64,000 nt of DNA from a virus. Lineage: Duplodnaviria; Heunggongvirae; Uroviricota; Caudoviricetes. Shown here piece by piece: positions 1 through 64,000 of the stretch. The position numbers and the translations under genes are program-made. The DNA lies in the IMG/VR virus record IMGVR_UViG_2872147552_000001. One strand, written 5' to 3'. Under the pieces are notes generated by a model. The model had not been told where the DNA came from. It was given only the letters and a program-made list of their open reading frames with translations, and ran no database searches. The first letter of the stretch is position 1. Each line of letters starts with the position of its first letter.

Positions 1-125
1 TGCACGGCTGAGACGCTCAACCAAACGCGCCAGCTTTTCCATGTCCCGAATAAGATATCGCTTAAATGCTTTCTGGCTGTTATTGAGTCTATTCCCCGCA
101 CGTTTGAACTGATGCGCATCGTATT

Positions 126-470
126 TCAGACCCATATATTCGCCCCCACTTCAAGATGCCCAGGTCTTCCTCGTAGCCCCCAGCGGCGATGAACACTGGA
201 CACCTTTAATTTTTGACCTTCAAGGATCAGCACATCATCAAGTTGTACAGCCGCTTCTAAAGGGACAACTAACACAGCATCAAACAGCTCCAGACTCGCC
301 TTACCACGACTACCAGAGCTATCAGCACGAACTGACGATTTCTCATTACTCTGTTCGAACTTAACCACGCCGACATTCGTCTTCCTGACGAATTGTAATT
401 GCGCCTCACCGTAAACGTTCTTTGCGCCAAAGCGGTAGATCGCAATTTCTGTTTGCCATGAAATATTCAT
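126..470 (-). CDS. hypothetical virion morphogenesis protein (head-tail joining region)
   Basis: Track ORF 126..566 trimmed to internal ATG at 470 (MNISWQ...), which has a GGGAGAG Shine-Dalgarno and avoids overlap with the upstream gene; co-oriented with the capsid module. Confidence 0.4.
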   Translation of the reverse strand: MNISWQTEIAIYRFGAKNVYGEAQLQFVRKTNVGVVKFEQSNEKSSVRADSSGSRGKASLELFDAVLVVPLEAAVQLDDVLILEGQKLKVSSVHRRWGLRGRPGHLEVGANIWV

Positions 471-549
471 GCTCTCTCCCTGTTGTTGTCGGTCGCTCTC
501 ATTACTGGCCAAAAAACCTTTCGACCAAAAGTAAATAATGCGACTGGCG

Positions 550-1383
550 TTACGCACGGCGAACAATCATACGGTTGTTGATGTAACTGACCAGCAAGCG
601 CCAGGTACTACGAGCCACATGCACGTTTGCAGCTTTACCGGTACGGTACATGTTGGTTGTTTCACCGATGGACTCTGACAAAATGCCATCCTCTCGTGCT
701 GCGGCTACATCATTGCCATTTGCGATCTCACACGCTTCGTTGACAACGGCAAGCATCAACGCTTCTTTGAAGTAGTCAGGGAACTCTTCAAACTTCTCCT
801 GCGTCATCTTTTCCCAATCGACTAAATCATGCCGGTACGCTCCATCTGCTCCCCACGGAATGTCATACACATTCAGCATATTTTGAGGGCGATCGTATCG
901 GTCAAAGTCGATACGTAGAATTTTGCGGATTGAGAACGGTAAAGTTTTAATTCGTCTGGTAGCCTCAATGAGACGCTTGCGCATTAAGCCTTCACCATCC
1001 GACAGCAAAGTGTCCCCATTCAGCATATCGATCGCCTGCATTTGAGCATCAGCGACAGTTGCAAACGACTGTTCTGGTATCGACAGTTCAAAACTATTCA
1101 GCAGAACATACATTTGCCGCTCTTCATGCGTCAGACCCGATGCAACAGCCTTCACAATGACGTACCGCAGATCGCGTTCTTTCTCAGAGAGCTGGTTATA
1201 TTCAGCCGACACGACAACCGGAATCGACATTTGACCGCTGGTAATTTCTAGCGGCTCGCCATCAACGAGAATAGCCCCGGTGCTGTCCTTTACTGTGTAG
1301 GTAGCAGATTCGATATCCAGCACGTTGAAGGCAAATGAAAGGGAAACAGCTTCACCGCTACGATACGAGTCGATCTGCGCCAT
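550..1383 (-). CDS. hypothetical structural protein (head-tail connector candidate)
   Basis: 277-aa ORF, ATG overlaps stop of upstream gene; position downstream of capsid and decoration genes. Confidence 0.4.
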   Translation of the reverse strand: MAQIDSYRSGEAVSLSFAFNVLDIESATYTVKDSTGAILVDGEPLEITSGQMSIPVVVSAEYNQLSEKERDLRYVIVKAVASGLTHEERQMYVLLNSFELSIPEQSFATVADAQMQAIDMLNGDTLLSDGEGLMRKRLIEATRRIKTLPFSIRKILRIDFDRYDRPQNMLNVYDIPWGADGAYRHDLVDWEKMTQEKFEEFPDYFKEALMLAVVNEACEIANGNDVAAAREDGILSESIGETTNMYRTGKAANVHVARSTWRLLVSYINNRMIVRRA

Positions 1384-1817
1384 TACTCACCGCCTTGTGC
1401 TTTCAGGATGCCTTCAATCATCTCGACAATTCCTTTCGCTTTGACACCAACCTGATTACCAATCACACGTAGACCGGCAATGCCTTCATTGTCTGCAATT
1501 GACTCCAACTCTTCTCGTGTGAAAGTCTGGATCTGTTTGGCCGGTTCATCTGGTGTCCCACGTTTCATTGGCACAATGTCAGGTGCTGCTGGCTCGGTAA
1601 TCAGGTCTGCGGTCAACTCGCCACGATCACTGTATGCGGCAGACGGAGAAACATTTTTGCCCTCGACTGTTGATGCTCGCATTGAGGCACAAATCCTTTG
1701 CTGATCGATAAAAGGCAACTCCGCTACGGACACCCCGTTCTCGAACTGAACGCCGCACAACATTCCCGAATAACCGGAAAATTGCGGTTCTAATAAAACA
1801 ATTTTTGCTGGTTTCAT
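1383..1817 (-). CDS. hypothetical structural protein
   Basis: 144-aa ORF in the capsid operon immediately after the Ig-like protein. Confidence 0.4.
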   Translation of the reverse strand: MKPAKIVLLEPQFSGYSGMLCGVQFENGVSVAELPFIDQQRICASMRASTVEGKNVSPSAAYSDRGELTADLITEPAAPDIVPMKRGTPDEPAKQIQTFTREELESIADNEGIAGLRVIGNQVGVKAKGIVEMIEGILKAQGGE

Positions 1818-1861
1818 AACGCATTCTCTCTACATGGGCGGCTTTCGCCGCCCAATATTGA

Positions 1862-2782
1862 TTATTCCTGTGCAGCAGTGACTTCTACGGTCGCTGTCGC
1901 TTTGTGGCTACCATCTTGGGTAGTAACCTCGATTGTGGCAGTACCAGCCGCAACGCCAGTTACAACACCGGTTTCGCTATCCACCGTTGCAAATTCGGTA
2001 TTTTTGGATTCCCAAGTAACGGTTTTATTTGTTGCTCCTGCCGGCTCGACATTTGCGGTCAGCTGAACAGTTTTGTTTGCCTCAACGTTTGTGCTATTTG
2101 GGTCGATTTCGACGCCGGTAACAGCCACAACAGGCGCAGTTACTTCCACCGTTGCAGTTCCCTTTTTGCTGCCATCTTGGGAAACGATCTCAATCGTCGC
2201 AGTGCCAACTTCTACACCAGTAACGTTCCCGCTCTGGTCTACCGTTGCCTTATCTTCATTTTTGGAAGACCAGGTAACAGCCTTATTCGTCGCATTTGAC
2301 GGCTGAACATTCGCTTTCAGACTGACTGATTTCCCTTTCTCAACAGACGTTGATTCTGGCGTTACCGTTACGGATTGAACGGCTACCGGATTTACGGTGA
2401 CTTCCACTGAAGCGGAAAGCTGGGTTTCCTGATCAGTTGCAGTAATTTTTACTTTGCCTGGTGCTACGCCAGTTACTAATCCAGTGCCGTTAACGGTTGC
2501 AATTTGGTCATTGGCTGACTTCCAGGTGAATGAACTGGCACTCTTACCCATAGTAATACCTGCACTAAGTTGAACAGTTTTCCCAACCAAAACTGACGGT
2601 GAAGCCGGGGTTATGTTTACGGATTGGGAGAAGGGAACCGCCTGCAAACAAGCAGATAGCTGACTTTGTTGTCGCTCGGTTAAAGGTTCATCGGAGATAG
2701 AATTGGTAAATCCGGCACGGCACATATGCCCCGTAAAATCCGAAAATGTCTCTTCCGTAATCTTCATCTTTTGTTCTGGCAT
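1862..2782 (-). CDS. Ig-like (Big_2-type) repeat protein, probable capsid decoration or fibre protein
   Basis: Three tandem ~80-aa repeats of the pattern VTGV..G.ATI.V...DGS.K.TATVEVTA typical of bacterial Ig-like group 2 domains; located directly after the major capsid gene; AGGAG RBS. Confidence 0.6.
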   Translation of the reverse strand: MPEQKMKITEETFSDFTGHMCRAGFTNSISDEPLTERQQSQLSACLQAVPFSQSVNITPASPSVLVGKTVQLSAGITMGKSASSFTWKSANDQIATVNGTGLVTGVAPGKVKITATDQETQLSASVEVTVNPVAVQSVTVTPESTSVEKGKSVSLKANVQPSNATNKAVTWSSKNEDKATVDQSGNVTGVEVGTATIEIVSQDGSKKGTATVEVTAPVVAVTGVEIDPNSTNVEANKTVQLTANVEPAGATNKTVTWESKNTEFATVDSETGVVTGVAAGTATIEVTTQDGSHKATATVEVTAAQE

Positions 2783-2855
2783 TTCTCGCTCCTACAAAAA
2801 GGGTGGGCGTATAGCCCACCCTTTAACATAGATAATTACTTATCTACTTCACTGA

Positions 2856-3731
2856 TTAAATTTTTACATTGGTCAGTGCAGCGATAGCCTTATCGTGCTT
2901 ATTCGCCAGAGAGCAGTACCACTTCACACGGGTACGTACTGCGTCTTTGTTCTGTACAGTACCAATGTTTTCAACAACGATACCTGCGTTGTCGCCGCCA
3001 TACAGACCAGTAACGCCGTTCTCTTCTGACAGATGCAGGCAGTAGATGCTTGCTTTGCCAGAATCGGTCGGGATGAAGTCGTTGATGATGAACGGAACGC
3101 CGTTATGACACAGCATCGGACGACCGAAGTTCTCCATCATGATTTCAGACGGACCTACGTTTACTGTACGCAGCAGCGCACGGTAAGCACGCAGGTGCTC
3201 TGAACGCATCATGATGCAGTCAGCACCAAGATCTTTCACCGCATCGACCAGTTCGTCGAACATAGAGAAAGTCATAGATGCACCGGCGATATCGATCTTC
3301 TGATCTGCGTGCATCAGGCGTGGAATGCCGTCAAACGCCTTGTTGTTGGAGCTGGAGTCACCCAAAATCAGGTTGCGACGGAACGCACGAGCCAGACCTT
3401 TAACTTTCTGACGAACCTGAATAGCCAACTGGTTGTTGGTGTCGGCCATAGTGGTCGCCAGGAATTTATCAACGTCTACGTCACCAGCCAGAATACGCAG
3501 TTTCGCAACGCATTCTTCGAAGGTTGCTGCACCTTCAGGGATGGTGTCGTTAACGTCGATGAAGGTAGCTTCACTCAGCGTTTTTTCACGGTTGTACAGA
3601 TATGCCTTTGAATTAATTTTCATAAAAGGCAGGATGGCAAACAGGTCATCGCGATCGATGATAGTTTCGATCACACCCTGTTCAAGTTCGTTGTTAGACA
3701 GCTTTTCAGCTTCTTCACGCAGTAATGGCAT
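2856..3731 (-). CDS. major capsid protein (by position and size)
   Basis: 291-aa ORF between scaffold-like gene and Ig-like decoration gene in the order TerS-TerL-portal-scaffold-capsid. Confidence 0.55.
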   Translation of the reverse strand: MPLLREEAEKLSNNELEQGVIETIIDRDDLFAILPFMKINSKAYLYNREKTLSEATFIDVNDTIPEGAATFEECVAKLRILAGDVDVDKFLATTMADTNNQLAIQVRQKVKGLARAFRRNLILGDSSSNNKAFDGIPRLMHADQKIDIAGASMTFSMFDELVDAVKDLGADCIMMRSEHLRAYRALLRTVNVGPSEIMMENFGRPMLCHNGVPFIINDFIPTDSGKASIYCLHLSEENGVTGLYGGDNAGIVVENIGTVQNKDAVRTRVKWYCSLANKHDKAIAALTNVKI

Positions 3732-3756
3732 CTATCAATTCCCTTTGATTTAGATG

Positions 3757-4644
3757 TTACTTAAGTCCAATTTTCCCCAGACCGGAGGCCAACTTATCCA
3801 TAGTCGACTTGTTCTTCGGTTGGGATATTGTGTAGGTCGATTTGGAATGTGAGCCTACACCCTGCTTGGCTTCGCTACGCATCAATGCGTCAGCTTCCGG
3901 ATCTGCCCGCACAATGCGTTCAATCGCGGATTCAAACGGCAACGGCTTACCTTCACCGTCAACCAGAACAGCTCGTTCTTTGTGACCTGCCGGTTTGTCA
4001 TAACCCACTACGCTACCGTCTTCACCAACTTCAAAATGAGAACCGTAGATCACGCGGGCTTTTGCCGGGGTCATCAGAACTTTGTCACGTAGGAAGAGAG
4101 AGTTACTGAAGGAAGCGCCCACGGTCATCTCGACTAATTGAGATTTCAGTGATGCGTTTTCACTTTCCAGTGCTGCATAACGTTCGTCACGCTGTGCCAG
4201 CTCTGCCTGGTGTGCTTCGATCATCTGTTTTTTAACAGCATCGAACTCACCACGACGCTCCAGTTCAGCTTGCTCCGCCTCACGACGTGCGTTTTCTGCG
4301 GCCTGTTCAGCTTCTAAAAGCTGGCGAGCACGAGCCGGATCGATATCACCGTACTGAGCAAGCTGATCGGCCAATGTGCGCTCTTTCTCTTTGCGCTTCA
4401 TGTTCTCCTTCAGCAGTTCAGCACCAGCTTTCTTGGTTTTACGAAGTTCGGCCAGTAACTCTTCCTGAGTCATGCCAGCGTATTCGTCATCGCCCTTCGG
4501 CTGCTCTTTTTGTTCACCCTGTTTGTCAGGATCTTGTGTACTCTGCTCATTATCAGCAGCTACACCGCCAGCGCCTCCACGCTCATGCGCTTCAGCGACA
4601 TCCATCAGACCACGACGGGCCAAAAGCATTTGCCACAGATTCAT
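3757..4644 (-). CDS. scaffolding protein (coiled-coil, E/A/K/R/Q-rich)
   Basis: 295-aa highly charged helical sequence (ELLAELRKTKKAGAELLKENMKRKEKE...) between portal and capsid genes; AAGGAA RBS. Confidence 0.5.
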   Translation of the reverse strand: MNLWQMLLARRGLMDVAEAHERGGAGGVAADNEQSTQDPDKQGEQKEQPKGDDEYAGMTQEELLAELRKTKKAGAELLKENMKRKEKERTLADQLAQYGDIDPARARQLLEAEQAAENARREAEQAELERRGEFDAVKKQMIEAHQAELAQRDERYAALESENASLKSQLVEMTVGASFSNSLFLRDKVLMTPAKARVIYGSHFEVGEDGSVVGYDKPAGHKERAVLVDGEGKPLPFESAIERIVRADPEADALMRSEAKQGVGSHSKSTYTISQPKNKSTMDKLASGLGKIGLK

Positions 4645-4665
4645 AAAAATTCCTTTTGTTACTTA

Positions 4666-6240
4666 TCACTCGTTCTCTTGAGTAGATGAGTCCCCATTCC
4701 CTCGGGGTTGATCTTGCCCGCTTTCTTGGGCTGCACCACGATCATAAGTAAGTACTGACTTATTTTCAAGGGTATTTAGATCATTTTTTGGAGGAAAATT
4801 CAAGAGATCTTTATCAAATTCCTTTTTCATCGCCTCAGTAATGTTCGGGAAAATCTTCTCAATAAGCATTTCCATCTGGTGACGACGTACAGAGTCCGGT
4901 GCCTGAAGTAATGACAGTTTCTCGGCAACAGAAAATTCATCAGTAAGGCCACGAATATCGAAACTTTCTGGATACGCAATTAAAGAGTGGTCTTCGTCCA
5001 GATCTACCCCCATCCATTTCGCAACCAGTAGCATGATTTGGCGTTCAGCCCTTTCCAGACGCTCTGCTTTTGTGACAAGCAAGCTATTTACACGCTGGAA
5101 GTCATACATTTTTGCGGCACCAGATGAATTATCGATTCCCTGTGCGTTGTCCTGCTTCGTTCGCTCACCAGCTACACCAACTGAATGGTAGATTTCGTTA
5201 ATCACCGTCTTAATCGTAGTGATGATCATCTGAGCTTGTTTCGGGTCTGGTGACAGATAAAACGGCTGGTTTCCACCTTCAGAATCGTAGGTGAAGACTC
5301 GCTTTGTGCCCATTTCAAGCACTTTAGTGTGGTTTTCATCACCAGGTAAAAGCGACTGTACCGGTATAGCCAACTGGCTAAATGTCTGATCCTGAATAAT
5401 GGCATCAAGGTTTGACAGATAGTTTGCAACCGCACGATCAAGATAAGCGATATCATCGATCAACGATGGGCTGAAATACGGTGATTCACTTTCTCCAATA
5501 CAATCAACAGGAAACACAGGAACTACGCCGAGATTATGCTCACCGCTATCCTCTAAAATAACTTTTGCCTGACGGCGACCTGCTCCACCAGCGCCCTTCT
5601 TCACTTCCTCACGGAACAGATACCACTCGTTTTGTGTCCACAGACGATAACGTTGGTATTCCTGACCTGTAGAAGTAAAAGGATCTGCGTCATCACGAGC
5701 GACTTCCACAATTAACGCCCACAACATATTCCCGTCGTCGTCCCATGCCACATCCAGCATTTGCTGAGGTGAAATCCAGTAGGCGTAGGCGCGAGCATCT
5801 TTCTTTTTCTCGTCAGCTACTGACTCAACATCACCACTCATCGTGCTATCGACAACAACCCATATGCGACCGTAAATAGACGACTGCAAATCAATAGCGG
5901 CCATAAATGAGTCAATAGAGGCATTCTGGCGAGTCGCACGTTTCCAGAAATTGCGGATCTGCTCTGGTGCCTCTTCGATATTTCTATGAATGTCTTCTTT
6001 AAAGAGATATTTGTTGATGAGGTTTACCACCTCACGAGTGTGGTTGAAGCGATAAGCACGTTCAACTCGCTCCTTAAACTCCTGATCTCCCTCTTTAAAG
6101 TAACGAAAGATATTGTCTGTAAACCAACCACGCCCGCCAGCGTAAGTGCTGGCGAGGAAGTCCCAATGTTCTTTTTTCTTTTCGTATTCCGGGTGGCGTC
6201 GCGCCACCAGATCCTTAATTTGTTTGTCGTTCAATTCCAT
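4666..6240 (-). CDS. portal protein (by position and size)
   Basis: 524-aa ORF immediately downstream of the large terminase. Confidence 0.55.
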   Translation of the reverse strand: MELNDKQIKDLVARRHPEYEKKKEHWDFLASTYAGGRGWFTDNIFRYFKEGDQEFKERVERAYRFNHTREVVNLINKYLFKEDIHRNIEEAPEQIRNFWKRATRQNASIDSFMAAIDLQSSIYGRIWVVVDSTMSGDVESVADEKKKDARAYAYWISPQQMLDVAWDDDGNMLWALIVEVARDDADPFTSTGQEYQRYRLWTQNEWYLFREEVKKGAGGAGRRQAKVILEDSGEHNLGVVPVFPVDCIGESESPYFSPSLIDDIAYLDRAVANYLSNLDAIIQDQTFSQLAIPVQSLLPGDENHTKVLEMGTKRVFTYDSEGGNQPFYLSPDPKQAQMIITTIKTVINEIYHSVGVAGERTKQDNAQGIDNSSGAAKMYDFQRVNSLLVTKAERLERAERQIMLLVAKWMGVDLDEDHSLIAYPESFDIRGLTDEFSVAEKLSLLQAPDSVRRHQMEMLIEKIFPNITEAMKKEFDKDLLNFPPKNDLNTLENKSVLTYDRGAAQESGQDQPRGNGDSSTQENE

Positions 6241-6266
6241 TTGAATAACCTTAGATAATTACTTAC

Positions 6267-7523
6267 CTATCGAGAACCACCAAGAATAACACGGTTTTTG
6301 ACTGGATACCTACGATGTACTGGATAGCCCAATGCGTCTGCACTATGCTCAATGCCACCTGTCTTATCCATATCTCGTGTTCCAGGCTTGTAGATGACTT
6401 TTTCCAGTGAATCAATCAAATGCTTGCACTTCGGATCGATATACAGCCGGATATCTCCAGATGCGGTCATCAGCATTCGGTTAACAGCATTAACACGATC
6501 CGCAATTGGCGGGTGCTTTTTCGAATAATCGACACGTAAGAATCCCTTCTCTTTGAATATGTCGACGTCAGACTCCCCGCGAGCATGTTGGCGATAAGCA
6601 CCTGCCGGATCTGGAAATACCGTTATCTGTGATTTCCAGCGCCAGAAGCGTCTCTCAAGCTCATCACAAACCTCTGCCGTGTTAGAGGAAAAGAGCACCA
6701 ATTCATCAATTGCCCATAGCTCACCATTTGGCTGAGGTTGCAAAATTACTGAAGACATCGGGTCAATGTTGAAGTCCTGCCCTACCCATATAGGCAACCG
6801 AGGGTTGAACTGAAGCGGTTTTACATGCACGTTACGATCGAACGGGTAGTAAACGCGCCCGGACATGTTCTCAAAGCTCGCCAGGTACTCCTGAGCGAAC
6901 GATTTCGGGTCCATATCGTTCTTAGCAGCTTCAATTTCCGCCGTAGGTACAAACGGAGAATCGGCAGTTACAAACTGCCAGCTCTTCCACTGTCCCTTTC
7001 TTTGCAGCTCTACGTTCTGGCCTATAGTCCACAGTTTGTGAAATTCCGAGAAGCCTTTTGGCGTACCAATGATCAGTGCACCGCCGCGTGTCGATGAAAG
7101 AGTAGGTCGTAACACCTTGTACCAGGTGTCAGCCTTCATATCCTGAAATTCATCAAGCACTACAAAATGCAACGCTACGCCGCGCAGAGTGTCAGGCTTA
7201 TCAGCACCTTTGAGGGCGATCTCCGAACCGTTCTTCAACACGATTGTCATCGTGGTGTCGTTCTTTTTCCTAACCCACTTACGAGGCAGAACTTCCTGTA
7301 GATCGTCCCACAAAATCTGGCGAGCCATCTGGTAAGTAGGAGCGACATACCAGACCCTTTGCTTTTTTTCCTTTGCCGCCGCACGAATAATAGTGGAGAT
7401 CGACAACCGGGATTTTCCCCAGCGTCGACCAGCACAAACAACTTTAAATCGATGCGGAGACTGGAAGACTTTCATCTGTCCAGAATGCAGTTGCACAAGA
7501 CTGAGCGAGGACGGGATTGCCAT
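6267..7523 (-). CDS. terminase large subunit
   Basis: Walker A-like CAGRRWGKS near the N-terminus followed by nuclease-type C-terminal half; ATG overlaps TerS stop (TAATG coupling). Confidence 0.8.
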   Translation of the reverse strand: MAIPSSLSLVQLHSGQMKVFQSPHRFKVVCAGRRWGKSRLSISTIIRAAAKEKKQRVWYVAPTYQMARQILWDDLQEVLPRKWVRKKNDTTMTIVLKNGSEIALKGADKPDTLRGVALHFVVLDEFQDMKADTWYKVLRPTLSSTRGGALIIGTPKGFSEFHKLWTIGQNVELQRKGQWKSWQFVTADSPFVPTAEIEAAKNDMDPKSFAQEYLASFENMSGRVYYPFDRNVHVKPLQFNPRLPIWVGQDFNIDPMSSVILQPQPNGELWAIDELVLFSSNTAEVCDELERRFWRWKSQITVFPDPAGAYRQHARGESDVDIFKEKGFLRVDYSKKHPPIADRVNAVNRMLMTASGDIRLYIDPKCKHLIDSLEKVIYKPGTRDMDKTGGIEHSADALGYPVHRRYPVKNRVILGGSR

Positions 7524-8155
7524 TATTCGTCCTCCCCTTTACTTCCATCATCTGTCGCATCAAATTCGCTTAGAGCTTCTTCTTCTAACGTCTCAAGCAA
7601 TTCGTCATCGATGATTTCAGGCTCGTCGTCTTCCTGACGTAATTTCGCCACCTGGGAAGGCGTAAGCTCACCAAATACCAGGTTCGGAATTTCTTCCTCG
7701 TCATTTTCCGCATGATCCATGCCCAATGCTTTGGACGAAACTTCAAAGCATTTTGCAAGGGTATTACTGGCTCTCTGTAAGCTCTTGAGAGAATCCTCAA
7801 TCGCCCCTAAAGGCTTACCCTCACGTTTGGCCGTAGTGACTTCGACCATCACCATCTGCCCCAACGCATACGCCCAGCCGTCATAACGTGTACGACGTTC
7901 TTCTATCTTTTCCGCACGGGCTTTAGCGCGAAGCTCTGCGTCAGATTTAAGAGACTCACGAACCATCTTCCCAACAGAGTCCGCGCCTTTCTCTAATCCT
8001 CGCTTTTTGAAATGTCTGGAGAGTGTTTCACGACGAATGCCGTACTCTTCCTCCAGCTTTGAGAGTGTATATTCGCCTGACGTCCATTTGGCTTCAGCTT
8101 CGGCCCACTCCGCTGGTGTCAGGCGAGTTTTTACCTCGTCTTTTTCGACCGTCAT
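7523..8155 (-). CDS. terminase small subunit (HTH DNA-binding)
   Basis: 210-aa protein with N-terminal HTH-like segment and acidic C-terminal tail, translationally coupled to TerL; GAGGGA RBS. Confidence 0.6.
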   Translation of the reverse strand: MTVEKDEVKTRLTPAEWAEAEAKWTSGEYTLSKLEEEYGIRRETLSRHFKKRGLEKGADSVGKMVRESLKSDAELRAKARAEKIEERRTRYDGWAYALGQMVMVEVTTAKREGKPLGAIEDSLKSLQRASNTLAKCFEVSSKALGMDHAENDEEEIPNLVFGELTPSQVAKLRQEDDEPEIIDDELLETLEEEALSEFDATDDGSKGEDE

Positions 8156-8249
8156 AGATCCCTCTAAAACACACAGAGCGCGTCCATGCGCTCTAAAACA
8201 ACTTGTTTACTGAATCTGCTAACCAACTTGTTTTCTGGGGTGTTTAATT

Positions 8250-8349
8250 AGGTCTGGGCATGTCTTATTAAGCCTGCTTCCGTATATATTTAATAAGTTA
8301 CTTATTATTTATATATACAGAAGCAGGTCTTTAAATAAGCTCCCAGACC
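8250..8349. repeat. nested inverted-repeat element, copy 1 (outer arms AGGTCTGGG/CCCAGACC, inner arms GCCTGCTTCCGTATATA/TATATACAGAAGCAGG)
   Basis: Long AT-rich palindrome seen directly in sequence upstream of the terminase operon; near-identical copy at 38751-38850. Confidence 0.6.
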
Positions 8350-8351
8350 GG

Positions 8352-8618
8352 TTACATCACCAGTAACTTCGCTTTGGCTCGACCTAAAGTGGTTAACCCA
8401 AGAGTTCGGCGGTGATAGCGATTGTCACTGCGTTGGCGCGTATGCCCTTTCTCCACCAGCCCCTTTTTTATCAGAGCGCGAATTGAGAACTGGATACTTT
8501 GCTTGGTTGTCTTGTACGGCAAAACTTCAAGCAATTCGTCCAGATCAAGTAAATGACCTCGCTCATAACCGAGGTTGAGCGTTTTGATGATGTCCTTTTG
8601 TTTATCGGTTAACGTCAT
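8352..8618 (-). CDS. small DNA-binding protein (winged-helix-like), hypothetical
   Basis: 88-aa basic ORF, AAGGA RBS; first gene upstream of the terminase. Confidence 0.35.
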   Translation of the reverse strand: MTLTDKQKDIIKTLNLGYERGHLLDLDELLEVLPYKTTKQSIQFSIRALIKKGLVEKGHTRQRSDNRYHRRTLGLTTLGRAKAKLLVM

Positions 8619-8627
8619 GGCAAATCC

Positions 8628-9527
8628 TTATGCCGGTAAAGCAATTTCTAACGGTTTATCCAAAGGTTGTTTGTCGAATGCCAGCAGTGGCAGCGTGTCA
8701 GGCAGCCGACGACCAAAGTCAGGGTTTCGGTACACACCATACAACGGAGACGTAAAGCTCAGGTTGTGAATGTCCTTGAGCAGCTTCACAATGCTGGCCT
8801 CGTCCACCAGACTGTCGGCAATGTCCTGAATCGTCGTGCCACGATTCCGCCCAGCTTTTGCCAGGGAACTGTTCTTGTGGTAGTCCGCTACCAGATCACG
8901 CAGTGCACGGCGACGACGAGACTCGCTCATTGCGAACAACTCTTTGACGATCGCCTCGTTATCACCCGGGTCGGAACGGAAATGGCGCTGGAATACACGC
9001 AGTGCACTTTCATAGCTCTTCGGTCGCTCAGGGCGGATGAACTTAAACCCTGCTTTCATGGCGAAGGGATTGTATTTGCTCATCGAGGACTGGATCTCAA
9101 TGATTGGCCGGTCGTGCATCCTGCTAACCAGGTTAATCATTCGATAGGAGACGCCGACACCGCGGTACTGAGTGTCCACAACGGAACGGCTGATCACCGC
9201 AAAGTTGTTGTTCACGTACCGCCCCCAATACTGGTTGGCCACGGTGGTATTGGTGGTTGGCTTCAGCTTAGGAAACATGCGATGGCGAGGCGCCAGCAGC
9301 AGTTTCGGGTAAGCCATAACCACGACGCCCACCAGCCGGTCGTCCAGTTCGCAGCGATAATACGTTGGCGCAAACGGCTTACCATCCGTCTTGTAGTGCA
9401 GCGACTTCAGCGCGTGCCAGTCTTCAACCGTGCCTTTGGTAACGGTCATACGCTCCAGAAAGTCCAGATGACGCGGGAACTCTTCCGGGCGGTAGCGTTT
9501 GATGATGATGCCTGTCATGTCGATCAC
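8628..9527 (-). CDS. GNAT-like acetyltransferase-domain protein (tentative)
   Basis: Segment VISRSVVDTQYRGVGVSYRMINLV resembles the GNAT acetyl-CoA-binding motif (Q/R-x-x-G-x-G/A); track start is GTG overlapping upstream stop, alternative ATG about 10 nt downstream with AGGTGA RBS. Confidence 0.35.
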   Translation of the reverse strand: MIDMTGIIIKRYRPEEFPRHLDFLERMTVTKGTVEDWHALKSLHYKTDGKPFAPTYYRCELDDRLVGVVVMAYPKLLLAPRHRMFPKLKPTTNTTVANQYWGRYVNNNFAVISRSVVDTQYRGVGVSYRMINLVSRMHDRPIIEIQSSMSKYNPFAMKAGFKFIRPERPKSYESALRVFQRHFRSDPGDNEAIVKELFAMSESRRRRALRDLVADYHKNSSLAKAGRNRGTTIQDIADSLVDEASIVKLLKDIHNLSFTSPLYGVYRNPDFGRRLPDTLPLLAFDKQPLDKPLEIALPA

Positions 9528-9778
9528 CTACGCTCGATATTGGCATTGATGAAGTCCAGGCGAAGCGATTCCATCGCCCCAACCATGACGTATGGACGCC
9601 CACCGTTATGCCAGCAATCCAGCACACTGCCGTCGTTGTTGATCATCAGCAGTGCCAGGCTCTGGCTTTTGCCTTCTCTGGCGTACTGGAGTGCTTCTTC
9701 CAGCAGGCGGATGACTTCAACGTTGTTGTTGTCAGCCTCTTTCGATGGCTTCAGCTCTACGATCTTCAAATCAGGCAT
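9524..9778 (-). CDS. hypothetical protein
   Basis: 84-aa ORF tightly packed between the ABC ATPase and the GNAT-like gene. Confidence 0.35.
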   Translation of the reverse strand: MPDLKIVELKPSKEADNNNVEVIRLLEEALQYAREGKSQSLALLMINNDGSVLDCWHNGGRPYVMVGAMESLRLDFINANIERR

Positions 9779-10409
9779 ATTCCACCTTCACGCGTTCTTT
9801 GTAGTGCTTGGTGATCTGCATATCCGGGCGCAGCGCGTTCTTCAGGTCTTCGTGAGTCGTCGCCACCATTACCGTCGCACCAACCTTTCGAGCGGCACGC
9901 TGGAGGTTAGATGCCACAACCTGAGCGGTTACACGGTCTAGAACAGCCCCGAACTCGTCAGCAGCCCACACTTTAGCGCCTGACTCAATCAGTTTGGCAA
10001 TCTTGAGACGATATTTCTGGCCGTCTGACATTTCAGAAGGCTTGCGAACAAACAGATATGCATCGTTCAGACCAGCCATAGATAACAACCCAAGCGCATC
10101 ACTGGTCGTTTTGCCCAACTGATCGATGACGTTAACCTCATTATCGAAGGTAAAATCATCGATGGAGGCTACAGACAGCCCTTCATCCTTCATCTGTCGT
10201 TGCAACTCGCGCAGCACAACGGATTTGCCGGATCCGGATTGGCCGGTGATGTACACCACATCGCCCTGCTTCACTTCCAGCTCCAGATTGTCGTAAAGCG
10301 TCCACTCTTTTTCGTCCAGACCAAGCCCGAACGACTCAGCGATTTCCAACGTGCGCGTGGTTTTATTTACGCGTGTCTGAAACGATACGTTGATGATGTA
10401 TTTGCTCAT
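9771..10409 (-). CDS. stand-alone ABC-type ATPase (nucleotide-binding domain only)
   Basis: Walker A GQSGSGKS, ABC signature LSDGQKYRL, Walker B VWAADEFGAVLD and H-loop ATTHEDL all present in a 212-aa protein with no transmembrane partner. Confidence 0.6.
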   Translation of the reverse strand: MSKYIINVSFQTRVNKTTRTLEIAESFGLGLDEKEWTLYDNLELEVKQGDVVYITGQSGSGKSVVLRELQRQMKDEGLSVASIDDFTFDNEVNVIDQLGKTTSDALGLLSMAGLNDAYLFVRKPSEMSDGQKYRLKIAKLIESGAKVWAADEFGAVLDRVTAQVVASNLQRAARKVGATVMVATTHEDLKNALRPDMQITKHYKERVKVEYA

Positions 10410-11074
10410 GCAGCCATCTCCCCGGAAGAGATCTTCTCCGCATATGCCACAAATGCGTCTACCCCGCTTTCTCCTGTCATTTCTTCCATGTGGGCAAGCA
10501 AATCACCAACAACAATGGCAGAGCCAGCAGGGAGCGTTTTAAAGCCCAATACGTCGACAACACGTACTTCTTCCGCTGCAACTTCACGACTGATCTCGGT
10601 GTGTTCATCCTTCTGTCGTTTAGTTTCTTCGCCAAGATCGATAACTAGCGAGTCGGTGTCCATTTCTTCTGTCATACTGCCAACGAGAACATTCAACTCA
10701 CGCTCTTCAAAGCCGAAAACCTCGATATCGTCCAGAACAAGCGACTCAAGCTCTTTCTGTAGCTTAATTGCATCGTAATCAATGCTGGCTAGTCGGTTAT
10801 CTTCAAGGCGCTTCGCACGAACCTCGTCATCACTCAGATCATCGCGAACAATAACCGGCACGCGCTCAAGTCCAGCAAAAATTGCAGCCTCACGGCGGCC
10901 GTGGCCAGTAATAATTACGTCGTTCTTATCGACCGTAATTGGCTGGTCAAATCCTCGCTTTTTAATGGCTGCGGCCAGATCTCGGATCTGCTGTTCATCA
11001 TGCTTTTTGGCATTCATCTCATAGGGAATAAGATCTGCCGGGTCGCGATATACGATTTCAAACTTTTTGGTCAT
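10406..11074 (-). CDS. ParB-like nuclease-domain protein 1
   Basis: ParB/Srx N-terminal domain motif (ITGHGRREAA); start moved to ATG at 11074 with AAGGAG RBS, overlapping stop of the next gene. Confidence 0.6.
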   Translation of the reverse strand: MTKKFEIVYRDPADLIPYEMNAKKHDEQQIRDLAAAIKKRGFDQPITVDKNDVIITGHGRREAAIFAGLERVPVIVRDDLSDDEVRAKRLEDNRLASIDYDAIKLQKELESLVLDDIEVFGFEERELNVLVGSMTEEMDTDSLVIDLGEETKRQKDEHTEISREVAAEEVRVVDVLGFKTLPAGSAIVVGDLLAHMEEMTGESGVDAFVAYAEKISSGEMAA

Positions 11075-11754
11075 TACATACGCTCCTTGTAGTAGTCGAC
11101 CAGCCACACCAGAGCCTCACCAGCGTTCTCCATTTCATTACCGGTGTTAATAGCCTGCTCTTTGATGATGTTTTTTATGGTTTCTGCAACACGATCTGAC
11201 GCATCGAAAGTTACTTTGAAGCGCATGGTCTGATGTTCCGCCCCCACACGTTCGGTTTTCTCTCGTTTGTCGGTATCGACAGGCTCATCACTACCACGAG
11301 ACAACGCCTCCAGTGCTTCAAGGTCGATTGCCGCCTCTTTTGCTAAAACCATCGAGATTTCGTCGTCATACGGGGCGATTTCAGACAGTTGATAGTCAAG
11401 TTCTGACTGAATTTCTTCAATGAAGCGTTGCAATGCGATTTGGTCGTCTTCACCGTATCGCTCGTTGTCCACCAGTGACATCTGTTTAGCTACGACATCG
11501 CTAATTTTGCCCACAGAAAGCACCGGAACCGTTGAAATTCCTTGCTCAATAGCAGCACGCCAGCGATGTTCGCCGCCGAGGATTTCAAAAAATCCATCTT
11601 CAAGTTCACGAGCCAAAATTGGCTTAAAAAAGCCCAATTTTTCGATAGAACCTTTCAGTTTTTCAAAATTCTGCGCACCAACCGAATTGGTGTTCCAGGT
11701 ATTCGGGCGAAGGTTGGCAACATCAACCTGCAAAATCGTGATTTTTACATCCAT
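11074..11754 (-). CDS. ParB-like nuclease-domain protein 2
   Basis: ParB/Srx motif ILGGEHRWRAA; track start 11772 is GTG, ATG at 11754 used. Confidence 0.55.
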   Translation of the reverse strand: MDVKITILQVDVANLRPNTWNTNSVGAQNFEKLKGSIEKLGFFKPILARELEDGFFEILGGEHRWRAAIEQGISTVPVLSVGKISDVVAKQMSLVDNERYGEDDQIALQRFIEEIQSELDYQLSEIAPYDDEISMVLAKEAAIDLEALEALSRGSDEPVDTDKREKTERVGAEHQTMRFKVTFDASDRVAETIKNIIKEQAINTGNEMENAGEALVWLVDYYKERM

Positions 11755-11836
11755 TTTATTGCTACAATCCACTAAGTAATCACTTACTTATTATAATAGC
11801 CAAATAACATACAAAAGGCACTAAGGAAAGAGGTTT

Positions 11837-13396
11837 ATGACTGTTCGGATTGTATCTAACGCAGTAAATGCGCTTATTTCTGGCGCAGATGACAAGGTAA
11901 AGCAACTGGTGCAGCAAATGTTGAGCTACGAAGTCGAGACTGGCGACTGGAAGGGCACAAGCACGATGTTCAACTGGAGTAAAAACTCGTTCCCTGCTGG
12001 CTTTGCCAAGCCTGTAGCGGCGAACTTGAACAAGGCGGGCATCAAATGTGTTCATATCCGCAAAGACAAAGCCCCGGCGCTTGGTAAACCAAATCCTGCG
12101 GTTAACCCATTCCCATACAATCCTGATTATGCGTATCAGGATCAGACTGTGGAAACACTGGTTCGAGAGGGAATGATGATTGCGCAGATCGCTACTGGTG
12201 GCGGGAAATCTAACGTTGCCTGCAAAGCAGCTGCACGTATCGGTCGAATGACATTATTTTTAACAACCCGCTCTGTTCTGATGTTTCAAATGGCCGAAAA
12301 CTTCCAGAGATCCATCGACTACCGCGCCGAAAATGGTGAACCGTGGTTAAAAGACCAAAAGGTTGGAGTCATTGGCTCGGGTGAGTTCCAGGTATCACGA
12401 CATATCAACGTCGCTACAGTTCAAACTCTTGCAAGTTTCCTCGAAGAACCACCACGCGATGCAACACCAGATAAGAAAAGCTACCACCTCAAACGTCGGG
12501 AGTTGGTGAAACGCTTCCTTTCAAGTGTCTCTCTTCTTATTCTGGAAGAGGCGCATGAGTCTTCAGGCTCAAATTTCTATGACATCGCCAGATTATGTGT
12601 GAACGCAGACTATCGTCTGGCGCTTACAGCCACGCCGTTCATGAAGGATTCGACGGAAGCCAACATGCGCCTGATGGCGGTGGCCGGGCGAATTGAAATT
12701 AAAGTCACAGAAAAGTACCTGATTGATCGAGGCATTCTGGCAAAGCCGTACTTCCTTTATCATAAAGTTGCCTACAAGCCAGACGAGGCCAGAATCAAGG
12801 CCGAACTTGCCAACAAACACCTCAATTTTAGAGTTGGTATGAGCACCGCCTACCAAAAGGCTTATCAGTTGGGGATCGTGTATAATTTGGGACGTAACGA
12901 GGCCATAGTGCGCGAGGCATTGCTTTATAAGCAACATTCACTCAACTGCATGACTCTGGTTCGTCTTAAACGCCACGGGCAAATCCTGATGGAGATGATG
13001 AAGGAGTCAGGTCTTAAAGTTGATTTCATCTATGGGGAATCTAACCAGACGACAAGGCAAGCAAAGCTGAATAGTTTAGCGTCTGGTGAAATAGATGTTT
13101 TAATAGGCTCGACTATTCTGGATGTTGGTGTTGATGTGCCAAGCGTTGGTGCGGTCATTCTTGCTGGTGGTGGGAAAGCAGAAGTTGAAATGAGACAGCG
13201 TGTCGGTCGTGGCTTACGAGCCAAAAAAAATCAGGCAAACGTGTGTTTTATCACTGATTTCATTGACATTAGCAACAAATACCTGTTGTCTCACTCTTAT
13301 GAGCGAAAACACATCATCGACACCACACCTGGCTTTGCAGAAGGTGTATTGCCTATTGATGGAGCATTCGATTTTGGAGTTCTGAAACGAGATTAG
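11837..13396 (+). CDS. SF2 helicase (ResIII/DEAH-like)
   Basis: Motif I ATGGGKS, motif II LEEAHE, motif III TATP, motif VI QRVGRGLRA; AAGGAAAGAGG RBS. Confidence 0.75.
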   Translation: MTVRIVSNAVNALISGADDKVKQLVQQMLSYEVETGDWKGTSTMFNWSKNSFPAGFAKPVAANLNKAGIKCVHIRKDKAPALGKPNPAVNPFPYNPDYAYQDQTVETLVREGMMIAQIATGGGKSNVACKAAARIGRMTLFLTTRSVLMFQMAENFQRSIDYRAENGEPWLKDQKVGVIGSGEFQVSRHINVATVQTLASFLEEPPRDATPDKKSYHLKRRELVKRFLSSVSLLILEEAHESSGSNFYDIARLCVNADYRLALTATPFMKDSTEANMRLMAVAGRIEIKVTEKYLIDRGILAKPYFLYHKVAYKPDEARIKAELANKHLNFRVGMSTAYQKAYQLGIVYNLGRNEAIVREALLYKQHSLNCMTLVRLKRHGQILMEMMKESGLKVDFIYGESNQTTRQAKLNSLASGEIDVLIGSTILDVGVDVPSVGAVILAGGGKAEVEMRQRVGRGLRAKKNQANVCFITDFIDISNKYLLSHSYERKHIIDTTPGFAEGVLPIDGAFDFGVLKRD

Positions 13397-13398
13397 TT

Positions 13399-13677
13399 AT
13401 GAGTGAAAAGAAAACAACTTACTGTCAGGTAGCATTGTCTGATAAGGCCAATGACAAACTTGGAAAGTTTCAAGTGAAACTAAAAGAAAAAAATATCAAA
13501 ATGTCTAAGGCTGAAGTCATAAATACCATTCTGGAACAATTGACAATGGCCGACTTTGACAAGGTTATATCTTCTGTCGGGGCTTCCGCTAAGACTCGTG
13601 AGAAAATCATGCGTATCTATGAGAACTCTAATATGACAAAGGAAGATCTCGAAACGCTATTAAGCAGATTAAAATAA
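13399..13677 (+). CDS. small DNA-binding protein, possibly ribbon-helix-helix
   Basis: 92-aa ORF whose N-terminus (KTTYCQVALSDKANDKLGKF) has a beta-strand-then-helix pattern like RHH proteins; coupled to helicase stop. Confidence 0.35.
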   Translation: MSEKKTTYCQVALSDKANDKLGKFQVKLKEKNIKMSKAEVINTILEQLTMADFDKVISSVGASAKTREKIMRIYENSNMTKEDLETLLSRLK

Positions 13678-13703
13678 TCACGCTATCAATTAGGGAGACA
13701 AAG

Positions 13704-14168
13704 ATGAAGTCTCCCATACTGTTCACTTTCTGTTCTAAAACTATCATGAAATACTCGCTTCTCCCTCTACTAACGTTACCAGTGTTGATGCTTACCGCGT
13801 GCCAATCACGCCCAATATCAATCCATGACGCCAAACCAGCACCGCAGGCCAAAGTGTTCAAGTATCAAAGCGCAGCGCCAGCTACGTTGGTGGTAATGAG
13901 AGACACAGGTTTTGTAGGAGCTGGATGTGATGCTTCCATTTTCATCAACGGCGAAACTGTCGCAAAACTGGCTACAGGCGAAAAAGCGACTTTCCATTTA
14001 AATGCCGGAGAATTAATTGTGGGTGCATCTCTTGAAGGTGCAGGTTTATGTGCTCTAAACCCCGCTCGTCAAGAGCGAGAAACGACTCTGAAGAATGGAG
14101 ACACAAAAGCATTCAGGGTGTTCACCAGCAATTCTGGTGACATCGACATTCTGCCAACAACTCTGTGA
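13704..14168 (+). CDS. lipoprotein (lipobox LTAC), hypothetical; superinfection-exclusion candidate
   Basis: Hydrophobic signal segment ending in L-T-A-C; GGGAGA RBS at the 13704 start, alternative start at 13746. Confidence 0.5.
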   Translation: MKSPILFTFCSKTIMKYSLLPLLTLPVLMLTACQSRPISIHDAKPAPQAKVFKYQSAAPATLVVMRDTGFVGAGCDASIFINGETVAKLATGEKATFHLNAGELIVGASLEGAGLCALNPARQERETTLKNGDTKAFRVFTSNSGDIDILPTTL

Positions 14169-14172
14169 TGAC

Positions 14173-14697
14173 ATGACAACCAAAGATATTACCTACGGTA
14201 TCCAAGCTGAACTCTGGCCGCGAGATTACACTAACGTTGAAAAACTACTGATGTTCTGGCGCAGAGAACAAATTCCTGTAAGGGTCACTCTCGAAGATGG
14301 CCAGGCGTTTTGCATGTACGTTTATGGCCTCATGCCATCTCGTAACAAAGTTGACCTTTGCCCAGCCCCTTTTGACAAAGAAAATCGTATAAGGCTCCCA
14401 CTTGAACGCATTAGTACAATTGAATCAGGTGTGGTTGACAGTATCGCTCACGATTTCAAAGGTCGACTAACAGTTCACCCTGATTATGTCGATAATCGGC
14501 CATCACGCCGCGATTTTTTTGCAATTTGCAACCAAGCCTACAAAGCAAACAAATCTATAAGGGTGTACATGGCGGATGGCCGTGAAATTGAGGGGGTGTC
14601 AGCAGGCGCAGATGCTTGTCAGGTTACACTACGTGTCGAGAACGGTAGAAAAATAGTTGTTTTGTTCGATTGGGTTGAACGAATTTTGCCTTTTTGA
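14173..14697 (+). CDS. hypothetical protein with two Rof-like repeats (tentative)
   Basis: Track ORF 14095..14697 trimmed to ATG at 14173 just after the upstream stop; repeats VRVTLEDGQAF and IRVYMADGREIEGV faintly resemble the Rho-inhibitor Rof fold. Confidence 0.35.
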   Translation: MTTKDITYGIQAELWPRDYTNVEKLLMFWRREQIPVRVTLEDGQAFCMYVYGLMPSRNKVDLCPAPFDKENRIRLPLERISTIESGVVDSIAHDFKGRLTVHPDYVDNRPSRRDFFAICNQAYKANKSIRVYMADGREIEGVSAGADACQVTLRVENGRKIVVLFDWVERILPF

Positions 14698-14700
14698 GTT

Positions 14701-15009
14701 ATGAAATCGATATTGTTACCACCATTATTTTTACTTTGCTCAGTTGCGGCAAATGCAATGGACTATAAGCCTGTCATTCAATCGCTGATGAATGATGTGT
14801 GCTCAACGTCTCAGAATGTATCAGTTTGCATGTATCAATTTTCGGCAGCCGTAAAAGCAGGAAAAGCGATAGGTGAGAATGTGGAACTGTGTAAGAAAGT
14901 GGCAAATGAAGAACGGGCAATGTTGGATTGCGAATCTAGCGAGTCATCGGCACAGTTCGTTGATGCGCTATTTGACACCAATCGTAAGGCTGTAGAGTCT
15001 GTTCAATAA
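14701..15009 (+). CDS. secreted or periplasmic small protein
   Basis: N-terminal signal peptide MKSILLPPLFLLCSVAANA followed by a Cys-containing mature domain. Confidence 0.45.
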   Translation: MKSILLPPLFLLCSVAANAMDYKPVIQSLMNDVCSTSQNVSVCMYQFSAAVKAGKAIGENVELCKKVANEERAMLDCESSESSAQFVDALFDTNRKAVESVQ

Positions 15010-15199
15010 ATCTATAAGGTTAATAACCGGCTAAGTCCGGTTATTATTTTTCACATCACTTCTTTATATCTATAAATCAAATAACCTAAATATATATAAG
15101 GTCTAAAGCCGGAATCGATTATTTATTTAGGGAACACCTTCGACGATCTCGCTTTTATTTCTAGGACTTTCATCCCTGCAAAAAAATTTAAAAAAACAC

Positions 15200-15228
15200 T
15201 TGCAATCTTTTTTCGCATATCGATAATT
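15200..15228 (+). promoter_or_regulatory. sigma70-type promoter candidate (TTGCAA - 17 nt - GATAAT)
   Basis: -35 and -10 hexamers with 17-nt spacer inside an AT-rich gap about 65 nt upstream of the 15293 start. Confidence 0.45.
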
Positions 15229-15292
15229 GAACTCGTCGAAAGCGAAGACGCTAACGACAATAAATTTTAAATTTACATAAGGAAAAATTATC

Positions 15293-15943
15293 ATGGCTAA
15301 CATTATCATTTCTAAAAAATCCATCATTGAAGCTGCTTCCATTGTATCCGATGAACTGCGCGAAAAAGCAGATCTGGCAACTCAAACATATAACGAACAT
15401 TATAAAAATGGTACGCACACTAAAGCAGACAAAGCAAATATGCAAGCTGCGACCACTAAACTTGCTTACTTCATCAACAACGTTGTAAACGCTGTAGAAG
15501 ACGAAAAATTATGCTCTGTTTTCTACTATGCGATCAAAGCAAGCAAACAAGCGCCAGAAGTTTTTTTCCGTGATGCAATGACTAACAGTTATTCTCTGGA
15601 AAAACTGGTTTATCTGGTCAAATCAATTAAATCTGGTAAATGCGTTTATTCCGTCGCTGATATGTCAGGATCTCGTGTATTTGCTTTAATCGATATGATT
15701 AACGACGAGATCGACACGTTCACCAATGGCGCTGTTTTCGATTTAATGAATGAAGCTAAAAAAGCGTGCGAAATTAAATTGGACGCTGGCTATACTCAAG
15801 CCAACCAGTTGATCAATCTTTGCGAACGTCTCGGACTTGTTGAAAAAGTCAAAGGAGCTGGGAGCGCGAAAGCTGGTACTCAGCAATATCGCTTCGTTAA
15901 AAATGATTTTTATAACTATCTGGCTGATGCTTTTAAAGCGTAA
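15293..15943 (+). CDS. hypothetical protein
   Basis: 216-aa ORF with AAGGAAAAA RBS after an AT-rich promoter region. Confidence 0.45.
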   Translation: MANIIISKKSIIEAASIVSDELREKADLATQTYNEHYKNGTHTKADKANMQAATTKLAYFINNVVNAVEDEKLCSVFYYAIKASKQAPEVFFRDAMTNSYSLEKLVYLVKSIKSGKCVYSVADMSGSRVFALIDMINDEIDTFTNGAVFDLMNEAKKACEIKLDAGYTQANQLINLCERLGLVEKVKGAGSAKAGTQQYRFVKNDFYNYLADAFKA

Positions 15944-15991
15944 TTAATGGAATCAAGCGCCCACTATGGGCGCTTTAAAGGAGCTTTAAAA

Positions 15992-16195
15992 ATGGTCAGC
16001 TATGACAAGATCCGCGCGGAATATCGCGCAAAGTATCGCGCTTATAAACTGGAATTAATCGATGATTTGATCGCGCAACGCGACCAATTAAATTTTACGT
16101 TTTCTGATTTGCTCAACAGCAAGCGAGATTGCAAGCGCAAACGTGAATACTTACGTTTAAGCGCATTAATCGGAAAACTTCAAAATTCTATTTAA
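15992..16195 (+). CDS. hypothetical small protein
   Basis: Track ORF 15947..16195 trimmed to ATG at 15992 with AAAGGAG RBS; the 15947 start would lie inside a hairpin. Confidence 0.35.
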   Translation: MVSYDKIRAEYRAKYRAYKLELIDDLIAQRDQLNFTFSDLLNSKRDCKRKREYLRLSALIGKLQNSI

Positions 16196-16216
16196 TTTTT
16201 TTTAAGGAGCTTTATC

Positions 16217-16447
16217 ATGTTTGTTCTTATCGCTGGCGTTAACGTGCGCAATGAATATTTTGTTAATCGCATCGCTGGGATCGCTGGTTACGCTGGGCGC
16301 TCAGTCGAGTTTATCGATGAAACAACGCGTAAAATTGATTTATTGAGCGACCAGGAGCGAAAAAAAGCAGACGTGAACGACGCTGATATATTTTTAATGT
16401 TAAAAGCGTTTGTAGAAATGGGATTTAAAATCAGTTTACACAAATAA
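16217..16447 (+). CDS. hypothetical small protein
   Basis: 76-aa ORF with AAGGAG RBS, followed by two hairpin-plus-T-run terminators. Confidence 0.4.
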   Translation: MFVLIAGVNVRNEYFVNRIAGIAGYAGRSVEFIDETTRKIDLLSDQERKKADVNDADIFLMLKAFVEMGFKISLHK

Positions 16448-16448
16448 A

Positions 16449-16478
16449 ATCGAGCGCCCATAGTGGGCGCTTTTTTCG
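16449..16478 (+). terminator. rho-independent terminator
   Basis: GAGCGCCCATAGTGGGCGC hairpin followed by TTTTTTCG. Confidence 0.6.
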
Positions 16479-16496
16479 TTTCCAATACTCCCACCA

Positions 16497-16526
16497 TAGC
16501 GCGCCATCATTGGCGCGTTTTTTATT
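16497..16526 (+). terminator. rho-independent terminator (second of tandem pair)
   Basis: AGCGCGCCATCATTGGCGCG hairpin followed by TTTTTTATT. Confidence 0.55.
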
Positions 16527-16938
16527 GTCTTTAACTCACTCCAACAACATAAAAATAAGCGCCAAAATAACGCCATAGACGCGCTTTTATATCCTTACCA
16601 GTACATACCCATTACTTAGCACATTAACGCGCTTAAAATGCGTTATATTGCGCTATAACGTATGGCTAATCATTGGCTTTTATTCTTGCTATGTGATCCG
16701 CGTTTATTTGTCGGCGCGGATCGGCATTTTGTGTTGTTCTGTATCCGCTCGCGTATTATGTGCGCGTGATTTTTCACATAATCACACCACTTAATCACGT
16801 ATGTGATTACGCTACGAAAGAAATCTGGATGTCTCAGGCGACGAAAGTCATCATAATTTTCCCCGCTCGCCTGTCCGACAACCGCTGGTTGGATTCCACC
16901 AGCTTCCCGATGTTTTTTTCTACATAAAGGCGAATGCA

Positions 16939-17052
16939 GCCGTTTCCCGAAAAAATCCTGGCCGTTTCCCGTCGGCTCATGAATACGTTCCTCGCCGTTT
17001 CTGAAAATTTCCCTGCGGCAGCTGGTGGCTATAGAGAAAGGGCCGTTTCTGG
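16939..17052 (+). repeat. direct-repeat array A (4 copies of GCCGTTTCC-type motif)
   Basis: CCGTTTCCCGAAAA, GCCGTTTCCCGTCGG, GCCGTTTCTGAAAA, GCCGTTTCTGGCC read directly; a Chi octamer GCTGGTGG lies at 17021-17028. Confidence 0.55.
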
Positions 17053-17064
17053 CCCTCTTCTCAG

Positions 17065-17547
17065 TTACACGCCATCAAGGATGTGGATGCGGTTGCTTGC
17101 GTATACATTCAGCATAAAGTTAGCGCAAAACAGTTTCCATGTATCAACGCCAGCGGTATACGTAATGTTTTTGCATTTAATCGCATTGTTGGCGATCCGC
17201 ATCCCCTGCGATACTGCTTCATCGTCGGAAAATTTGAACGACGATTGAGTTTTAATCCAGACAGAAATCTGCGTAGCGAACTCAATCAGCTTGGACTGGC
17301 AGAATCGCCCGGAGCGCACCGGAAAGACGAACGTTCCGAATCCAGAATTTACCACATACGCTTTCTCAAATACCCGCGAGTAACGACGATTGCCAATGAT
17401 GTCGCGTGCAATAATGCATTTTTCTTGTGCTGACAGTTCTACCGTCTCATTGTCGCGCCATGCACCAAGTACTCGTTTTTCAATGTCAGAGAACGTTACA
17501 GCGATATTGCCATGTGCGGGTGCGTTTACAGTAGCGATAAAATTCAT
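17065..17547 (-). CDS. hypothetical early protein
   Basis: 160-aa ORF with AAGGAA RBS, preceded by the conserved early promoter/operator module. Confidence 0.45.
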   Translation of the reverse strand: MNFIATVNAPAHGNIAVTFSDIEKRVLGAWRDNETVELSAQEKCIIARDIIGNRRYSRVFEKAYVVNSGFGTFVFPVRSGRFCQSKLIEFATQISVWIKTQSSFKFSDDEAVSQGMRIANNAIKCKNITYTAGVDTWKLFCANFMLNVYASNRIHILDGV

Positions 17548-17565
17548 GATTAATTCCTTATCGTA

Positions 17566-17601
17566 AATAACAAATTGTTTTCTTGTTGGTGTTAATTATC
17601 G
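17566..17601 (-). promoter_or_regulatory. early promoter/operator module (GATAAT ... AGAAAACAA-N-TTGTTT palindrome)
   Basis: Conserved element about 20-40 nt upstream of the start codon; one of at least 13 copies in the window. Confidence 0.45.
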
Positions 17602-17722
17602 TTGTACGAATAAGGCGTCAAAGTGGAAAGTTGCGGTAGCCGGACGGGAACAGGTGGGTTTGTCGGTTGCCTGGAGGTAAGAGGTTGGTGTTTTTAGCCT
17701 GCGGGAAACAGGATGGTCATTT

Positions 17723-17746
17723 AAGGCCACCAGCATTGGTGGCCTT
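17723..17746. terminator. hairpin AAGGCCACCAGCATTGGTGGCCTT (intergenic stem-loop family)
   Basis: Perfect 9-bp stem; contains the reverse complement of the Chi octamer; no strong T-run. Confidence 0.4.
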
Positions 17747-17751
17747 AATCT

Positions 17752-18039
17752 TTAGTGGAGCAGACCGATGTCGATGGTATCCCCTGAATCATCCACACGG
17801 ATCATCAGCATGGCGAAGGCGTTTAGTGGATAACTGGCGTGCCATTCAGGGAAGCGGTCATCTCGCATGAAGTCGGCAATGTCGTAAACGCATCCCTCAA
17901 AGTGGAAGAATCGCGTGCTTACCTGCTCGTCATATTCCACATGATCCATTTCTTGCTGTTCTGTTTCCGGCAAGTCCAGCCATGATTCAAGGAATACATT
18001 TTGTGCTTTAGGGGTAATGGTGAAATCAGTCATGAGCAT
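17752..18039 (-). CDS. hypothetical early protein
   Basis: Track ORF 17752..18165 trimmed to ATG at 18039, because the upstream part of the track ORF runs through the conserved promoter module. Confidence 0.45.
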   Translation of the reverse strand: MLMTDFTITPKAQNVFLESWLDLPETEQQEMDHVEYDEQVSTRFFHFEGCVYDIADFMRDDRFPEWHASYPLNAFAMLMIRVDDSGDTIDIGLLH

Positions 18040-18052
18040 ATCCTCACTGCGT

Positions 18053-18086
18053 AAACATGTTGTTTTCTTGTTGGTGTAATTATCGC
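18053..18086 (-). promoter_or_regulatory. early promoter/operator module
   Basis: Same GATAAT/AAACAA-N-TTGTTT architecture as at 17566. Confidence 0.45.
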
Positions 18087-18368
18087 AGTGTAGATAAGGC
18101 ATAAAAGAAGTTAATACAGGCTGAATACACAAGAAAGGTTCTGGAAGTTGATAGCCAGGTTTCAAACTAACCTTCGGTTATTAAAAGTCATTTAAGACCA
18201 CCAATGCTGGTGGCCTTAATAATTATCGACCGATTACGCTAAGGATCTTTTCCTCAACTGATTTGTTGTTGCGACTAAACTGCCTTGCGTATCTGATGAC
18301 AGAAGAGGCGTTTTGCTTTCTGACCATCTCGGCTCTTTCCTTCAGGCGTTTCTTGAAATCGCCCATAT

Positions 18369-18743
18369 TTACCACCAGGCGCAGAAGGTCAGTCTGTTAT
18401 TGTGAAAGTCGTGGTTCTTAATCAGATCTTCCACAATCTCTTTCAACTCCCCCACATCATGCCAGTAACCTTCATCGTACTCCTGACTGCCGAAGAAAAA
18501 ACCTTCCCGGGTAGGCAAGTACTCTTCGCAATTACTTTCGTTTATGTGCATCAAATGAGCCTTCAGAAAACAAATGTCATTCATCGTTAATTCTAAAAGC
18601 TCACAATTTTCGACTTCACCTACGTTGCGCTCCATCCACCCAACGAGCGCATTGAACTTACGGAAGTAAGCAACCTGCTTTCTGGATGCCTCGTTATTCA
18701 GATCGTTTTTAGGCTGTGTCTCGATATAGATATCAAGTCCCAT
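18369..18743 (-). CDS. hypothetical early protein
   Basis: Trimmed to ATG at 18743 with AAGGAAA RBS; conserved motif copy at 18797-18817. Confidence 0.45.
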   Translation of the reverse strand: MGLDIYIETQPKNDLNNEASRKQVAYFRKFNALVGWMERNVGEVENCELLELTMNDICFLKAHLMHINESNCEEYLPTREGFFFGSQEYDEGYWHDVGELKEIVEDLIKNHDFHNNRLTFCAWW

Positions 18744-18860
18744 GATGGTTTCCTTATTAAGTTGCTTCAGTGAAATCATTTTCACAAATCAGATAAGGCA
18801 GAAAACAAATTGTTATCGGGCATAAGAAAATGGCGCGGTTTACGCGCCATTTAAAGAGGA

Positions 18861-19256
18861 TTAAGCGAATACGCTTTCAGGGATTAAGGTGTCGGCAGGA
18901 ATGCCAGAGGTAATGCGCAGGCCGTACTGACCAATCCAGGCAGTGTTGGTATTCAGGTTGGAGGCGAATACGGTGTCAACCATATTCATCATTGGTTCAA
19001 ACACCTCTTCATCAACCTGGCGGAAGTAGTTCTCGATTTTCAGCAGCAGCGGGTCAGTTGCATCGAAAATAGACTGGTATTGAATCGCGTACTCGCCGCC
19101 GGAGGCATCACCTTTACGCACGATCGTACTGGCCTGGACTTCGGCACCAGTTTCGGTGTTGTACGTAACAACGGTGATTTTTGCCACATTCTTACCTTCG
19201 GCGGTTTCAGAGGCATAGTAAACATCAACTGTCAGTTTTTCGCGTTTAACGGTCAT
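18861..19256 (-). CDS. hypothetical early protein
   Basis: Trimmed to ATG at 19256 with GGAGAG RBS. Confidence 0.45.
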   Translation of the reverse strand: MTVKREKLTVDVYYASETAEGKNVAKITVVTYNTETGAEVQASTIVRKGDASGGEYAIQYQSIFDATDPLLLKIENYFRQVDEEVFEPMMNMVDTVFASNLNTNTAWIGQYGLRITSGIPADTLIPESVFA

Positions 19257-19320
19257 TTCACTCTCCGTAGTGTATTGGTTATTTTTATATTCTATGATCG
19301 TAAGTATGTACTTACAATAC

Positions 19321-19348
19321 AAAAAAGCCCCGTAAGGATGGCGGGGCT
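19321..19348 (-). terminator. rho-independent terminator
   Basis: Minus-strand hairpin AGCCCCGCCATCCTTACGGGGCT followed by TTTTTT. Confidence 0.55.
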
Positions 19349-19382
19349 GTCGTACTGTCGACTAATTACCACTTGCACATTA

Positions 19383-19694
19383 TCAGGCTATTGCCATCAC
19401 TGATGCTCTCTGAATTTCTTGCTGGGCCACGCGGTTAACTTCCATCAAAGCCAGTTCGAGCTGATGTTCCGGCCACATTCTTTGAAATGCCATCCAGCCT
19501 TTTCCACGCTGGCGACGAACATTCATTACATAACGAGTAAAGGTGTTTTTATCGAAAGACACCGCTGTTTCACGGAACAGACGAATAGAGGTTCCATTGG
19601 CAACGATGTCCAGCAAAGTTAATTGAGCAACCAGCGCAGGCTTCTCTTTTCTCTTCTGGTCTTTGTCCAGACCAAGAACCAATGATTTTTTCAT
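19383..19694 (-). CDS. hypothetical early protein (basic)
   Basis: Trimmed to ATG at 19694; promoter module copy at 19706-19740. Confidence 0.45.
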   Translation of the reverse strand: MKKSLVLGLDKDQKRKEKPALVAQLTLLDIVANGTSIRLFRETAVSFDKNTFTRYVMNVRRQRGKGWMAFQRMWPEHQLELALMEVNRVAQQEIQRASVMAIA

Positions 19695-19848
19695 CACAAC
19701 TCCGTAAACAACTTGTTTTCTCAATGGCGTAAATAATACCAGTAAGAAAACGGCTACAAAGCATAATGATCAGGTGCATGATCGATATGCAGGTTCTTCC
19801 CTGCGGCTACATATTAAGTTAAGCCAGCAATGCTGGCTTTGGTTGGGG

Positions 19849-20178
19849 TTACTCGAATACTTCAAGAAACTCCTGAACGTCCCAATGCTGGACGAGGTGA
19901 AGATAGACCTTAGAAATCACGTCATTTTCGCTATCGCATGTGAAGTAGTACTTCTGGCTGCGGTTGTATGTGTCCACACAAAATTCGCTCATATCCATAA
20001 AGTCAGCATCTTCACCCATGTCGCAAATCATCAAAGCAGGTGCGTCATCACGAGTCATCAGCTCAAGCACCCACCGCGAATTGATCAGAGTGGAAGACCA
20101 ACCTTCTAACTCATAAAACTGATCAAACTCTTTTTGAGTTAATTTCTTGATTTGGTTGATGTCGATATTTGCAAACAT
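19849..20178 (-). CDS. hypothetical early protein (acidic)
   Basis: Trimmed to ATG at 20178 with AAGGA RBS; promoter module copy at 20191-20224. Confidence 0.45.
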   Translation of the reverse strand: MFANIDINQIKKLTQKEFDQFYELEGWSSTLINSRWVLELMTRDDAPALMICDMGEDADFMDMSEFCVDTYNRSQKYYFTCDSENDVISKVYLHLVQHWDVQEFLEVFE

Positions 20179-20540
20179 AAAGCAATCCTTAAACAACTTG
20201 TTTTCTTGATGGTGTTATTATCGCAATAACGCACAGGCGAAAAAGGATTTTATTCCGGTGAATGTGGTTTTGGCAGTGAGTTTTCAGGTTCAGTACCGAG
20301 TACACTTTTTACATTATTCTGATTTAGTGGCCGAAGGTGGCTGGTGGGCAGAATAATCATCTCCCCGAAAACCTACTGAAATCGATTGTGACCCGTTGGC
20401 TGTCTGGCACAATTACGCTGTAGCTGGGCATTCAGAGGGAGTCCAACGGTAAGTTAGTCCGCCTGCACGTGAGCGCCTCTCTTCTTCCCGCACATTACAG
20501 GTGGGTAGCCGCAACTCTCCCTCACGCTATACCGGTACGC

Positions 20541-20672
20541 CGCCGTTCCTGAACCGGCATCGAGCCTTTTCCCGAAATCCACACAGGCAACTCGACCGTT
20601 TCCCTGAAAACCTCCAGCCGTTCCCCGAAGGCAACCCAGCCGTTTCTGTAGCGGGATGCAGCTTTTTCCCTG
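20541..20672 (+). repeat. direct-repeat array B (6 copies of GCCGTTCC/CCGTTTCC-type motif)
   Basis: GCCGTTCCTGAACC, CCTTTTCCCGAAATCC, ACCGTTTCCCTGAAAA, GCCGTTCCCCGAAGG, GCCGTTTCTGTAGCG, GCTTTTTCCCTGTATGG within about 130 bp. Confidence 0.55.
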
Positions 20673-21731
20673 TATGGACCGAAGGCTGACCGTAGGGGTG
20701 TTACGGGGGATAAAATCAGGAGTTGAATAAATACGAAAAAGGAGGCGACACCCCTCCTTCCCTCCCCACTTATACATACCTGGCTTCTTCGCTATACATG
20801 TTGTGTTTTATTCGTGTTTTATCTGTCTCAACCTCTCTATGGACGTTAACACTCACTCCTTCCAGAACGTTCTATACGGCGACTAATTCTGTTGGTGAAT
20901 TGGGTGTGTTGTTCTCTCTGTCGGTGTATGTGGTTTCGTTCGTTTTGCGGTGGTTCTTCTATGGGGTGTTCTCGTCGTTTTGGTGATTGTTCTTCTCCGT
21001 GTATGGAGTAATGGCAGGTGGGCGATTCCTTTCGTTGTTGTGTTTGAGTTGTTTGTCTGGAGTGTGAAAGGCTTTTGTAGTTATTCGTGTATTGGGTAAT
21101 GGCGTTTCCCGTGATTGTTCTGTTTCGTGTCTTTTGGGATTGAGAGAAGCCTTGCGGTTACAGGCTTCGTTGGGGGTTCAGTGATTCTGGTGTTTCTTCG
21201 CTGTTTGGGTAATGGCGTGTCGTGGGTATCGCGCGTATGAATGTTTTCGGATTGCCTGTGAAAGTTAGGTTGGTTGTCCGGTAGCCTGGGGAGAAGAGGT
21301 GGGTCTTTTCGGTAGCCTGCCATAAAGAGGTTGGTTGTTTTTGGAAATGGCATATGTGTTATTTAGTTGTTTTGTTATGCCTGAAAATAAGTTGTTTATA
21401 TGGTTATGTAACGCAACGGGAACGATTTTGAGCGTGTGTTTTTGTTGGTAGTGTGTTGGGTCGTCTGTGGTGAAAATTGGACGCTGTGGCGCTGTCTGCT
21501 GCGTAGAATTACGGGTATAAGCAGTGATGTGTGAAAACGTCAATTTTTTAGACCAAATAGGGTGAAAGCGTTGATGTTTCGTTGATCTGTTATTTAGTTG
21601 TTTTCTTGTTTGTATAAACAACTATAACCTATTGATATTTAAGGATGTGATTGCGGGTATGGAAGGGGAGTAGTGGCGATCAACGGATTCTTATAGAAAA
21701 GAATCAAATTGTGACCGCCATTATCAATGTT

Positions 21732-22466
21732 TTACTTAGTTTTGTTTAGCAGAGAGAGAATTTCATCACTAATTTCACTCGCCTGTTTGATAGCCAATGC
21801 AGTTACCTCTTCTATGGTTGGTGACTGTTGATGCTCATGTTTGGTTTCAGTTATGACAATGTGTTCTTCACCTGAATTTGCGCATAGTGCCGCATTGACT
21901 ATAAGGTTTGAGTAAGAATTTAGCAGAGCACTGTTGATAAACGCTTTCACGGTATTACTGTCTGCACCAAATACATCTTTTCTGACCGCTTCAGCCTCAC
22001 AGCGAACCCCTGCAGCAACATCGTGAAGAACATGTATGGCCTTGGAGCTTGTTTGTTCACAGTACTCAATCATTATTGTCGAATTGTTCTGTTCAACAAA
22101 TGATCTGATGCCTGACGATTCACCCATAGCATCGAAGGCAGCGTGACCCGCACTAGTAGAGATATCTTCGTAGAGTTCTTCATCGCTATCTTTTTCTTCA
22201 GGTGTCGAGGTGTCTTCATCGTCGTAATAGATATTGCCTTTAATCAGTGTTTTGGATACTTGATATAAACAATAAGAGACGAGATTTAAGCATTGGATTT
22301 TAGCTGTATTGTCCTTTGTCGCCTCGCTCTTCAGTTCTTTCGCTTCTTCAGTAAGGCTGTTGATAAGACTTTGTATTTTTTCCAACGCGTTAGGTGCACA
22401 CTCCGCGTTGTCCATAAAGAATTTATAACCAGTTCCAGGGATTTCTAAACTTTTCAACTTTTTCAT
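21732..22466 (-). CDS. hypothetical protein (AT-rich, acidic)
   Basis: 244-aa ORF of lower GC content than its neighbours. Confidence 0.4.
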   Translation of the reverse strand: MKKLKSLEIPGTGYKFFMDNAECAPNALEKIQSLINSLTEEAKELKSEATKDNTAKIQCLNLVSYCLYQVSKTLIKGNIYYDDEDTSTPEEKDSDEELYEDISTSAGHAAFDAMGESSGIRSFVEQNNSTIMIEYCEQTSSKAIHVLHDVAAGVRCEAEAVRKDVFGADSNTVKAFINSALLNSYSNLIVNAALCANSGEEHIVITETKHEHQQSPTIEEVTALAIKQASEISDEILSLLNKTK

Positions 22467-22511
22467 TTCTTTGATAATCCTAAAAACAAACTACCAATGC
22501 TTTAATATCTG

Positions 22512-22811
22512 TTACCAGTTCCAGCACTCAAGCCCTTCAACGACCGGTGCACCACAATCAAAATGTACAGAGTCAAAGCCTACATCAAGTACTTTCTGAA
22601 TGTTAGCAATCGCGCCTTCGGATATACCATATCGACGCAAGTCCTCTTTCCAGACATCATCCTGTAACCCGGCGTGGACAATACAACCGCCGTCAATTTG
22701 CGAAACCCAATCCAGCTCATTGCTTGCGATCATGAATCGGCGAGCATCTTCCTCTGATGTATGAGATGAACTGATCAATGCCACCTGGTAGGCTTGGGTA
22801 ATGTTCAACAT
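22512..22811 (-). CDS. hypothetical protein
   Basis: Track start 22820 is GTG; ATG at 22811 has GGAGTGG RBS; preceded by a complete two-operator promoter module at 22821-22892. Confidence 0.45.
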   Translation of the reverse strand: MLNITQAYQVALISSSHTSEEDARRFMIASNELDWVSQIDGGCIVHAGLQDDVWKEDLRRYGISEGAIANIQKVLDVGFDSVHFDCGAPVVEGLECWNW

Positions 22812-22820
22812 TTCAACCAC

Positions 22821-22892
22821 TCCGAAACAATTTGTTTTCTTATGTGGTTTATTATCTCCATCAACAAAAGGCAGAAAACAAATTGTTTTAGG
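22821..22892 (-). promoter_or_regulatory. complete early promoter module (two AAACAA-N-TTGTTT palindromes flanking GATAAT)
   Basis: Best-preserved copy of the module; the host-like insert begins immediately upstream. Confidence 0.5.
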
Positions 22893-22972
22893 TACTGTGT
22901 AAATCAGAAGGGATTGTGTCTATATGAAAATGCCCGGCGTGTTGCCGGGCATTGCGAAGAGAGGTTGTTTAA

Positions 22973-25006
22973 TTACTTAACCTGGTGGCCAGGTTTAGCA
23001 CCAGCATCCGGGCTTAACAGGAAGATATCTTTCCCGCCGGGGCCAGCAGCCATCACCATGCCTTCAGAGATACCGAAGCGCATTTTACGTGGTGCCAGGT
23101 TAGCCACCATAATGGTGTGACGACCAATCAGTGCCTGTGGATCTGGATAAGCGGAACGGATGCCTGAGAAGACATTACGCTTTTCACCACCGAGATCCAG
23201 CGTCAGGCGAAGCAGTTTGTCAGAACCTTCTACAAACTCTGCGTTTTCAATCAGCGCCACGCGCAGGTCAACTTTGGCGAAGTCGTCAAAGGTGATAGTT
23301 TCCTGAATCGGGTCGTCAGCCAGTGGGCCAGTTACCGGTGCGGCTGTGGCTTTCACTTCTTCTTTGGATGCTTCCACCAGTGCTTCAACCTGCTTCATAT
23401 CGATGCGGTTATACAGTGCCTTGAACGGATTTACTTTATGGCCCAGCAGCGGTTGCTGGATACCATCCCAGGTCAGTTCTGTATTCAGGAATGCTTCTGC
23501 ACGTTCAGTCAGTTTCGGCAGTACCGGCTTCAGGTACGTCATCAGCACGCGGAACAGGTTAATGCCCATAGAGCAAATCGCCTGCAGATCGGCATCGCGA
23601 CCTTCCTGCTTCGCCACCACCCACGGAGCCTGTTCATCGACATAGCGGTTAGCCAGGTCAGCCAATGCCATGATTTCACGGATAGCTTTACCAAATTCGC
23701 GGCTTTCCCATGCTTCGCCAATCACTTCAGCGGCATCAGTAAAGGTTTTGTACAGTTGCGGGTCAGCCAGTTCGCTTGCCAGCACGCCGTCAAAACGCTT
23801 GTTTATAAAGCCTGCATTACGGGAGGCCAGGTTAACCACTTTGTTCACGATATCGGCATTCACGCGCTGAACGAAATCCTCCAGGTTGAGATCGATATCA
23901 TCAATGCGCGAAGAGAGTTTCGCAGTGTAGTAGTAACGCAGGCTGTCGGCGTCAAAATGATTCAGCCAGGTGCTGGCTTTAATAAAGGTGCCGCGAGACT
24001 TGGACATCTTCGCGCCGTTCACCGTCACATAGCCGTGAACAAACAGGTTGGTCGGCTTGCGGAAGTTGCTGCCTTCCAGCATGGCAGGCCAGAACAGGCT
24101 GTGGAAGTAAACAATATCTTTACCGATGAAGTGGTACAGCTCGGCGGTGGAGTCTTTCTTCCAGTATTCATCGAAGCTGGTGGTATCGCCGCGCTTGTCG
24201 CACAGATTCTTGAAGGAACCCATGTAGCCAATCGGCGCGTCCAGCCAGACGTAGAAATATTTGCCCGGCGCGTCCGGAATTTCAAAACCGAAGTAAGGCG
24301 CATCGCGGGAGATATCCCACTGTTGCAGGCCGGATTCAAACCATTCCTGCATTTTGTTCGCCACCTGCTCCTGCAACGCGCCGCTGCGGGTCCATGCCTG
24401 CAACATTTCGCTGAAAGAAGGCAGATCAAAGAAGAAGTGTTCGGAATCACGCATTACCGGGGTAGCGCCAGAAACCACCGATTTCGGCTCGATCAATTCA
24501 GTCGGGCTATATGTTGCGCCGCAGACTTCACAGTTATCGCCGTATTGATCTGGCGCTTTACATTTCGGGCAGGTGCCTTTTACAAAACGATCCGGCAGGA
24601 ACATGCCTTTTTCCGGGTCGTACAACTGAGAGATAGTGCGGTTTTTAATAAAACCGTTCTCTTTCAGGCGAGTATAGATAAGCTCAGACAACTGACGGTT
24701 CTCTTCGCTGTGCGTCGAGTGATAGTTGTCATAGCTGATGTTAAAGCCTGCGAAATCAGTCTGGTGTTCCTGACTCATTTCGCCAATCATCTGCTCCGGT
24801 GTGATACCAAGCTGCTGCGCTTTCAGCATGATCGGCGTACCGTGGGCATCGTCGGCACAGATGAAATTAACCTCGTGGCCGCGCATTCGCTGGTAACGAA
24901 CCCAGACATCAGCCTGGATGTGCTCCAGCATATGGCCGAGGTGGATTGAGCCGTTAGCGTACGGCAGCGCGCACGTCACCAGAATTTTCTTCGCGACTTG
25001 GGTCAT
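22973..25006 (-). CDS. metG: methionyl-tRNA synthetase (chromosomal-type, near-identical to E. coli MetG as recalled)
   Basis: 677-aa product from [26 protein letters not shown] with HIGH and KMSKS motifs and the C-terminal tRNA-binding domain; track ORF extends 43 codons upstream of the true ATG at 25006; own hairpin terminator at 22931-22957. Confidence 0.95.
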
Positions 25007-25163
25007 AGTAGGCATTACTTCTTTGTAGTGAAAAGGGGCTTGATAGTAACAAAATGGCCTTATGTCTGCCATGTGATAACAGCATTTCTCATAAATGATT
25101 AAATGTCGTAGCTGGAGTACACTACAAGGCGACAATTGCGCAAATTAAAATAAAGGAGACGGG

Positions 25164-26264
25164 ATGAGCGAGTCCAAATCGCCGGATGCCCTGAGAGCAA
25201 TGGTAGCCGGTACGCTGGCTAATTTTCAGCACCCAACCCTGAAACACAACCTGACTACGCTTAAAGCGTTACACCATGTTGCGTTGATGGATGACACACT
25301 GCATGTCGAACTAATCATGCCTTTCGTGTGGAATAAGCCTTTTGAAGACCTGAAAGAGCAATGTAGTGGTGATCTGCTCCGTATCACTGGCGCAAAGGCT
25401 ATTGACTGGAAGCTGTCGTACAACATTGCCACGCTTAAGCGCGTCAAAAACCAACCAGGCATTAATGGCGTTAAGAACATTATCGCCGTCAGCTCAGGCA
25501 AGGGCGGCGTGGGTAAATCCTCCACGGCGGTAAACCTGGCACTGGCGTTGGCTGCTGAAGGTGCGAAAGTTGGTATTTTGGATGCCGATATCTATGGTCC
25601 ATCAATTCCAACCATGCTGGGTGCGGAAAACCAACGTCCAACCTCACCTGACGGTACTCACATGGCACCTATCATGTCTCATGGCCTGGCAACCAACTCT
25701 ATTGGTTATCTGGTCACCGACGACAATGCAATGGTGTGGCGTGGACCGATGGCCAGCAAGGCGCTGATGCAGATGTTGCAGGAAACTCTATGGCCTGATC
25801 TGGACTATCTCGTTCTCGATATGCCGCCGGGCACTGGTGATATTCAGTTGACGCTGGCGCAGAACATTCCTGTAACTGGTGCGGTTGTGGTAACTACGCC
25901 GCAAGACATCGCGCTGATCGATGCGAAGAAAGGCATTGTGATGTTCGAAAAAGTCGAAGTGCCGGTACTGGGTATCGTCGAAAACATGAGTGTGCATATT
26001 TGCAGTAACTGCGGTCATCACGAGCCAATTTTTGGCACCGGTGGCGCACAGAAACTGGCCGAGAAATACAACACGCAGTTGTTAGGCCAAATGCCACTTC
26101 ATATCTCTCTTCGTGAAGATCTGGATAACGGAACACCAACCGTTATTAGTCGTCCAGATAGCGAATTTACGGCTATTTATCGTGACCTCGCAGATCGCGT
26201 TGCCGCCCAAATGTATTGGCAAGGTGAAGTAATACCTGGCGAAATCGCATTCCGCGCAGTGTGA
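25164..26264 (+). CDS. apbC: Fe-S cluster carrier ATPase ApbC/Mrp
   Basis: 366-aa product with deviant Walker A SSGKGGVGKSSTAVNLA and CxxC motif (ICSNCGHHEPIFG); divergent from metG exactly as in the enterobacterial chromosome; AAAGGAGA RBS. Confidence 0.95.
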   Translation: MSESKSPDALRAMVAGTLANFQHPTLKHNLTTLKALHHVALMDDTLHVELIMPFVWNKPFEDLKEQCSGDLLRITGAKAIDWKLSYNIATLKRVKNQPGINGVKNIIAVSSGKGGVGKSSTAVNLALALAAEGAKVGILDADIYGPSIPTMLGAENQRPTSPDGTHMAPIMSHGLATNSIGYLVTDDNAMVWRGPMASKALMQMLQETLWPDLDYLVLDMPPGTGDIQLTLAQNIPVTGAVVVTTPQDIALIDAKKGIVMFEKVEVPVLGIVENMSVHICSNCGHHEPIFGTGGAQKLAEKYNTQLLGQMPLHISLREDLDNGTPTVISRPDSEFTAIYRDLADRVAAQMYWQGEVIPGEIAFRAV

Positions 26265-26269
26265 TAAAA

Positions 26270-26290
26270 AGGCGGTGCATTGCACCGCCT
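26270..26290 (-). terminator. hairpin terminator shared between apbC and the UmuD'-like gene
   Basis: GGCGGTGCATTGCACCGCC stem-loop; on the minus strand it is followed by a T-run. Confidence 0.5.
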
Positions 26291-26301
26291 AATCAGTTCT
26301 C

Positions 26302-26691
26302 CTACATCACGGGACAATCATCAAACTCGCCACTTCTTGCGTCGTTGATAATGTGAGTGATCACACCAAACACGGCATTGCTGCCCGTGCATCCATCGTC
26401 ATCCTTTGGCAATGCTTCCTTCTTACCGGTTCTTAAATCCTCCAGATGCTGACGTGGGTACTTCCGGTATCTTTTTACGCGATATTCCCCATCCAGAGCG
26501 CATACAAGCAGAGAACCATCAACCGGGGTAAGCGAGGAATCGACCACCAGCAATGCACCCTGTAATATTCCCTCACGATGATGACTATCAGCTGCCCTCA
26601 TGAAGTAGGTCGCTGAAGGATGTCTAATTATCTGCTGATCAAGAGAAATACGGCTCTCAGCATAATCCGCCGCAGGAGAAGGGAAGCCCAT
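26302..26691 (-). CDS. UmuD'-like S24 peptidase-fold protein (pre-processed form, P1 HumD-like)
   Basis: Product begins MGFPSPAADY..., i.e. at the position created by RecA-mediated cleavage of UmuD; conserved Ser and Lys of the S24 dyad retained (ADSH, VKR); GAGGG RBS; strong LexA box immediately upstream. Confidence 0.65.
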   Translation of the reverse strand: MGFPSPAADYAESRISLDQQIIRHPSATYFMRAADSHHREGILQGALLVVDSSLTPVDGSLLVCALDGEYRVKRYRKYPRQHLEDLRTGKKEALPKDDDGCTGSNAVFGVITHIINDARSGEFDDCPVM

Positions 26692-26707
26692 AGCGTTTTG
26701 CCCTCAA

Positions 26708-26727
26708 TACTGTTCATTTATACAGTA
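26708..26727. promoter_or_regulatory. LexA (SOS) box TACTGTTCATTTATACAGTA
   Basis: Matches the TACTGT-N8-ACAGTA consensus; lies 17-36 nt upstream of the UmuD'-like start codon. Confidence 0.75.
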
Positions 26728-26784
26728 TACATGAAAGAAGCTCACTCAGTGCAACTGATCGGTACATAGCACCAGACAAAGGAA

Positions 26785-26847
26785 CGTTATTTTCTCGAAC
26801 AAGAAAAGGTAGAAAACAAATTGTTTAAGGCCACAACTAGTGGCCTT
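26785..26847 (-). promoter_or_regulatory. truncated early promoter module plus terminator hairpin AAGGCCACAACTAGTGGCCTT
   Basis: Near-identical to the unit at 31041-31120 down to GTTATTTTC at about 26786, where similarity stops. Confidence 0.5.
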
Positions 26848-26863
26848 AATGGAGAAGGGATGC

Positions 26864-27427
26864 TTATTGGCTATGGCTAAAAATCAAATGAGACACTTCA
26901 TTTGGTTGTAGCTCGTCAAGATCCGGGGCCACAAAACCTTTTCCAAAAGACTTCACAAGTGATTCACCAGCCGCATCATTGTCACCTATTACGCGAAAGT
27001 CATACGGCAGCATTGCCAGTTGACGACGTAATCCTGCTGAGAAAGTCGAACCTAACAGCGCCCACGAATTTCCGCCCGCGTTGTGCACTGCTGCACTTTT
27101 AAAAATCGACTCAGTTATCCATATCGGTCCATCTTTTAAAGGAAGATAGGTTCCCCATAGTAGCTGTCTGCCGTTCGCTCGTGTGAAATACCGGGCCATC
27201 TTCGGATTGCTATGCTGCTTAGGAGCGCCTGGTCTGTATGTCTGATACCCGGCCAACATCCCATCAAACCTGTATAGAGGGAACGTAACAACTCCTTCGC
27301 TTTCATCGATCCACTGTCTATATGGATGCACATCATGGCGGTAGTTACGAGTTAGCAAATGAGCTTCCAGCTTTCCATATTTGGTCATAACTTCGCATCC
27401 CTCATAACACTTCCCATTTATCACCAT
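26864..27427 (-). CDS. Toprim-domain protein (primase-like)
   Basis: Conserved glutamate segment IWITESIFKSAAV and DxD motif RVIGDNDAAGESL typical of Toprim domains. Confidence 0.45.
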   Translation of the reverse strand: MVINGKCYEGCEVMTKYGKLEAHLLTRNYRHDVHPYRQWIDESEGVVTFPLYRFDGMLAGYQTYRPGAPKQHSNPKMARYFTRANGRQLLWGTYLPLKDGPIWITESIFKSAAVHNAGGNSWALLGSTFSAGLRRQLAMLPYDFRVIGDNDAAGESLVKSFGKGFVAPDLDELQPNEVSHLIFSHSQ

Positions 27428-28217
27428 ATTTCTCCATAGCTCTTAGCCAGTAAACATGGCCACTAGGCATAGTGATGTGAGGCTCGCCAAACTCTTCTCC
27501 ATGCACATCAAAGATGTCCCCAACAGAGAATTGGGGGATTTCTACGCCGTTTTCACCTATATGCGTAATTCGTATACGTTTCGGTTGAGATTCTCCCCCT
27601 TTGAGCGAGTTGTTCACTGCTCTGGCAATCTTCTCCCGCAATTGCTGCGTTCCGTGGTACTGAACCGCAATATCCCTCAACTCATTCACCAGTTCTCGAA
27701 TCTGGTGATCTTTAAGCTCATTATTTGAGTGATGGGTAACAACTCTGGTTAATTCACCCTTGTCTTTTGCTCTTACGTATGCAGCTCTTGTGCATTCGAC
27801 CCATGTATTACCGCCTACATTAACTTCGTAGATTAGGCTGGACTTATCTGTCAATTCGGAACAAATACGGGCCGTGGTCTGGCAACTAGAGCATTCGCAG
27901 TTATCGCGGAAACCGTGATCTACCGGTCGAGAAAGAGGTTTAACTTTTTCATCCAACTTCATCACAGCATCGTGATAAGCGTTCCAGCCGTCATCTTTAC
28001 CAAGTTGATAAATCTCTGAAGGCTCCATGTAGTCTATATCGCAACCTTCTTCATCCGATCTATCTGGTCGCTTCCCTGGTAATCGCTCATAAAAACGATT
28101 TCTGTCTCGACGTTCGGCTCTCAGTGCTAACGCAAGAAGTTGCTCAAGCGAGGTATTTGCACCAGCAATAATTTCATTGAGAATATCTTCTGTGAGATCT
28201 TTCGCTACCGTGCTCAT
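27402..28217 (-). CDS. hypothetical Cys-rich protein (possible zinc-binding partner of the Toprim protein)
   Basis: 271-aa ORF with clustered cysteines (CECSSCQ ... C); overlaps downstream gene by 26 nt. Confidence 0.3.
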   Translation of the reverse strand: MSTVAKDLTEDILNEIIAGANTSLEQLLALALRAERRDRNRFYERLPGKRPDRSDEEGCDIDYMEPSEIYQLGKDDGWNAYHDAVMKLDEKVKPLSRPVDHGFRDNCECSSCQTTARICSELTDKSSLIYEVNVGGNTWVECTRAAYVRAKDKGELTRVVTHHSNNELKDHQIRELVNELRDIAVQYHGTQQLREKIARAVNNSLKGGESQPKRIRITHIGENGVEIPQFSVGDIFDVHGEEFGEPHITMPSGHVYWLRAMEKYGDKWEVL

Positions 28218-28597
28218 TTATCTCTCTCAGTATGTTGCGATGGCGTAAATTTGACGACATCAAATATTTTGGATGGCATCAACTTTATCCGCGAGCTTAG
28301 TTCGGCTCTTCTCTGTAATGCGGTTAATAATGTTTTCGTTCTGACGCCTTCGTGTATCCTCATCCCTGGCACAAGAACTACATCGCAGGGGAGATGCTCA
28401 GGTGACAAATCATTTTGGGCATCGCTAATCAGTCGTGTAATCTCTCTTTCAAGCCGACCGCCTAGCTCTGTTTTAGTGCAATGTTCTGACCAATCACCAG
28501 CCTCAAGCAGCGCGAGAATGCTTAAAATATCGTCCAATAGATCAGTGGTATTATCGACTTCCTTCTGAAGCTCACCGGCTACTGATTTATGCATCAT
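28214..28597 (-). CDS. hypothetical protein
   Basis: 127-aa ORF translationally coupled to its neighbours. Confidence 0.35.
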   Translation of the reverse strand: MMHKSVAGELQKEVDNTTDLLDDILSILALLEAGDWSEHCTKTELGGRLEREITRLISDAQNDLSPEHLPCDVVLVPGMRIHEGVRTKTLLTALQRRAELSSRIKLMPSKIFDVVKFTPSQHTERDK

Positions 28598-29247
28598 TCG
28601 TCATCCTCATCCGAGTCATCCTCATCACAGGATGAGAGTAGTGGGTTAGTCATTCGCCCTACTTGAGTGGCGTAGCCACGCCGACAGAGATTGCGCAGCA
28701 CACTGTATATTTCGAACATCTCGGTTCGTTCATCGCCAACATCAAGCTCAGATGCTATAGCGTGGCATTCAGTCGCGAGAGCCGATATTTTCTGAAATAA
28801 CTCTGCATTATTCACTGTTCGACTCCTGCGGCGTTCTGGTAGTGACATCCAGTGTGTGACATTGCTAATCAGACCATATTCATTAGTTTGAGGATGGTTG
28901 CCGTTAGCGTCTCCGTATTTAAGACTCTCCATAAAGCCATAATGCCTATCACCATTAACGCTCACAAAGCCGTAATAAGCAGGTATAACGCCGATCTCAC
29001 ACGTAACCAGTAAAGGAAAACTAGTTCTCCAATTTAGCTCGCCAATTACAGGCATTCGCTCACTACAGCTTATCCAACCATCCTTAGATGCGGCTGTATT
29101 GGCATAGGCCTTACGGTGCTTCTGTAACTCTGCTGCAATCGCTCTCACGACTTCAACTGGTGCCCTTGCAGCAAACTCAATGTTGGTGATCAGCTCATTA
29201 AGATATTTCTCGCTTGGGTAGCATTTCTTATTGTTAACGGTGGTCAT
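28594..29247 (-). CDS. hypothetical protein with acidic C-terminal tail
   Basis: 217-aa ORF ending CDEDDSDEDDE. Confidence 0.35.
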   Translation of the reverse strand: MTTVNNKKCYPSEKYLNELITNIEFAARAPVEVVRAIAAELQKHRKAYANTAASKDGWISCSERMPVIGELNWRTSFPLLVTCEIGVIPAYYGFVSVNGDRHYGFMESLKYGDANGNHPQTNEYGLISNVTHWMSLPERRRSRTVNNAELFQKISALATECHAIASELDVGDERTEMFEIYSVLRNLCRRGYATQVGRMTNPLLSSCDEDDSDEDDE

Positions 29248-29432
29248 TAGGCAGCTCTCTCAACAACAAGCAATTCGTCGTAGTCATAATCAGTTTCGGA
29301 ACCATCCGTACCGAACAGAGTCACTTTGTCATTTTCCATCCAAAAAGATTTAACCGCACATTGTTGACCTTTAGATGTTATGAGCACATCACCAGGGATT
29401 ACGTCTTCAGCGCGAACCTCTAGTGTTCTCAT
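29247..29432 (-). CDS. hypothetical small protein
   Basis: 61-aa ORF, start and stop overlap adjacent genes. Confidence 0.3.
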   Translation of the reverse strand: MRTLEVRAEDVIPGDVLITSKGQQCAVKSFWMENDKVTLFGTDGSETDYDYDELLVVERAA

Positions 29433-29851
29433 CGTGCTGCCCCCTCTTTGGTGAAAATGCCTGCTGCAATGCTGTTTATGATGCTGTCAGTGCATGGAGT
29501 AGAAAGCTGGGCATCTCCAGCAATTTTCATGACCTCAACATCCGCATATCGAATACCGAGGTGTATCAGACCGGCTATACCTGACTTAAGTCGAACATTT
29601 TCCATAAACAGATCCTTTTCCCGCTGTTTAACGGTCTCCAGCTCAACACGCAACTTCTCAATTTCGGCAGCCATGTAGTAACCAACCATAGCGAAAGTGG
29701 CGAAAGGGTAGTCCGAATCATCAGGAGATACGGAGGCCATTAGCAGACCATCGTGCATGTTCTGGCTTCCATCAGTGATAGATACCGCATAAGAATCGCT
29801 GGTTTCCCGCTTATACAATACGACGACCGGGTTCTTGATTTTCTCTCTCAT
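29429..29851 (-). CDS. hypothetical protein
   Basis: 140-aa ORF in operon context. Confidence 0.35.
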   Translation of the reverse strand: MREKIKNPVVVLYKRETSDSYAVSITDGSQNMHDGLLMASVSPDDSDYPFATFAMVGYYMAAEIEKLRVELETVKQREKDLFMENVRLKSGIAGLIHLGIRYADVEVMKIAGDAQLSTPCTDSIINSIAAGIFTKEGAAR

Positions 29852-30405
29852 TACGATGCCTCTAACTTGTCTAACTCTTTCAGCCCTTCACGTACCGCGT
29901 TCACAATGCGTTCCAGATACTGGTATTTCGGGTTTGGTACCGTTGGCCAGTCGGCATACCACGGATCATCACCAAAGAGATTCAGTAGTTTGTTACCGAC
30001 GCCGAAACAGCAGCAGCTTTCTTTTACGTCATCGGCGTTTTCCGCCTCGTCCCACATTTCGCGAGCCAGTACGGCGTCTATTTCTCTCTCTCTTCGTAAC
30101 TTTATGATTTCTGACTTCACGAAAAGCAGATTTGCATCGTTGTCATCGTCGACCGTGCTTCGCAGTTGAGGGTCGAAATAGCCGATTAGATACTCGTTGC
30201 TGACCCGCTTAATGAACGTCTGCACATCATCACCGCCCATAGCAAACCAAGCCGCAGTCCACGCTTTTCCGTAGCAGGTGATGGTGATTCTTCCCTTACC
30301 AGGTTCGTAGTTTTCAATCATCACTCGAACCGGATCGAGGCGTTCCAGATCCGTCAGCACAAAGGAAAGAACATCTATTTTTTCGATCTTCATGCAGCCT
30401 CCCAC
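29851..30405 (-). CDS. hypothetical protein
   Basis: 184-aa ORF in operon context. Confidence 0.35.
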   Translation of the reverse strand: MGGCMKIEKIDVLSFVLTDLERLDPVRVMIENYEPGKGRITITCYGKAWTAAWFAMGGDDVQTFIKRVSNEYLIGYFDPQLRSTVDDDNDANLLFVKSEIIKLRREREIDAVLAREMWDEAENADDVKESCCCFGVGNKLLNLFGDDPWYADWPTVPNPKYQYLERIVNAVREGLKELDKLEAS

Positions 30406-31031
30406 GCGCTCCAGATCAGCGATTTGTGTTTTTCATAACGTTTGATGTGTACCGGTTTCAGAAGCGCAATACCTTCAGTGACTTTCGCCATTGCGCTTAA
30501 TAACAACGGGTGTTCTATACCTATCCTCTCCATGTACTCGACAACATCAGCGTTGGCACCAATCTCCTTCCCGTTAAAAAGTACGTCCAGCATCAGCTCT
30601 TTCTCTGCAAGGTAGATAGCTGAAAACTCAGGATCGCGACTCACGATAGAAGAGGTATTGTCGAGCAGGTCAGCCAGCTTGATCATGCGCGTCTGCATGT
30701 CGAGATTTTGCTCCAGCTCCCGGACATTGATGATGAAACGCTGTATTCGATTGCCGTCTTCTGGCCTTGCAATGTTGGTCAGAGCCTGAACCATTTCAGC
30801 TACGCGCTCACCGAAGTGATCACGAACCATCTCTATGGTTACATGGGTGTCTTCGACCACATCATGCAGAAGCGCCGCGATTTGCATCTCCACGGTTCCG
30901 TCATGCAATGCAACAATCTCTCGGACAGCAACCGGGTGGTTGATGTAGTCTTCGCCGGTATATTTTCTTTTCTGACCAACGCCACCATGAGCGCCAGCGG
31001 CGAACATATGAGCTTCGGAAATACTAGACAT
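30390..31031 (-). CDS. HD-domain small alarmone hydrolase (SpoT/Mesh1-type (p)ppGpp hydrolase domain)
   Basis: Motifs HPVAV, AALLHDVVEDT, FGERVAEMVQALT and IKLADLLDN match the RelA/SpoT hydrolase domain; 213 aa with no synthetase domain. Confidence 0.75.
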   Translation of the reverse strand: MSSISEAHMFAAGAHGGVGQKRKYTGEDYINHPVAVREIVALHDGTVEMQIAALLHDVVEDTHVTIEMVRDHFGERVAEMVQALTNIARPEDGNRIQRFIINVRELEQNLDMQTRMIKLADLLDNTSSIVSRDPEFSAIYLAEKELMLDVLFNGKEIGANADVVEYMERIGIEHPLLLSAMAKVTEGIALLKPVHIKRYEKHKSLIWSAWEAA

Positions 31032-31040
31032 TCTTAACTC

Positions 31041-31120
31041 CGTTGTTTTCTAGTTGTGGTTATTTTCACAAATAAGAAAAGGTAGAAAACAATTTATTTA
31101 AGGCCACAACTTATGGCCTT
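31041..31120 (-). promoter_or_regulatory. early promoter/operator module plus terminator hairpin AAGGCCACAACTTATGGCCTT
   Basis: Hairpin, inverted TTGTTTTCT/AGAAAACAA elements and -10-like sequence upstream of the HD hydrolase start. Confidence 0.45.
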
Positions 31121-31150
31121 TATTTATTCATGCCGAAGGATTTGTAGCGT

Positions 31151-31531
31151 CTAATTGCCGGATAAAATGGGGTGAGGTGCTTGCCAGTAGGCTCCACCGG
31201 TCCATGTGAACCCCATGCGAATAAGAGTGTTTATTGCGGCTTTGGTAGACTCCGATTCGACACTGGCTTTTCGAAACTCTTGAACCTCTTTCGCCAACTT
31301 GTATGTAATTGTGCAGGGGACGATTGCAGCCCAGCCTTTCTCATGACTGTTAATGACCATCTGGATGTGACCATCCAGAATAGGTTGATTAGGCATGTTA
31401 TTGAAAATGTCTGCCTGTTTTTGAATGTGAAGAAAAAGCCTTGCCAGCTCCATTTGCTCACTACGAGACAAGGGATTATCAAGAGGGCTTTTTGCAAAAG
31501 CGGCTATACGCTGTGCGTCAATGCCAAACAT
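31151..31531 (-). CDS. hypothetical protein
   Basis: 126-aa ORF. Confidence 0.35.
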   Translation of the reverse strand: MFGIDAQRIAAFAKSPLDNPLSRSEQMELARLFLHIQKQADIFNNMPNQPILDGHIQMVINSHEKGWAAIVPCTITYKLAKEVQEFRKASVESESTKAAINTLIRMGFTWTGGAYWQAPHPILSGN

Positions 31532-32235
31532 CAGCGCACCTCACCATCTTTATGGCTGGAGTTAACTTCCGCCATTAAATGTCTGACGTAATCGACAAGA
31601 GAGCCGCCTGGTGGAATCTGGCATTCCTCAACTAACTGGAAGTAGATATCCGCTGCATTACGTGTATTGCTACCCGCGCATATTCTTTCTTCCCGAAGTG
31701 CATGAAGCTCGTTGATCAAACGGTCACACTCTCCGTTACGCTGATCCACAACGGCCTCAAGCTCTGCGACGCGTTCACCTGGCGTCTTACCTTCTTTGCG
31801 TTGGATGGTAACGACGAAATCGCCAATTGCAGGGACGTTGTAATCCAGCTCAAGGTAGTTTTTGGCACCGCTGCGGACGAACTCACCCGCGAACATGGTG
31901 GCGAACATCGCAGAGGCCACTTCGCCGTTGAAAAGTGACTCCAGATCTAACGGAGTCCCGGCATCAAGAGCCTCTTTTGCTGTATCCATTGCATCCATGA
32001 ACCGATCAAACTCATTGGCGCGCTTTTCCAGGTTTTTCCATTGCTCGCTCCAACGTTTGGCAACGAAGTCTATGAATGTTTTCGCGGATTCATCAAAATT
32101 CCCCTCAAACTTAACGATGCCTTTATCAATAATGATCTGGCCTACCGCATCCTCTGCATAACCTTTCAATGTAAACTTGAAAGGAAAATCGGAATGGCCT
32201 GTGACGTTAAAATGCTCTAACTGGAGGTTGCTCAT
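31531..32235 (-). CDS. hypothetical protein
   Basis: 234-aa ORF; palindromic motif 32277-32297 upstream. Confidence 0.4.
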   Translation of the reverse strand: MSNLQLEHFNVTGHSDFPFKFTLKGYAEDAVGQIIIDKGIVKFEGNFDESAKTFIDFVAKRWSEQWKNLEKRANEFDRFMDAMDTAKEALDAGTPLDLESLFNGEVASAMFATMFAGEFVRSGAKNYLELDYNVPAIGDFVVTIQRKEGKTPGERVAELEAVVDQRNGECDRLINELHALREERICAGSNTRNAADIYFQLVEECQIPPGGSLVDYVRHLMAEVNSSHKDGEVR

Positions 32236-32295
32236 GTGTTTTCTCTTATCGTTTAGTTACTACATTCTTACATAAACTAAGTAAGTATTTACCTA

Positions 32296-33981
32296 TCATT
32301 TAACGCGTTTGAAAACGTATACGCTGACTGTGATCCCTGTGTCTTCAAACTCGTTGGTAAACGACTTCCCTCTGGCATAAACGTAATTATCCATCGTCAT
32401 CCAGTCCAGTATTGGCGCAGTGCCCGGCAATACTGCTACAAGACGCCCGCCGACTTTCAGATGCCCCAGCGCAGCCAGCGTGTGCTCTCTATGACGACCA
32501 AGCGAGTACGGCGGGTTCATAACGATTTTGTCGAACTGATAACCTACGTTGTCCTCAGACCACTTTATGAAGTCGCAGCAAATCGTGTTCGTATACCCTT
32601 TTCCGCGCAGGATATCAGCGAAGAGAGGTGCGATTTCTATGCAGGTAACATCTTCCAGATCGGCGTTAATATAGGCCAGAAGATCCCCACGTCCGGCTTG
32701 AGGCTCCAGCAGCTTCTCACCAGGCTTCAATTCAGTGGCTCTGGCAACGTACTCAGCAATCAAGCGTGGGGTAGGGTAGAACTGGTGTGATTTTGTATCC
32801 GGTATTAAACCGGTAGCCACAATCGTATTTAGCGTATGGACGATGTCATACGGGAACTGCCAGTGCTTTTTCTCCTGCACGCCGCCAATGAAGCTCAGTG
32901 TGCGCTCAAGCTCTTCCACCTGCGACTTCTGGAGAGCTGAATCAGAGAAGTACCATACGCCTTTGTCTTTGCTCAATCGCCCGTCACGAAGCGCAGTGCG
33001 AACCGGCACGGAGATCGTCTTCTGGATTAACCCGAACTGCTTTGGTGCCCGTGTTTTTGGCGCGGTGCGACATGGCGCGGGGATTGCAGCAGGCATACTG
33101 TAAGCCAGCACCTCATTCAACTTCCAGGCCACGTCAGGATGTATTTCAAAGTGAACGTTGCCGTTCTTGAACATCTTCACGCGCATCAGATTTCCATCGA
33201 CGTTCATCCAGTCACCGGTCTGGCAGTCGTTTGCCCGATACGCAGCTGATAGCACCTCAGCAGTGCGGTTGATGGTAATAAATTCTTTGTGCGCGAAGAA
33301 ATGAAGCAAGACACGCAGATCGTCGATGTAGTCCTCTTTGCGATAGTTCACGCTAACGCTGTCCCGCCAGAAATCAGAAATGCAGTCAGCGATTATCAGC
33401 CGCTCGCTGAAACCGTTTGTCTTATTTGTCTTGTGCGCAGGACTCAGCGCCTTAAACAAGCCATACACGCGCTCAGAGAGATATTTGTGCCTGTCATTCA
33501 GCAAATTAAGCATCGTGGGTATGACCGTTTCTGCTTTGAACTCCGGTACACCAACGAACTCTTTAACCTTCATCTGGTAGCCGGTTCTGTCAGTTTTGAT
33601 GACTTCCTGTTTGCCCTCTATAAACTGCTCGCGCCACTCATCTCGACGGGAAGCTGGCATGATCAGCAAAACGTTAGTCATGTCCGTGACCTTCCTCCAG
33701 TACTCGGCCCAAATATTCTGTTTCACCCATTCCAGATCGACTTTATCCAACCAACCTCGATTTAAACGCGAGCGATCTTCATCTGGTCGATGGTTTAGTC
33801 TCAGCAGGCGATTAATCATGTTGTGGCGTTCGTCGCCATAAACGAAGTCGTGTACCTGATACATGAAGGCGATCTCTTTCTCGCACTCGGCCACAATTTC
33901 GTGGATGACGTTCATTTCCTGCCGATAGTCGATAGCAGTGTTTGAGTTGGCATCGTCGATGATGGAAAGGGCTGTATTCAT
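32296..33981 (-). CDS. DNA N6-adenine (or N4-cytosine) methyltransferase fused to a ~380-aa N-terminal domain of unknown function
   Basis: C-terminal motif I (LEPQAGRGDLL) then motif IV (NPPYS) in gamma-class order; no recognisable motifs in the N-terminal 380 aa. Confidence 0.6.
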   Translation of the reverse strand: MNTALSIIDDANSNTAIDYRQEMNVIHEIVAECEKEIAFMYQVHDFVYGDERHNMINRLLRLNHRPDEDRSRLNRGWLDKVDLEWVKQNIWAEYWRKVTDMTNVLLIMPASRRDEWREQFIEGKQEVIKTDRTGYQMKVKEFVGVPEFKAETVIPTMLNLLNDRHKYLSERVYGLFKALSPAHKTNKTNGFSERLIIADCISDFWRDSVSVNYRKEDYIDDLRVLLHFFAHKEFITINRTAEVLSAAYRANDCQTGDWMNVDGNLMRVKMFKNGNVHFEIHPDVAWKLNEVLAYSMPAAIPAPCRTAPKTRAPKQFGLIQKTISVPVRTALRDGRLSKDKGVWYFSDSALQKSQVEELERTLSFIGGVQEKKHWQFPYDIVHTLNTIVATGLIPDTKSHQFYPTPRLIAEYVARATELKPGEKLLEPQAGRGDLLAYINADLEDVTCIEIAPLFADILRGKGYTNTICCDFIKWSEDNVGYQFDKIVMNPPYSLGRHREHTLAALGHLKVGGRLVAVLPGTAPILDWMTMDNYVYARGKSFTNEFEDTGITVSVYVFKRVK

Positions 33982-34084
33982 AATTGCACCATTAAGAAGT
34001 GATTTGTTTAATGGTGCAATTATTTCAAAAATGAAAAGGTACTAAATAGAAATAAACAGGCAATCCTTCAAATAAAGGCATTGG

Positions 34085-34699
34085 CTAATCATACTTGGAG
34101 GTATTTATCACCAGAATTTTGTTTGTATAAATCTTCTTAATATCCCATGTGACATTACCGGAATACCATTGACCGTTATATACTTGGTTTCCAGTTGCAC
34201 CTGTCATTGTTACATAGACAGGTCTGTCGTAATCGGTTCGTCTATAGTTATATACTCCAACCATAGCAGGCATTACCGCACATGGATACCCCATATCTAT
34301 TGTAAATTGAGGGTCAGAAATAGTGATAAGTTTCGCATCAAGGGGCATCATCTCACCGTGATACACCATTGCGCCTGCGCTGTTATACATGGCAATGCCA
34401 TAGCCAGAATGTGGTAACACCATATCAGAAAAAGCATAAACTGTTATTGTTCCGGGGCTACCATTTACCTGATGCAATCTGAGAGCATTGTATCCGTTAC
34501 TATGCTCATGAATAAACATCATGTTCGCCTTATTACTGCTTTTTATGAAGAAAAAGCATGATTTGTTTGATGGGATTGATGTTTGAAAAACAGAACCTTT
34601 AGATGTAGACATTGTCCCTTTATTAATCAGATTTTGCGGAGTAAATTCTGGACTCATCCACAAACTTCCATCTGATTGAGTAATTGACATCCCGAACAT
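34085..34699 (-). CDS. hypothetical protein (AT-rich island)
   Basis: Track ORF 34085..34756 trimmed to ATG at 34699, which follows the upstream stop by 2 nt; G/Y/N/T/S-rich, low GC. Confidence 0.3.
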   Translation of the reverse strand: MFGMSITQSDGSLWMSPEFTPQNLINKGTMSTSKGSVFQTSIPSNKSCFFFIKSSNKANMMFIHEHSNGYNALRLHQVNGSPGTITVYAFSDMVLPHSGYGIAMYNSAGAMVYHGEMMPLDAKLITISDPQFTIDMGYPCAVMPAMVGVYNYRRTDYDRPVYVTMTGATGNQVYNGQWYSGNVTWDIKKIYTNKILVINTSKYD

Positions 34700-34701
34700 A
34701 A

Positions 34702-34983
34702 TTATCCCCAGTATGTGTATATGTAAGAACCAAGCCCCGTATATAAATTTGACCAACTAACCGTATTTCCATTAATAGTAACTGTTGGAACAGGTAAATT
34801 AATGTAGTTGTCGTTGTTAAGAGGCATCAATGACCACACGGCATGTAGCGATTTACCCGGTGGCGGATTGGAGTACGTCTTAGAGCCTGATGACGCAGTA
34901 AATCGATCAAGAAAAAAAATAGGAGTAAGGAAGCCAGTAACGTTAATTCCTTTATTGTTGTAAATCCCTGTACCGTATGCCAT
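34702..34983 (-). CDS. hypothetical protein (AT-rich island)
   Basis: 93-aa ORF, same low-GC segment. Confidence 0.3.
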   Translation of the reverse strand: MAYGTGIYNNKGINVTGFLTPIFFLDRFTASSGSKTYSNPPPGKSLHAVWSLMPLNNDNYINLPVPTVTINGNTVSWSNLYTGLGSYIYTYWG

Positions 34984-35038
34984 TTTTCATCCTTGTTTTT
35001 TATCAACACAATATGGCCGATCATGCGGCCATATCAGA

Positions 35039-35608
35039 TCAATTAGAGCTTTGAAAGGCTTTGTGTGGCTGTGTTGCGAGGTTATGTCGATGGCTTAACT
35101 CACGCATCATGTCTTCAAGCCGACTCTTTGTGTCGTCGAGTTGGTCGGCCATTGCTCCCAAAAGCTGACGAACGGCCATCGGATCATCGCTGTTTAGTGA
35201 TGGCATTTTATAACCCGCCTGAGAAGACATAAGATTGAACGCAGACATCAACATCGTTAGAGAGGATTTAAGCCCAGCAATTTCACGATCTTTGCTGGCA
35301 ATAATCGCCTCACTCTTGTTAGTGTCATCAGTTCGTTGAGTCTCGCTCACCATATCCAAAGTCGCCTGCAACTTATCAGCGCGCTCTTTTTCAGCAAGAT
35401 AATGAACACCGAAATGATGTGCTAAAGCTACAACCTGAGTTGGCTCTTCAAAGGTGGACTCAAAATTAAGTGCTGTAACCACTCTCTCAAATATGGAAAC
35501 GTCTTCTATTCCTCGAAGAATGGCTAACATTTTGACCAGTTCATTAGCATCCATTTCTTCGAATAAGGCGTTTTGTTCATCAGCTATCGCTTTGCATTTC
35601 TTGCACAT
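35039..35608 (-). CDS. hypothetical protein
   Basis: 189-aa ORF with AGGAAAAACAC-ATG context; promoter module at 35627-35661. Confidence 0.4.
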   Translation of the reverse strand: MCKKCKAIADEQNALFEEMDANELVKMLAILRGIEDVSIFERVVTALNFESTFEEPTQVVALAHHFGVHYLAEKERADKLQATLDMVSETQRTDDTNKSEAIIASKDREIAGLKSSLTMLMSAFNLMSSQAGYKMPSLNSDDPMAVRQLLGAMADQLDDTKSRLEDMMRELSHRHNLATQPHKAFQSSN

Positions 35609-35905
35609 GTGTTTTTCCTAATGCTTAAACAAGTTGTTTTCTTATTGGCTTTATTGTGATGTGGCATAAAAGGGGAGCAAGCTAAACGTAAAGGTGCAAA
35701 CTCTCTATTTCGGTCAACGAAACACAAGGGCCATTTGGCCCTTGTCATTAACACGTTGCTTTACGGACTAGCGGATAAGCGAAGTAGATCGCCAGACCAA
35801 TGAGGACGCCATCAGAAATGACAGACATCATCTTTCCCGTAAAATCCACCAACACCGCCATCACCAGAAGAGCAATGACGGTCACAAGCCGGAATCTCTC
35901 AAGCA

Positions 35906-36331
35906 TTAGAGATAAGCATCCAGTGACAACTGAAGCGCCTGTGCGATCTTTTTCAGTGCCAGCTCTTCTTGTTCGCCAATACCGTCTTGGTCGGCAATAT
36001 CAAGGCACAGACACAGTACATCTACTGCATCATTAGTCCCGGCCACATCAGCCAGCTCACGTAAAGCCTGGGCATTAGCGCGGCGCGGTGAGGCTTCGTA
36101 TTGAGCACGGATATTGGCGCTCATTTGGGCAATCTCACCAGCAAACGGAGAAAACGCAGGCAGAGCTGCAATTGTTTTCTCAAGAATGGAAATTTCCTTT
36201 GCGTCGCATGTGCCATCGGCATAGGAGATCATGTACGCGCCCCACACGGTGGCTTCAACCGCATCACGGTTCTCCATTTTTTTGACTTCAATAACAGCTT
36301 TACGAGTTTTCTTTTTGAATAAACCTAACAT
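35906..36331 (-). CDS. TerB-like (tellurite-resistance TerB fold) protein, tentative
   Basis: All-helical 141-aa protein with paired ADG...E and DQDG...EE segments resembling TerB; AAGGAAAACAC RBS. Confidence 0.4.
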   Translation of the reverse strand: MLGLFKKKTRKAVIEVKKMENRDAVEATVWGAYMISYADGTCDAKEISILEKTIAALPAFSPFAGEIAQMSANIRAQYEASPRRANAQALRELADVAGTNDAVDVLCLCLDIADQDGIGEQEELALKKIAQALQLSLDAYL

Positions 36332-36423
36332 GTGTTTTCCTTTTATTATTTGTCAAAACAAGTTGTTTTCTAGTTTCATAAATGCTTGCGCAAAGATGGT
36401 CAATGCATATGCACTAACAACCG

Positions 36424-36612
36424 TCAGAAATAACCAAGTACCGAACCAACTGGAAAAACAAAAATCCCAACTACACGAGCCAAGGTCATGCCAGCCTGAA
36501 ACTGGAGATCACCAGAGCAAACAAGTTTTATAATGTTCGATACCCAACCGGCGGCCATGAGGGCCAGAATTGCCAGCCAAATTTTTCCAAAGTGATTTGA
36601 AAACCAGTTCAT
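36424..36612 (-). CDS. small membrane protein
   Basis: 62-aa ORF with two predicted hydrophobic helices. Confidence 0.35.
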   Translation of the reverse strand: MNWFSNHFGKIWLAILALMAAGWVSNIIKLVCSGDLQFQAGMTLARVVGIFVFPVGSVLGYF

Positions 36613-36621
36613 ACAACCGCC

Positions 36622-37116
36622 TTAGTCACAACATGATCCTGAGTAACTGGATGAACTTGAGGTATCGCATCCACCGTCATCCCATCCAGAGTGACAGGAC
36701 GCTCTACTGGAGTGGTGGTAATTGTCGTCGACGGAGGTGTGGTGATGGATGAACCCGGCATCAAAAGGCTCTGGCCGGCTGGAACGGCTATCGTCGCCAG
36801 TGAAACTATAATGAGAACGTAGGCCATTGGTTTCAGCCTCTTTCTTTGAAAATTTTCCATTCGAACTGTCCTTGTTGTTTTTCTCCTTCACTAAAGGCCG
36901 TGCATTTTTCGCTTGGTGTGAAGAACCAGAGGTAACAATCGCCCCCACGTTCGCAACAACTGACGCTTGCTTATCTAAACGTTCATTCAGCAACCGAACG
37001 GTAGTCTCCAGTTCATCAAGACGTGACAGAACACGACCGCTAAATAATTCGGCCAAAATTTGACGTAGTGAACGAGGACGTTTAGTTGCAGAAGTGAAAT
37101 AGGTTTGACGTGCCAT
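36622..37116 (-). CDS. hypothetical protein (frame ambiguous; overlaps an alternative-frame ORF 36609..36860)
   Basis: 164-aa ORF with basic helical N-terminus and Ser/Cys-rich C-terminus; alternative frame encodes a hydrophobic segment plus Pro/Thr-rich tail. Confidence 0.3.
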   Translation of the reverse strand: MARQTYFTSATKRPRSLRQILAELFSGRVLSRLDELETTVRLLNERLDKQASVVANVGAIVTSGSSHQAKNARPLVKEKNNKDSSNGKFSKKEAETNGLRSHYSFTGDDSRSSRPEPFDAGFIHHHTSVDDNYHHSSRASCHSGWDDGGCDTSSSSSYSGSCCD

Positions 37117-37261
37117 GTGGACTCCATCCAGTGTCAGAAAGAGTTGCGGCTGGCGATTGCCAGCCGCCTTTCTCGTTCCATCCTGGAACTGTGTCTTACC
37201 GACACATTGTCATCCTGACGCTGATAAGATACATGATTTAAAATGATAGGTAAACACTTAC

Positions 37262-37855
37262 TTACTGCTTGTTGTAAACAAAACCAATATCTTTCTTGTG
37301 AGGCATATCTGCTGCGGAAAAAGCTGCGATCTTCGCGAGTCGATCACATATTTCATTTTCACGATGCCCGGCGTGACCTTTAACCCACTTCCAGCGAACA
37401 TTATGTCGACTTGCAGCCTCATCCAGACGCTTCCACAGATCAACATTCTTTACCGGTTTTTTGTCAGAAGTCACCCATCCATTGCGTTTCCACCATTTCA
37501 TCCACTGTGTCATGCCGTTTTTCAGATACTGGCTATCAGAGTACAAAATAACGTTGCATGGATATTTCAAACGCTCCAGCCCGATAAGTGCGCCCATCAT
37601 CTCCATGCGGTTATTGGTGGTGCTATGAAAACCATCTGAGAACTCGCGTTCCTCACCACGATACTGGAGAACGATACCGTAACCACCCGGGCCACCCGGA
37701 TTTTTAAGGCAAGAGCCATCACTAAAGATTTTCACGGTTTTGAGCTGGGGATTGAACTCTACGACAGGCGTTGTGGGATTGGTGCGGGGAGAATTTTTGT
37801 TTTTGGCTTTTTTGCGAGTTTTTGCTTGCGATCGGGCTGGTGTCTTCGTCGTCAT
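37262..37855 (-). CDS. ribonuclease HI
   Basis: RNase H fold motifs ([41 protein letters not shown]); track GTG start 37906 replaced by ATG at 37855 with AGGAG RBS. Confidence 0.8.
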
Positions 37856-38439
37856 ATAAACTCCTGAATCAAGCGCCGCGCCGATTTTTTCCTCGCGCGT
37901 GCGCACACGCGTGCGTGTTAATAATTATTAAAATAAACAAATTACTTCCCAGAACAGGTTTTTATAAACCTGAACTGAACGAACGAAGTGAGTGAAGTTC
38001 ACCTCGAACGAAGTGAGAGGTTGTCTTTTCAGGTAATACTCTCCCAGGGAGGTGAGTATAAAAATCCCTCACCAACCTGGTCGTTTCATAACCTGAAAAG
38101 TTATGGCCTAAGTCTACTGCCAGCTTAGACTTGGGAAGTTATGGATGACAGCACCCCAGAACCGAGATCTTCCCACACTTTATGAAGGGGAGTACTGGAT
38201 TCAACCTCTCGAAACACCCCAGACTCGACAATCATAAAGTGACCCTTGTCTCCGCTCACTTTGGTTCCCCCTTCCCCGACACCTAAACGGCACCGGTTCT
38301 ACGCTGGTAGTGAGCTTTTTTTAAACCTGACGCCAGTGACGCTTACCCCCACCCATCAGGTCGAGTCTCCAGTCTACGACTGGAAACTAGCAGATCTTAG
38401 CACTTACAATTCACTTTATGAATAGTTTGTACTTATCTA

Positions 38440-38694
38440 TCATTTCGATTGATTATTTTCTCGACCATGTAGTTGAACATTCAAGGCAAACACCTCATTG
38501 ATCAACTCACCTAAAAGCTGTTCAACAAGTTCGCGATGCTCGCCAAGATGCAAGCACTTAATTGCCCATTCGTACAAGTTGAAAGCCTGCTCGCGATCTT
38601 TCATCATTTCACGGGCCTGGGCCAGAAAATCGCTCTCTACGAGCGCAACGACATTAGTCGGGTATGACATGTTGGTTTCCTTAAAGTGGTTCAT
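38440..38694 (-). CDS. hypothetical small protein
   Basis: 84-aa ORF downstream of nested hairpin element copy 2. Confidence 0.4.
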   Translation of the reverse strand: MNHFKETNMSYPTNVVALVESDFLAQAREMMKDREQAFNLYEWAIKCLHLGEHRELVEQLLGELINEVFALNVQLHGRENNQSK

Positions 38695-38750
38695 AAAATC
38701 GATTTTAAAGCGTCTGGGAAGGGGTTCTAGTGGATTCTGTAGTGGTGTTC

Positions 38751-38850
38751 AGGTCTGGGAGTCTCTGATATAAAACAGCCTGCTTCCGTATATTAATAAT
38801 TAATATGTAGTTATTTATATATACAGAAGCAGGCTAATTACAGACGCCAG
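38751..38850. repeat. nested inverted-repeat element, copy 2
   Basis: Shares AGGTCTGGG and the GCCTGCTTCCGTATAT / TATATACAGAAGCAGG arms with the copy at 8250-8349. Confidence 0.6.
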
Positions 38851-38856
38851 AACAAA

Positions 38857-39450
38857 CTAAGCAGCCTTCTTTGATGGTCTTTTTTTCCTGATCACATTCG
38901 CAGGATCATACCCTCCCAGACTTTTCATGACATCCAAAGGGATCTTGCTTATAGAGTGCCCAGCGTCCTGACAGAATCCTCGAAAAACAACGAGCATACT
39001 GCCACCGGGGTTGATGTTTACTTCTACCTGACCCAGATTGACGTCAGGCTCGACAAACGCTACGCGGCCACCAGACAGAATAATCGTCTCATTCGCACAC
39101 TCTGTTGCACGCTCATACCACTTTGTATCGAGGGATTGAGGAATTAGCATCACTGTTGTAACTCCGCGAGCCTGCTCACGTATAGCCGCATCAATCCAGG
39201 GGGAGATTTTGGAGTAGGGTGGATTGAGGAAGGCAATTGTACCTGGCTGCCCCCATTCAGATTTCAAAGCATCACGCTCAACGCCTATGAAATTAGGCAG
39301 CTTCGCATTATCCTTGTTGCAGGCAACGTCAACATCAAATGTCACTCCAAGATAACGTTGAATGGCAGAAAACAGCCAGTCAGGTGTTCTCCAGAGGTCA
39401 CGAAGAGAGTTGTCGCGCTTTCGCTGTTTGATTTTTTCGGCTGCAATCAT
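38857..39450 (-). CDS. phage-type DNA N6-adenine methyltransferase (Dam-like)
   Basis: IAFLNPPYS catalytic motif and overall size (197 aa) typical of phage Dam-family enzymes; palindromic motif 39461-39481 immediately upstream. Confidence 0.7.
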   Translation of the reverse strand: MIAAEKIKQRKRDNSLRDLWRTPDWLFSAIQRYLGVTFDVDVACNKDNAKLPNFIGVERDALKSEWGQPGTIAFLNPPYSKISPWIDAAIREQARGVTTVMLIPQSLDTKWYERATECANETIILSGGRVAFVEPDVNLGQVEVNINPGGSMLVVFRGFCQDAGHSISKIPLDVMKSLGGYDPANVIRKKRPSKKAA

Positions 39451-39633
39451 CTTCTTTCTCGATAGGTAAGTGATTACCTATTTTTGCATTTGATTTTATG
39501 TCTGGCAATCAAATAAAACGCGACAGAAATGCAAACGAGAAGCTCTCTGGCGCGTTTTTGTGGTGCTGGATATGTGATTGGCTTACCCAGCACTATAAAG
39601 CTCTCTATGGGCTTTATTTTCAGTAGGGGGACG

Positions 39634-40443
39634 TCATCCAATAGTGTACTCCGCGACAAACTTCTTAACGATCGGTGATTCTTCGTTCAATGTTAGATTT
39701 CCACCGTCTCTAACAGCAATTCCTGTAGCTGGAAATACAGCCATCATTTGCCCAGCCTGAGTTGACGCAGTGTTAAGCGGATACGGTTTTTCTGGATTGC
39801 TCATTAAAGCAATCTTAATACTATTACTTGTAGCCTTCTTTTCTGTGAGAAGGTGTCTCATGGAAATTACCGTGTAAACACTAATATCTGGACCTCCGCT
39901 AAACCAATTAAGAAGGTTTAATATCTTATCCTTTGCTTTGACAGGCGCGTTTTCGTAAGCGTCTAAGAAAATATCTTTTTCTAAGCCTGCTTTATTGAAA
40001 AACAAATCATCTTTATCACTTAAAGTAAAACGAGGACCTCTTGCAGTACGAGCTTTTTTATTTGTATTGCTATCATTTGACTGTTGAACTTTTAATTCAT
40101 CATTAACCTCAACACACTCTTCAACCTCAATAAACCCCAATTGTTCTGGCTCGTTTTCGGCAGATTCAACACTTTCAGCCTTAATTACGTTTATAGGCTC
40201 ATGAGCTAACTCCAACTCATTTAAAGCGGAGCTGAAATCACCTGCTTTTCCTTCATTGAACAGTTCTTCGGCAACATCATCAGAACTCATGGCTACGCCA
40301 GCATCGAGGCCGAGAAGCAGATCGTCAATATCATCAGTATTTTCAACCTGTGCAGCTTTTTTTACTGGTTCATCAAGTGATTGCAACATGGCTGTCAGCT
40401 CATCCAGATCATCATTTGTCATTACATTTTCAACCGAACTCAT
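39634..40443 (-). CDS. highly acidic protein, hypothetical (DNA-mimic-type anti-restriction candidate)
   Basis: N-terminal 130 aa about 30 percent D/E (DDLDELTAMLQSLDEP..., ESVESAENEPEQ); lower-GC segment. Confidence 0.4.
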   Translation of the reverse strand: MSSVENVMTNDDLDELTAMLQSLDEPVKKAAQVENTDDIDDLLLGLDAGVAMSSDDVAEELFNEGKAGDFSSALNELELAHEPINVIKAESVESAENEPEQLGFIEVEECVEVNDELKVQQSNDSNTNKKARTARGPRFTLSDKDDLFFNKAGLEKDIFLDAYENAPVKAKDKILNLLNWFSGGPDISVYTVISMRHLLTEKKATSNSIKIALMSNPEKPYPLNTASTQAGQMMAVFPATGIAVRDGGNLTLNEESPIVKKFVAEYTIG

Positions 40444-40601
40444 GTAAGTCTCCTTCTGTTTGGTTACATTTGCGTTTCGATGGCTACATTTTGACTAAAC
40501 CTATCAGGCGGAAAAGTATTAAATACAGGCAGGAAATGATTGAAAGGCGACTGTTCTTTAAAAGAAAGCCTACTTTAAACTTTTTAAAGTAGGCTTTTGT
40601 T

Positions 40602-41159
40602 TTACACAATTTCAGAGGGTAATTTAAAAAATCCGTACTTATTACGTGCCTTAAAGAAGCATTGCATCATTAAGTTTGTGTCATATAAGGCACTATGTGC
40701 TTTGGCATGATCGTATATAAAGCCAAGAGAGAAGGCCAACTCTTCAAGGCGGGGACGTTTACCGTCTTCTGTGGCCCACAATCCCGATAACATAGTATCT
40801 ATAACAGGAACTTCTGGCAGTCTTACTCCATACCCTGAAAACTCGTGTCGAATAAATGGTATATCAAATGCTTCGCCGTTATGAGCAACCCACACACTAC
40901 ATGCCCCCATATAAGCGCCAATTTCGCTGGCATGATTTGACAACAAAGGTTCAGCTGCGAGCTGTTCCAATGAAATGCCATGAACGGCTTGAGCTTTCGG
41001 ATCTATGTTTCTGCGAGGGTTAAAACGCATCTCCAGACTATCAATATGTCTCTGTGTCTCCAGTTCATAGCGGGTAATTGCGATTTCAATAATTTTATGA
41101 CCAGCAAGGAAATCCAGTCCCGTAGACTCGATATCGATGCCTGCAACAATCGTTGTCAT
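40602..41159 (-). CDS. DnaQ-like 3'-5' exonuclease (DEDDh)
   Basis: Exo I DIESTG, Exo II HNGEAFDIPF, Exo III HSALYD. Confidence 0.75.
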   Translation of the reverse strand: MTTIVAGIDIESTGLDFLAGHKIIEIAITRYELETQRHIDSLEMRFNPRRNIDPKAQAVHGISLEQLAAEPLLSNHASEIGAYMGACSVWVAHNGEAFDIPFIRHEFSGYGVRLPEVPVIDTMLSGLWATEDGKRPRLEELAFSLGFIYDHAKAHSALYDTNLMMQCFFKARNKYGFFKLPSEIV

Positions 41160-41168
41160 CAGAACTCC

Positions 41169-41588
41169 TTACAACTTCTTAGCGCCCTTAAGTAGTGCGC
41201 TACGTACAAATTGAGCCGCTTTTTTCAAAGTTTCTTCACTGGTTTCACAGACAATCGGATCTTTCCACTTACCTGACACAGTGTTGAGAATATTGATTTG
41301 GTTGCTATCCAGACAAACAGAGATATAAAGCACCGTGCCACCAGCCAGCATCAAATGCATAGGAAACAGAGGCTTTTTACTGCCTTCACTGAACTGAGAC
41401 ATGGCGATGTTAATGGCTTCACCCACTTGTGTACCAACAAGCCCCTGCGCAGTTTCGAATATGGCACGAATAGCCAGACGAGCCTCTCGATCGCTCATAA
41501 GCGACCGGGAATGTTCGTCCGCTACACGAATCAAAGCCTCTGTTGTTTTCCGATCCAGTTCATCTTCAAGCAACATTTCACTAAACAT
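41169..41588 (-). CDS. hypothetical protein
   Basis: 139-aa ORF. Confidence 0.35.
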   Translation of the reverse strand: MFSEMLLEDELDRKTTEALIRVADEHSRSLMSDREARLAIRAIFETAQGLVGTQVGEAINIAMSQFSEGSKKPLFPMHLMLAGGTVLYISVCLDSNQINILNTVSGKWKDPIVCETSEETLKKAAQFVRSALLKGAKKL

Positions 41589-41649
41589 TTTTTATCCTTA
41601 ACCCATTTTGAGAGTTTTATTGTCGCAATGTCGAAGAGGCGAACAATTT

Positions 41650-42294
41650 CTAATGAACGGTCACTCGGCCACAGAACCGGTTTTCTATCTTTTCTACAGC
41701 GTTATCTAGCATTCTCATCACTGATCTGGCTCTTGCTTCAACCGTGCGATATCGGTTGGAAACGACGAAGGTTTGCAGATCCCCCCTTTGCGGATGCAGG
41801 TGAATTTTTGTCAGTTCCCCGCACATCAACGCATCAATACGAGCGACATACAGACGGTCTAATGATGCTCGTTGTGATCGCAAGTAATCTCGCTCTGAGA
41901 GAGCGACTCCCGGGCGTAGGCCAGCAATGGCGTTAAAGTTTGAAATAGCAGTTTTGTGGCAAAACTTTTCGATATCGAGGGCTAACTCAATACACCGATC
42001 TTCATTTGTATGGCCGACCAAATCCAACGTGTAGGCCATAACATCAGCAGGTGTGCGATCGATAACAAAGCCTTCAACACCACGTGTAAGTAGCTCTATA
42101 TGCTTTGCTATTTCCATTTGAATCTGAAGCCGCTCATATAGAGGCATAGACTCACCTACTCGAACACCGAGGCGGCTCATCAAACTTCCGACACCAGCAT
42201 CCACGTAAGGGATTCCGTAATGTTTGTCGATATATTTAGCCAGGGTTGTTTTCCCACTGCCCTGAGCACCAGTGATCCCAATCCGGTAATCCAT
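41650..42294 (-). CDS. P-loop nucleotide kinase (possible dNMP/thymidylate-type kinase)
   Basis: Walker A GITGAQGSGKTTLAKYI at N-terminus, DRT segment resembling the kinase DRY/DRX motif; embedded among nucleotide-metabolism genes. Confidence 0.5.
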   Translation of the reverse strand: MDYRIGITGAQGSGKTTLAKYIDKHYGIPYVDAGVGSLMSRLGVRVGESMPLYERLQIQMEIAKHIELLTRGVEGFVIDRTPADVMAYTLDLVGHTNEDRCIELALDIEKFCHKTAISNFNAIAGLRPGVALSERDYLRSQRASLDRLYVARIDALMCGELTKIHLHPQRGDLQTFVVSNRYRTVEARARSVMRMLDNAVEKIENRFCGRVTVH

Positions 42295-42770
42295 TACGAC
42301 CTTCTGTATACGATCTGCGAAAAGCCAGGCTCTTCCTCGCTGGCTCGTTGGGTAAAAACTGTTTCAACAGGCACAAAGCCTAAATTACGCATCATGCTTG
42401 CCGGGAAGAATGCATCGGCGTTTGGCACATCAACGCCGATGTGGGAGAGCCAAATCTCTTCAACATGCGGCATGAATAGCGAGTAAATTTGTTCCCCGCC
42501 AATCACCCACACAGGCTCTGGTAATCGCAACACATCATCCACACCAGCAGGGTAGAATCCATTTGGTACAAAGCCATGAGAGCGCGTCAAAACGAGGTTA
42601 TGACGCTCTGGAAGAGGGCGTTTGAGACTTTCCATCGTTTTACGCCCCATAACGACAGTGGCGTTTTTGGTGAGTCTCTTAAATAGCTTCAGATCGGTAG
42701 AACAACGCCAGGGGAGTTCATTCGCTATGCCGATCTCATAGTTACGGCCAACAGCAGCGATCATCTTCAT
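42294..42770 (-). CDS. dihydrofolate reductase
   Basis: MKMIAAVGRNYEIGIANELPW... with the DHFR-type N-terminal M-I-A-A and GRKT motifs; 158 aa. Confidence 0.8.
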   Translation of the reverse strand: MKMIAAVGRNYEIGIANELPWRCSTDLKLFKRLTKNATVVMGRKTMESLKRPLPERHNLVLTRSHGFVPNGFYPAGVDDVLRLPEPVWVIGGEQIYSLFMPHVEEIWLSHIGVDVPNADAFFPASMMRNLGFVPVETVFTQRASEEEPGFSQIVYRRS

Positions 42771-43180
42771 TTGCTCACCTCATAGATGACCGGTCGATGG
42801 TGAGAGTCGGCTAAAGCGGCACGGAGTCGAGGATCGTGCACCAGCGCAGCGATAAGCAGATCGCCTTTATGCTCCGCTAATGTGCGCTTAATATGCTTCT
42901 CATAACTGGTGCCATTCGGTACGAGATGAAGCCAGTCATAATCAACGCCAAAATCTTTCAGCCATCGTTTAGTTGGCGCTTCAAGAGTTTCAGAGCGGCT
43001 ACTGATAAGCACCACTTCAGCCCCTGAGCGAGCAAAACCACGCAACATACGGCTGGTGGGGAAAATGAGTTCATCACCGGCAATGAGCTGGCCTGCATCC
43101 GCGTCAGATACTGATTTACGATGGCTGGCATTTGCCAGCACACCTTCAATTTCGCATAAGACATACATACCTCTTGCCAT
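42767..43180 (-). CDS. hypothetical protein (possible degenerate HAD-type phosphatase)
   Basis: Track ORF trimmed to internal ATG at 43180 to avoid a 110-nt overlap with the thymidylate synthase gene. Confidence 0.3.
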   Translation of the reverse strand: MARGMYVLCEIEGVLANASHRKSVSDADAGQLIAGDELIFPTSRMLRGFARSGAEVVLISSRSETLEAPTKRWLKDFGVDYDWLHLVPNGTSYEKHIKRTLAEHKGDLLIAALVHDPRLRAALADSHHRPVIYEVSK

Positions 43181-43181
43181 A

Positions 43182-44285
43182 TCACACCGCCACTGGAACC
43201 TTGATCCACGGAAGAGTGCTGTAGCCGCACACCTGCACACCTTCCCATTTGAAGTCGTCCAGTTCGGCCCATTCATGCGGGAAGATGACAACCGGGTCGG
43301 ACTCTTTGGGCGGCTCGCGCTTCATCAGTTCCTCAACGCCTTCCATGTGGTTGTTGTACAAATGCACGTCAAAGCCAAAATGCACGAATGCGCCAGCCAT
43401 GTGGCCGGTGATCTTCGCGAGGAAGTGGGTGAGAATGCCGTAACCGGCGATGTTGAACGGCATACCAACAAAGGTATCGACACTGCGTTGAACCAGGCAT
43501 GAGTTCAGAATGCGTTTCGGGATGCCCAGCTCGTCCAGCATGTTCTCAGTAATGCCGCCATCTCTTTCCAGAAGACACAGCATCTGGGTGTAAATGGACT
43601 CGTGGCCGTGGCGGTTGTGCTGTATACCAATGTCAGTTGCCATCGTTAAACGGGTTTCAAAATCCAGCTCACGACTCCACAAAGAGAAGACAAAGTGGCA
43701 AGGTGGCAGTTTCATATCCTCAAGCTCGCCTACGTTCCATGCGTTAAGCATGATGCGACGATCGGTAGGGTTCGTGCGCAGTGTATCGACAATACGCTGT
43801 AGCTGATCGATTTCACGGGACAGCACTACGCGATCTTCACTGATACCCAGGTATCCCTCGACTCTGTACCCGCGTTCACGGAAAGTAGCGATCTTGCTCA
43901 GATATTCACTATGGCTCACGATGCGGGTATCTTCCCATCGACGCCACTGCTTACCGTAAACCGGCCCCAAATCGCCATTCTCATCGGCCCATGCATCCCA
44001 AATCTTAACGCCGTTATCCTTGAGAAATTGGATGTTGCCCGTGCCTTTCAGATACCACTCAAGTTCGACAAGCAGTGGCTTAAGATTTACCGCCTTTCCA
44101 GAAATAAGCGGCACAGTCCCACCAGTAAGCATGTAATAAGAGGGAACGTAGCAGGTGCTTAAAGTACCAGTGCCTGTGCGATCATCAGCCTGCACGCCGC
44201 TTTTAAGCACCGTCTCAATAACTTTTGCATACGATGCGTTTGTTACCTGACCGTTCGTATGCTCTCGATTCAAAAGGAGTGACAC
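43182..44285 (-). CDS. thymidylate synthase family enzyme with ~100-aa internal insertion
   Basis: DDRTGTGT, LGPVYGKQWR, RRIMLNAW...LPPCHFVF and QRSVD...MPFNIAGY match ThyA active-site motifs; 367 aa versus about 264-290 for typical enzymes; GTG start. Confidence 0.7.
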   Translation of the reverse strand: MSLLLNREHTNGQVTNASYAKVIETVLKSGVQADDRTGTGTLSTCYVPSYYMLTGGTVPLISGKAVNLKPLLVELEWYLKGTGNIQFLKDNGVKIWDAWADENGDLGPVYGKQWRRWEDTRIVSHSEYLSKIATFRERGYRVEGYLGISEDRVVLSREIDQLQRIVDTLRTNPTDRRIMLNAWNVGELEDMKLPPCHFVFSLWSRELDFETRLTMATDIGIQHNRHGHESIYTQMLCLLERDGGITENMLDELGIPKRILNSCLVQRSVDTFVGMPFNIAGYGILTHFLAKITGHMAGAFVHFGFDVHLYNNHMEGVEELMKREPPKESDPVVIFPHEWAELDDFKWEGVQVCGYSTLPWIKVPVAV

Positions 44286-44455
44286 AAAAACCTCACAAAG
44301 ATAAGTAATTACTTATTCATCATGTGAGTTTACATTCATTGAGAGAACAAGACCAGACAGATAAAAAAATGGTGGCCATAGGCCACCAAAACGAATAGTC
44401 ATTCCAGAGTTTTATTACGCATGTTAAATATACATAGATAGATAACTACCTACAA

Positions 44456-45325
44456 TTATTTTTTGATCATTCCGTACATTGCTGAGGCTTTAGCTTGCTC
44501 AACAAAGGAGGATAAATCGACATCACTATAGGTTGGAGACTTCAGAATCTTTCCATCGGAAATTCGAAAACCGATCATCTTATCGGTGCCATCAGCATGG
44601 CGGAATCCCAGATCTGAAGAGTCGTATTTGCAGTTGGCCACAGCCTGGCGACGTTCCTCAACATCAGCAGGCCATAATTTTGTCATGTTAGACCGATGAA
44701 TTTCGCCAACCAGCTCGACGACATTGATACCGAGGAAATCAGCCAGTCGATAAGTCATCATGCACGCCACATAGATTTTGTTCATTACACGGCGCAGTTC
44801 CTGAATCAGCTCAGAATCCTTAACAGCCTTCTTCTCAAGTTTATCTGCCAGCTCTTCGAGCATACATGACGCCTCACGAGCTTCCTGAAATGGCATTGCC
44901 ATATCATCGAAAACAGTGTTACCAGGCACAAAAATTGTCTGCATAAAGCGATCAATGCTCTGTTCCTGCGTGTAATAGGTCATGCCGGTAGAAATACCAC
45001 CTTTGATGGCGACCATCGTACCAACACCAACGTATAAAAAGTCGGCCATTGCATCCAGCAGTTGCTCAATATCCCCATTCATTGCAGCTGGAATACCTTC
45101 CACTACAGCTTCTTCATGAATCAGGCTTGCACGGAGACGAAGCAGCTCTGGTGTCGGCATAACGCGTCTCGGATGCTGGAAGAGTTCATGAAACTGATCG
45201 ACCATCTTGTAAATACTTTCAGTGGCTACACCATGGCCTTCATGCAACTCATATGGTTCTGGCTTAAATCCAATGAGTCGATCGGTGGCAAGTTTCAGGT
45301 GGTCAGTCAGTTTGGTAAAGTTCAT
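44456..45325 (-). CDS. hypothetical protein (possible all-alpha NTP pyrophosphohydrolase)
   Basis: 289-aa helical protein with E/D-rich segments between thyA-like and nrdB; assignment weak. Confidence 0.3.
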   Translation of the reverse strand: MNFTKLTDHLKLATDRLIGFKPEPYELHEGHGVATESIYKMVDQFHELFQHPRRVMPTPELLRLRASLIHEEAVVEGIPAAMNGDIEQLLDAMADFLYVGVGTMVAIKGGISTGMTYYTQEQSIDRFMQTIFVPGNTVFDDMAMPFQEAREASCMLEELADKLEKKAVKDSELIQELRRVMNKIYVACMMTYRLADFLGINVVELVGEIHRSNMTKLWPADVEERRQAVANCKYDSSDLGFRHADGTDKMIGFRISDGKILKSPTYSDVDLSSFVEQAKASAMYGMIKK

Positions 45326-45402
45326 GCTAGTTTTGTTCCTTCTTAATTCTTGTGATCCATTGTGGCCCAGCGTTGCCAGGCCACATAATGCTTTGTATCG
45401 GT

Positions 45403-46545
45403 TTACAGGTCTGCAAACTGGCTTAGAGAAGCCTTATCCACGGTAGAATCGATCTGACCTACCAGATATGTGCTTTGCTCTGCCTCTTGTGGTGCAATTT
45501 GCAGTGTGTCGGTTAACAACCACTTGTTCATCCAGACCAGCGGATCGGTGGTAACCTCTGGAAATAAAGCCTTCAGGCCAAGACGATTCATAGCCAGATT
45601 GGTGCGGTATTTTACATAGGTTTTGAGAATATCCGCGTTTAAACCAATCATCGAACCGTCTTTGAAGAGATAGTCTGCCCAGTTCATTTCTTGTTCGGCG
45701 ACTGATTTCATGGTGTCGTAAATGACGTTTTCTTCATCAGCAGCAATCTCTTTCCACAATAAACCTTCGCGACCGGTACGCATGAAGCGGATCATGCGTT
45801 CAGTTCCTTCGCAATGCAGAGCTTCATCACGGGCAATAAAGCGCATAATTTTGGTGTTACCCTCAAGCAACTTCCGTTCGCCAAAGGCAAACGTACATGC
45901 AAAACTTACATAGAAACGGATCGCCTCAAGCGCATTAATGGACACCAACGTGCGGAAAAGCTGACGGTGCAAAGGGTATGGCTCCCAGCCATATTCATTT
46001 ACGTACAGACGTTCAAACTCTTTCTCACCTAACGACTGGCGCTCGCAGGTCATCCCATAAAGCCTGTCATATTCAGCAGAGATACTGATCGCTCGGTTGA
46101 TGATTTCTTCATCCGTAACAATACCGTCAAAAACAATACTCGGATCGTCCACCATGCCACGAATAATGTGGGTGTAGCTGCGGCTATGGATAGTCTCAGA
46201 GAAAGACCACGTTTCAACCCACGTTTCCAGTTCAGGAATAGAGATAAGCGGCAGCAGAGTTGCGTTTGGGCTACGTCCCTGAACTGAATCGAGCAACGTT
46301 TGATAACGGAGATTACTCAGGAAAATGTGGCGTTCGTGGTCCCGCAGCTTCGTATTGAAGTCGATGCGATCGCTCGAAATATCAACTTCTTCCGGCCGCC
46401 AGAAGAAAGACAATTGACGTTCAATCAACTTTTCAAAATCACGGTATTTTTGTTGATCGTAACGTGCCACGTTGACAGATTGTCCGAGGAACATAGGCTC
46501 TTTGGTTGCATCATTAGCACCCAAACGGAACGTTGAATATGACAT
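45403..46545 (-). CDS. nrdB: ribonucleotide reductase class Ia beta subunit
   Basis: 380 aa with the di-iron/tyrosyl-radical region ([23 protein letters not shown]...) and C-terminal tail; AAAGGAAAAACAC RBS. Confidence 0.85.
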
Positions 46546-46645
46546 GTGTTTTTCCTTTTTTGATGTGTTTAAACAAGTTGTTATCTTATGTGTTTAAACA
46601 AGGCTTACAAATCAAAGATAAGGTGGGGATATACCCCACCATATG

Positions 46646-48961
46646 TCAGATTTTGCAGGCTCCGTCGCACTCATCTTCTGGCTCGACGGCTACAGCTTGC
46701 GTCAGTGGATTCTGCGCTTCGTCGTCATCACGCTTTCCTGCCCCATCTCTGGTGTTGTGGTAGTAAAGCGTTTTAACTCCCATCTTGTAGGCGAGAAGCA
46801 AATCTGACAGTAGCGTCATCATTGGGACTTTATCGCCTTCAAAGCGAGAAGGGTCATAGTTGGTATTGGCTGAAATAGCCTGGTCAAAGAACTTCTGGAT
46901 GATCGCCACCTTTGTCAGATAGCCGCGGTTGTCCGGCATATCCCACAGGTATTCATACTGTTCCTTCAGTTTTTCAAACTCAGGCACGACCATCTTAACG
47001 ATGCCGTCCTTAGAAGATTTCACCGACACCGGTCCACGAGGCGGTTCGATGCCGTTGGTGGAATTAGTGATCTGGCTGGAAGTCTCGCATGGCATTTGTG
47101 CCGTCAGTGTGGAGTTGCGAAGGCCGTATTTTGCAATACGTTCACGCAGTTCTTCCCACGGCATCTTTAACTCAAAGTTGGTTTCGCCGCTTTCGTCTAA
47201 TGAAGAACGGTAATGGTCGATCGGCAACTGACCAATTGCGTACTTGGTCTGCTCAAACCAGTCACACTCACCTTTTGCTTCAGCAAGTCGGCAGCTGGCA
47301 TCAAGAAGGTAATACTGGATAGCTTCGAACGTTTCATGCACCAGTTTATTGCCAGCGGTATCAGAATAACGAACGCCATTCTTTGCCAGGTAATAAGCAA
47401 AGTTGGTTACACCAATTCCCAAGCTACGACGAGCTTTGGCAGGCACTTCGGCTGCCTCCATCGGATAGTCTTGATAATCCAGTAACGAATCCAGTGCAGC
47501 AACGGCATAGAACGCCACCTCTTTAAGAGACTCCAGTGAACGGATGGCTCCGAGGTTAAAAGCGGATAAAGTGCATAGCGCGATCTCACCGTTCGGGTCG
47601 TCGGTAAATGCCAGTGGACGAGTGGGTAGAGTGATCTCCATGCACAGGTTTGACTGGCGGACAGGTGCAAGAGCAGGAATGAAAGCGCCATGCTCATTAA
47701 TATGATCGACGTTCGCAATATAAATTCGGCCCGTGGACGCTCGTTCCTGCATCAGAGATGAGAACAGCTCAATGGCAGGTACTGACTTCTTGCGAATTGA
47801 ATCATCGGCTTCGTATTTATGGTACAGCTTTTCAAACAGATCCTGGTCTGTGAAGAAGGCTTCGTACATATCAGGCACATCATGCGGGCTGAACAGAGTG
47901 ATGTTCTCGCTTCTGACGAGTCGACGGTACATTAGACGGTTACTCATGACGCCGTAATCAAGATGGCGAACGCGGTTTTCATCAATACCACGGTTATTTT
48001 TCACCACCAGCAGACTTTCAACTTCAAGATGCCAGATCGGGTAAAACGCTGTTGCTGCGCCACCACGAACACCACCTTGCGAACAAGATTTAACAGCCGT
48101 CTGGAAATGCTTCAGGAATGGAATAACTCCGGTATGGGTGGCTTCACCATTGCGGATCTCGCTGCCCAGCGCACGGATACGGCCAAAACCAATACCAATT
48201 CCAGCACGACGTGAAACGTAGTCGATAATTGCGGCTGAAGCTGCACTAATCCCTTTCAGACTATCGCCAGACTCAATCAGCACACAACTGGAGAACTGAC
48301 GGGTTGGAGTACGGACGCCAGCCATGATTGGTGTGGGCAGAGACAGTTTGAACGTACTTGTAACGTCATAGAAACCTTTGACCATCTCCATACGTGTTTT
48401 GCCCGCGCAGTCGTCTTCCCAATTCTGGAACAGACACATGCCCACCAGCATATAGATATGTTGCGGGCCTTCGTGAATCTCACCAGTAACACGGTTTTGA
48501 ACGAGGTATTTGCTTTGCAACTGCACCGTAGCTGCATAGCCAAAAAGATCGTCACGTTTAGGCTTAATGTAATTGCCGAGTTCTTCGATCTCTTCAAATG
48601 AATAATGTGTCAGCAAATCCTTGTCATAAACGCCCTTGTTAACGTTCTTGACAATGTGTTGGTAGAAGTTCGGATAGTCGTAACGACCGAAGGCATCTTT
48701 GCGGATTTTAAAAATGTTCAGGCGGGCAGCCACCTGCGAGTAATTTGGTGCATCTGGTGAGATCAAATCAGCGGCAGATTTAACCAAAGCCTCATGCAAC
48801 TGGCTGGTGGTAATCCCATCAAAAATGCTGGCCGCAGCTCCCATTGCTACAGCGGATGCGCTTACGCCACGAATGCCTTCTACGCCATACATTACGACGC
48901 GGTTGTATTTTTCTTCGGATAACGGCTCTGTTTGGCCGTTACGTTTTACGATGCTTATCAT
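46646..48961 (-). CDS. nrdA: ribonucleotide reductase class Ia alpha subunit
   Basis: 771 aa, N-terminal ATP-cone, catalytic core, C-terminal redox cysteines CDGACKI; no intein. Confidence 0.9.
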   Translation of the reverse strand: MISIVKRNGQTEPLSEEKYNRVVMYGVEGIRGVSASAVAMGAAASIFDGITTSQLHEALVKSAADLISPDAPNYSQVAARLNIFKIRKDAFGRYDYPNFYQHIVKNVNKGVYDKDLLTHYSFEEIEELGNYIKPKRDDLFGYAATVQLQSKYLVQNRVTGEIHEGPQHIYMLVGMCLFQNWEDDCAGKTRMEMVKGFYDVTSTFKLSLPTPIMAGVRTPTRQFSSCVLIESGDSLKGISAASAAIIDYVSRRAGIGIGFGRIRALGSEIRNGEATHTGVIPFLKHFQTAVKSCSQGGVRGGAATAFYPIWHLEVESLLVVKNNRGIDENRVRHLDYGVMSNRLMYRRLVRSENITLFSPHDVPDMYEAFFTDQDLFEKLYHKYEADDSIRKKSVPAIELFSSLMQERASTGRIYIANVDHINEHGAFIPALAPVRQSNLCMEITLPTRPLAFTDDPNGEIALCTLSAFNLGAIRSLESLKEVAFYAVAALDSLLDYQDYPMEAAEVPAKARRSLGIGVTNFAYYLAKNGVRYSDTAGNKLVHETFEAIQYYLLDASCRLAEAKGECDWFEQTKYAIGQLPIDHYRSSLDESGETNFELKMPWEELRERIAKYGLRNSTLTAQMPCETSSQITNSTNGIEPPRGPVSVKSSKDGIVKMVVPEFEKLKEQYEYLWDMPDNRGYLTKVAIIQKFFDQAISANTNYDPSRFEGDKVPMMTLLSDLLLAYKMGVKTLYYHNTRDGAGKRDDDEAQNPLTQAVAVEPEDECDGACKI

Positions 48962-49034
48962 GTATCACCAAATAAAGAGGGCCACTATATTTAGTGGCCC
49001 ATGTTAATAGATAAGCACTTACCTATCAATGAGA

Positions 49035-49604
49035 TCAAATGAGAGACTTGAGAACATCGCGCACCTGGCGAAACTGATCTGTTTGCATACCGGTATGGAT
49101 GGCAGCCACCGCATCAGCCAAATGTTCGTTTTTGTTCACGAGAACATCCTGTCCAGATTGCTTACGACGCAGCCACGGTGCTTTAGGGTGTTTTTTCGTA
49201 GCCCACTGGATAATCTCTTCTTTCGATGTAGTAAGTTTATTGCCGACAAAATGTTTAATTTCGTTTGGAGTAACCTGGATCAATGGCTTATCTACGCACG
49301 CAAGTACACCGATGCAAATACCGTAAGACGTCTGCGAACGAGAGTTTTGGCTCCCAACCGGTAGCTCACAAAAAACCATATTTGCCTTATCAATGATTGG
49401 CTTCGCAACACGCCATATTTCACTGGCACGGCGCAGATCGTCACTGTTCACACGAACGGTCTTTTTGTTACTCCCCGCTTTAGTCTCAACAAGAGTAAGG
49501 CCGTGAATCTCAAGTTCGTCCGTTTCAAGGTCTAAAGTGCCCACAGCAAGCCCAAAGTTGCTCATAGAGGGATCAACACCAACTACGCTGATTTTTTTAC
49601 TCAT
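49035..49604 (-). CDS. RuvC-like Holliday junction resolvase
   Basis: N-terminal VGVDPSMSNFGLAV matches the RuvC/RNase H-fold first catalytic Asp motif; 189 aa. Confidence 0.55.
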   Translation of the reverse strand: MSKKISVVGVDPSMSNFGLAVGTLDLETDELEIHGLTLVETKAGSNKKTVRVNSDDLRRASEIWRVAKPIIDKANMVFCELPVGSQNSRSQTSYGICIGVLACVDKPLIQVTPNEIKHFVGNKLTTSKEEIIQWATKKHPKAPWLRRKQSGQDVLVNKNEHLADAVAAIHTGMQTDQFRQVRDVLKSLI

Positions 49605-49613
49605 ATAGTCTCC

Positions 49614-50357
49614 TTACCATGTTCCCCATATAGGGTTTTCCAATAATCTCGCCTCCAACGAATTGGCTACTATTGCCGTTTGCAACGTTGGTTGGGGATA
49701 GTTTGCAAAGTCTGAATACTCATTTTCCTGCGTGACACGTTTATCTGCGGCATGTTTAACACCACTTGCTATGAAATGACGCATGATGCCCAATAGCCTC
49801 CGACTGTCTGCACTATCGTTTGCTAAAACATGAGGGAGCTGAAGTTCGATTTCTACCATTTCTCCATACTTACCAACAAACTGTAGTTTGTCCGCACTGT
49901 ACTTTTTATCCCTCCTTTGGATAAGGAAACCAGTAAAAGCATCACCTGGCGATGCCAAACTATCCACCCGCTTATTGGCAAGTCGAATAAGGTTCGTGAA
50001 AGCCATACAGTGATGCGCACCCATTCCCCCAAAGAACCCTTCGCTATTAATGTTAAGATCTTCAGTTTCATGGGATGCAATAAACCCAGGCCCGACGTTG
50101 GGAAGATATCCCCCCTCAACAAAAGGATTAATCAGGATCGGCGCAATACATCCAGGTGGTAGTGATTTCAAACTTTGCATCAATGGCGTCTCGGATATTA
50201 GACCAAGCAACGCGGCGAATTGTACTCCGTCAATATTGTTGCTGCCCCACAGAATACGTGGAGCCGCACCATTGGAGGTATGCCCATTGATCAGTTTTAT
50301 CGACTGCATCACTGCAAATACCTGCAAAAACTGTGAGCGGCTTAATTTAAACGACAT
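49614..50357 (-). CDS. hypothetical protein
   Basis: 247-aa ORF coupled to the SbcC-like gene. Confidence 0.35.
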   Translation of the reverse strand: MSFKLSRSQFLQVFAVMQSIKLINGHTSNGAAPRILWGSNNIDGVQFAALLGLISETPLMQSLKSLPPGCIAPILINPFVEGGYLPNVGPGFIASHETEDLNINSEGFFGGMGAHHCMAFTNLIRLANKRVDSLASPGDAFTGFLIQRRDKKYSADKLQFVGKYGEMVEIELQLPHVLANDSADSRRLLGIMRHFIASGVKHAADKRVTQENEYSDFANYPQPTLQTAIVANSLEARLLENPIWGTW

Positions 50358-52263
50358 AGCTGCGCCCCTCTTTAACTTCCAGCGTAATAGTTTCCCGGAA
50401 CCACGACTTCATCTCTTTATGGGAGATAATCAGCACAGTACCTCGCTCGCGAGCTTTGGACTCCAGAATACCCATGAGGCGTTCAAGACCGGCTGTATCG
50501 AGTGCATCGTCAATTTCGTCGCCGATAAACAAATCGATGTTTTTACTCGCCCGGTTACTAACCAGATCCTGCAATGCCAAAGAACACGCAATGCGAACCT
50601 TCCGCTTCTCACCACCAGAGAGGGTTTGGAACGACTTACTTGAACCTTTCTTCTGCACACTAATGTTGAATTTGTCGCGATACTCACCTTTTTTAGTGAC
50701 ATCCATCGTCGACCACTCAGCAGTAATATTCCCGTCAGACAACGTATTGAGATACTCGGCAGTGCGTGTATTCAGGAAAGGCGTAACAGACGTCAAAATA
50801 TGAGAACGCACCCCGGCAGGAGAGTAGACCTGACGAGCTTTTTCCAATAGCAACGTTTGTTCCTGAATAGCCTTCAACTCATCTTTTAAGGACTTGAAGG
50901 TAGACTTACTGGATACCAGGTTATCTTCGTGTCTGGCGATAAGAGCAATAAACGGATTAATCTCTTTTGATATACGATCGACCTCAGTACGAGCACGAGT
51001 CACAAGAGACTCAATAGCAACAACCTCCTTCTCACGATGACGCAAAGATGAGAGTTGTTTCGTAAGCTCTTCAATCCGGGCAATGATAGCCGTTACATCA
51101 GGTGTCGTTTTAACAAGGGCAGACTCAATGCTTAACGCTTTCTCAAGATTCGTTTTGTGTTTAGCCATTGCCTCTGCAAGTGTCTTCGCCTGACCAATTT
51201 CCTGACGTGCTTGTTCAATGAAACTCTCCTTCACCGTTGATAGATCTTCTTCGCAGTAGGCTTTGCCACAAGTAGGGCATGGTGATCCCACTTTAGTACC
51301 AACCTCTTCTGCTTTGGTCTTAAAATTACGCGCGCGGTTCATTGCATCAGCCTGACTATTTTCTGTAGCTTTGATGCTTGCCCGAATATCAGTTATCGCA
51401 CCACGAACTTTGAGCAACTTGGCGTCATGTTCTTCTTTTGAGGCTAACTTTTTGCGCTCACTTTCGATTGCCTTCTCGGTATCACGTATCTGTTCGGGAA
51501 GAGTGCGGATCTCAAGTTCAACTTCCGTTAACTCAACTTCGGCACTGGCCAGCCCAGCCAGGGCATCGTCATAACGTTTAGAACGCTCTTGCTCCCATGA
51601 TTCAGAGGAGGCTTTCGCTGACTCAATTTCTGACTGTGTTGCCTCAATGGTCGAGATTGTCGACTCCAATTTGGTTTTAACCACATCCATACGTGCGGCA
51701 GCTGCATTAGCTCGCTCACGAGCAATAGCGTAGGCGCGTGTCAGTCTGTCAACGCCAGCGGCTTCTTCTACGATGGTTTTGAGGTTTTTGTCGGACATTC
51801 CAGGTAAATCTGGCATAGCTTCTTGGCTCGCATAGATGGAAGCCATGAAAACCTCTTTAGATGCACCGATCAGACGCTCGACGAACTCCTGCGTCAGCGC
51901 ATCTTTGCCTTTCGTCATATCGCCATCTTCACCACGAACGATAAGACGATTTTTGAACTCTTTGTGTTTACGGTGACGAATGATTGCGTATCTCTTGCCT
52001 TCATCCTCGATGGTTACTGCAACACGACAGTTCTTTTCATGGTCGGTAGACAACACATCGTCACCCTTCACACCATGAGCTGTTTCGCCATAAAGACACC
52101 ACATCAGACTATTCATTAGAGTTGACTTTCCAGAGCCATTACTTGATGCGGAACTATCATCACTATTAACACCCTGAATAAGCACTAAACCACGCTGATC
52201 TAACTCGACCTCCGCGCTGGCGATAGCCATAAAATTCTCAACCTGGAGCTTTAAAAACTTCAT
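50347..52263 (-). CDS. SbcC/Rad50-like recombination ATPase (T4 gp46-type)
   Basis: Walker A GVNSDDSSASSNGSGKST, long coiled-coil with central CPTC zinc-hook, signature LSGGEKRKV, Walker B LFIGDEIDDALD. Confidence 0.8.
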   Translation of the reverse strand: MKFLKLQVENFMAIASAEVELDQRGLVLIQGVNSDDSSASSNGSGKSTLMNSLMWCLYGETAHGVKGDDVLSTDHEKNCRVAVTIEDEGKRYAIIRHRKHKEFKNRLIVRGEDGDMTKGKDALTQEFVERLIGASKEVFMASIYASQEAMPDLPGMSDKNLKTIVEEAAGVDRLTRAYAIARERANAAAARMDVVKTKLESTISTIEATQSEIESAKASSESWEQERSKRYDDALAGLASAEVELTEVELEIRTLPEQIRDTEKAIESERKKLASKEEHDAKLLKVRGAITDIRASIKATENSQADAMNRARNFKTKAEEVGTKVGSPCPTCGKAYCEEDLSTVKESFIEQARQEIGQAKTLAEAMAKHKTNLEKALSIESALVKTTPDVTAIIARIEELTKQLSSLRHREKEVVAIESLVTRARTEVDRISKEINPFIALIARHEDNLVSSKSTFKSLKDELKAIQEQTLLLEKARQVYSPAGVRSHILTSVTPFLNTRTAEYLNTLSDGNITAEWSTMDVTKKGEYRDKFNISVQKKGSSKSFQTLSGGEKRKVRIACSLALQDLVSNRASKNIDLFIGDEIDDALDTAGLERLMGILESKARERGTVLIISHKEMKSWFRETITLEVKEGRSYVV

Positions 52264-52492
52264 ATAACACCTCTGATACCGCGTGTTAGCTTTTGGCCTT
52301 CTTTCAATCTGAACTCCGTATGCGCCGGGAAGGATCTGCGCCTCAATACGCCTTTTCTTGTTAACCTTCCAAGATAAAACGCTACGGGATTTCCTTGTGG
52401 CGGGTAGGGCTTGTGAAACATCACCGTCTGGCCTCGTTCAAGTCTTTTCATCGTGATGGCAAAGTCTCGAAAGCTCCCATAACGACTTTGCT

Positions 52493-53578
52493 TCACACAG
52501 CCTCCGAACTCTCCGCTTCGGTGAGGATTTCCTGACACAAAATATCCAATTTGCTCAGATCAAATCCGCCGTCAGTATCGTGGACAATCTTGCAATAAGC
52601 AGATACCGACTCTCCCAGGCTATCGATTTTGCTGGTTTCAGTTGTGCTGGCTGTACCTTCCATCATTGATGACTTACGGATGAAGTTGCACACGACACCT
52701 TTTGCACCCATTGTTTTGAGGATGTTCTGGTACTTAATGCCTTCTTCATCGTTCTCAATTACGGCGCGGAAACGCACGTAGTTGCCGCGAATTTGGTCAT
52801 CAGCAACATCATCTTCCAGGTTAATGAATTTAGGCGCACTGGTTTCGTAGTGACTGAAACTGCCGTCCGGGTTTACGATCATGTAGCCAGCCAGAGATCC
52901 AACATCTCCCCAATTTTGATGAGTCAGTGCACCGACACTGATAACTCCAGGAATGACCTCTTTGTGGTTGTGGTAATGCCCACTAAGCACGAGACGAAAG
53001 CCGATATCCTTTAACTCCTGCGCATCGATACCGACGTCAGGCATTGTTGGAATGGCTTTGTTAATGGATGTATGGATAACAACGTCATGATTATCACCTT
53101 CTACGCTCTTACGTAATGCTTTCAGATCGCTGATAAGCTCCGCATGATTGTTACGCCAGCTAATCAGGTGGACAGTCACATCACCAATTTTTATTGAGTG
53201 TGGGCGCTTGCCACATACGATTACCACGCCGATAGAACTCAGCGATGCTGCTGCGTTGGCGCTATATACTGAATCGTTGGTTTCAAGATCGTGATTACCG
53301 GCCAGCATTACTACTGTCAGATCAAGCTCGTTGATAATCCACTTGTACGTTTCAGTTACGTAATGCAAAACAGAAGGGGACACAGTTCCTCGGACGTGAA
53401 ATGTATCACCGGCAACCAACATGTACTTACAACCGGCCTTCTTCATGGCGATGGCTGCTTCTTTCGTTGCTTCCAACTGTATTTCAAGTCTGGAGTTAAG
53501 CCCCTCAGCGTTCGTCGTGGAGAACGCATCCCATTTGTGGTAGTGGCAGTCAGAAATGACGCCGTATGGCAAAGTCAT
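52493..53578 (-). CDS. SbcD/Mre11-like nuclease (T4 gp47-type)
   Basis: Calcineurin-like phosphoesterase motifs (DCHYH, GDTFH, GNHD, GHYH). Confidence 0.8.
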   Translation of the reverse strand: MTLPYGVISDCHYHKWDAFSTTNAEGLNSRLEIQLEATKEAAIAMKKAGCKYMLVAGDTFHVRGTVSPSVLHYVTETYKWIINELDLTVVMLAGNHDLETNDSVYSANAAASLSSIGVVIVCGKRPHSIKIGDVTVHLISWRNNHAELISDLKALRKSVEGDNHDVVIHTSINKAIPTMPDVGIDAQELKDIGFRLVLSGHYHNHKEVIPGVISVGALTHQNWGDVGSLAGYMIVNPDGSFSHYETSAPKFINLEDDVADDQIRGNYVRFRAVIENDEEGIKYQNILKTMGAKGVVCNFIRKSSMMEGTASTTETSKIDSLGESVSAYCKIVHDTDGGFDLSKLDILCQEILTEAESSEAV

Positions 53579-53832
53579 GTGTTTTTCCTTTGTGGTTATT
53601 TTGATACAAATTCTAAGAGCAATGAGGAGGTAAACAACTATGCATAACGGTATGTTAGGAATGAAACTAGCGCCTTAATATACAAAATTTATAAGTAAGT
53701 ATATACCTATTTATCGTGGCGCAACTTTGCTTGTCTGTATGACTAAAAATAAGACAGGATCACTGTAGAACGCTATGAGAGCTATTTTGAGGGGGCGTAG
53801 ATTCTATCTACGCCAATATACGATCTGGAGGG

Positions 53833-54477
53833 TTACAGCGCGTCAGTTGGCTTTTTACGCGCTGCATTTATGCTTATGACGCCAGCTTTAGGACGTGGAT
53901 CGACAAGGTTCAGTTCTTCTTCGCTATGGTATTCAAGGTCGAACTCACGTTTTACATGTCTGATGTAGATTGCAGTGAGCAGGCTATCTTTGGTCAGGAA
54001 GTGTCCGTAGGATTTGCGGATCACTTCTTCAACCTTCTCGATTTTCTCACCACCCATGCAGAGGTGATTAAACCGGCTGTGTTTCCGCAACATCTCGTCA
54101 ACTGGGCCTGAGTAAACCTTGTCTACTTTCCCAAAACGAATGATTTTTCCTGTATCTGCGGATACAAGGCAAATCAGTTTGTCTGGTGATAAACGATCTC
54201 GCCACGTTACTCCTGAACGGAGTGTGTTGAAGTAGGGCGCATCCAATCCGATGATCGGTTTACGAAATGCGAGCAATGGAACGTACCTGATACAACTATT
54301 CAAATGAAAGTTCACACCAGCCTTATCAAGTTTAATTCTGGTTTCGTAGATCGGGCACTTCGCCGCTATACCGCAGATATCACAAAGTAACTTCTGCTTA
54401 TTCAGGTTGGAATTTGATTCGATAGTGTAGGAGCCGTCCTCAAGACGACGAACCCAGCGCGTGCGTTTTAGATCCAT
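53833..54477 (-). CDS. hypothetical protein
   Basis: 214-aa ORF abutting the iteron/origin region. Confidence 0.35.
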   Translation of the reverse strand: MDLKRTRWVRRLEDGSYTIESNSNLNKQKLLCDICGIAAKCPIYETRIKLDKAGVNFHLNSCIRYVPLLAFRKPIIGLDAPYFNTLRSGVTWRDRLSPDKLICLVSADTGKIIRFGKVDKVYSGPVDEMLRKHSRFNHLCMGGEKIEKVEEVIRKSYGHFLTKDSLLTAIYIRHVKREFDLEYHSEEELNLVDPRPKAGVISINAARKKPTDAL

Positions 54478-54676
54478 AATCGTTTTTTCAGTAGTTATTG
54501 GCCGATGCTACGATAACTCATTAGGCATACCTTAATCTGCATTTGCCTGTTTTACTTATCCCAGTTATCCACTGGATAGATCCAAATAAGAGATCCCAAG
54601 TAAGATCAAATAGAAGATCCAAAGAGATCCCAGATCGCCTCTAGCCGTTGCGGTTACTGGTCTGAAAGGGTGTTGC

Positions 54677-54779
54677 CATCCACTATGGAGAGCAAAGAAA
54701 CCTCTGTAGAGAGCTGAATAACCGCTATGAAGAGTAAAACAACCACTCTGGAGAGCTGTATATATCCACTGTAGAGAGT
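54677..54779 (+). repeat. iteron array 1 (5 direct repeats, consensus A-A/T-CCACT-A/G-T-A/G-GAGAG-C/T, about 21-22 bp spacing)
   Basis: ATCCACTATGGAGAGC, ACCTCTGTAGAGAGC, AACCGCTATGAAGAGT, AACCACTCTGGAGAGC, ATCCACTGTAGAGAGT. Confidence 0.7.
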
Positions 54780-54890
54780 AGAGCACATTGTCTTTTATGG
54801 ATAACTTAATGACTTAATTCTTCATTAACATACTGATATACATAGATATATTTTAAACTCTACTCTTAGTCATGATTCTTATGTCCTTAA

Positions 54891-54946
54891 ATATCCACAG
54901 AAGAGTAGAGTTACCTGTTCTTGAAATCCTCTGATTTTTATCCACA
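54891..54946 (+). promoter_or_regulatory. DnaA boxes (ATATCCACA 8/9 at 54891-54899; TTATCCACA 9/9 at 54938-54946) in an AT-rich spacer
   Basis: Perfect match to the TTATCCACA consensus, located between iteron arrays 1 and 2 next to a 110-bp AT-rich stretch. Confidence 0.6.
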
Positions 54947-55057
54947 GGCCCGATCCAGTAATTCAGATCACAAAGAGAACCAAAGAGACCCATAAAGACC
55001 CAATAAGATCCCCGCCCACCTCAAACCGTTGTGCCATCTGCCTTCAGACATGATCGA

Positions 55058-55180
55058 TATCCACTATAGAGAGCGAATAATCCACTATAGGGAGCAAAGC
55101 AACCACTATAGAGAGGAGAAAAACCACTATAGACGGTAGGATAACCGCTGTGATGAGTGCTACTATCCACTGTAATCAGC
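55058..55180 (+). repeat. iteron array 2 (6 direct repeats)
   Basis: ATCCACTATAGAGAGC, ATCCACTATAGGGAGC, AACCACTATAGAGAGG, AACCACTATAGACGGT, AACCGCTGTGATGAGT, ATCCACTGTAATCAGC immediately upstream of the rep gene. Confidence 0.7.
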
Positions 55181-55220
55181 AAAGGCCACCAAAGCCGTCG
55201 AATAACAAGAGACATTTGGA

Positions 55221-56276
55221 ATGAGCGAAAACGGCAATAAAAACATAGCGATCGTTGAAGCATTTTCAGAAACAGATAAAAAGACAGGCGAAGTTGTTAC
55301 GTTGGTTCCTAACACTAATAACACTGTTCAGCCTGTTGCTTTGATGCGTCTGGGCCTCTTCGTTCCGACGCTGAAATCGACATCCAGAGGAAGAAAGGGG
55401 CAAATGGTCTCTATGGATGCCTCTGCTGAACTCAAACAGCTGTCTCTGGCAAAAGCCGAAGGGTACGAAGACATAAGGATCTCTGGCCTTCGGCTTGATA
55501 TGGATAACGACTTTAAAACGTGGGTGGGAATAATCCACGCGTTTGCCAAACACAAGGTCGTTGGCGATACTGTCACGTTGCCGTTCGTTGAGTTTGTAAG
55601 GCTGTGTGGCATTCCGACCGCCAGGTCATCAGCGAAGTTACGCAAACGCCTGGACAGTTCGCTAAGCCGTATTGCCACAAATACCATCTCGTTCCGTAGT
55701 AAAGGCTCTGATGAGTTTTACGTAACGCATCTTGTGCAAACGGCAAAATATAGTGTCAAGCACGATACGGTCGAACTGAAAGCAGATCCCAAGATTTTCG
55801 AACTCTACCAGTTCGACAAAAAGGTTCTTCTGCAACTCCGGGCTATAAACGAACTCTCAAGAAAAGAATCCGCTCAGGCGCTTTATACTTTTATTGAAAG
55901 TTTGCCGCCTGATCCGGCACCAATATCACTAGCCCGTTTACGCGCCAGACTTAATCTGACAAGTCGCACTATTACTCAGAATGCGACGGTAAGAAAGGCT
56001 ATGGAACAGCTGCGAGAGATAGGATATCTCGATTACACGGAAGTTAAGCGCGGAAACTCGGTCTACTTCGTCATCCACTATAGGCGGCCAAAGTTACGCC
56101 AGGCACAAATATCAACAAAAATCGATAATGATGAGACGGAATATAGCCTCCCAGATGAGAATCAAGATGACATTATCGACGTTGTGCCTGACGAAAAAGA
56201 AGGCAAAATGGTCATGTTGAGTAAAGAAGAACTGGCGCTTCTCGAAGAGTTGCGCAAGGCAAAGACTCGCAAATAG
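55221..56276 (+). CDS. replication initiator protein (iteron-binding Rep candidate)
   Basis: 351-aa plus-strand ORF flanked on both sides by iteron arrays, DnaA boxes and an AT-rich region; assignment by context. Confidence 0.55.
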
Positions 56277-56278
56277 CC

Positions 56279-56395
56279 CAACCACTGTAGTTAGTAGTAA
56301 GGCTCACTATCCACTGTAGTGAGCCTTACTTATATCTGTAATTCGCTATCCACTATAGTGAGTATCGTTATCTGTTGATAACCACTGTAGGCAGT
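56279..56395 (+). repeat. iteron array 3 (4 direct repeats downstream of rep)
   Basis: AACCACTGTAGTTAGT, ATCCACTGTAGTGAGC, ATCCACTATAGTGAGT, AACCACTGTAGGCAGT. Confidence 0.65.
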
Positions 56396-56494
56396 AGAAT
56401 GCAAATACTGAATTAAATGTTAGTGATCACTAACACTGATGAAACAAGGGCTGCGAGGTTAGTGGTCACTGGGTATCTTGGAAAATTTACTGTC

Positions 56495-56760
56495 TATAGT
56501 GGTTGTTGTCGCCCTCATCTTTGAGCGTATCCACTGTGGCGAGTGGATATCCACTGAAAACAGCAAAGGCTTACTCACCATAGTGTATACCCGCTGGACA
56601 TCTCACTCCAATACTCACCATAGTGGTTGTTTGATGCGAATGAAAGGCTGTCTACTCGCTACAGTGGTTAGCAGATATGTAGGAAGAGAGGACTGCAGAC
56701 CACAGTGGATAATGAGCTGATACGAATGCGGTGAGCTGGCTACTCACCGCAGTGGTTGGT
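56495..56760 (-). repeat. iteron array 4 (about 6 copies, mostly inverted orientation)
   Basis: CTATAGTGGTTG, CACCATAGTG, CACCATAGTGGTTG, CTACAGTGGTT, CCACAGTGGATAAT, CACCGCAGTGGTTGG are reverse complements of the iteron core. Confidence 0.55.
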
Positions 56761-56764
56761 GCTA

Positions 56765-56977
56765 TTAGTGTATTTTCTTCAACAGACCCCAAAGTGTTCC
56801 GGCTTTTGTAGTCAGTTTTCCTGTTTCTGGATCGTACATACGCCATTCACGCCGCTGGTGGACGATATACCCATCTTCACGTTCCAGACGCTCAAGAATG
56901 CCAGGCTGCTTGAAACCCTTAGCGCGCCAGTATCCGCTTGTTTTCTCGATTTCCAGACCTGCCAGTGTTAATGCCAT
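56765..56977 (-). CDS. hypothetical small protein
   Basis: 70-aa ORF. Confidence 0.3.
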   Translation of the reverse strand: MALTLAGLEIEKTSGYWRAKGFKQPGILERLEREDGYIVHQRREWRMYDPETGKLTTKAGTLWGLLKKIH

Positions 56978-57312
56978 TATCCAACCTCCTTGCAGTCATC
57001 GAAAAGGTAGCTTTGCTGAGAAGCGTGAACGCCATAGAAGCCCTTGTATTTGTTGTATACGAAGTGGTCTTCTCCGACGCCGGTTAATTTGCCATTACGA
57101 TTTGTGAGATATGGGGATGACAATACTCGATCGTCACGCACAACATAGAACTGGTCGCCGCTGTCTACGACCATCGCTCCATATGGTGCTTTTATGACGT
57201 CGGTAAGAGCACCATTCTTAACGTCGGCTACAGACATTTCACACTGATAAACAGTGGTGTCGGCCACAACGATCGAAGAAAGGAACAACAGCGCGAATGG
57301 GATGGCCTTCAT
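56977..57312 (-). CDS. secreted small protein
   Basis: Signal peptide MKAIPFALLFLSSIVVA followed by a Cys-containing domain. Confidence 0.4.
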   Translation of the reverse strand: MKAIPFALLFLSSIVVADTTVYQCEMSVADVKNGALTDVIKAPYGAMVVDSGDQFYVVRDDRVLSSPYLTNRNGKLTGVGEDHFVYNKYKGFYGVHASQQSYLFDDCKEVG

Positions 57313-57488
57313 GCTGCCACCTCTTTGATTACATCAAATGCTGAATTAAATACGAGCACGATAGCCAAAGCGTTTATGACTACGTCGTGCACCGGGGAAA
57401 AGACTTTACGAATGACACCAGTGAAAATGCAGTCGATGACAAAAGCTATTGAAACGATGAGTAACAAGTATTCAATAAAAATCTTCAT
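57309..57488 (-). CDS. small membrane protein (59 aa, not in ORF track)
   Basis: ATG at 57488, two hydrophobic helices (MKIFIEYLLLIVSIAFVIDCIF...), stop overlaps next ATG (ATGA). Confidence 0.3.
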   Translation of the reverse strand: MKIFIEYLLLIVSIAFVIDCIFTGVIRKVFSPVHDVVINALAIVLVFNSAFDVIKEVAA

Positions 57489-57527
57489 GATAGGTAGATA
57501 CTAACTTATATAAATTTTACTGTAAAC

Positions 57528-57803
57528 TCACTCAAAAGTGCTGATGCTTAAAATACGCTCAAGATGTTCGGCATCTTCATCACTGATTTGTTGAGTCTCT
57601 TCTACGTACCAACAGTTGCCGTTATGCCAACAAACACCATCATCATCAACCATCACTGAATCAGCGTCATGACCTGTATATTCAACGAGAATACGCTGGA
57701 TCAGCGCGTCAGTTTCTTCGTCGTTAAGGCCATCGGCTTTGACCATAAAAAGCGGAAACACGTCATAGACAGTGCTGGTAACGATTCGAACTAAAACTCT
57801 CAT
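57528..57803 (-). CDS. hypothetical small protein
   Basis: 91-aa ORF with AAGGAAAAACAC RBS. Confidence 0.35.
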   Translation of the reverse strand: MRVLVRIVTSTVYDVFPLFMVKADGLNDEETDALIQRILVEYTGHDADSVMVDDDGVCWHNGNCWYVEETQQISDEDAEHLERILSISTFE

Positions 57804-57858
57804 GTGTTTTTCCTTTTGTGGTTAGTGTTTACTTATTTTGTTAGTTATGAATAGGCGA

Positions 57859-58284
57859 TCAATCTTCTTGTTTAGGGAAAAACTGTTCAATAACTCTGTC
57901 AACGGCTGTGTCTATATGGAGTAGATGCCACACAACCATATCTTTGCTTCCCATGCCTTGTGTGAATATCACGTCATACTTACGCCATGCGCAGTGGAAC
58001 CAATATGCTGAGTCATCAATTGGTAAATCCTCTCCCGCCTCTTTGAAGTATTTCAGCAGCATTGCCTGCTCTGCCGTTGGCGTTGGACCTATTTCCTGAG
58101 CGTACATACGGATGAATCGCTGCCAGTCTGTCTCGTCGGGGGTTGGATCTGGTGGGGTCATTTCTGCGATAGCGTTTCGTAGCTGATGCGCCCAATCAGG
58201 TTCAGGAAAGCCTTTTGCTACTTCATCATCAATAACATCCAGAGCCACGTTTGCGGCATCGTAGAGTTTCTTAATAACTGTCAT
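57859..58284 (-). CDS. hypothetical protein
   Basis: 141-aa ORF behind promoter module copy at 58301-58332. Confidence 0.4.
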   Translation of the reverse strand: MTVIKKLYDAANVALDVIDDEVAKGFPEPDWAHQLRNAIAEMTPPDPTPDETDWQRFIRMYAQEIGPTPTAEQAMLLKYFKEAGEDLPIDDSAYWFHCAWRKYDVIFTQGMGSKDMVVWHLLHIDTAVDRVIEQFFPKQED

Positions 58285-58332
58285 GTTTTCTTATCCTTTT
58301 AAACAAATTGTTTTCTTAATAAGATAATTGCG

Positions 58333-58359
58333 ATAAAAAAGGCGTCCAACTGGACGCCT
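58333..58359 (-). terminator. rho-independent terminator
   Basis: Minus-strand hairpin AGGCGTCCAGTTGGACGCCT followed by TTTTTTAT. Confidence 0.6.
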
Positions 58360-58375
58360 GAACTTTTTAGGGGAG

Positions 58376-59206
58376 TTATTTCACTGTAATGAAAGGAGTG
58401 TTAGCCCCTTGAGTCATGTACTGCGGTAACTGGCCATTCCATTTATTGATGGCTTCCAGTTCCATAACGTTCGGGTTTTGACGCAGAGCTTCACCGCGCA
58501 GACGAATGGCGTCTGCTTCTGCTTGCGCACGAGCACGGATAGCATCAGCTTCACCATTAGCCTGTTCACGTAGCATATTCGCCTCAGCTTTACGTTGTTC
58601 AACTTCCTGCTGACGTTGCAGAGTACGCTGGTTAGCCGTTACTTTGGCGTTGATAGATTCTATGACGGTTTTTGGGTAATCAGGCTTTCCAACCCATGAC
58701 AGGCTCAGTACCTCAATACCAACCGGAGACATCTCTTTCTGAATATCTTTCAGTGCGTTGTCCAGCAATTGCGCCTTACCACCGTCGATAAATGAGTCAG
58801 TGGTCATACGGCTGGCCAAACGGTTTAGAGAGTCGGCAATTTTCTGACGCAGATCTGATTCGGTGATATCGTCTACGCCTTTGCGATAGGTCTGGAACAC
58901 CGTCGTTACCTTGTCACGATTAACCAGATACGCAACGCCAATTTTGTGACCAATAGCAGTACCGTCACTCATCTGGAATGTGAATGGCTCGTCGTAGGTC
59001 TTCATTTGTTTGAAGGTCGGGAATACGTAAAGTTCGGTGTTAAGACCTGTCCATTGGCGACCAACGCCAACCACTTCACCAATCCCTTTGTCTTCACCTA
59101 ATTTGTTTACTTTGATGCCAACGTATCCAGGCTCCACGCGATCGCAGCCAGTAAGACCCATTGTGCAAATAGCCGCCAGAGCAACTGCAAGTAAACCTTT
59201 CTTCAT
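58376..59206 (-). CDS. SPFH/band-7 (prohibitin-like) domain lipoprotein
   Basis: Lipobox LTGC after signal peptide; SPFH-type core and Ala/Glu/Arg/Gln-rich coiled-coil C-terminus (QRKAEANMLREQANGEADAIRARAQAEADAIRLRGEA). Confidence 0.65.
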   Translation of the reverse strand: MKKGLLAVALAAICTMGLTGCDRVEPGYVGIKVNKLGEDKGIGEVVGVGRQWTGLNTELYVFPTFKQMKTYDEPFTFQMSDGTAIGHKIGVAYLVNRDKVTTVFQTYRKGVDDITESDLRQKIADSLNRLASRMTTDSFIDGGKAQLLDNALKDIQKEMSPVGIEVLSLSWVGKPDYPKTVIESINAKVTANQRTLQRQQEVEQRKAEANMLREQANGEADAIRARAQAEADAIRLRGEALRQNPNVMELEAINKWNGQLPQYMTQGANTPFITVK

Positions 59207-59209
59207 TAC

Positions 59210-59410
59210 TTATTTCCCCTTTGCTTTGATTAATGAGTTGATAAACTTACGACCAGCAATAAGACCGATTACAGGAGCACCAAAACCAACGATAACTCCA
59301 AACATGACGGCTAAATCACTCTTGGTAGAAATCAGCGACGGAACCAGTAAACCGTAGATGAGAGCCACTGAAAGGCCTGTGGCTACTGCCAATAGATAGA
59401 TTTTGATCAT
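59210..59410 (-). CDS. small two-helix membrane protein (NfeD-like partner candidate)
   Basis: 66-aa hydrophobic ORF 3 nt upstream of the SPFH gene; AGGAAAACAC RBS. Confidence 0.45.
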   Translation of the reverse strand: MIKIYLLAVATGLSVALIYGLLVPSLISTKSDLAVMFGVIVGFGAPVIGLIAGRKFINSLIKAKGK

Positions 59411-59472
59411 GTGTTTTCCTATGTGGTTGTTATGCGAAAATAATAAGTAAGTGCTTATATATTTTCAAGAGA

Positions 59473-59499
59473 TAAAAAAGGCGTCCTGTGGACGCCTTG
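59473..59499 (-). terminator. rho-independent terminator
   Basis: Minus-strand hairpin AAGGCGTCCACAGGACGCCTT followed by TTTTTATCTC. Confidence 0.6.
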
Positions 59500-59502
59500 T
59501 GT

Positions 59503-61842
59503 TTACTCTTCTACTGACTCGGTGGGGTTGTCTTTTGCTCTTCGGTCGTCGATTGCCTGCAAAGCCGCAATGATTTCAGCCAGTGGCTTCTCCCGATACA
59601 TCTCGACGATCTGCGATTTGGTGTATTTCTTGTCACCAATTTCAACTCGCCCGCTGGCGTTCTTTGGCAGGTATCCTTCTTCCAGCATGTACTCGACGAG
59701 CGATTCGATAACGTCGAGGCCACGAGTAGGATCGAAGTAGAATTTCCAGGTGCATTTGCCATACGGTGGTGCAACTTTGTTTTTGATGCATTCTGCGCCT
59801 ACGTCCTGGCCGATCTTCTCTTTACCATCCTTCATCACCGATGCACCAAGACGGATACGTACAGAAGCGTAGAACTTCGGTGAATCTCCACCTGGCGACG
59901 TAGTAGGGTCGCCAAACATTACACCGATTTTTGTGCGAACCTGATTCAAGAAGATGATGCAGGCGTTGTATTTGCGTGCCCACAAAGCCAGAGTAGGGAA
60001 GTTCGCACTCGTCGCACGAGCCAGTGCCGTATTGTCGTTCATGTTTAGCTGATCTTTGTCTTTGGCAGTGCCTTCAGCCATCTTTTCGAACTTCTCGGCT
60101 TTGGAGTTCGGAACCATAGACGCAAGAGAGTCAGCCACGATACAGATTGGTGCTGATTCGGGGATAAGCTCTTCATCACGAACCAATTTAAGTATTGTGC
60201 CGATCAACTCTACAGAGTCTTCGAAGGTATCTGGCTGCTTGTATACCCACTGACCGTCATCCTCATCTGCGTTCAGGCCATTGGCGACAGCCAGGCCAAC
60301 GTCAAAACTGTTTTCATGATCGAGGAATACCGCCAGACCATCCTGTTTTTGTGCTGACACCATCGCAGCCGTCGCGAGGAATGTGTTGTGGCTGATAATC
60401 CCGTTAGACCAGAAAGAGTGTGTTTCCGGCATCGCTACGTCGAACGTTGGTGCTTCACCTTCCTCAATAGCCACGACTTCGTCGTAGAACAAGTTAGAGC
60501 CAATTACCGCTGCCAGTTGTGCAAACAGATGCTCGTTAAAACGATTCTTTCTGCCAATGAAGGAGACATAGATTTCTCGCAGTTTGTCTATTCCGACACG
60601 ATCGCCGCGGCCAATAACGTGGTCTACCAGAGCGTAGTCTTCACGGGTGGTCTTGGTGAGCGACTCGTAGAGTGATTTCACTAAGCCGCTGATGTGCGGA
60701 ACATAGCCTGAGTAAGTGCGGTCAAAACCAATGTCCCGTTTGGTTGCCACTGATAAACGTGCCGGAGATTCGAAACCAATCGTTGACAGAAAAAGGTCGT
60801 AATTAGAGCCACTGAATGACAGCCGGTAATATGTATTTTCATAACCCGCGACGTGTTTTTCAGAGATAGTTGACGTAATCCCCAGATTCAGGAGCATGAG
60901 GCGAATTTGCTGTAGCAGCAGCCCACTCGCGCTCACAACCTCAATGCAGCGACCATCATTGACGTGGCATTCCAGCTCAAAGTAGCCGCGAAGGAATGCA
61001 ATTTGAGCCTCGCTATTGGCGCGACGCACACTCAACGGAACCTGCTTGCCAGCAGCTTTCTCATACTCCAGACCATATTCTTTAAAAAGCAGCGAACGCA
61101 CCTCTTTGCTAAACAGCACATGGTCTTCCGAGCCGTTATGTTTTCTCGTAACTGGCATCTTGTCTGATACCAGCGAAATGAGGCGGTAGTACTCATCCTT
61201 GATGAATGGATCTGTGTTAGAAAAATGCACAGAATTTTCAGAGGCCACGTATCCGTCAGCAATTAAATAGCCCATCAGTTTTGCGATATTGGCATCCAGG
61301 TGCTGATCGCCGAATTGATGTGTGCCAACCATTGAAGGAATCGTGTCGCCTACACTGATTTTTTCAGCATACCGCCAGACGATATTGCCTAAGTCGTCAA
61401 CCACACGGATTGGGTGACGGAACGTAGCCTCGATGTAACCCCCTGATGCCAGCTTAATGCGCTTGAATTTGCGACGGTTGTTCCATGTCAGGTGTGAGGT
61501 CTTCTCTATCACGCCATTTTCATTGATGAGTCCAACGTTATGCTCTACATCGCGAGTAGTGCATGTCGCTTTGTACCCTTCAATCTCAAACAACTCTTTC
61601 ACTGTTACCATTCCACGCTCCGTCAGCAGCATGGTGTCTGCGGTAACACATTTCCCCGCACTTGGTGGCCCGAATACTTCTACGATACGACCACATGGGA
61701 AACCGCCATCGTAACGACCGGAAATAGCTTTGTTTAACGGAGGAAAGCCTGTGTCAATCCAATGAGTTACTTTCTGAATTTCGTCGTTGCTACCGATTTT
61801 CTTTTTCAGAGCAAGTGCCAGTGCGGATTTTCCTTTTGCCAT
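59503..61842 (-). CDS. RecA/UvsX-family recombinase interrupted by an intein
   Basis: Extein reads GRIVEVFGPPSAGK-[intein]-TFLATAAMVSAQKQDGLAVFLDHENSF..., colinear with RecA GRIVEIYGPESSGKTT...; 779-aa precursor. Confidence 0.8.
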   Translation of the reverse strand: MAKGKSALALALKKKIGSNDEIQKVTHWIDTGFPPLNKAISGRYDGGFPCGRIVEVFGPPSAGKCVTADTMLLTERGMVTVKELFEIEGYKATCTTRDVEHNVGLINENGVIEKTSHLTWNNRRKFKRIKLASGGYIEATFRHPIRVVDDLGNIVWRYAEKISVGDTIPSMVGTHQFGDQHLDANIAKLMGYLIADGYVASENSVHFSNTDPFIKDEYYRLISLVSDKMPVTRKHNGSEDHVLFSKEVRSLLFKEYGLEYEKAAGKQVPLSVRRANSEAQIAFLRGYFELECHVNDGRCIEVVSASGLLLQQIRLMLLNLGITSTISEKHVAGYENTYYRLSFSGSNYDLFLSTIGFESPARLSVATKRDIGFDRTYSGYVPHISGLVKSLYESLTKTTREDYALVDHVIGRGDRVGIDKLREIYVSFIGRKNRFNEHLFAQLAAVIGSNLFYDEVVAIEEGEAPTFDVAMPETHSFWSNGIISHNTFLATAAMVSAQKQDGLAVFLDHENSFDVGLAVANGLNADEDDGQWVYKQPDTFEDSVELIGTILKLVRDEELIPESAPICIVADSLASMVPNSKAEKFEKMAEGTAKDKDQLNMNDNTALARATSANFPTLALWARKYNACIIFLNQVRTKIGVMFGDPTTSPGGDSPKFYASVRIRLGASVMKDGKEKIGQDVGAECIKNKVAPPYGKCTWKFYFDPTRGLDVIESLVEYMLEEGYLPKNASGRVEIGDKKYTKSQIVEMYREKPLAEIIAALQAIDDRRAKDNPTESVEE
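60385..61650 (-). mobile_element. intein (422 aa) with LAGLIDADG homing-endonuclease domain, inserted in the recombinase Walker A motif
   Basis: Starts with Cys (CVTADTMLLTERG), ends His-Asn followed by Thr (+1); internal LMGYLIADGYV and FLRGYFELECHVN LAGLIDADG-like motifs. Confidence 0.75.
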
Positions 61843-61844
61843 GA

Positions 61845-62117
61845 TCAGGCTCCTTTTGTTTCGTTGATTCGTTTTAAAGCGGCGGATTCATCGAATACAA
61901 TCGCATCGTGGTTAAGGAGTCTGGATACACGAGCGAGGATTTTTACGACCTGCTCGCTGACTAATCCAAACTCGCGATCTGTCGCTTTCATTCCGGCAGC
62001 GCCTAGAATTGACGGCAGTGCGATGACAGCGTACTCACCGTGATAAAAGACAATCTCTTTTGCCAGTTGGGCAGGGGTGGTTGTAGCGCCATTGATAATC
62101 GATTTAAGCATTAGCAA
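61845..62117 (-). CDS. hypothetical small protein
   Basis: 90-aa ORF between the flap endonuclease and recombinase genes. Confidence 0.35.
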   Translation of the reverse strand: MLMLKSIINGATTTPAQLAKEIVFYHGEYAVIALPSILGAAGMKATDREFGLVSEQVVKILARVSRLLNHDAIVFDESAALKRINETKGA

Positions 62118-63106
62118 TACCTTTCGAATGGAAGAACAAACACTTCAAGGTCTTCAAGGAACGAACGGAAATTCAGCTCGTAGCACAGTTGCTCGAATGC
62201 TTTCACGTCACGATTGCCTTTGATTGTTTCGATTTCGGTAGGCGGAAACTTCGTCTCAATCAGGTTCATTAGCGTGATGTTTCTCTTGAACGCTTCGAGC
62301 ATTCGACAGCCTGTTTTCTCGTTGAAGGCATTCTTCGCTAGTTTGTTGAAGGCGGTCTTATGACGCCCTTTATTAACCACGATTGAGCCGTCGTTGATGC
62401 CGCGTACCATCGTTGCGACACTTCCCCATTCATGCAGCAGCTCTTTCGCACCGCCAGCACCAATGCCACCAACACCGCTAATGTTGTCCGAGTTATCGCC
62501 TTGTAATGCTTTTGCTTCCAAAAATGCGCGAGGCGTGGCGAATCCTGTCAGCTCCGCAAATTGCTCAAAATTAACCTGCTTGTTTTTGGCGTCTTCACGC
62601 AGGCTTACCCAGCTTACGTTTTCGCGAACTAACTGAAGCCAGTCGCTATCGCCTGTTAACAGATAGATGTGTTCAACGGTTGGCTGCGGTGCCATGCGGG
62701 ATACCAGCAGCCCGGCCAGATCATCCGCTTCTGCATCTTTTGCAATGATTTGGTTAACACCAAGCGCGGTCATCATTTTGAGGATGTATGGCTTCTGGAT
62801 AGCAAAGCCTTCCTTCATCTTTTTCATATCAGGATCGTCGTCGCGATTTGCTTTGTAGTCCGGGTAAAAGTCGCGACGCTTGTCACTAAATCCATCCCAA
62901 AGAATCATAGGTCGGGCATGGAGGATGGAGGCATAACGACGGACGTTCTTAACAAAGCCGAAAGCAGCCTGTACTTCCATTTCGCCGTTGTGCAATTTGT
63001 CAGATTGTTGGTGGTAATAACCCAGGCTATTGCCATCTACGAAGAGATAATTCACCGGTACATTCCTTCCAAAAAGTAAGGCGTCCGTAGACGCCTTACT
63101 GGTCAC
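62111..63106 (-). CDS. 5'-3' exonuclease / flap endonuclease (FEN, T5 D15-like)
   Basis: Motifs LFVDGNSLGY, DAEADDLAG, LLTGDSDWLQL and GDNSDNISGVGGIG match the PIN-like 5' nuclease and H3TH regions; GTG start. Confidence 0.8.
   Translation of the reverse strand: MTSKASTDALLFGRNVPVNYLFVDGNSLGYYHQQSDKLHNGEMEVQAAFGFVKNVRRYASILHARPMILWDGFSDKRRDFYPDYKANRDDDPDMKKMKEGFAIQKPYILKMMTALGVNQIIAKDAEADDLAGLLVSRMAPQPTVEHIYLLTGDSDWLQLVRENVSWVSLREDAKNKQVNFEQFAELTGFATPRAFLEAKALQGDNSDNISGVGGIGAGGAKELLHEWGSVATMVRGINDGSIVVNKGRHKTAFNKLAKNAFNEKTGCRMLEAFKRNITLMNLIETKFPPTEIETIKGNRDVKAFEQLCYELNFRSFLEDLEVFVLPFERYC
63070..63101 (-). terminator. rho-independent terminator
   Basis: Minus-strand hairpin AGTAAGGCGTCTACGGACGCCTTACT followed by TTTTTGG. 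Confidence 0.5.
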
Positions 63107-63115
63107 GTAATGGGA

Positions 63116-63982
63116 TTACAGAGAGTCCAGCTCTCTCAGTAGGTCATCCAGACCTTCATCTTCCGTCGCAGATGCGGTTGCTACAGATGTCGCTGCGACT
63201 GCTTCAGACTCTTTGACTGATACAGCAACGGCAGCGGAACTTGCCTCTGGTTTAAATTCAGTTTCAACGGCACGGAGGATTTCTTCATCAACCAGACTGG
63301 TTGGTTCAGAAGCCGGTGTGTGCGCGGTTGCTACAGCCGTCGCTCCTTCTGTATGACCAGTGACAGAGCCAAATCCAGGTAGTGCCGCAGCCGATGTTTT
63401 CGCGGTTGAGGAAATTGCTGGTGCAGATGCTGCGGCAGTTGGTGCAGCGATGCCAATCAGACGACCCATAGTGCGAACTGTCGACAGAAGACGAGTTTCA
63501 TCAGCCTGATTTGCGTATGCGATCAGATCATGCTGGGTGTTCCAGAATTTATCTTCGATATCGCCTTTGTAGACTTTACGCTTAGGCGAGACGTCATATT
63601 TGGTATCGCGACCAGAGCCAGTACGTTTAATCAGGAATGCGTAGCCTTCCTCTTTGCTCAGTGGATTGCCGATATCATCAGCGATGTCTTCGGTGATTGC
63701 TTTGCAGATATCATCGAATACAGTAGACGGCAGCTCGATTAACTGGCATTTCTCAGCATCTGCGAAATCCTCACGAGCAGAAAGAATGCCGTTGACCAGG
63801 TAGCGAGGAGTGGCACGCATTTGACCGATGCGTTCTTCCATTGCTTTGTTACCCTTGTGACGAGCGCGACCTTCCATCACCATTTCGCATAGCTGACAAG
63901 CGCGACCGTGAGTATGTTGCTCACAAATATAAGCGTTGGTTGCTTCTTTACCTTCCTCGTTCTGATACTTAACGTAGTGCAT
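63116..63982 (-). CDS. single-stranded DNA-binding protein candidate (acidic C-terminal tail); N-terminus may continue beyond the window
   Basis: N-terminal Cys/His cluster (CEQHTHGRACQLCE), Ala/Thr/Ser-rich linker and acidic tail DEGLDDLLRELDSL; no stop codon between the ATG at 63982 and the window edge. Confidence 0.4.
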   Translation of the reverse strand: MHYVKYQNEEGKEATNAYICEQHTHGRACQLCEMVMEGRARHKGNKAMEERIGQMRATPRYLVNGILSAREDFADAEKCQLIELPSTVFDDICKAITEDIADDIGNPLSKEEGYAFLIKRTGSGRDTKYDVSPKRKVYKGDIEDKFWNTQHDLIAYANQADETRLLSTVRTMGRLIGIAAPTAAASAPAISSTAKTSAAALPGFGSVTGHTEGATAVATAHTPASEPTSLVDEEILRAVETEFKPEASSAAVAVSVKESEAVAATSVATASATEDEGLDDLLRELDSL

Positions 63983-64000
63983 ACCGAAAGTCTGGAAGAA

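Follow-up and report, generated by a model that had tools for sequence, protein, structure and literature searches.

The DNA analysed here, a window of 64,000 nt, is an SSU5-like E. coli phage-plasmid. On its minus strand lies a gene for a 66-aa two-helix membrane protein, whose stop codon is separated by 3 nt from the gene for a 276-aa lipoprotein, and the coordinates given for this pair in a preliminary description of the sequence proved right. The features of the cassette, from its upstream boundary to its end, are as follows:

59478..59498, minus strand: terminator-like hairpin closing recA, the upstream boundary of the cassette (9-bp stem with 6 G-C pairs, T-run)
59440..59468, minus strand: sigma-70 promoter-like site TTGAAA-17-TATTAT (10/12 matches), ~30 nt upstream of the 66-aa gene
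59210..59410, minus strand: ORF of the 66-aa protein, a putative two-helix inner-membrane hairpin (phrog_1130; counterpart of N4 gp19)
59327..59341, minus strand: motif P24-S-L-I-S28 (P-x-[LM]-[ILV]-S) at the junction of helix 1 and the predicted periplasmic turn, found in two independent alignments
58376..59206, minus strand: ORF of the 276-aa SPFH/Band-7 lipoprotein (PF01145; phrog_200; 64% identical to N4 gp20)
59141..59206, minus strand: signal peptide with lipobox LTG-C21 and Asp22 at +2, recognised from the sequence MKKGLLAVALAAICTMGLTG-C21
58580..59140, minus strand: SPFH domain, residues 23-209 (Pfam envelope; in the model, strands at 21-95, helices at 97-159 and a strand at 164-176)
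58478..58672, minus strand: long Ala/Glu/Arg/Gln-rich helix, residues 179-243 (AF2 model, pLDDT ~95), the counterpart of the wall-forming helix in solved SPFH cages
58424..58444, minus strand: C-terminal motif K-W-N-G-Q-L-P (W256, G258, P261), from alignment conservation
58340..58359, minus strand: terminator-like hairpin at the cassette end (8-bp stem with 6 G-C pairs, T-run)

An AAGGGG Shine-Dalgarno-like run is located within the 3' end of the 66-aa gene, ahead of the ATG of the SPFH gene. The 64-kb window contains GGCGTCC-N3-5-GGACGCC hairpins at two places only, the recA terminator and the cassette terminator, with none expected by chance, and terminator-like sites as a class exceeded shuffle expectation (8 found, 2.5 expected). 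The terminator that had been assigned to the pair is recovered as a hairpin with a T-run, read from 58359 to 58340. Over the whole scan, promoter-like sites did not outnumber those in shuffles (4 found against 5.0 expected), which leaves the promoter of the cassette as plausible only. The neighbours of the pair in the window are recA, DUF7238 and repA, no PspA-like gene adjoins it, and no deviation in base composition (G+C) was found over the cassette. Judging from the terminators and the promoter-like site, the pair looks like a transcription unit of its own, and both ORFs are conserved in the records searched, which cover phages, plasmids, genomes and metagenomes, showing that they are real genes.

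The SPFH core proposed earlier for the lipoprotein was borne out by a Pfam Band_7/SPFH match (PF01145, E = 2.6e-30, residues 23-209) that scored 106.2 bits against a cut-off of 23.6 and covered profile positions 2-176 of 176; the protein also matched phrog_200 over residues 1-275 (E = 3e-108). The AlphaFold2 monomer model (mean pLDDT 92.5) consists of a membrane anchor, the SPFH domain, a long helix, a short helix and a C-terminal tail, and the Ala/Glu/Arg/Gln-rich stretch that had been noticed behind the core is modelled as one continuous 65-residue helix (residues 179-243). A fold search of the PDB with this model returned 64 chains at E <= 0.001, the best 50 of which were all SPFH-family or major vault proteins, headed by HflK (7vhq_E, E = 5e-14), prohibitin (8rrh, 9o9z), HflC and erlin (9vvj). 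The alignments to the HflK/C, prohibitin and erlin chains were full-length, and cytoplasm-facing QmcA (8z5g) ranked 38th, while the corresponding search of BFVD found unannotated viral Band-7 proteins only. An alignment of 55 representatives with 28-61% identity to the query shows no variation at W256 and G258 of the C-terminal motif and keeps P261 in at least 90% of the sequences; in a set of 10 closer sequences, none of the three residues varies. The protein does not score as a flotillin, reaching 19.9 bits against a cut-off of 27 for Flot (PF15975) and 16 against 700 for FloT (NF058507).

Among solved systems, the best match of the lipoprotein, both structurally and at the sequence level, is the E. 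coli HflK/HflC cage around FtsH (7vhq, 7wi3, 9cz2), which has a like build of anchor, SPFH domain, long helix, short helix and tail, with the SPFH part in the periplasm, as is predicted here. HflK was the only sequence-level match in the PDB, and the best NCBIfam matches were HflC (E = 2e-7) and HflK. However, both scores lie far under the equivalog cut-offs (30.2 bits against 134.4 for HflC, TIGR01932; 18.7 against 159.4 for HflK, TIGR01933) and identity is only 17-19%, indicating that the lipoprotein is not an HflK/C orthologue. It further differs from the HflK/HflC pair in being a single SPFH gene with a lipid anchor instead of a transmembrane helix and with a dedicated partner of two transmembrane helices, and its W-x-G-x-x-P motif is specific to the phage family. 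Prohibitin and erlin (8rrh, 9o9z, 9vvj; E ~1e-13, TM-score up to 0.61-0.62 for erlin) likewise form SPFH rings on the non-cytoplasmic membrane face, but they are hetero-oligomers of eukaryotic organelles that have neither a lipoprotein anchor nor a hairpin partner.

These matches raise one explanation of the module, in which the lipoprotein would mimic HflK/C as a periplasmic ring that captures or competes for FtsH or another membrane protease and thereby shifts the turnover of membrane or regulatory proteins of phage and host. The best folds, HflK, prohibitin and HflC, are those of proteins that partner FtsH-type proteases (for HflK/C, 7wi3 and 9cz2) and that, like the lipoprotein as predicted, are found on the non-cytoplasmic membrane side. 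FtsH is universal in bacteria, which would suit a family with so wide a range of hosts, and in Rhodanobacteraceae the module is neighbour to an M56 membrane metalloprotease of the BlaR1 type. Nevertheless, besides the low scores, such mimicry leaves the dedicated hairpin partner unexplained and is at odds with the presence of the pair in strictly virulent phages, which have no lysis-lysogeny decision to tune, and we regard it as unlikely.

The membrane location of the lipoprotein can be predicted from its N-terminus, where a lipobox of the pattern [LVI][ASTVI][GAS]C is found behind a hydrophobic signal peptide. The lipobox Cys is kept in most of the 55 SPFH representatives, and Asp occupies position +2 in 93 of the 99 lipoboxes detected among close enterobacterial homologues. 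In E. coli, Asp at +2 retains lipoproteins in the inner membrane (Lol-avoidance), and Asp22 thus predicts that the lipoprotein stays there. In some relatives an uncleaved N-terminal membrane anchor replaces the lipobox, and these proteins must therefore sit in the inner membrane. The lipoprotein would accordingly be placed on the inner membrane, where it probably forms a periplasm-facing SPFH ring. By analogy with the solved SPFH assemblies, such a ring would be an oligomeric cage, our models being of the monomer only.

A different role has been described for a possible relative. PM0222 (Pmorf0222) of a Pasteurella multocida prophage is an HflK/C-like SPFH protein; it was reported in outer-membrane vesicles, which, if it is homologous, would not fit a strictly inner-membrane site, and it activates TLR1/2, its deletion attenuating virulence in mice (PMC9872710). 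By extension, the lipoprotein could be a surface or vesicle product of lysogenic conversion that promotes virulence or stimulates immunity in an animal host. This we consider highly improbable, since bacterial lipoproteins in general activate TLR2, the family abounds in virulent phages and among phages of environmental bacteria, and Asp at +2 predicts inner-membrane retention. In the literature found, PM0222 alone among prophage SPFH proteins has been studied experimentally, and the phenotype examined, TLR1/2 activation and mouse virulence, is silent on its function for the phage (PMC9872710).

The 66-aa protein matched phrog_1130 over residues 1-65 (E = 2.1e-25), an unnamed family that has no Pfam model. 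Its model (mean pLDDT 78) comprises two helices, at residues 2-27 and 32-64, joined by a turn at 28-31, with no strands. We found no Pfam family for it at E <= 0.01, no NCBIfam relative and no PDB relative at E < 0.1, and a profile search of 5.8 billion proteins with the hairpin family yielded unnamed small proteins only, together with one automatic 'Holin' label, that of UniRef entry P0334. Two independent alignments, one of 35 and one of 32 sequences, show P24 without exception and S28 in at least 90% of the sequences. The C-terminal tail, RKFINSLIKAKGK, is strongly basic, and by the positive-inside rule both ends of the hairpin are placed in the cytoplasm, giving a predicted N-in/C-in topology.

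The preliminary description had cast this partner as NfeD-type, an identity that is ruled out by the lack of any Pfam or NfeD match at E <= 0.01 and by a model made of helices only; an all-helical protein of 66 aa has no room for an OB-fold NfeD domain. The comparison with SPFH-NfeD pairs (QmcA-YbbJ, 8z5g; YqiK-YqiJ; FloT-YuaF) is nevertheless instructive, because in these, too, a gene for a small membrane protein lies upstream of the SPFH gene, and the partner is presumably held in the membrane patch under the SPFH ring, as may be the case here. The gene order of our pair, which is probably translationally coupled, resembles that of ybbJ-qmcA-type operons, and the QmcA-YbbJ complex is among the structural matches. 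However, besides lacking the OB-fold of the NfeD partners, the pair has the opposite predicted orientation: the SPFH domain of QmcA faces the cytoplasm, whereas that of the phage lipoprotein is predicted to be periplasmic, and QmcA was only the 38th fold match. A canonical SPFH-NfeD operon can therefore be set aside with near certainty.

In size, in its two helices, in its predicted N-in/C-in topology and in its basic tail, the 66-aa protein resembles class II holins, and one family entry carries that label (P0334). It might accordingly act in lysis timing, as a class II holin or antiholin-like hairpin restrained by the SPFH ring, as in lysis inhibition, a phenomenon reported for N4 (PMC12642591), a carrier of the homologous genes gp19 and gp20. 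Despite this architectural fit, no lysis cassette or endolysin was found beside the pair in the phage records examined, where genes of replication and recombination surround it, and a 2025 preprint on N4 lysis genes mentions neither gp19 nor gp20, nor a lipoprotein or SPFH protein. The family also has a chromosomal copy in Rhodanobacteraceae outside any phage context. Together, these observations make a role in lysis timing very unlikely.

The partnership of the two genes extends well beyond the window. An iterated HMM recognised the small gene as the next one upstream of SPFH, on the same strand, at 142 of 166 SPFH loci; with cases found by inspection added to the HMM, it was adjacent or one gene away at 154 of the 163 evaluable loci. 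The two are, moreover, fused in some lineages, with about 18 in-frame hairpin-lipobox-SPFH fusions among the best 150 representatives of a 50%-identity set, so that the dedicated small membrane partner of the original description stands. A Pfam scan of six natural fusions gave only sub-threshold chance matches for the N-terminal part, and an all-against-all comparison of neighbours at the 166 loci revealed no third conserved gene common across lineages. The identity matrices of the hairpin and the SPFH protein correlate overall (r = 0.77, Mantel 0/500), but not among pairs below 60% SPFH identity (r = 0.05), where the hairpin has drifted to ~22% identity; hence co-evolution of the two proteins at long range is not demonstrated by these matrices. 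These data indicate that the small protein is a near-obligate partner of the SPFH protein. The partner linkage, the in-frame fusions, the Pro/Ser turn motif and the distinctness of the partner from NfeD are new here. The two proteins likely act as one complex, and from the conserved turn and the analogous assemblies we infer a direct contact between hairpin and lipoprotein.

The family is found in 413 sequenced phage records and in ~5% of complete E. coli genomes, and many phages, virulent as well as temperate, carry the two genes next to each other. Among phages of Proteobacteria, Bacteroidota and others, its SPFH proteins still share 30-45% identity and the invariant residues, and the pair lies in early or DNA-metabolism neighbourhoods in P88, phiP27, Moo19/N4, PVP-SE1, TL and phiEa104. 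At least 22 species of Rhodanobacteraceae carry a chromosomal copy that is inherited vertically and is divergent from sensor-regulator genes of the blaI/blaR1 type. The best-known carrier is N4, in which gp19 (membrane protein) and gp20 (lipoprotein) are the same two genes in the same order, overlapping or nearly abutting; gp20 is 64% identical to the 276-aa lipoprotein over 274 residues, and gp19 matches the hairpin family profile with a probability of 97.5%. N4 is a strictly virulent podovirus whose pair is in the early/middle region beside gp18, whereas here it forms a separate promoter-terminator cassette on a phage-plasmid. No function for N4 gp19 or gp20 is described in the literature found, and searches for SPFH together with phage, prophage, superinfection or defence, and for N4 gp19/gp20, returned no functional study of the pair, only remarks in genome reports (papers of 2021 and June 2026) that call the role of the family unclear. 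CRISPRi-ART fitness screens cover T4, T5, SUSP1 and PTXU04, N4 not genome-wide, and gave us no fitness datum for the family; a search with an Ounavirinae SPFH protein gave 223 phage records, and SUSP1 was absent among the 60 of these that were listed.

The settings in which the pair occurs bear on a further explanation, superinfection exclusion, in which the lipoprotein and hairpin, as a complex at the periplasmic surface of the inner membrane, would keep the genome of a second phage from entering. The moron-like layout on the phage-plasmid, with its own promoter-like site and terminators, and the early or middle position in virulent phages are in line with this, as is the neighbourhood: in Moo19 the pair adjoins a gene of the P22 gp17-type 'superinfection exclusion' family (PF17420), and a gene neighbouring the N4 pair is annotated 'similar to P22 gp17'. 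There are also precedents among phage membrane proteins and lipoproteins, namely Ltp and the exclusion proteins T4 Imm and Sp, T5 Llp and P22 SieA. Such proteins are, however, usually lineage-specific, whereas this family retains its identity and invariant residues across phages of widely different hosts; nor would exclusion account for the vertically inherited chromosomal copy in Rhodanobacteraceae, and a search of PADLOC-DB 2.0 at E <= 0.1 assigned neither protein to a defence family. We therefore attach little probability to exclusion as the function of the pair.

Most likely, the module is a self-contained two-gene membrane unit that moves between phage genomes. As to its working, our best explanation as a whole, which we put forward tentatively, is that the hairpin and an SPFH ring form a membrane-stabilising module. 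The product of the first gene would be an inner-membrane helical hairpin with both ends in the cytoplasm and a turn of 4-5 residues exposed to the periplasm. The lipoprotein encoded by the second gene would assemble, on the periplasmic face of the same membrane, into a ring or cage of the SPFH type; HflK/C, prohibitin and erlin build rings or domes that fence off a membrane patch, and the lipoprotein appears to be built alike. The hairpin could then be the membrane-embedded subunit of the ring, touching the lipoprotein via its conserved Pro-x-Leu-x-Ser turn and adding two transmembrane 'pickets' per protomer. Expression would proceed from the promoter of the cassette here and within early or middle operons in virulent phages. 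In this way the module might stabilise or insulate the inner membrane, which would retain its barrier function and its energisation as long as the phage is carried or replicated in the cell.

A membrane-protective role specifically is doubtful, although it has analogies. In three papers, bacterial SPFH proteins are tied to membrane-stress tolerance (PMC10434171, PMC8581546, PMC11920096), and small membrane proteins are reported to recruit an SPFH protein in the envelope-stress module of B. subtilis SamG/SamH-SamI (YdjG/H/I) and PspA (PMC8581546; bioRxiv 10.64898/2026.02.06.704340). That system differs in that its SPFH protein is cytosolic, its partners are unrelated and it is linked to PspA. 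The position of the Rhodanobacteraceae chromosomal copy, divergent from blaI/blaR1-type genes, was also counted towards a membrane role. However, the data give no reason to prefer membrane protection to superinfection exclusion or to control of FtsH. A still more specific version, which we think unlikely, is that the phage-borne, periplasm-facing SPFH cage is a machine of a kind not recognised before, which seals an inner-membrane patch and serves diverse virulent and temperate phages as a generic shield against the entry of competing phage genomes or against membrane-permeabilising abortive-infection effectors, each protomer being held by three anchors, either two helices and the lipid or, in the fused forms, three helices.

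SPFH proteins, including prohibitins, stomatins, flotillins and HflK/C, are present in every domain of life, and their cage structures have been solved only recently, with the role of the cages still debated. The family described here is a minimal, mobile, two-gene version of such a system, and recognition of the hairpin as a near-obligate and sometimes fused partner defines a complex that can be purified, imaged and deleted. Regardless of function, the database names 'serine protease' and 'transposase' carried by members of the family need correcting. Should the pair prove dispensable, it would be an ordinary accessory gene pair. If instead it acts as a shield of the inner membrane, N4 gp19/gp20 would offer a tractable model system, and either such a shield or a hijacking of FtsH would represent a new class of phage-host interaction and a simple bacterial model of how SPFH cages work.

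An earlier preliminary description gave a 66-aa ORF, a 3-nt gap and a 276-aa ORF, ending in a terminator of their own, and both the arrangement, which lies on the minus strand, and the terminator were confirmed:

59498..59478 (-), DNA hairpin with T-run at the end of the upstream recA gene
59468..59440 (-), promoter-like TTGAAA-17-TATTAT, a consensus match only
59410..59210 (-), ORF of the two-helix hairpin protein, 66 aa
59206..58376 (-), ORF of the SPFH lipoprotein, 276 aa, 3 nt past the hairpin stop codon
58359..58340 (-), second DNA hairpin with T-run, at the end of the pair

An AAGGGG sequence lies within the final codons of the hairpin gene, a few bases 5' of the lipoprotein ATG, suggesting coupled translation of the pair. 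Promoter-like sites were not enriched in the region (4 observed versus 5.0 expected). Both DNA hairpins, which are terminator-like for minus-strand transcripts, share the stem GGCGTCC/GGACGCC with a spacer of 3 or 4 nt (58341-58358 and 59480-59496). No other GGCGTCC-N3/4-GGACGCC occurs in the 64-kb window, for which the chance expectation is zero; the two copies bracket the cassette, over which G+C content showed no deviation.

The assignment of the larger protein to the SPFH family was borne out by its match to Pfam Band_7/SPFH (E = 2.6e-30) and by its best solved folds, HflK (7vhq_E, E = 5e-14), prohibitin, HflC and erlin, whereas QmcA, from an SPFH-NfeD complex, ranked only 38th. HflK was also its sole PDB match at sequence level (E = 0.007), but the HflC and HflK NCBIfam matches fell far under their cut-offs; the lipoprotein is HflK/C-like in build and not an HflK/C orthologue. 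A protein of this build might modulate FtsH or a different membrane protease in the manner of HflK/C, a role that we consider less probable than the membrane stabilisation proposed below. The AlphaFold2 model, built with 55 diverse relatives (pLDDT 92.5), comprises a beta-rich part (21-95), helices and a strand (97-176), a single 65-residue helix (179-243) and a short helix (246-255) followed by a lower-confidence tail. Among 55 representatives 28-61% identical to the window lipoprotein, G49, W256 and G258 never vary and at least 90% have P261, defining a C-terminal motif K-W-(D/N)-G-x-L-P. The protein begins with a signal peptide whose lipobox, L-T-G-C21, is followed at +2 by Asp, as in 93 of the 99 lipoboxes detected in homologues at least 70% identical; Asp at +2 is the classical inner-membrane retention signal in E. 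coli. Some relatives lack the Cys and carry an uncleaved N-terminal hydrophobic anchor instead, which would put the family in the inner membrane, the SPFH part lying outside the cytoplasm.

The hairpin protein matched PHROG 1130 ('membrane protein', E = 2.1e-25), and no relative was found in Pfam, NCBIfam or PDB. AlphaFold2 predicted two helices (2-27 and 32-64). The protein has one Lys at its N-terminus, a neutral turn (S-T-K-S-D) and a strongly basic C-terminal tail, RKFINSLIKAKGK, so that by the positive-inside rule both ends are predicted to be cytoplasmic. Two independent alignments, with 35 and 32 diverse members, both show an invariant P24 and an S28 that occurs in at least 90% of sequences, giving the family motif P-x-[LM]-[ILV]-S within sequences otherwise down to about 22% identity. 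The partner had been likened to NfeD-type proteins. However, a protein of 66 aa in two helices, with no Pfam match, has neither the size nor the strands for the NfeD OB-fold; NfeD membership was rejected, and the analogy fails at the level of family.

P2-like phage P88 carries the same pair, with an SPFH protein 77% identical to that of the window and a hairpin protein only 25% identical. We collected 166 loci that encode a relative of the SPFH protein, drawing on phage records, viral contigs and bacterial contigs (one genome per species); three loci were truncated by a contig end and left out as not evaluable. With an iterated profile, the hairpin gene was detected directly upstream on the same strand in 142/166 loci; inspection added seven loci with a 55-75-aa two-helix ORF bearing the motif and one more (L130) with such an ORF, and in four others the gene lies about 0.5-1 kb upstream. 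The hairpin gene is thus present in 154/163 evaluable loci, a count that includes many close relatives (123 distinct protein pairs, about 45 hairpin clusters at 60% identity). The nine loci without it all hold distant SPFH copies (31-37% identity) on contigs of Bacteroidota, Ignavibacteriota/Kapaibacteria and one Desulfosporosinus MAG, with neighbours that are not phage-like wherever readable. Across the loci, no other neighbour gene was common to several lineages.

Natural fusions further support the proposed pairing with a small membrane protein. A search of 1.84 billion cluster representatives returned 195 clusters at E <= 1e-30, and about 18 of the best 150 were proteins of 320-392 aa in which hairpin, lipobox and SPFH parts are joined in frame; the fused hairpin modules carry the same motif, and all 18 retain the Cys. 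Three hairpin-SPFH fusions were also present directly in genomic DNA. Together, these data establish an SPFH-fold lipoprotein with a dedicated hairpin partner, naturally fused in places, as a mobile two-gene unit.

Some loci depart from the simple arrangement. In PVP-SE1, Pseudomonas phage TL and Erwinia phage phiEa104, three virulent lineages, an extra ORF of 54-73 aa separates the two genes (L085 3829-3993, L086 3725-3943 and L169 2277-2498), with no Pfam match in the two tested. In phiEa104, added after the 166 loci, the hairpin gene lies one gene upstream and is annotated merely as a 38-aa fragment. In chromosomal copies of Shigella flexneri and E. coli (L091 and L092, about 4230-5000), the gap is about 770 bp and holds no convincing ORF.

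By tblastn, the SPFH protein was found in 413 phage records. Its carriers include the temperate phiP27, Stx2a phages, P88 and SSU5-like phage-plasmids, the virulent N4-like, PVP-SE1-like, Kolesnikvirus, Bruynoghevirus and phiCbK lineages, and also crAss-like phages and Lak megaphages. In phage N4, gp19 (68 aa, 'membrane protein') overlaps gp20 (278 aa, 'lipoprotein'); the window lipoprotein shares 64% identity with gp20, and gp19 matches the hairpin profile with a probability of 97.5%. The gene directly before the pair in N4 and N4-like Moo19 is annotated as similar to P22 gp17 (L084 3391-3705; L167 1669-1983), and the Moo19 copy matches PF17420, 'superinfection exclusion gene product 17' (E = 2.9e-46).

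The module is not exclusively viral: Dyella and other Rhodanobacteraceae, at least 22 species in all, have a syntenic chromosomal pair (L101-L138). It is divergent from blaI-like (PF03965) and blaR1-like (PF05569, M56 peptidase) genes and followed downstream by DUF2076 and nrdBA, and looks like a vertically inherited cellular version.

The region itself shares 99.4% identity with 'Escherichia phage CMS-2020a' (107.6 kb) and 94.6% with phage Cyrano (108 kb). The Cyrano annotation calls the two genes 'membrane protein' and 'Stomatin-like integral membrane protein'. With recA, T4 gp32-like SSB, uvsY, P1-type repA with iterons and nucleotide-metabolism genes as neighbours of the pair, the region represents the half of an SSU5-like phage-plasmid that holds replication and accessory genes. 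The recA gene (59503-61842, (-)) encodes 779 aa (Pfam RecA, Intein_splicing and LAGLIDADG_3) because it is interrupted by an intein that carries a LAGLIDADG homing-endonuclease domain; at the same position, viral contigs closely related to the region, L003 among them, have an intein-less RecA of 357 aa. The Rep3-type repA (55221-56276) lies between two arrays (54678-55179 and 56279-56562) of iterons of about 16 nt (ATCCACT[A/G]TAG[A/T]GAG), often at 21-bp spacing, an arrangement resembling a P1-type origin plus copy-control locus. Directly downstream of the pair lies a DUF7238 gene (57859-58284, (-)). The metagenomic protein P0018 (303 aa) contains both PF01145 and PF23885 and is thus an SPFH-DUF7238 fusion, probably a deletion or assembly artefact.

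The cassette was found in 178 PLSDB plasmids, 175 of them non-mobilizable, and in 283/5426 complete E. coli genomes, at 296 places (195 plasmid, 101 chromosomal). Among the matches listed, the plasmids are about 100-160 kb, mostly about 110 kb, and cover the full query at 95-99.6% identity, and the chromosomal matches, which we take to be prophages, are about 76% identical.

From the solved cages of HflK/C, prohibitin, erlin, stomatin, flotillin and QmcA-YbbJ, we infer that the lipoprotein may assemble into a ring or dome on the periplasmic side of the inner membrane, in which the hairpin protein would be the membrane-embedded subunit. Our favoured, still tentative guess is that the pair stabilises or insulates the inner membrane while a phage is being carried and replicated. 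This is suggested by the host-independent conservation of the pair, by the chromosomal copy adjoining an envelope-type sensor-regulator pair, and by three reports that connect bacterial SPFH proteins with tolerance of membrane stress (PMC10434171, PMC8581546, PMC11920096). Each of the eight phage types examined has the pair among early, replication or recombination genes, with no lysis genes beside it; control of lysis timing is an improbable rival reading of its role. Superinfection exclusion by the pair appears about as probable as modulation of a membrane protease and less probable than membrane stabilisation.

Public databases name the lipoprotein family 'lipoprotein', 'SPFH domain-containing protein', 'band 7' or 'HflK', and GenBank products also include 'serine protease', 'SPFH serine protease', 'transposase' and 'transposase fusion protein'. 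Pfam detected no protease or transposase domain in the window lipoprotein, and these latter names look like propagated errors. The sole experiments found in the literature concern a Pasteurella prophage HflK/C-like protein, set beside the family by its description, in a TLR1/2 agonist study (PMC9872710); a host-directed lipoprotein is a further, improbable rival to membrane stabilisation. We found no paper noting the conserved hairpin partner or the fusions. The individual genes are already catalogued, and phage carriage of an SPFH gene is in itself unsurprising. It is as a system that they are new: an SPFH protein predicted to face the periplasm is accompanied by a two-helix protein outside the NfeD family, with phages as the main vehicle of spread. 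The pair is widespread and directly testable in phage N4.
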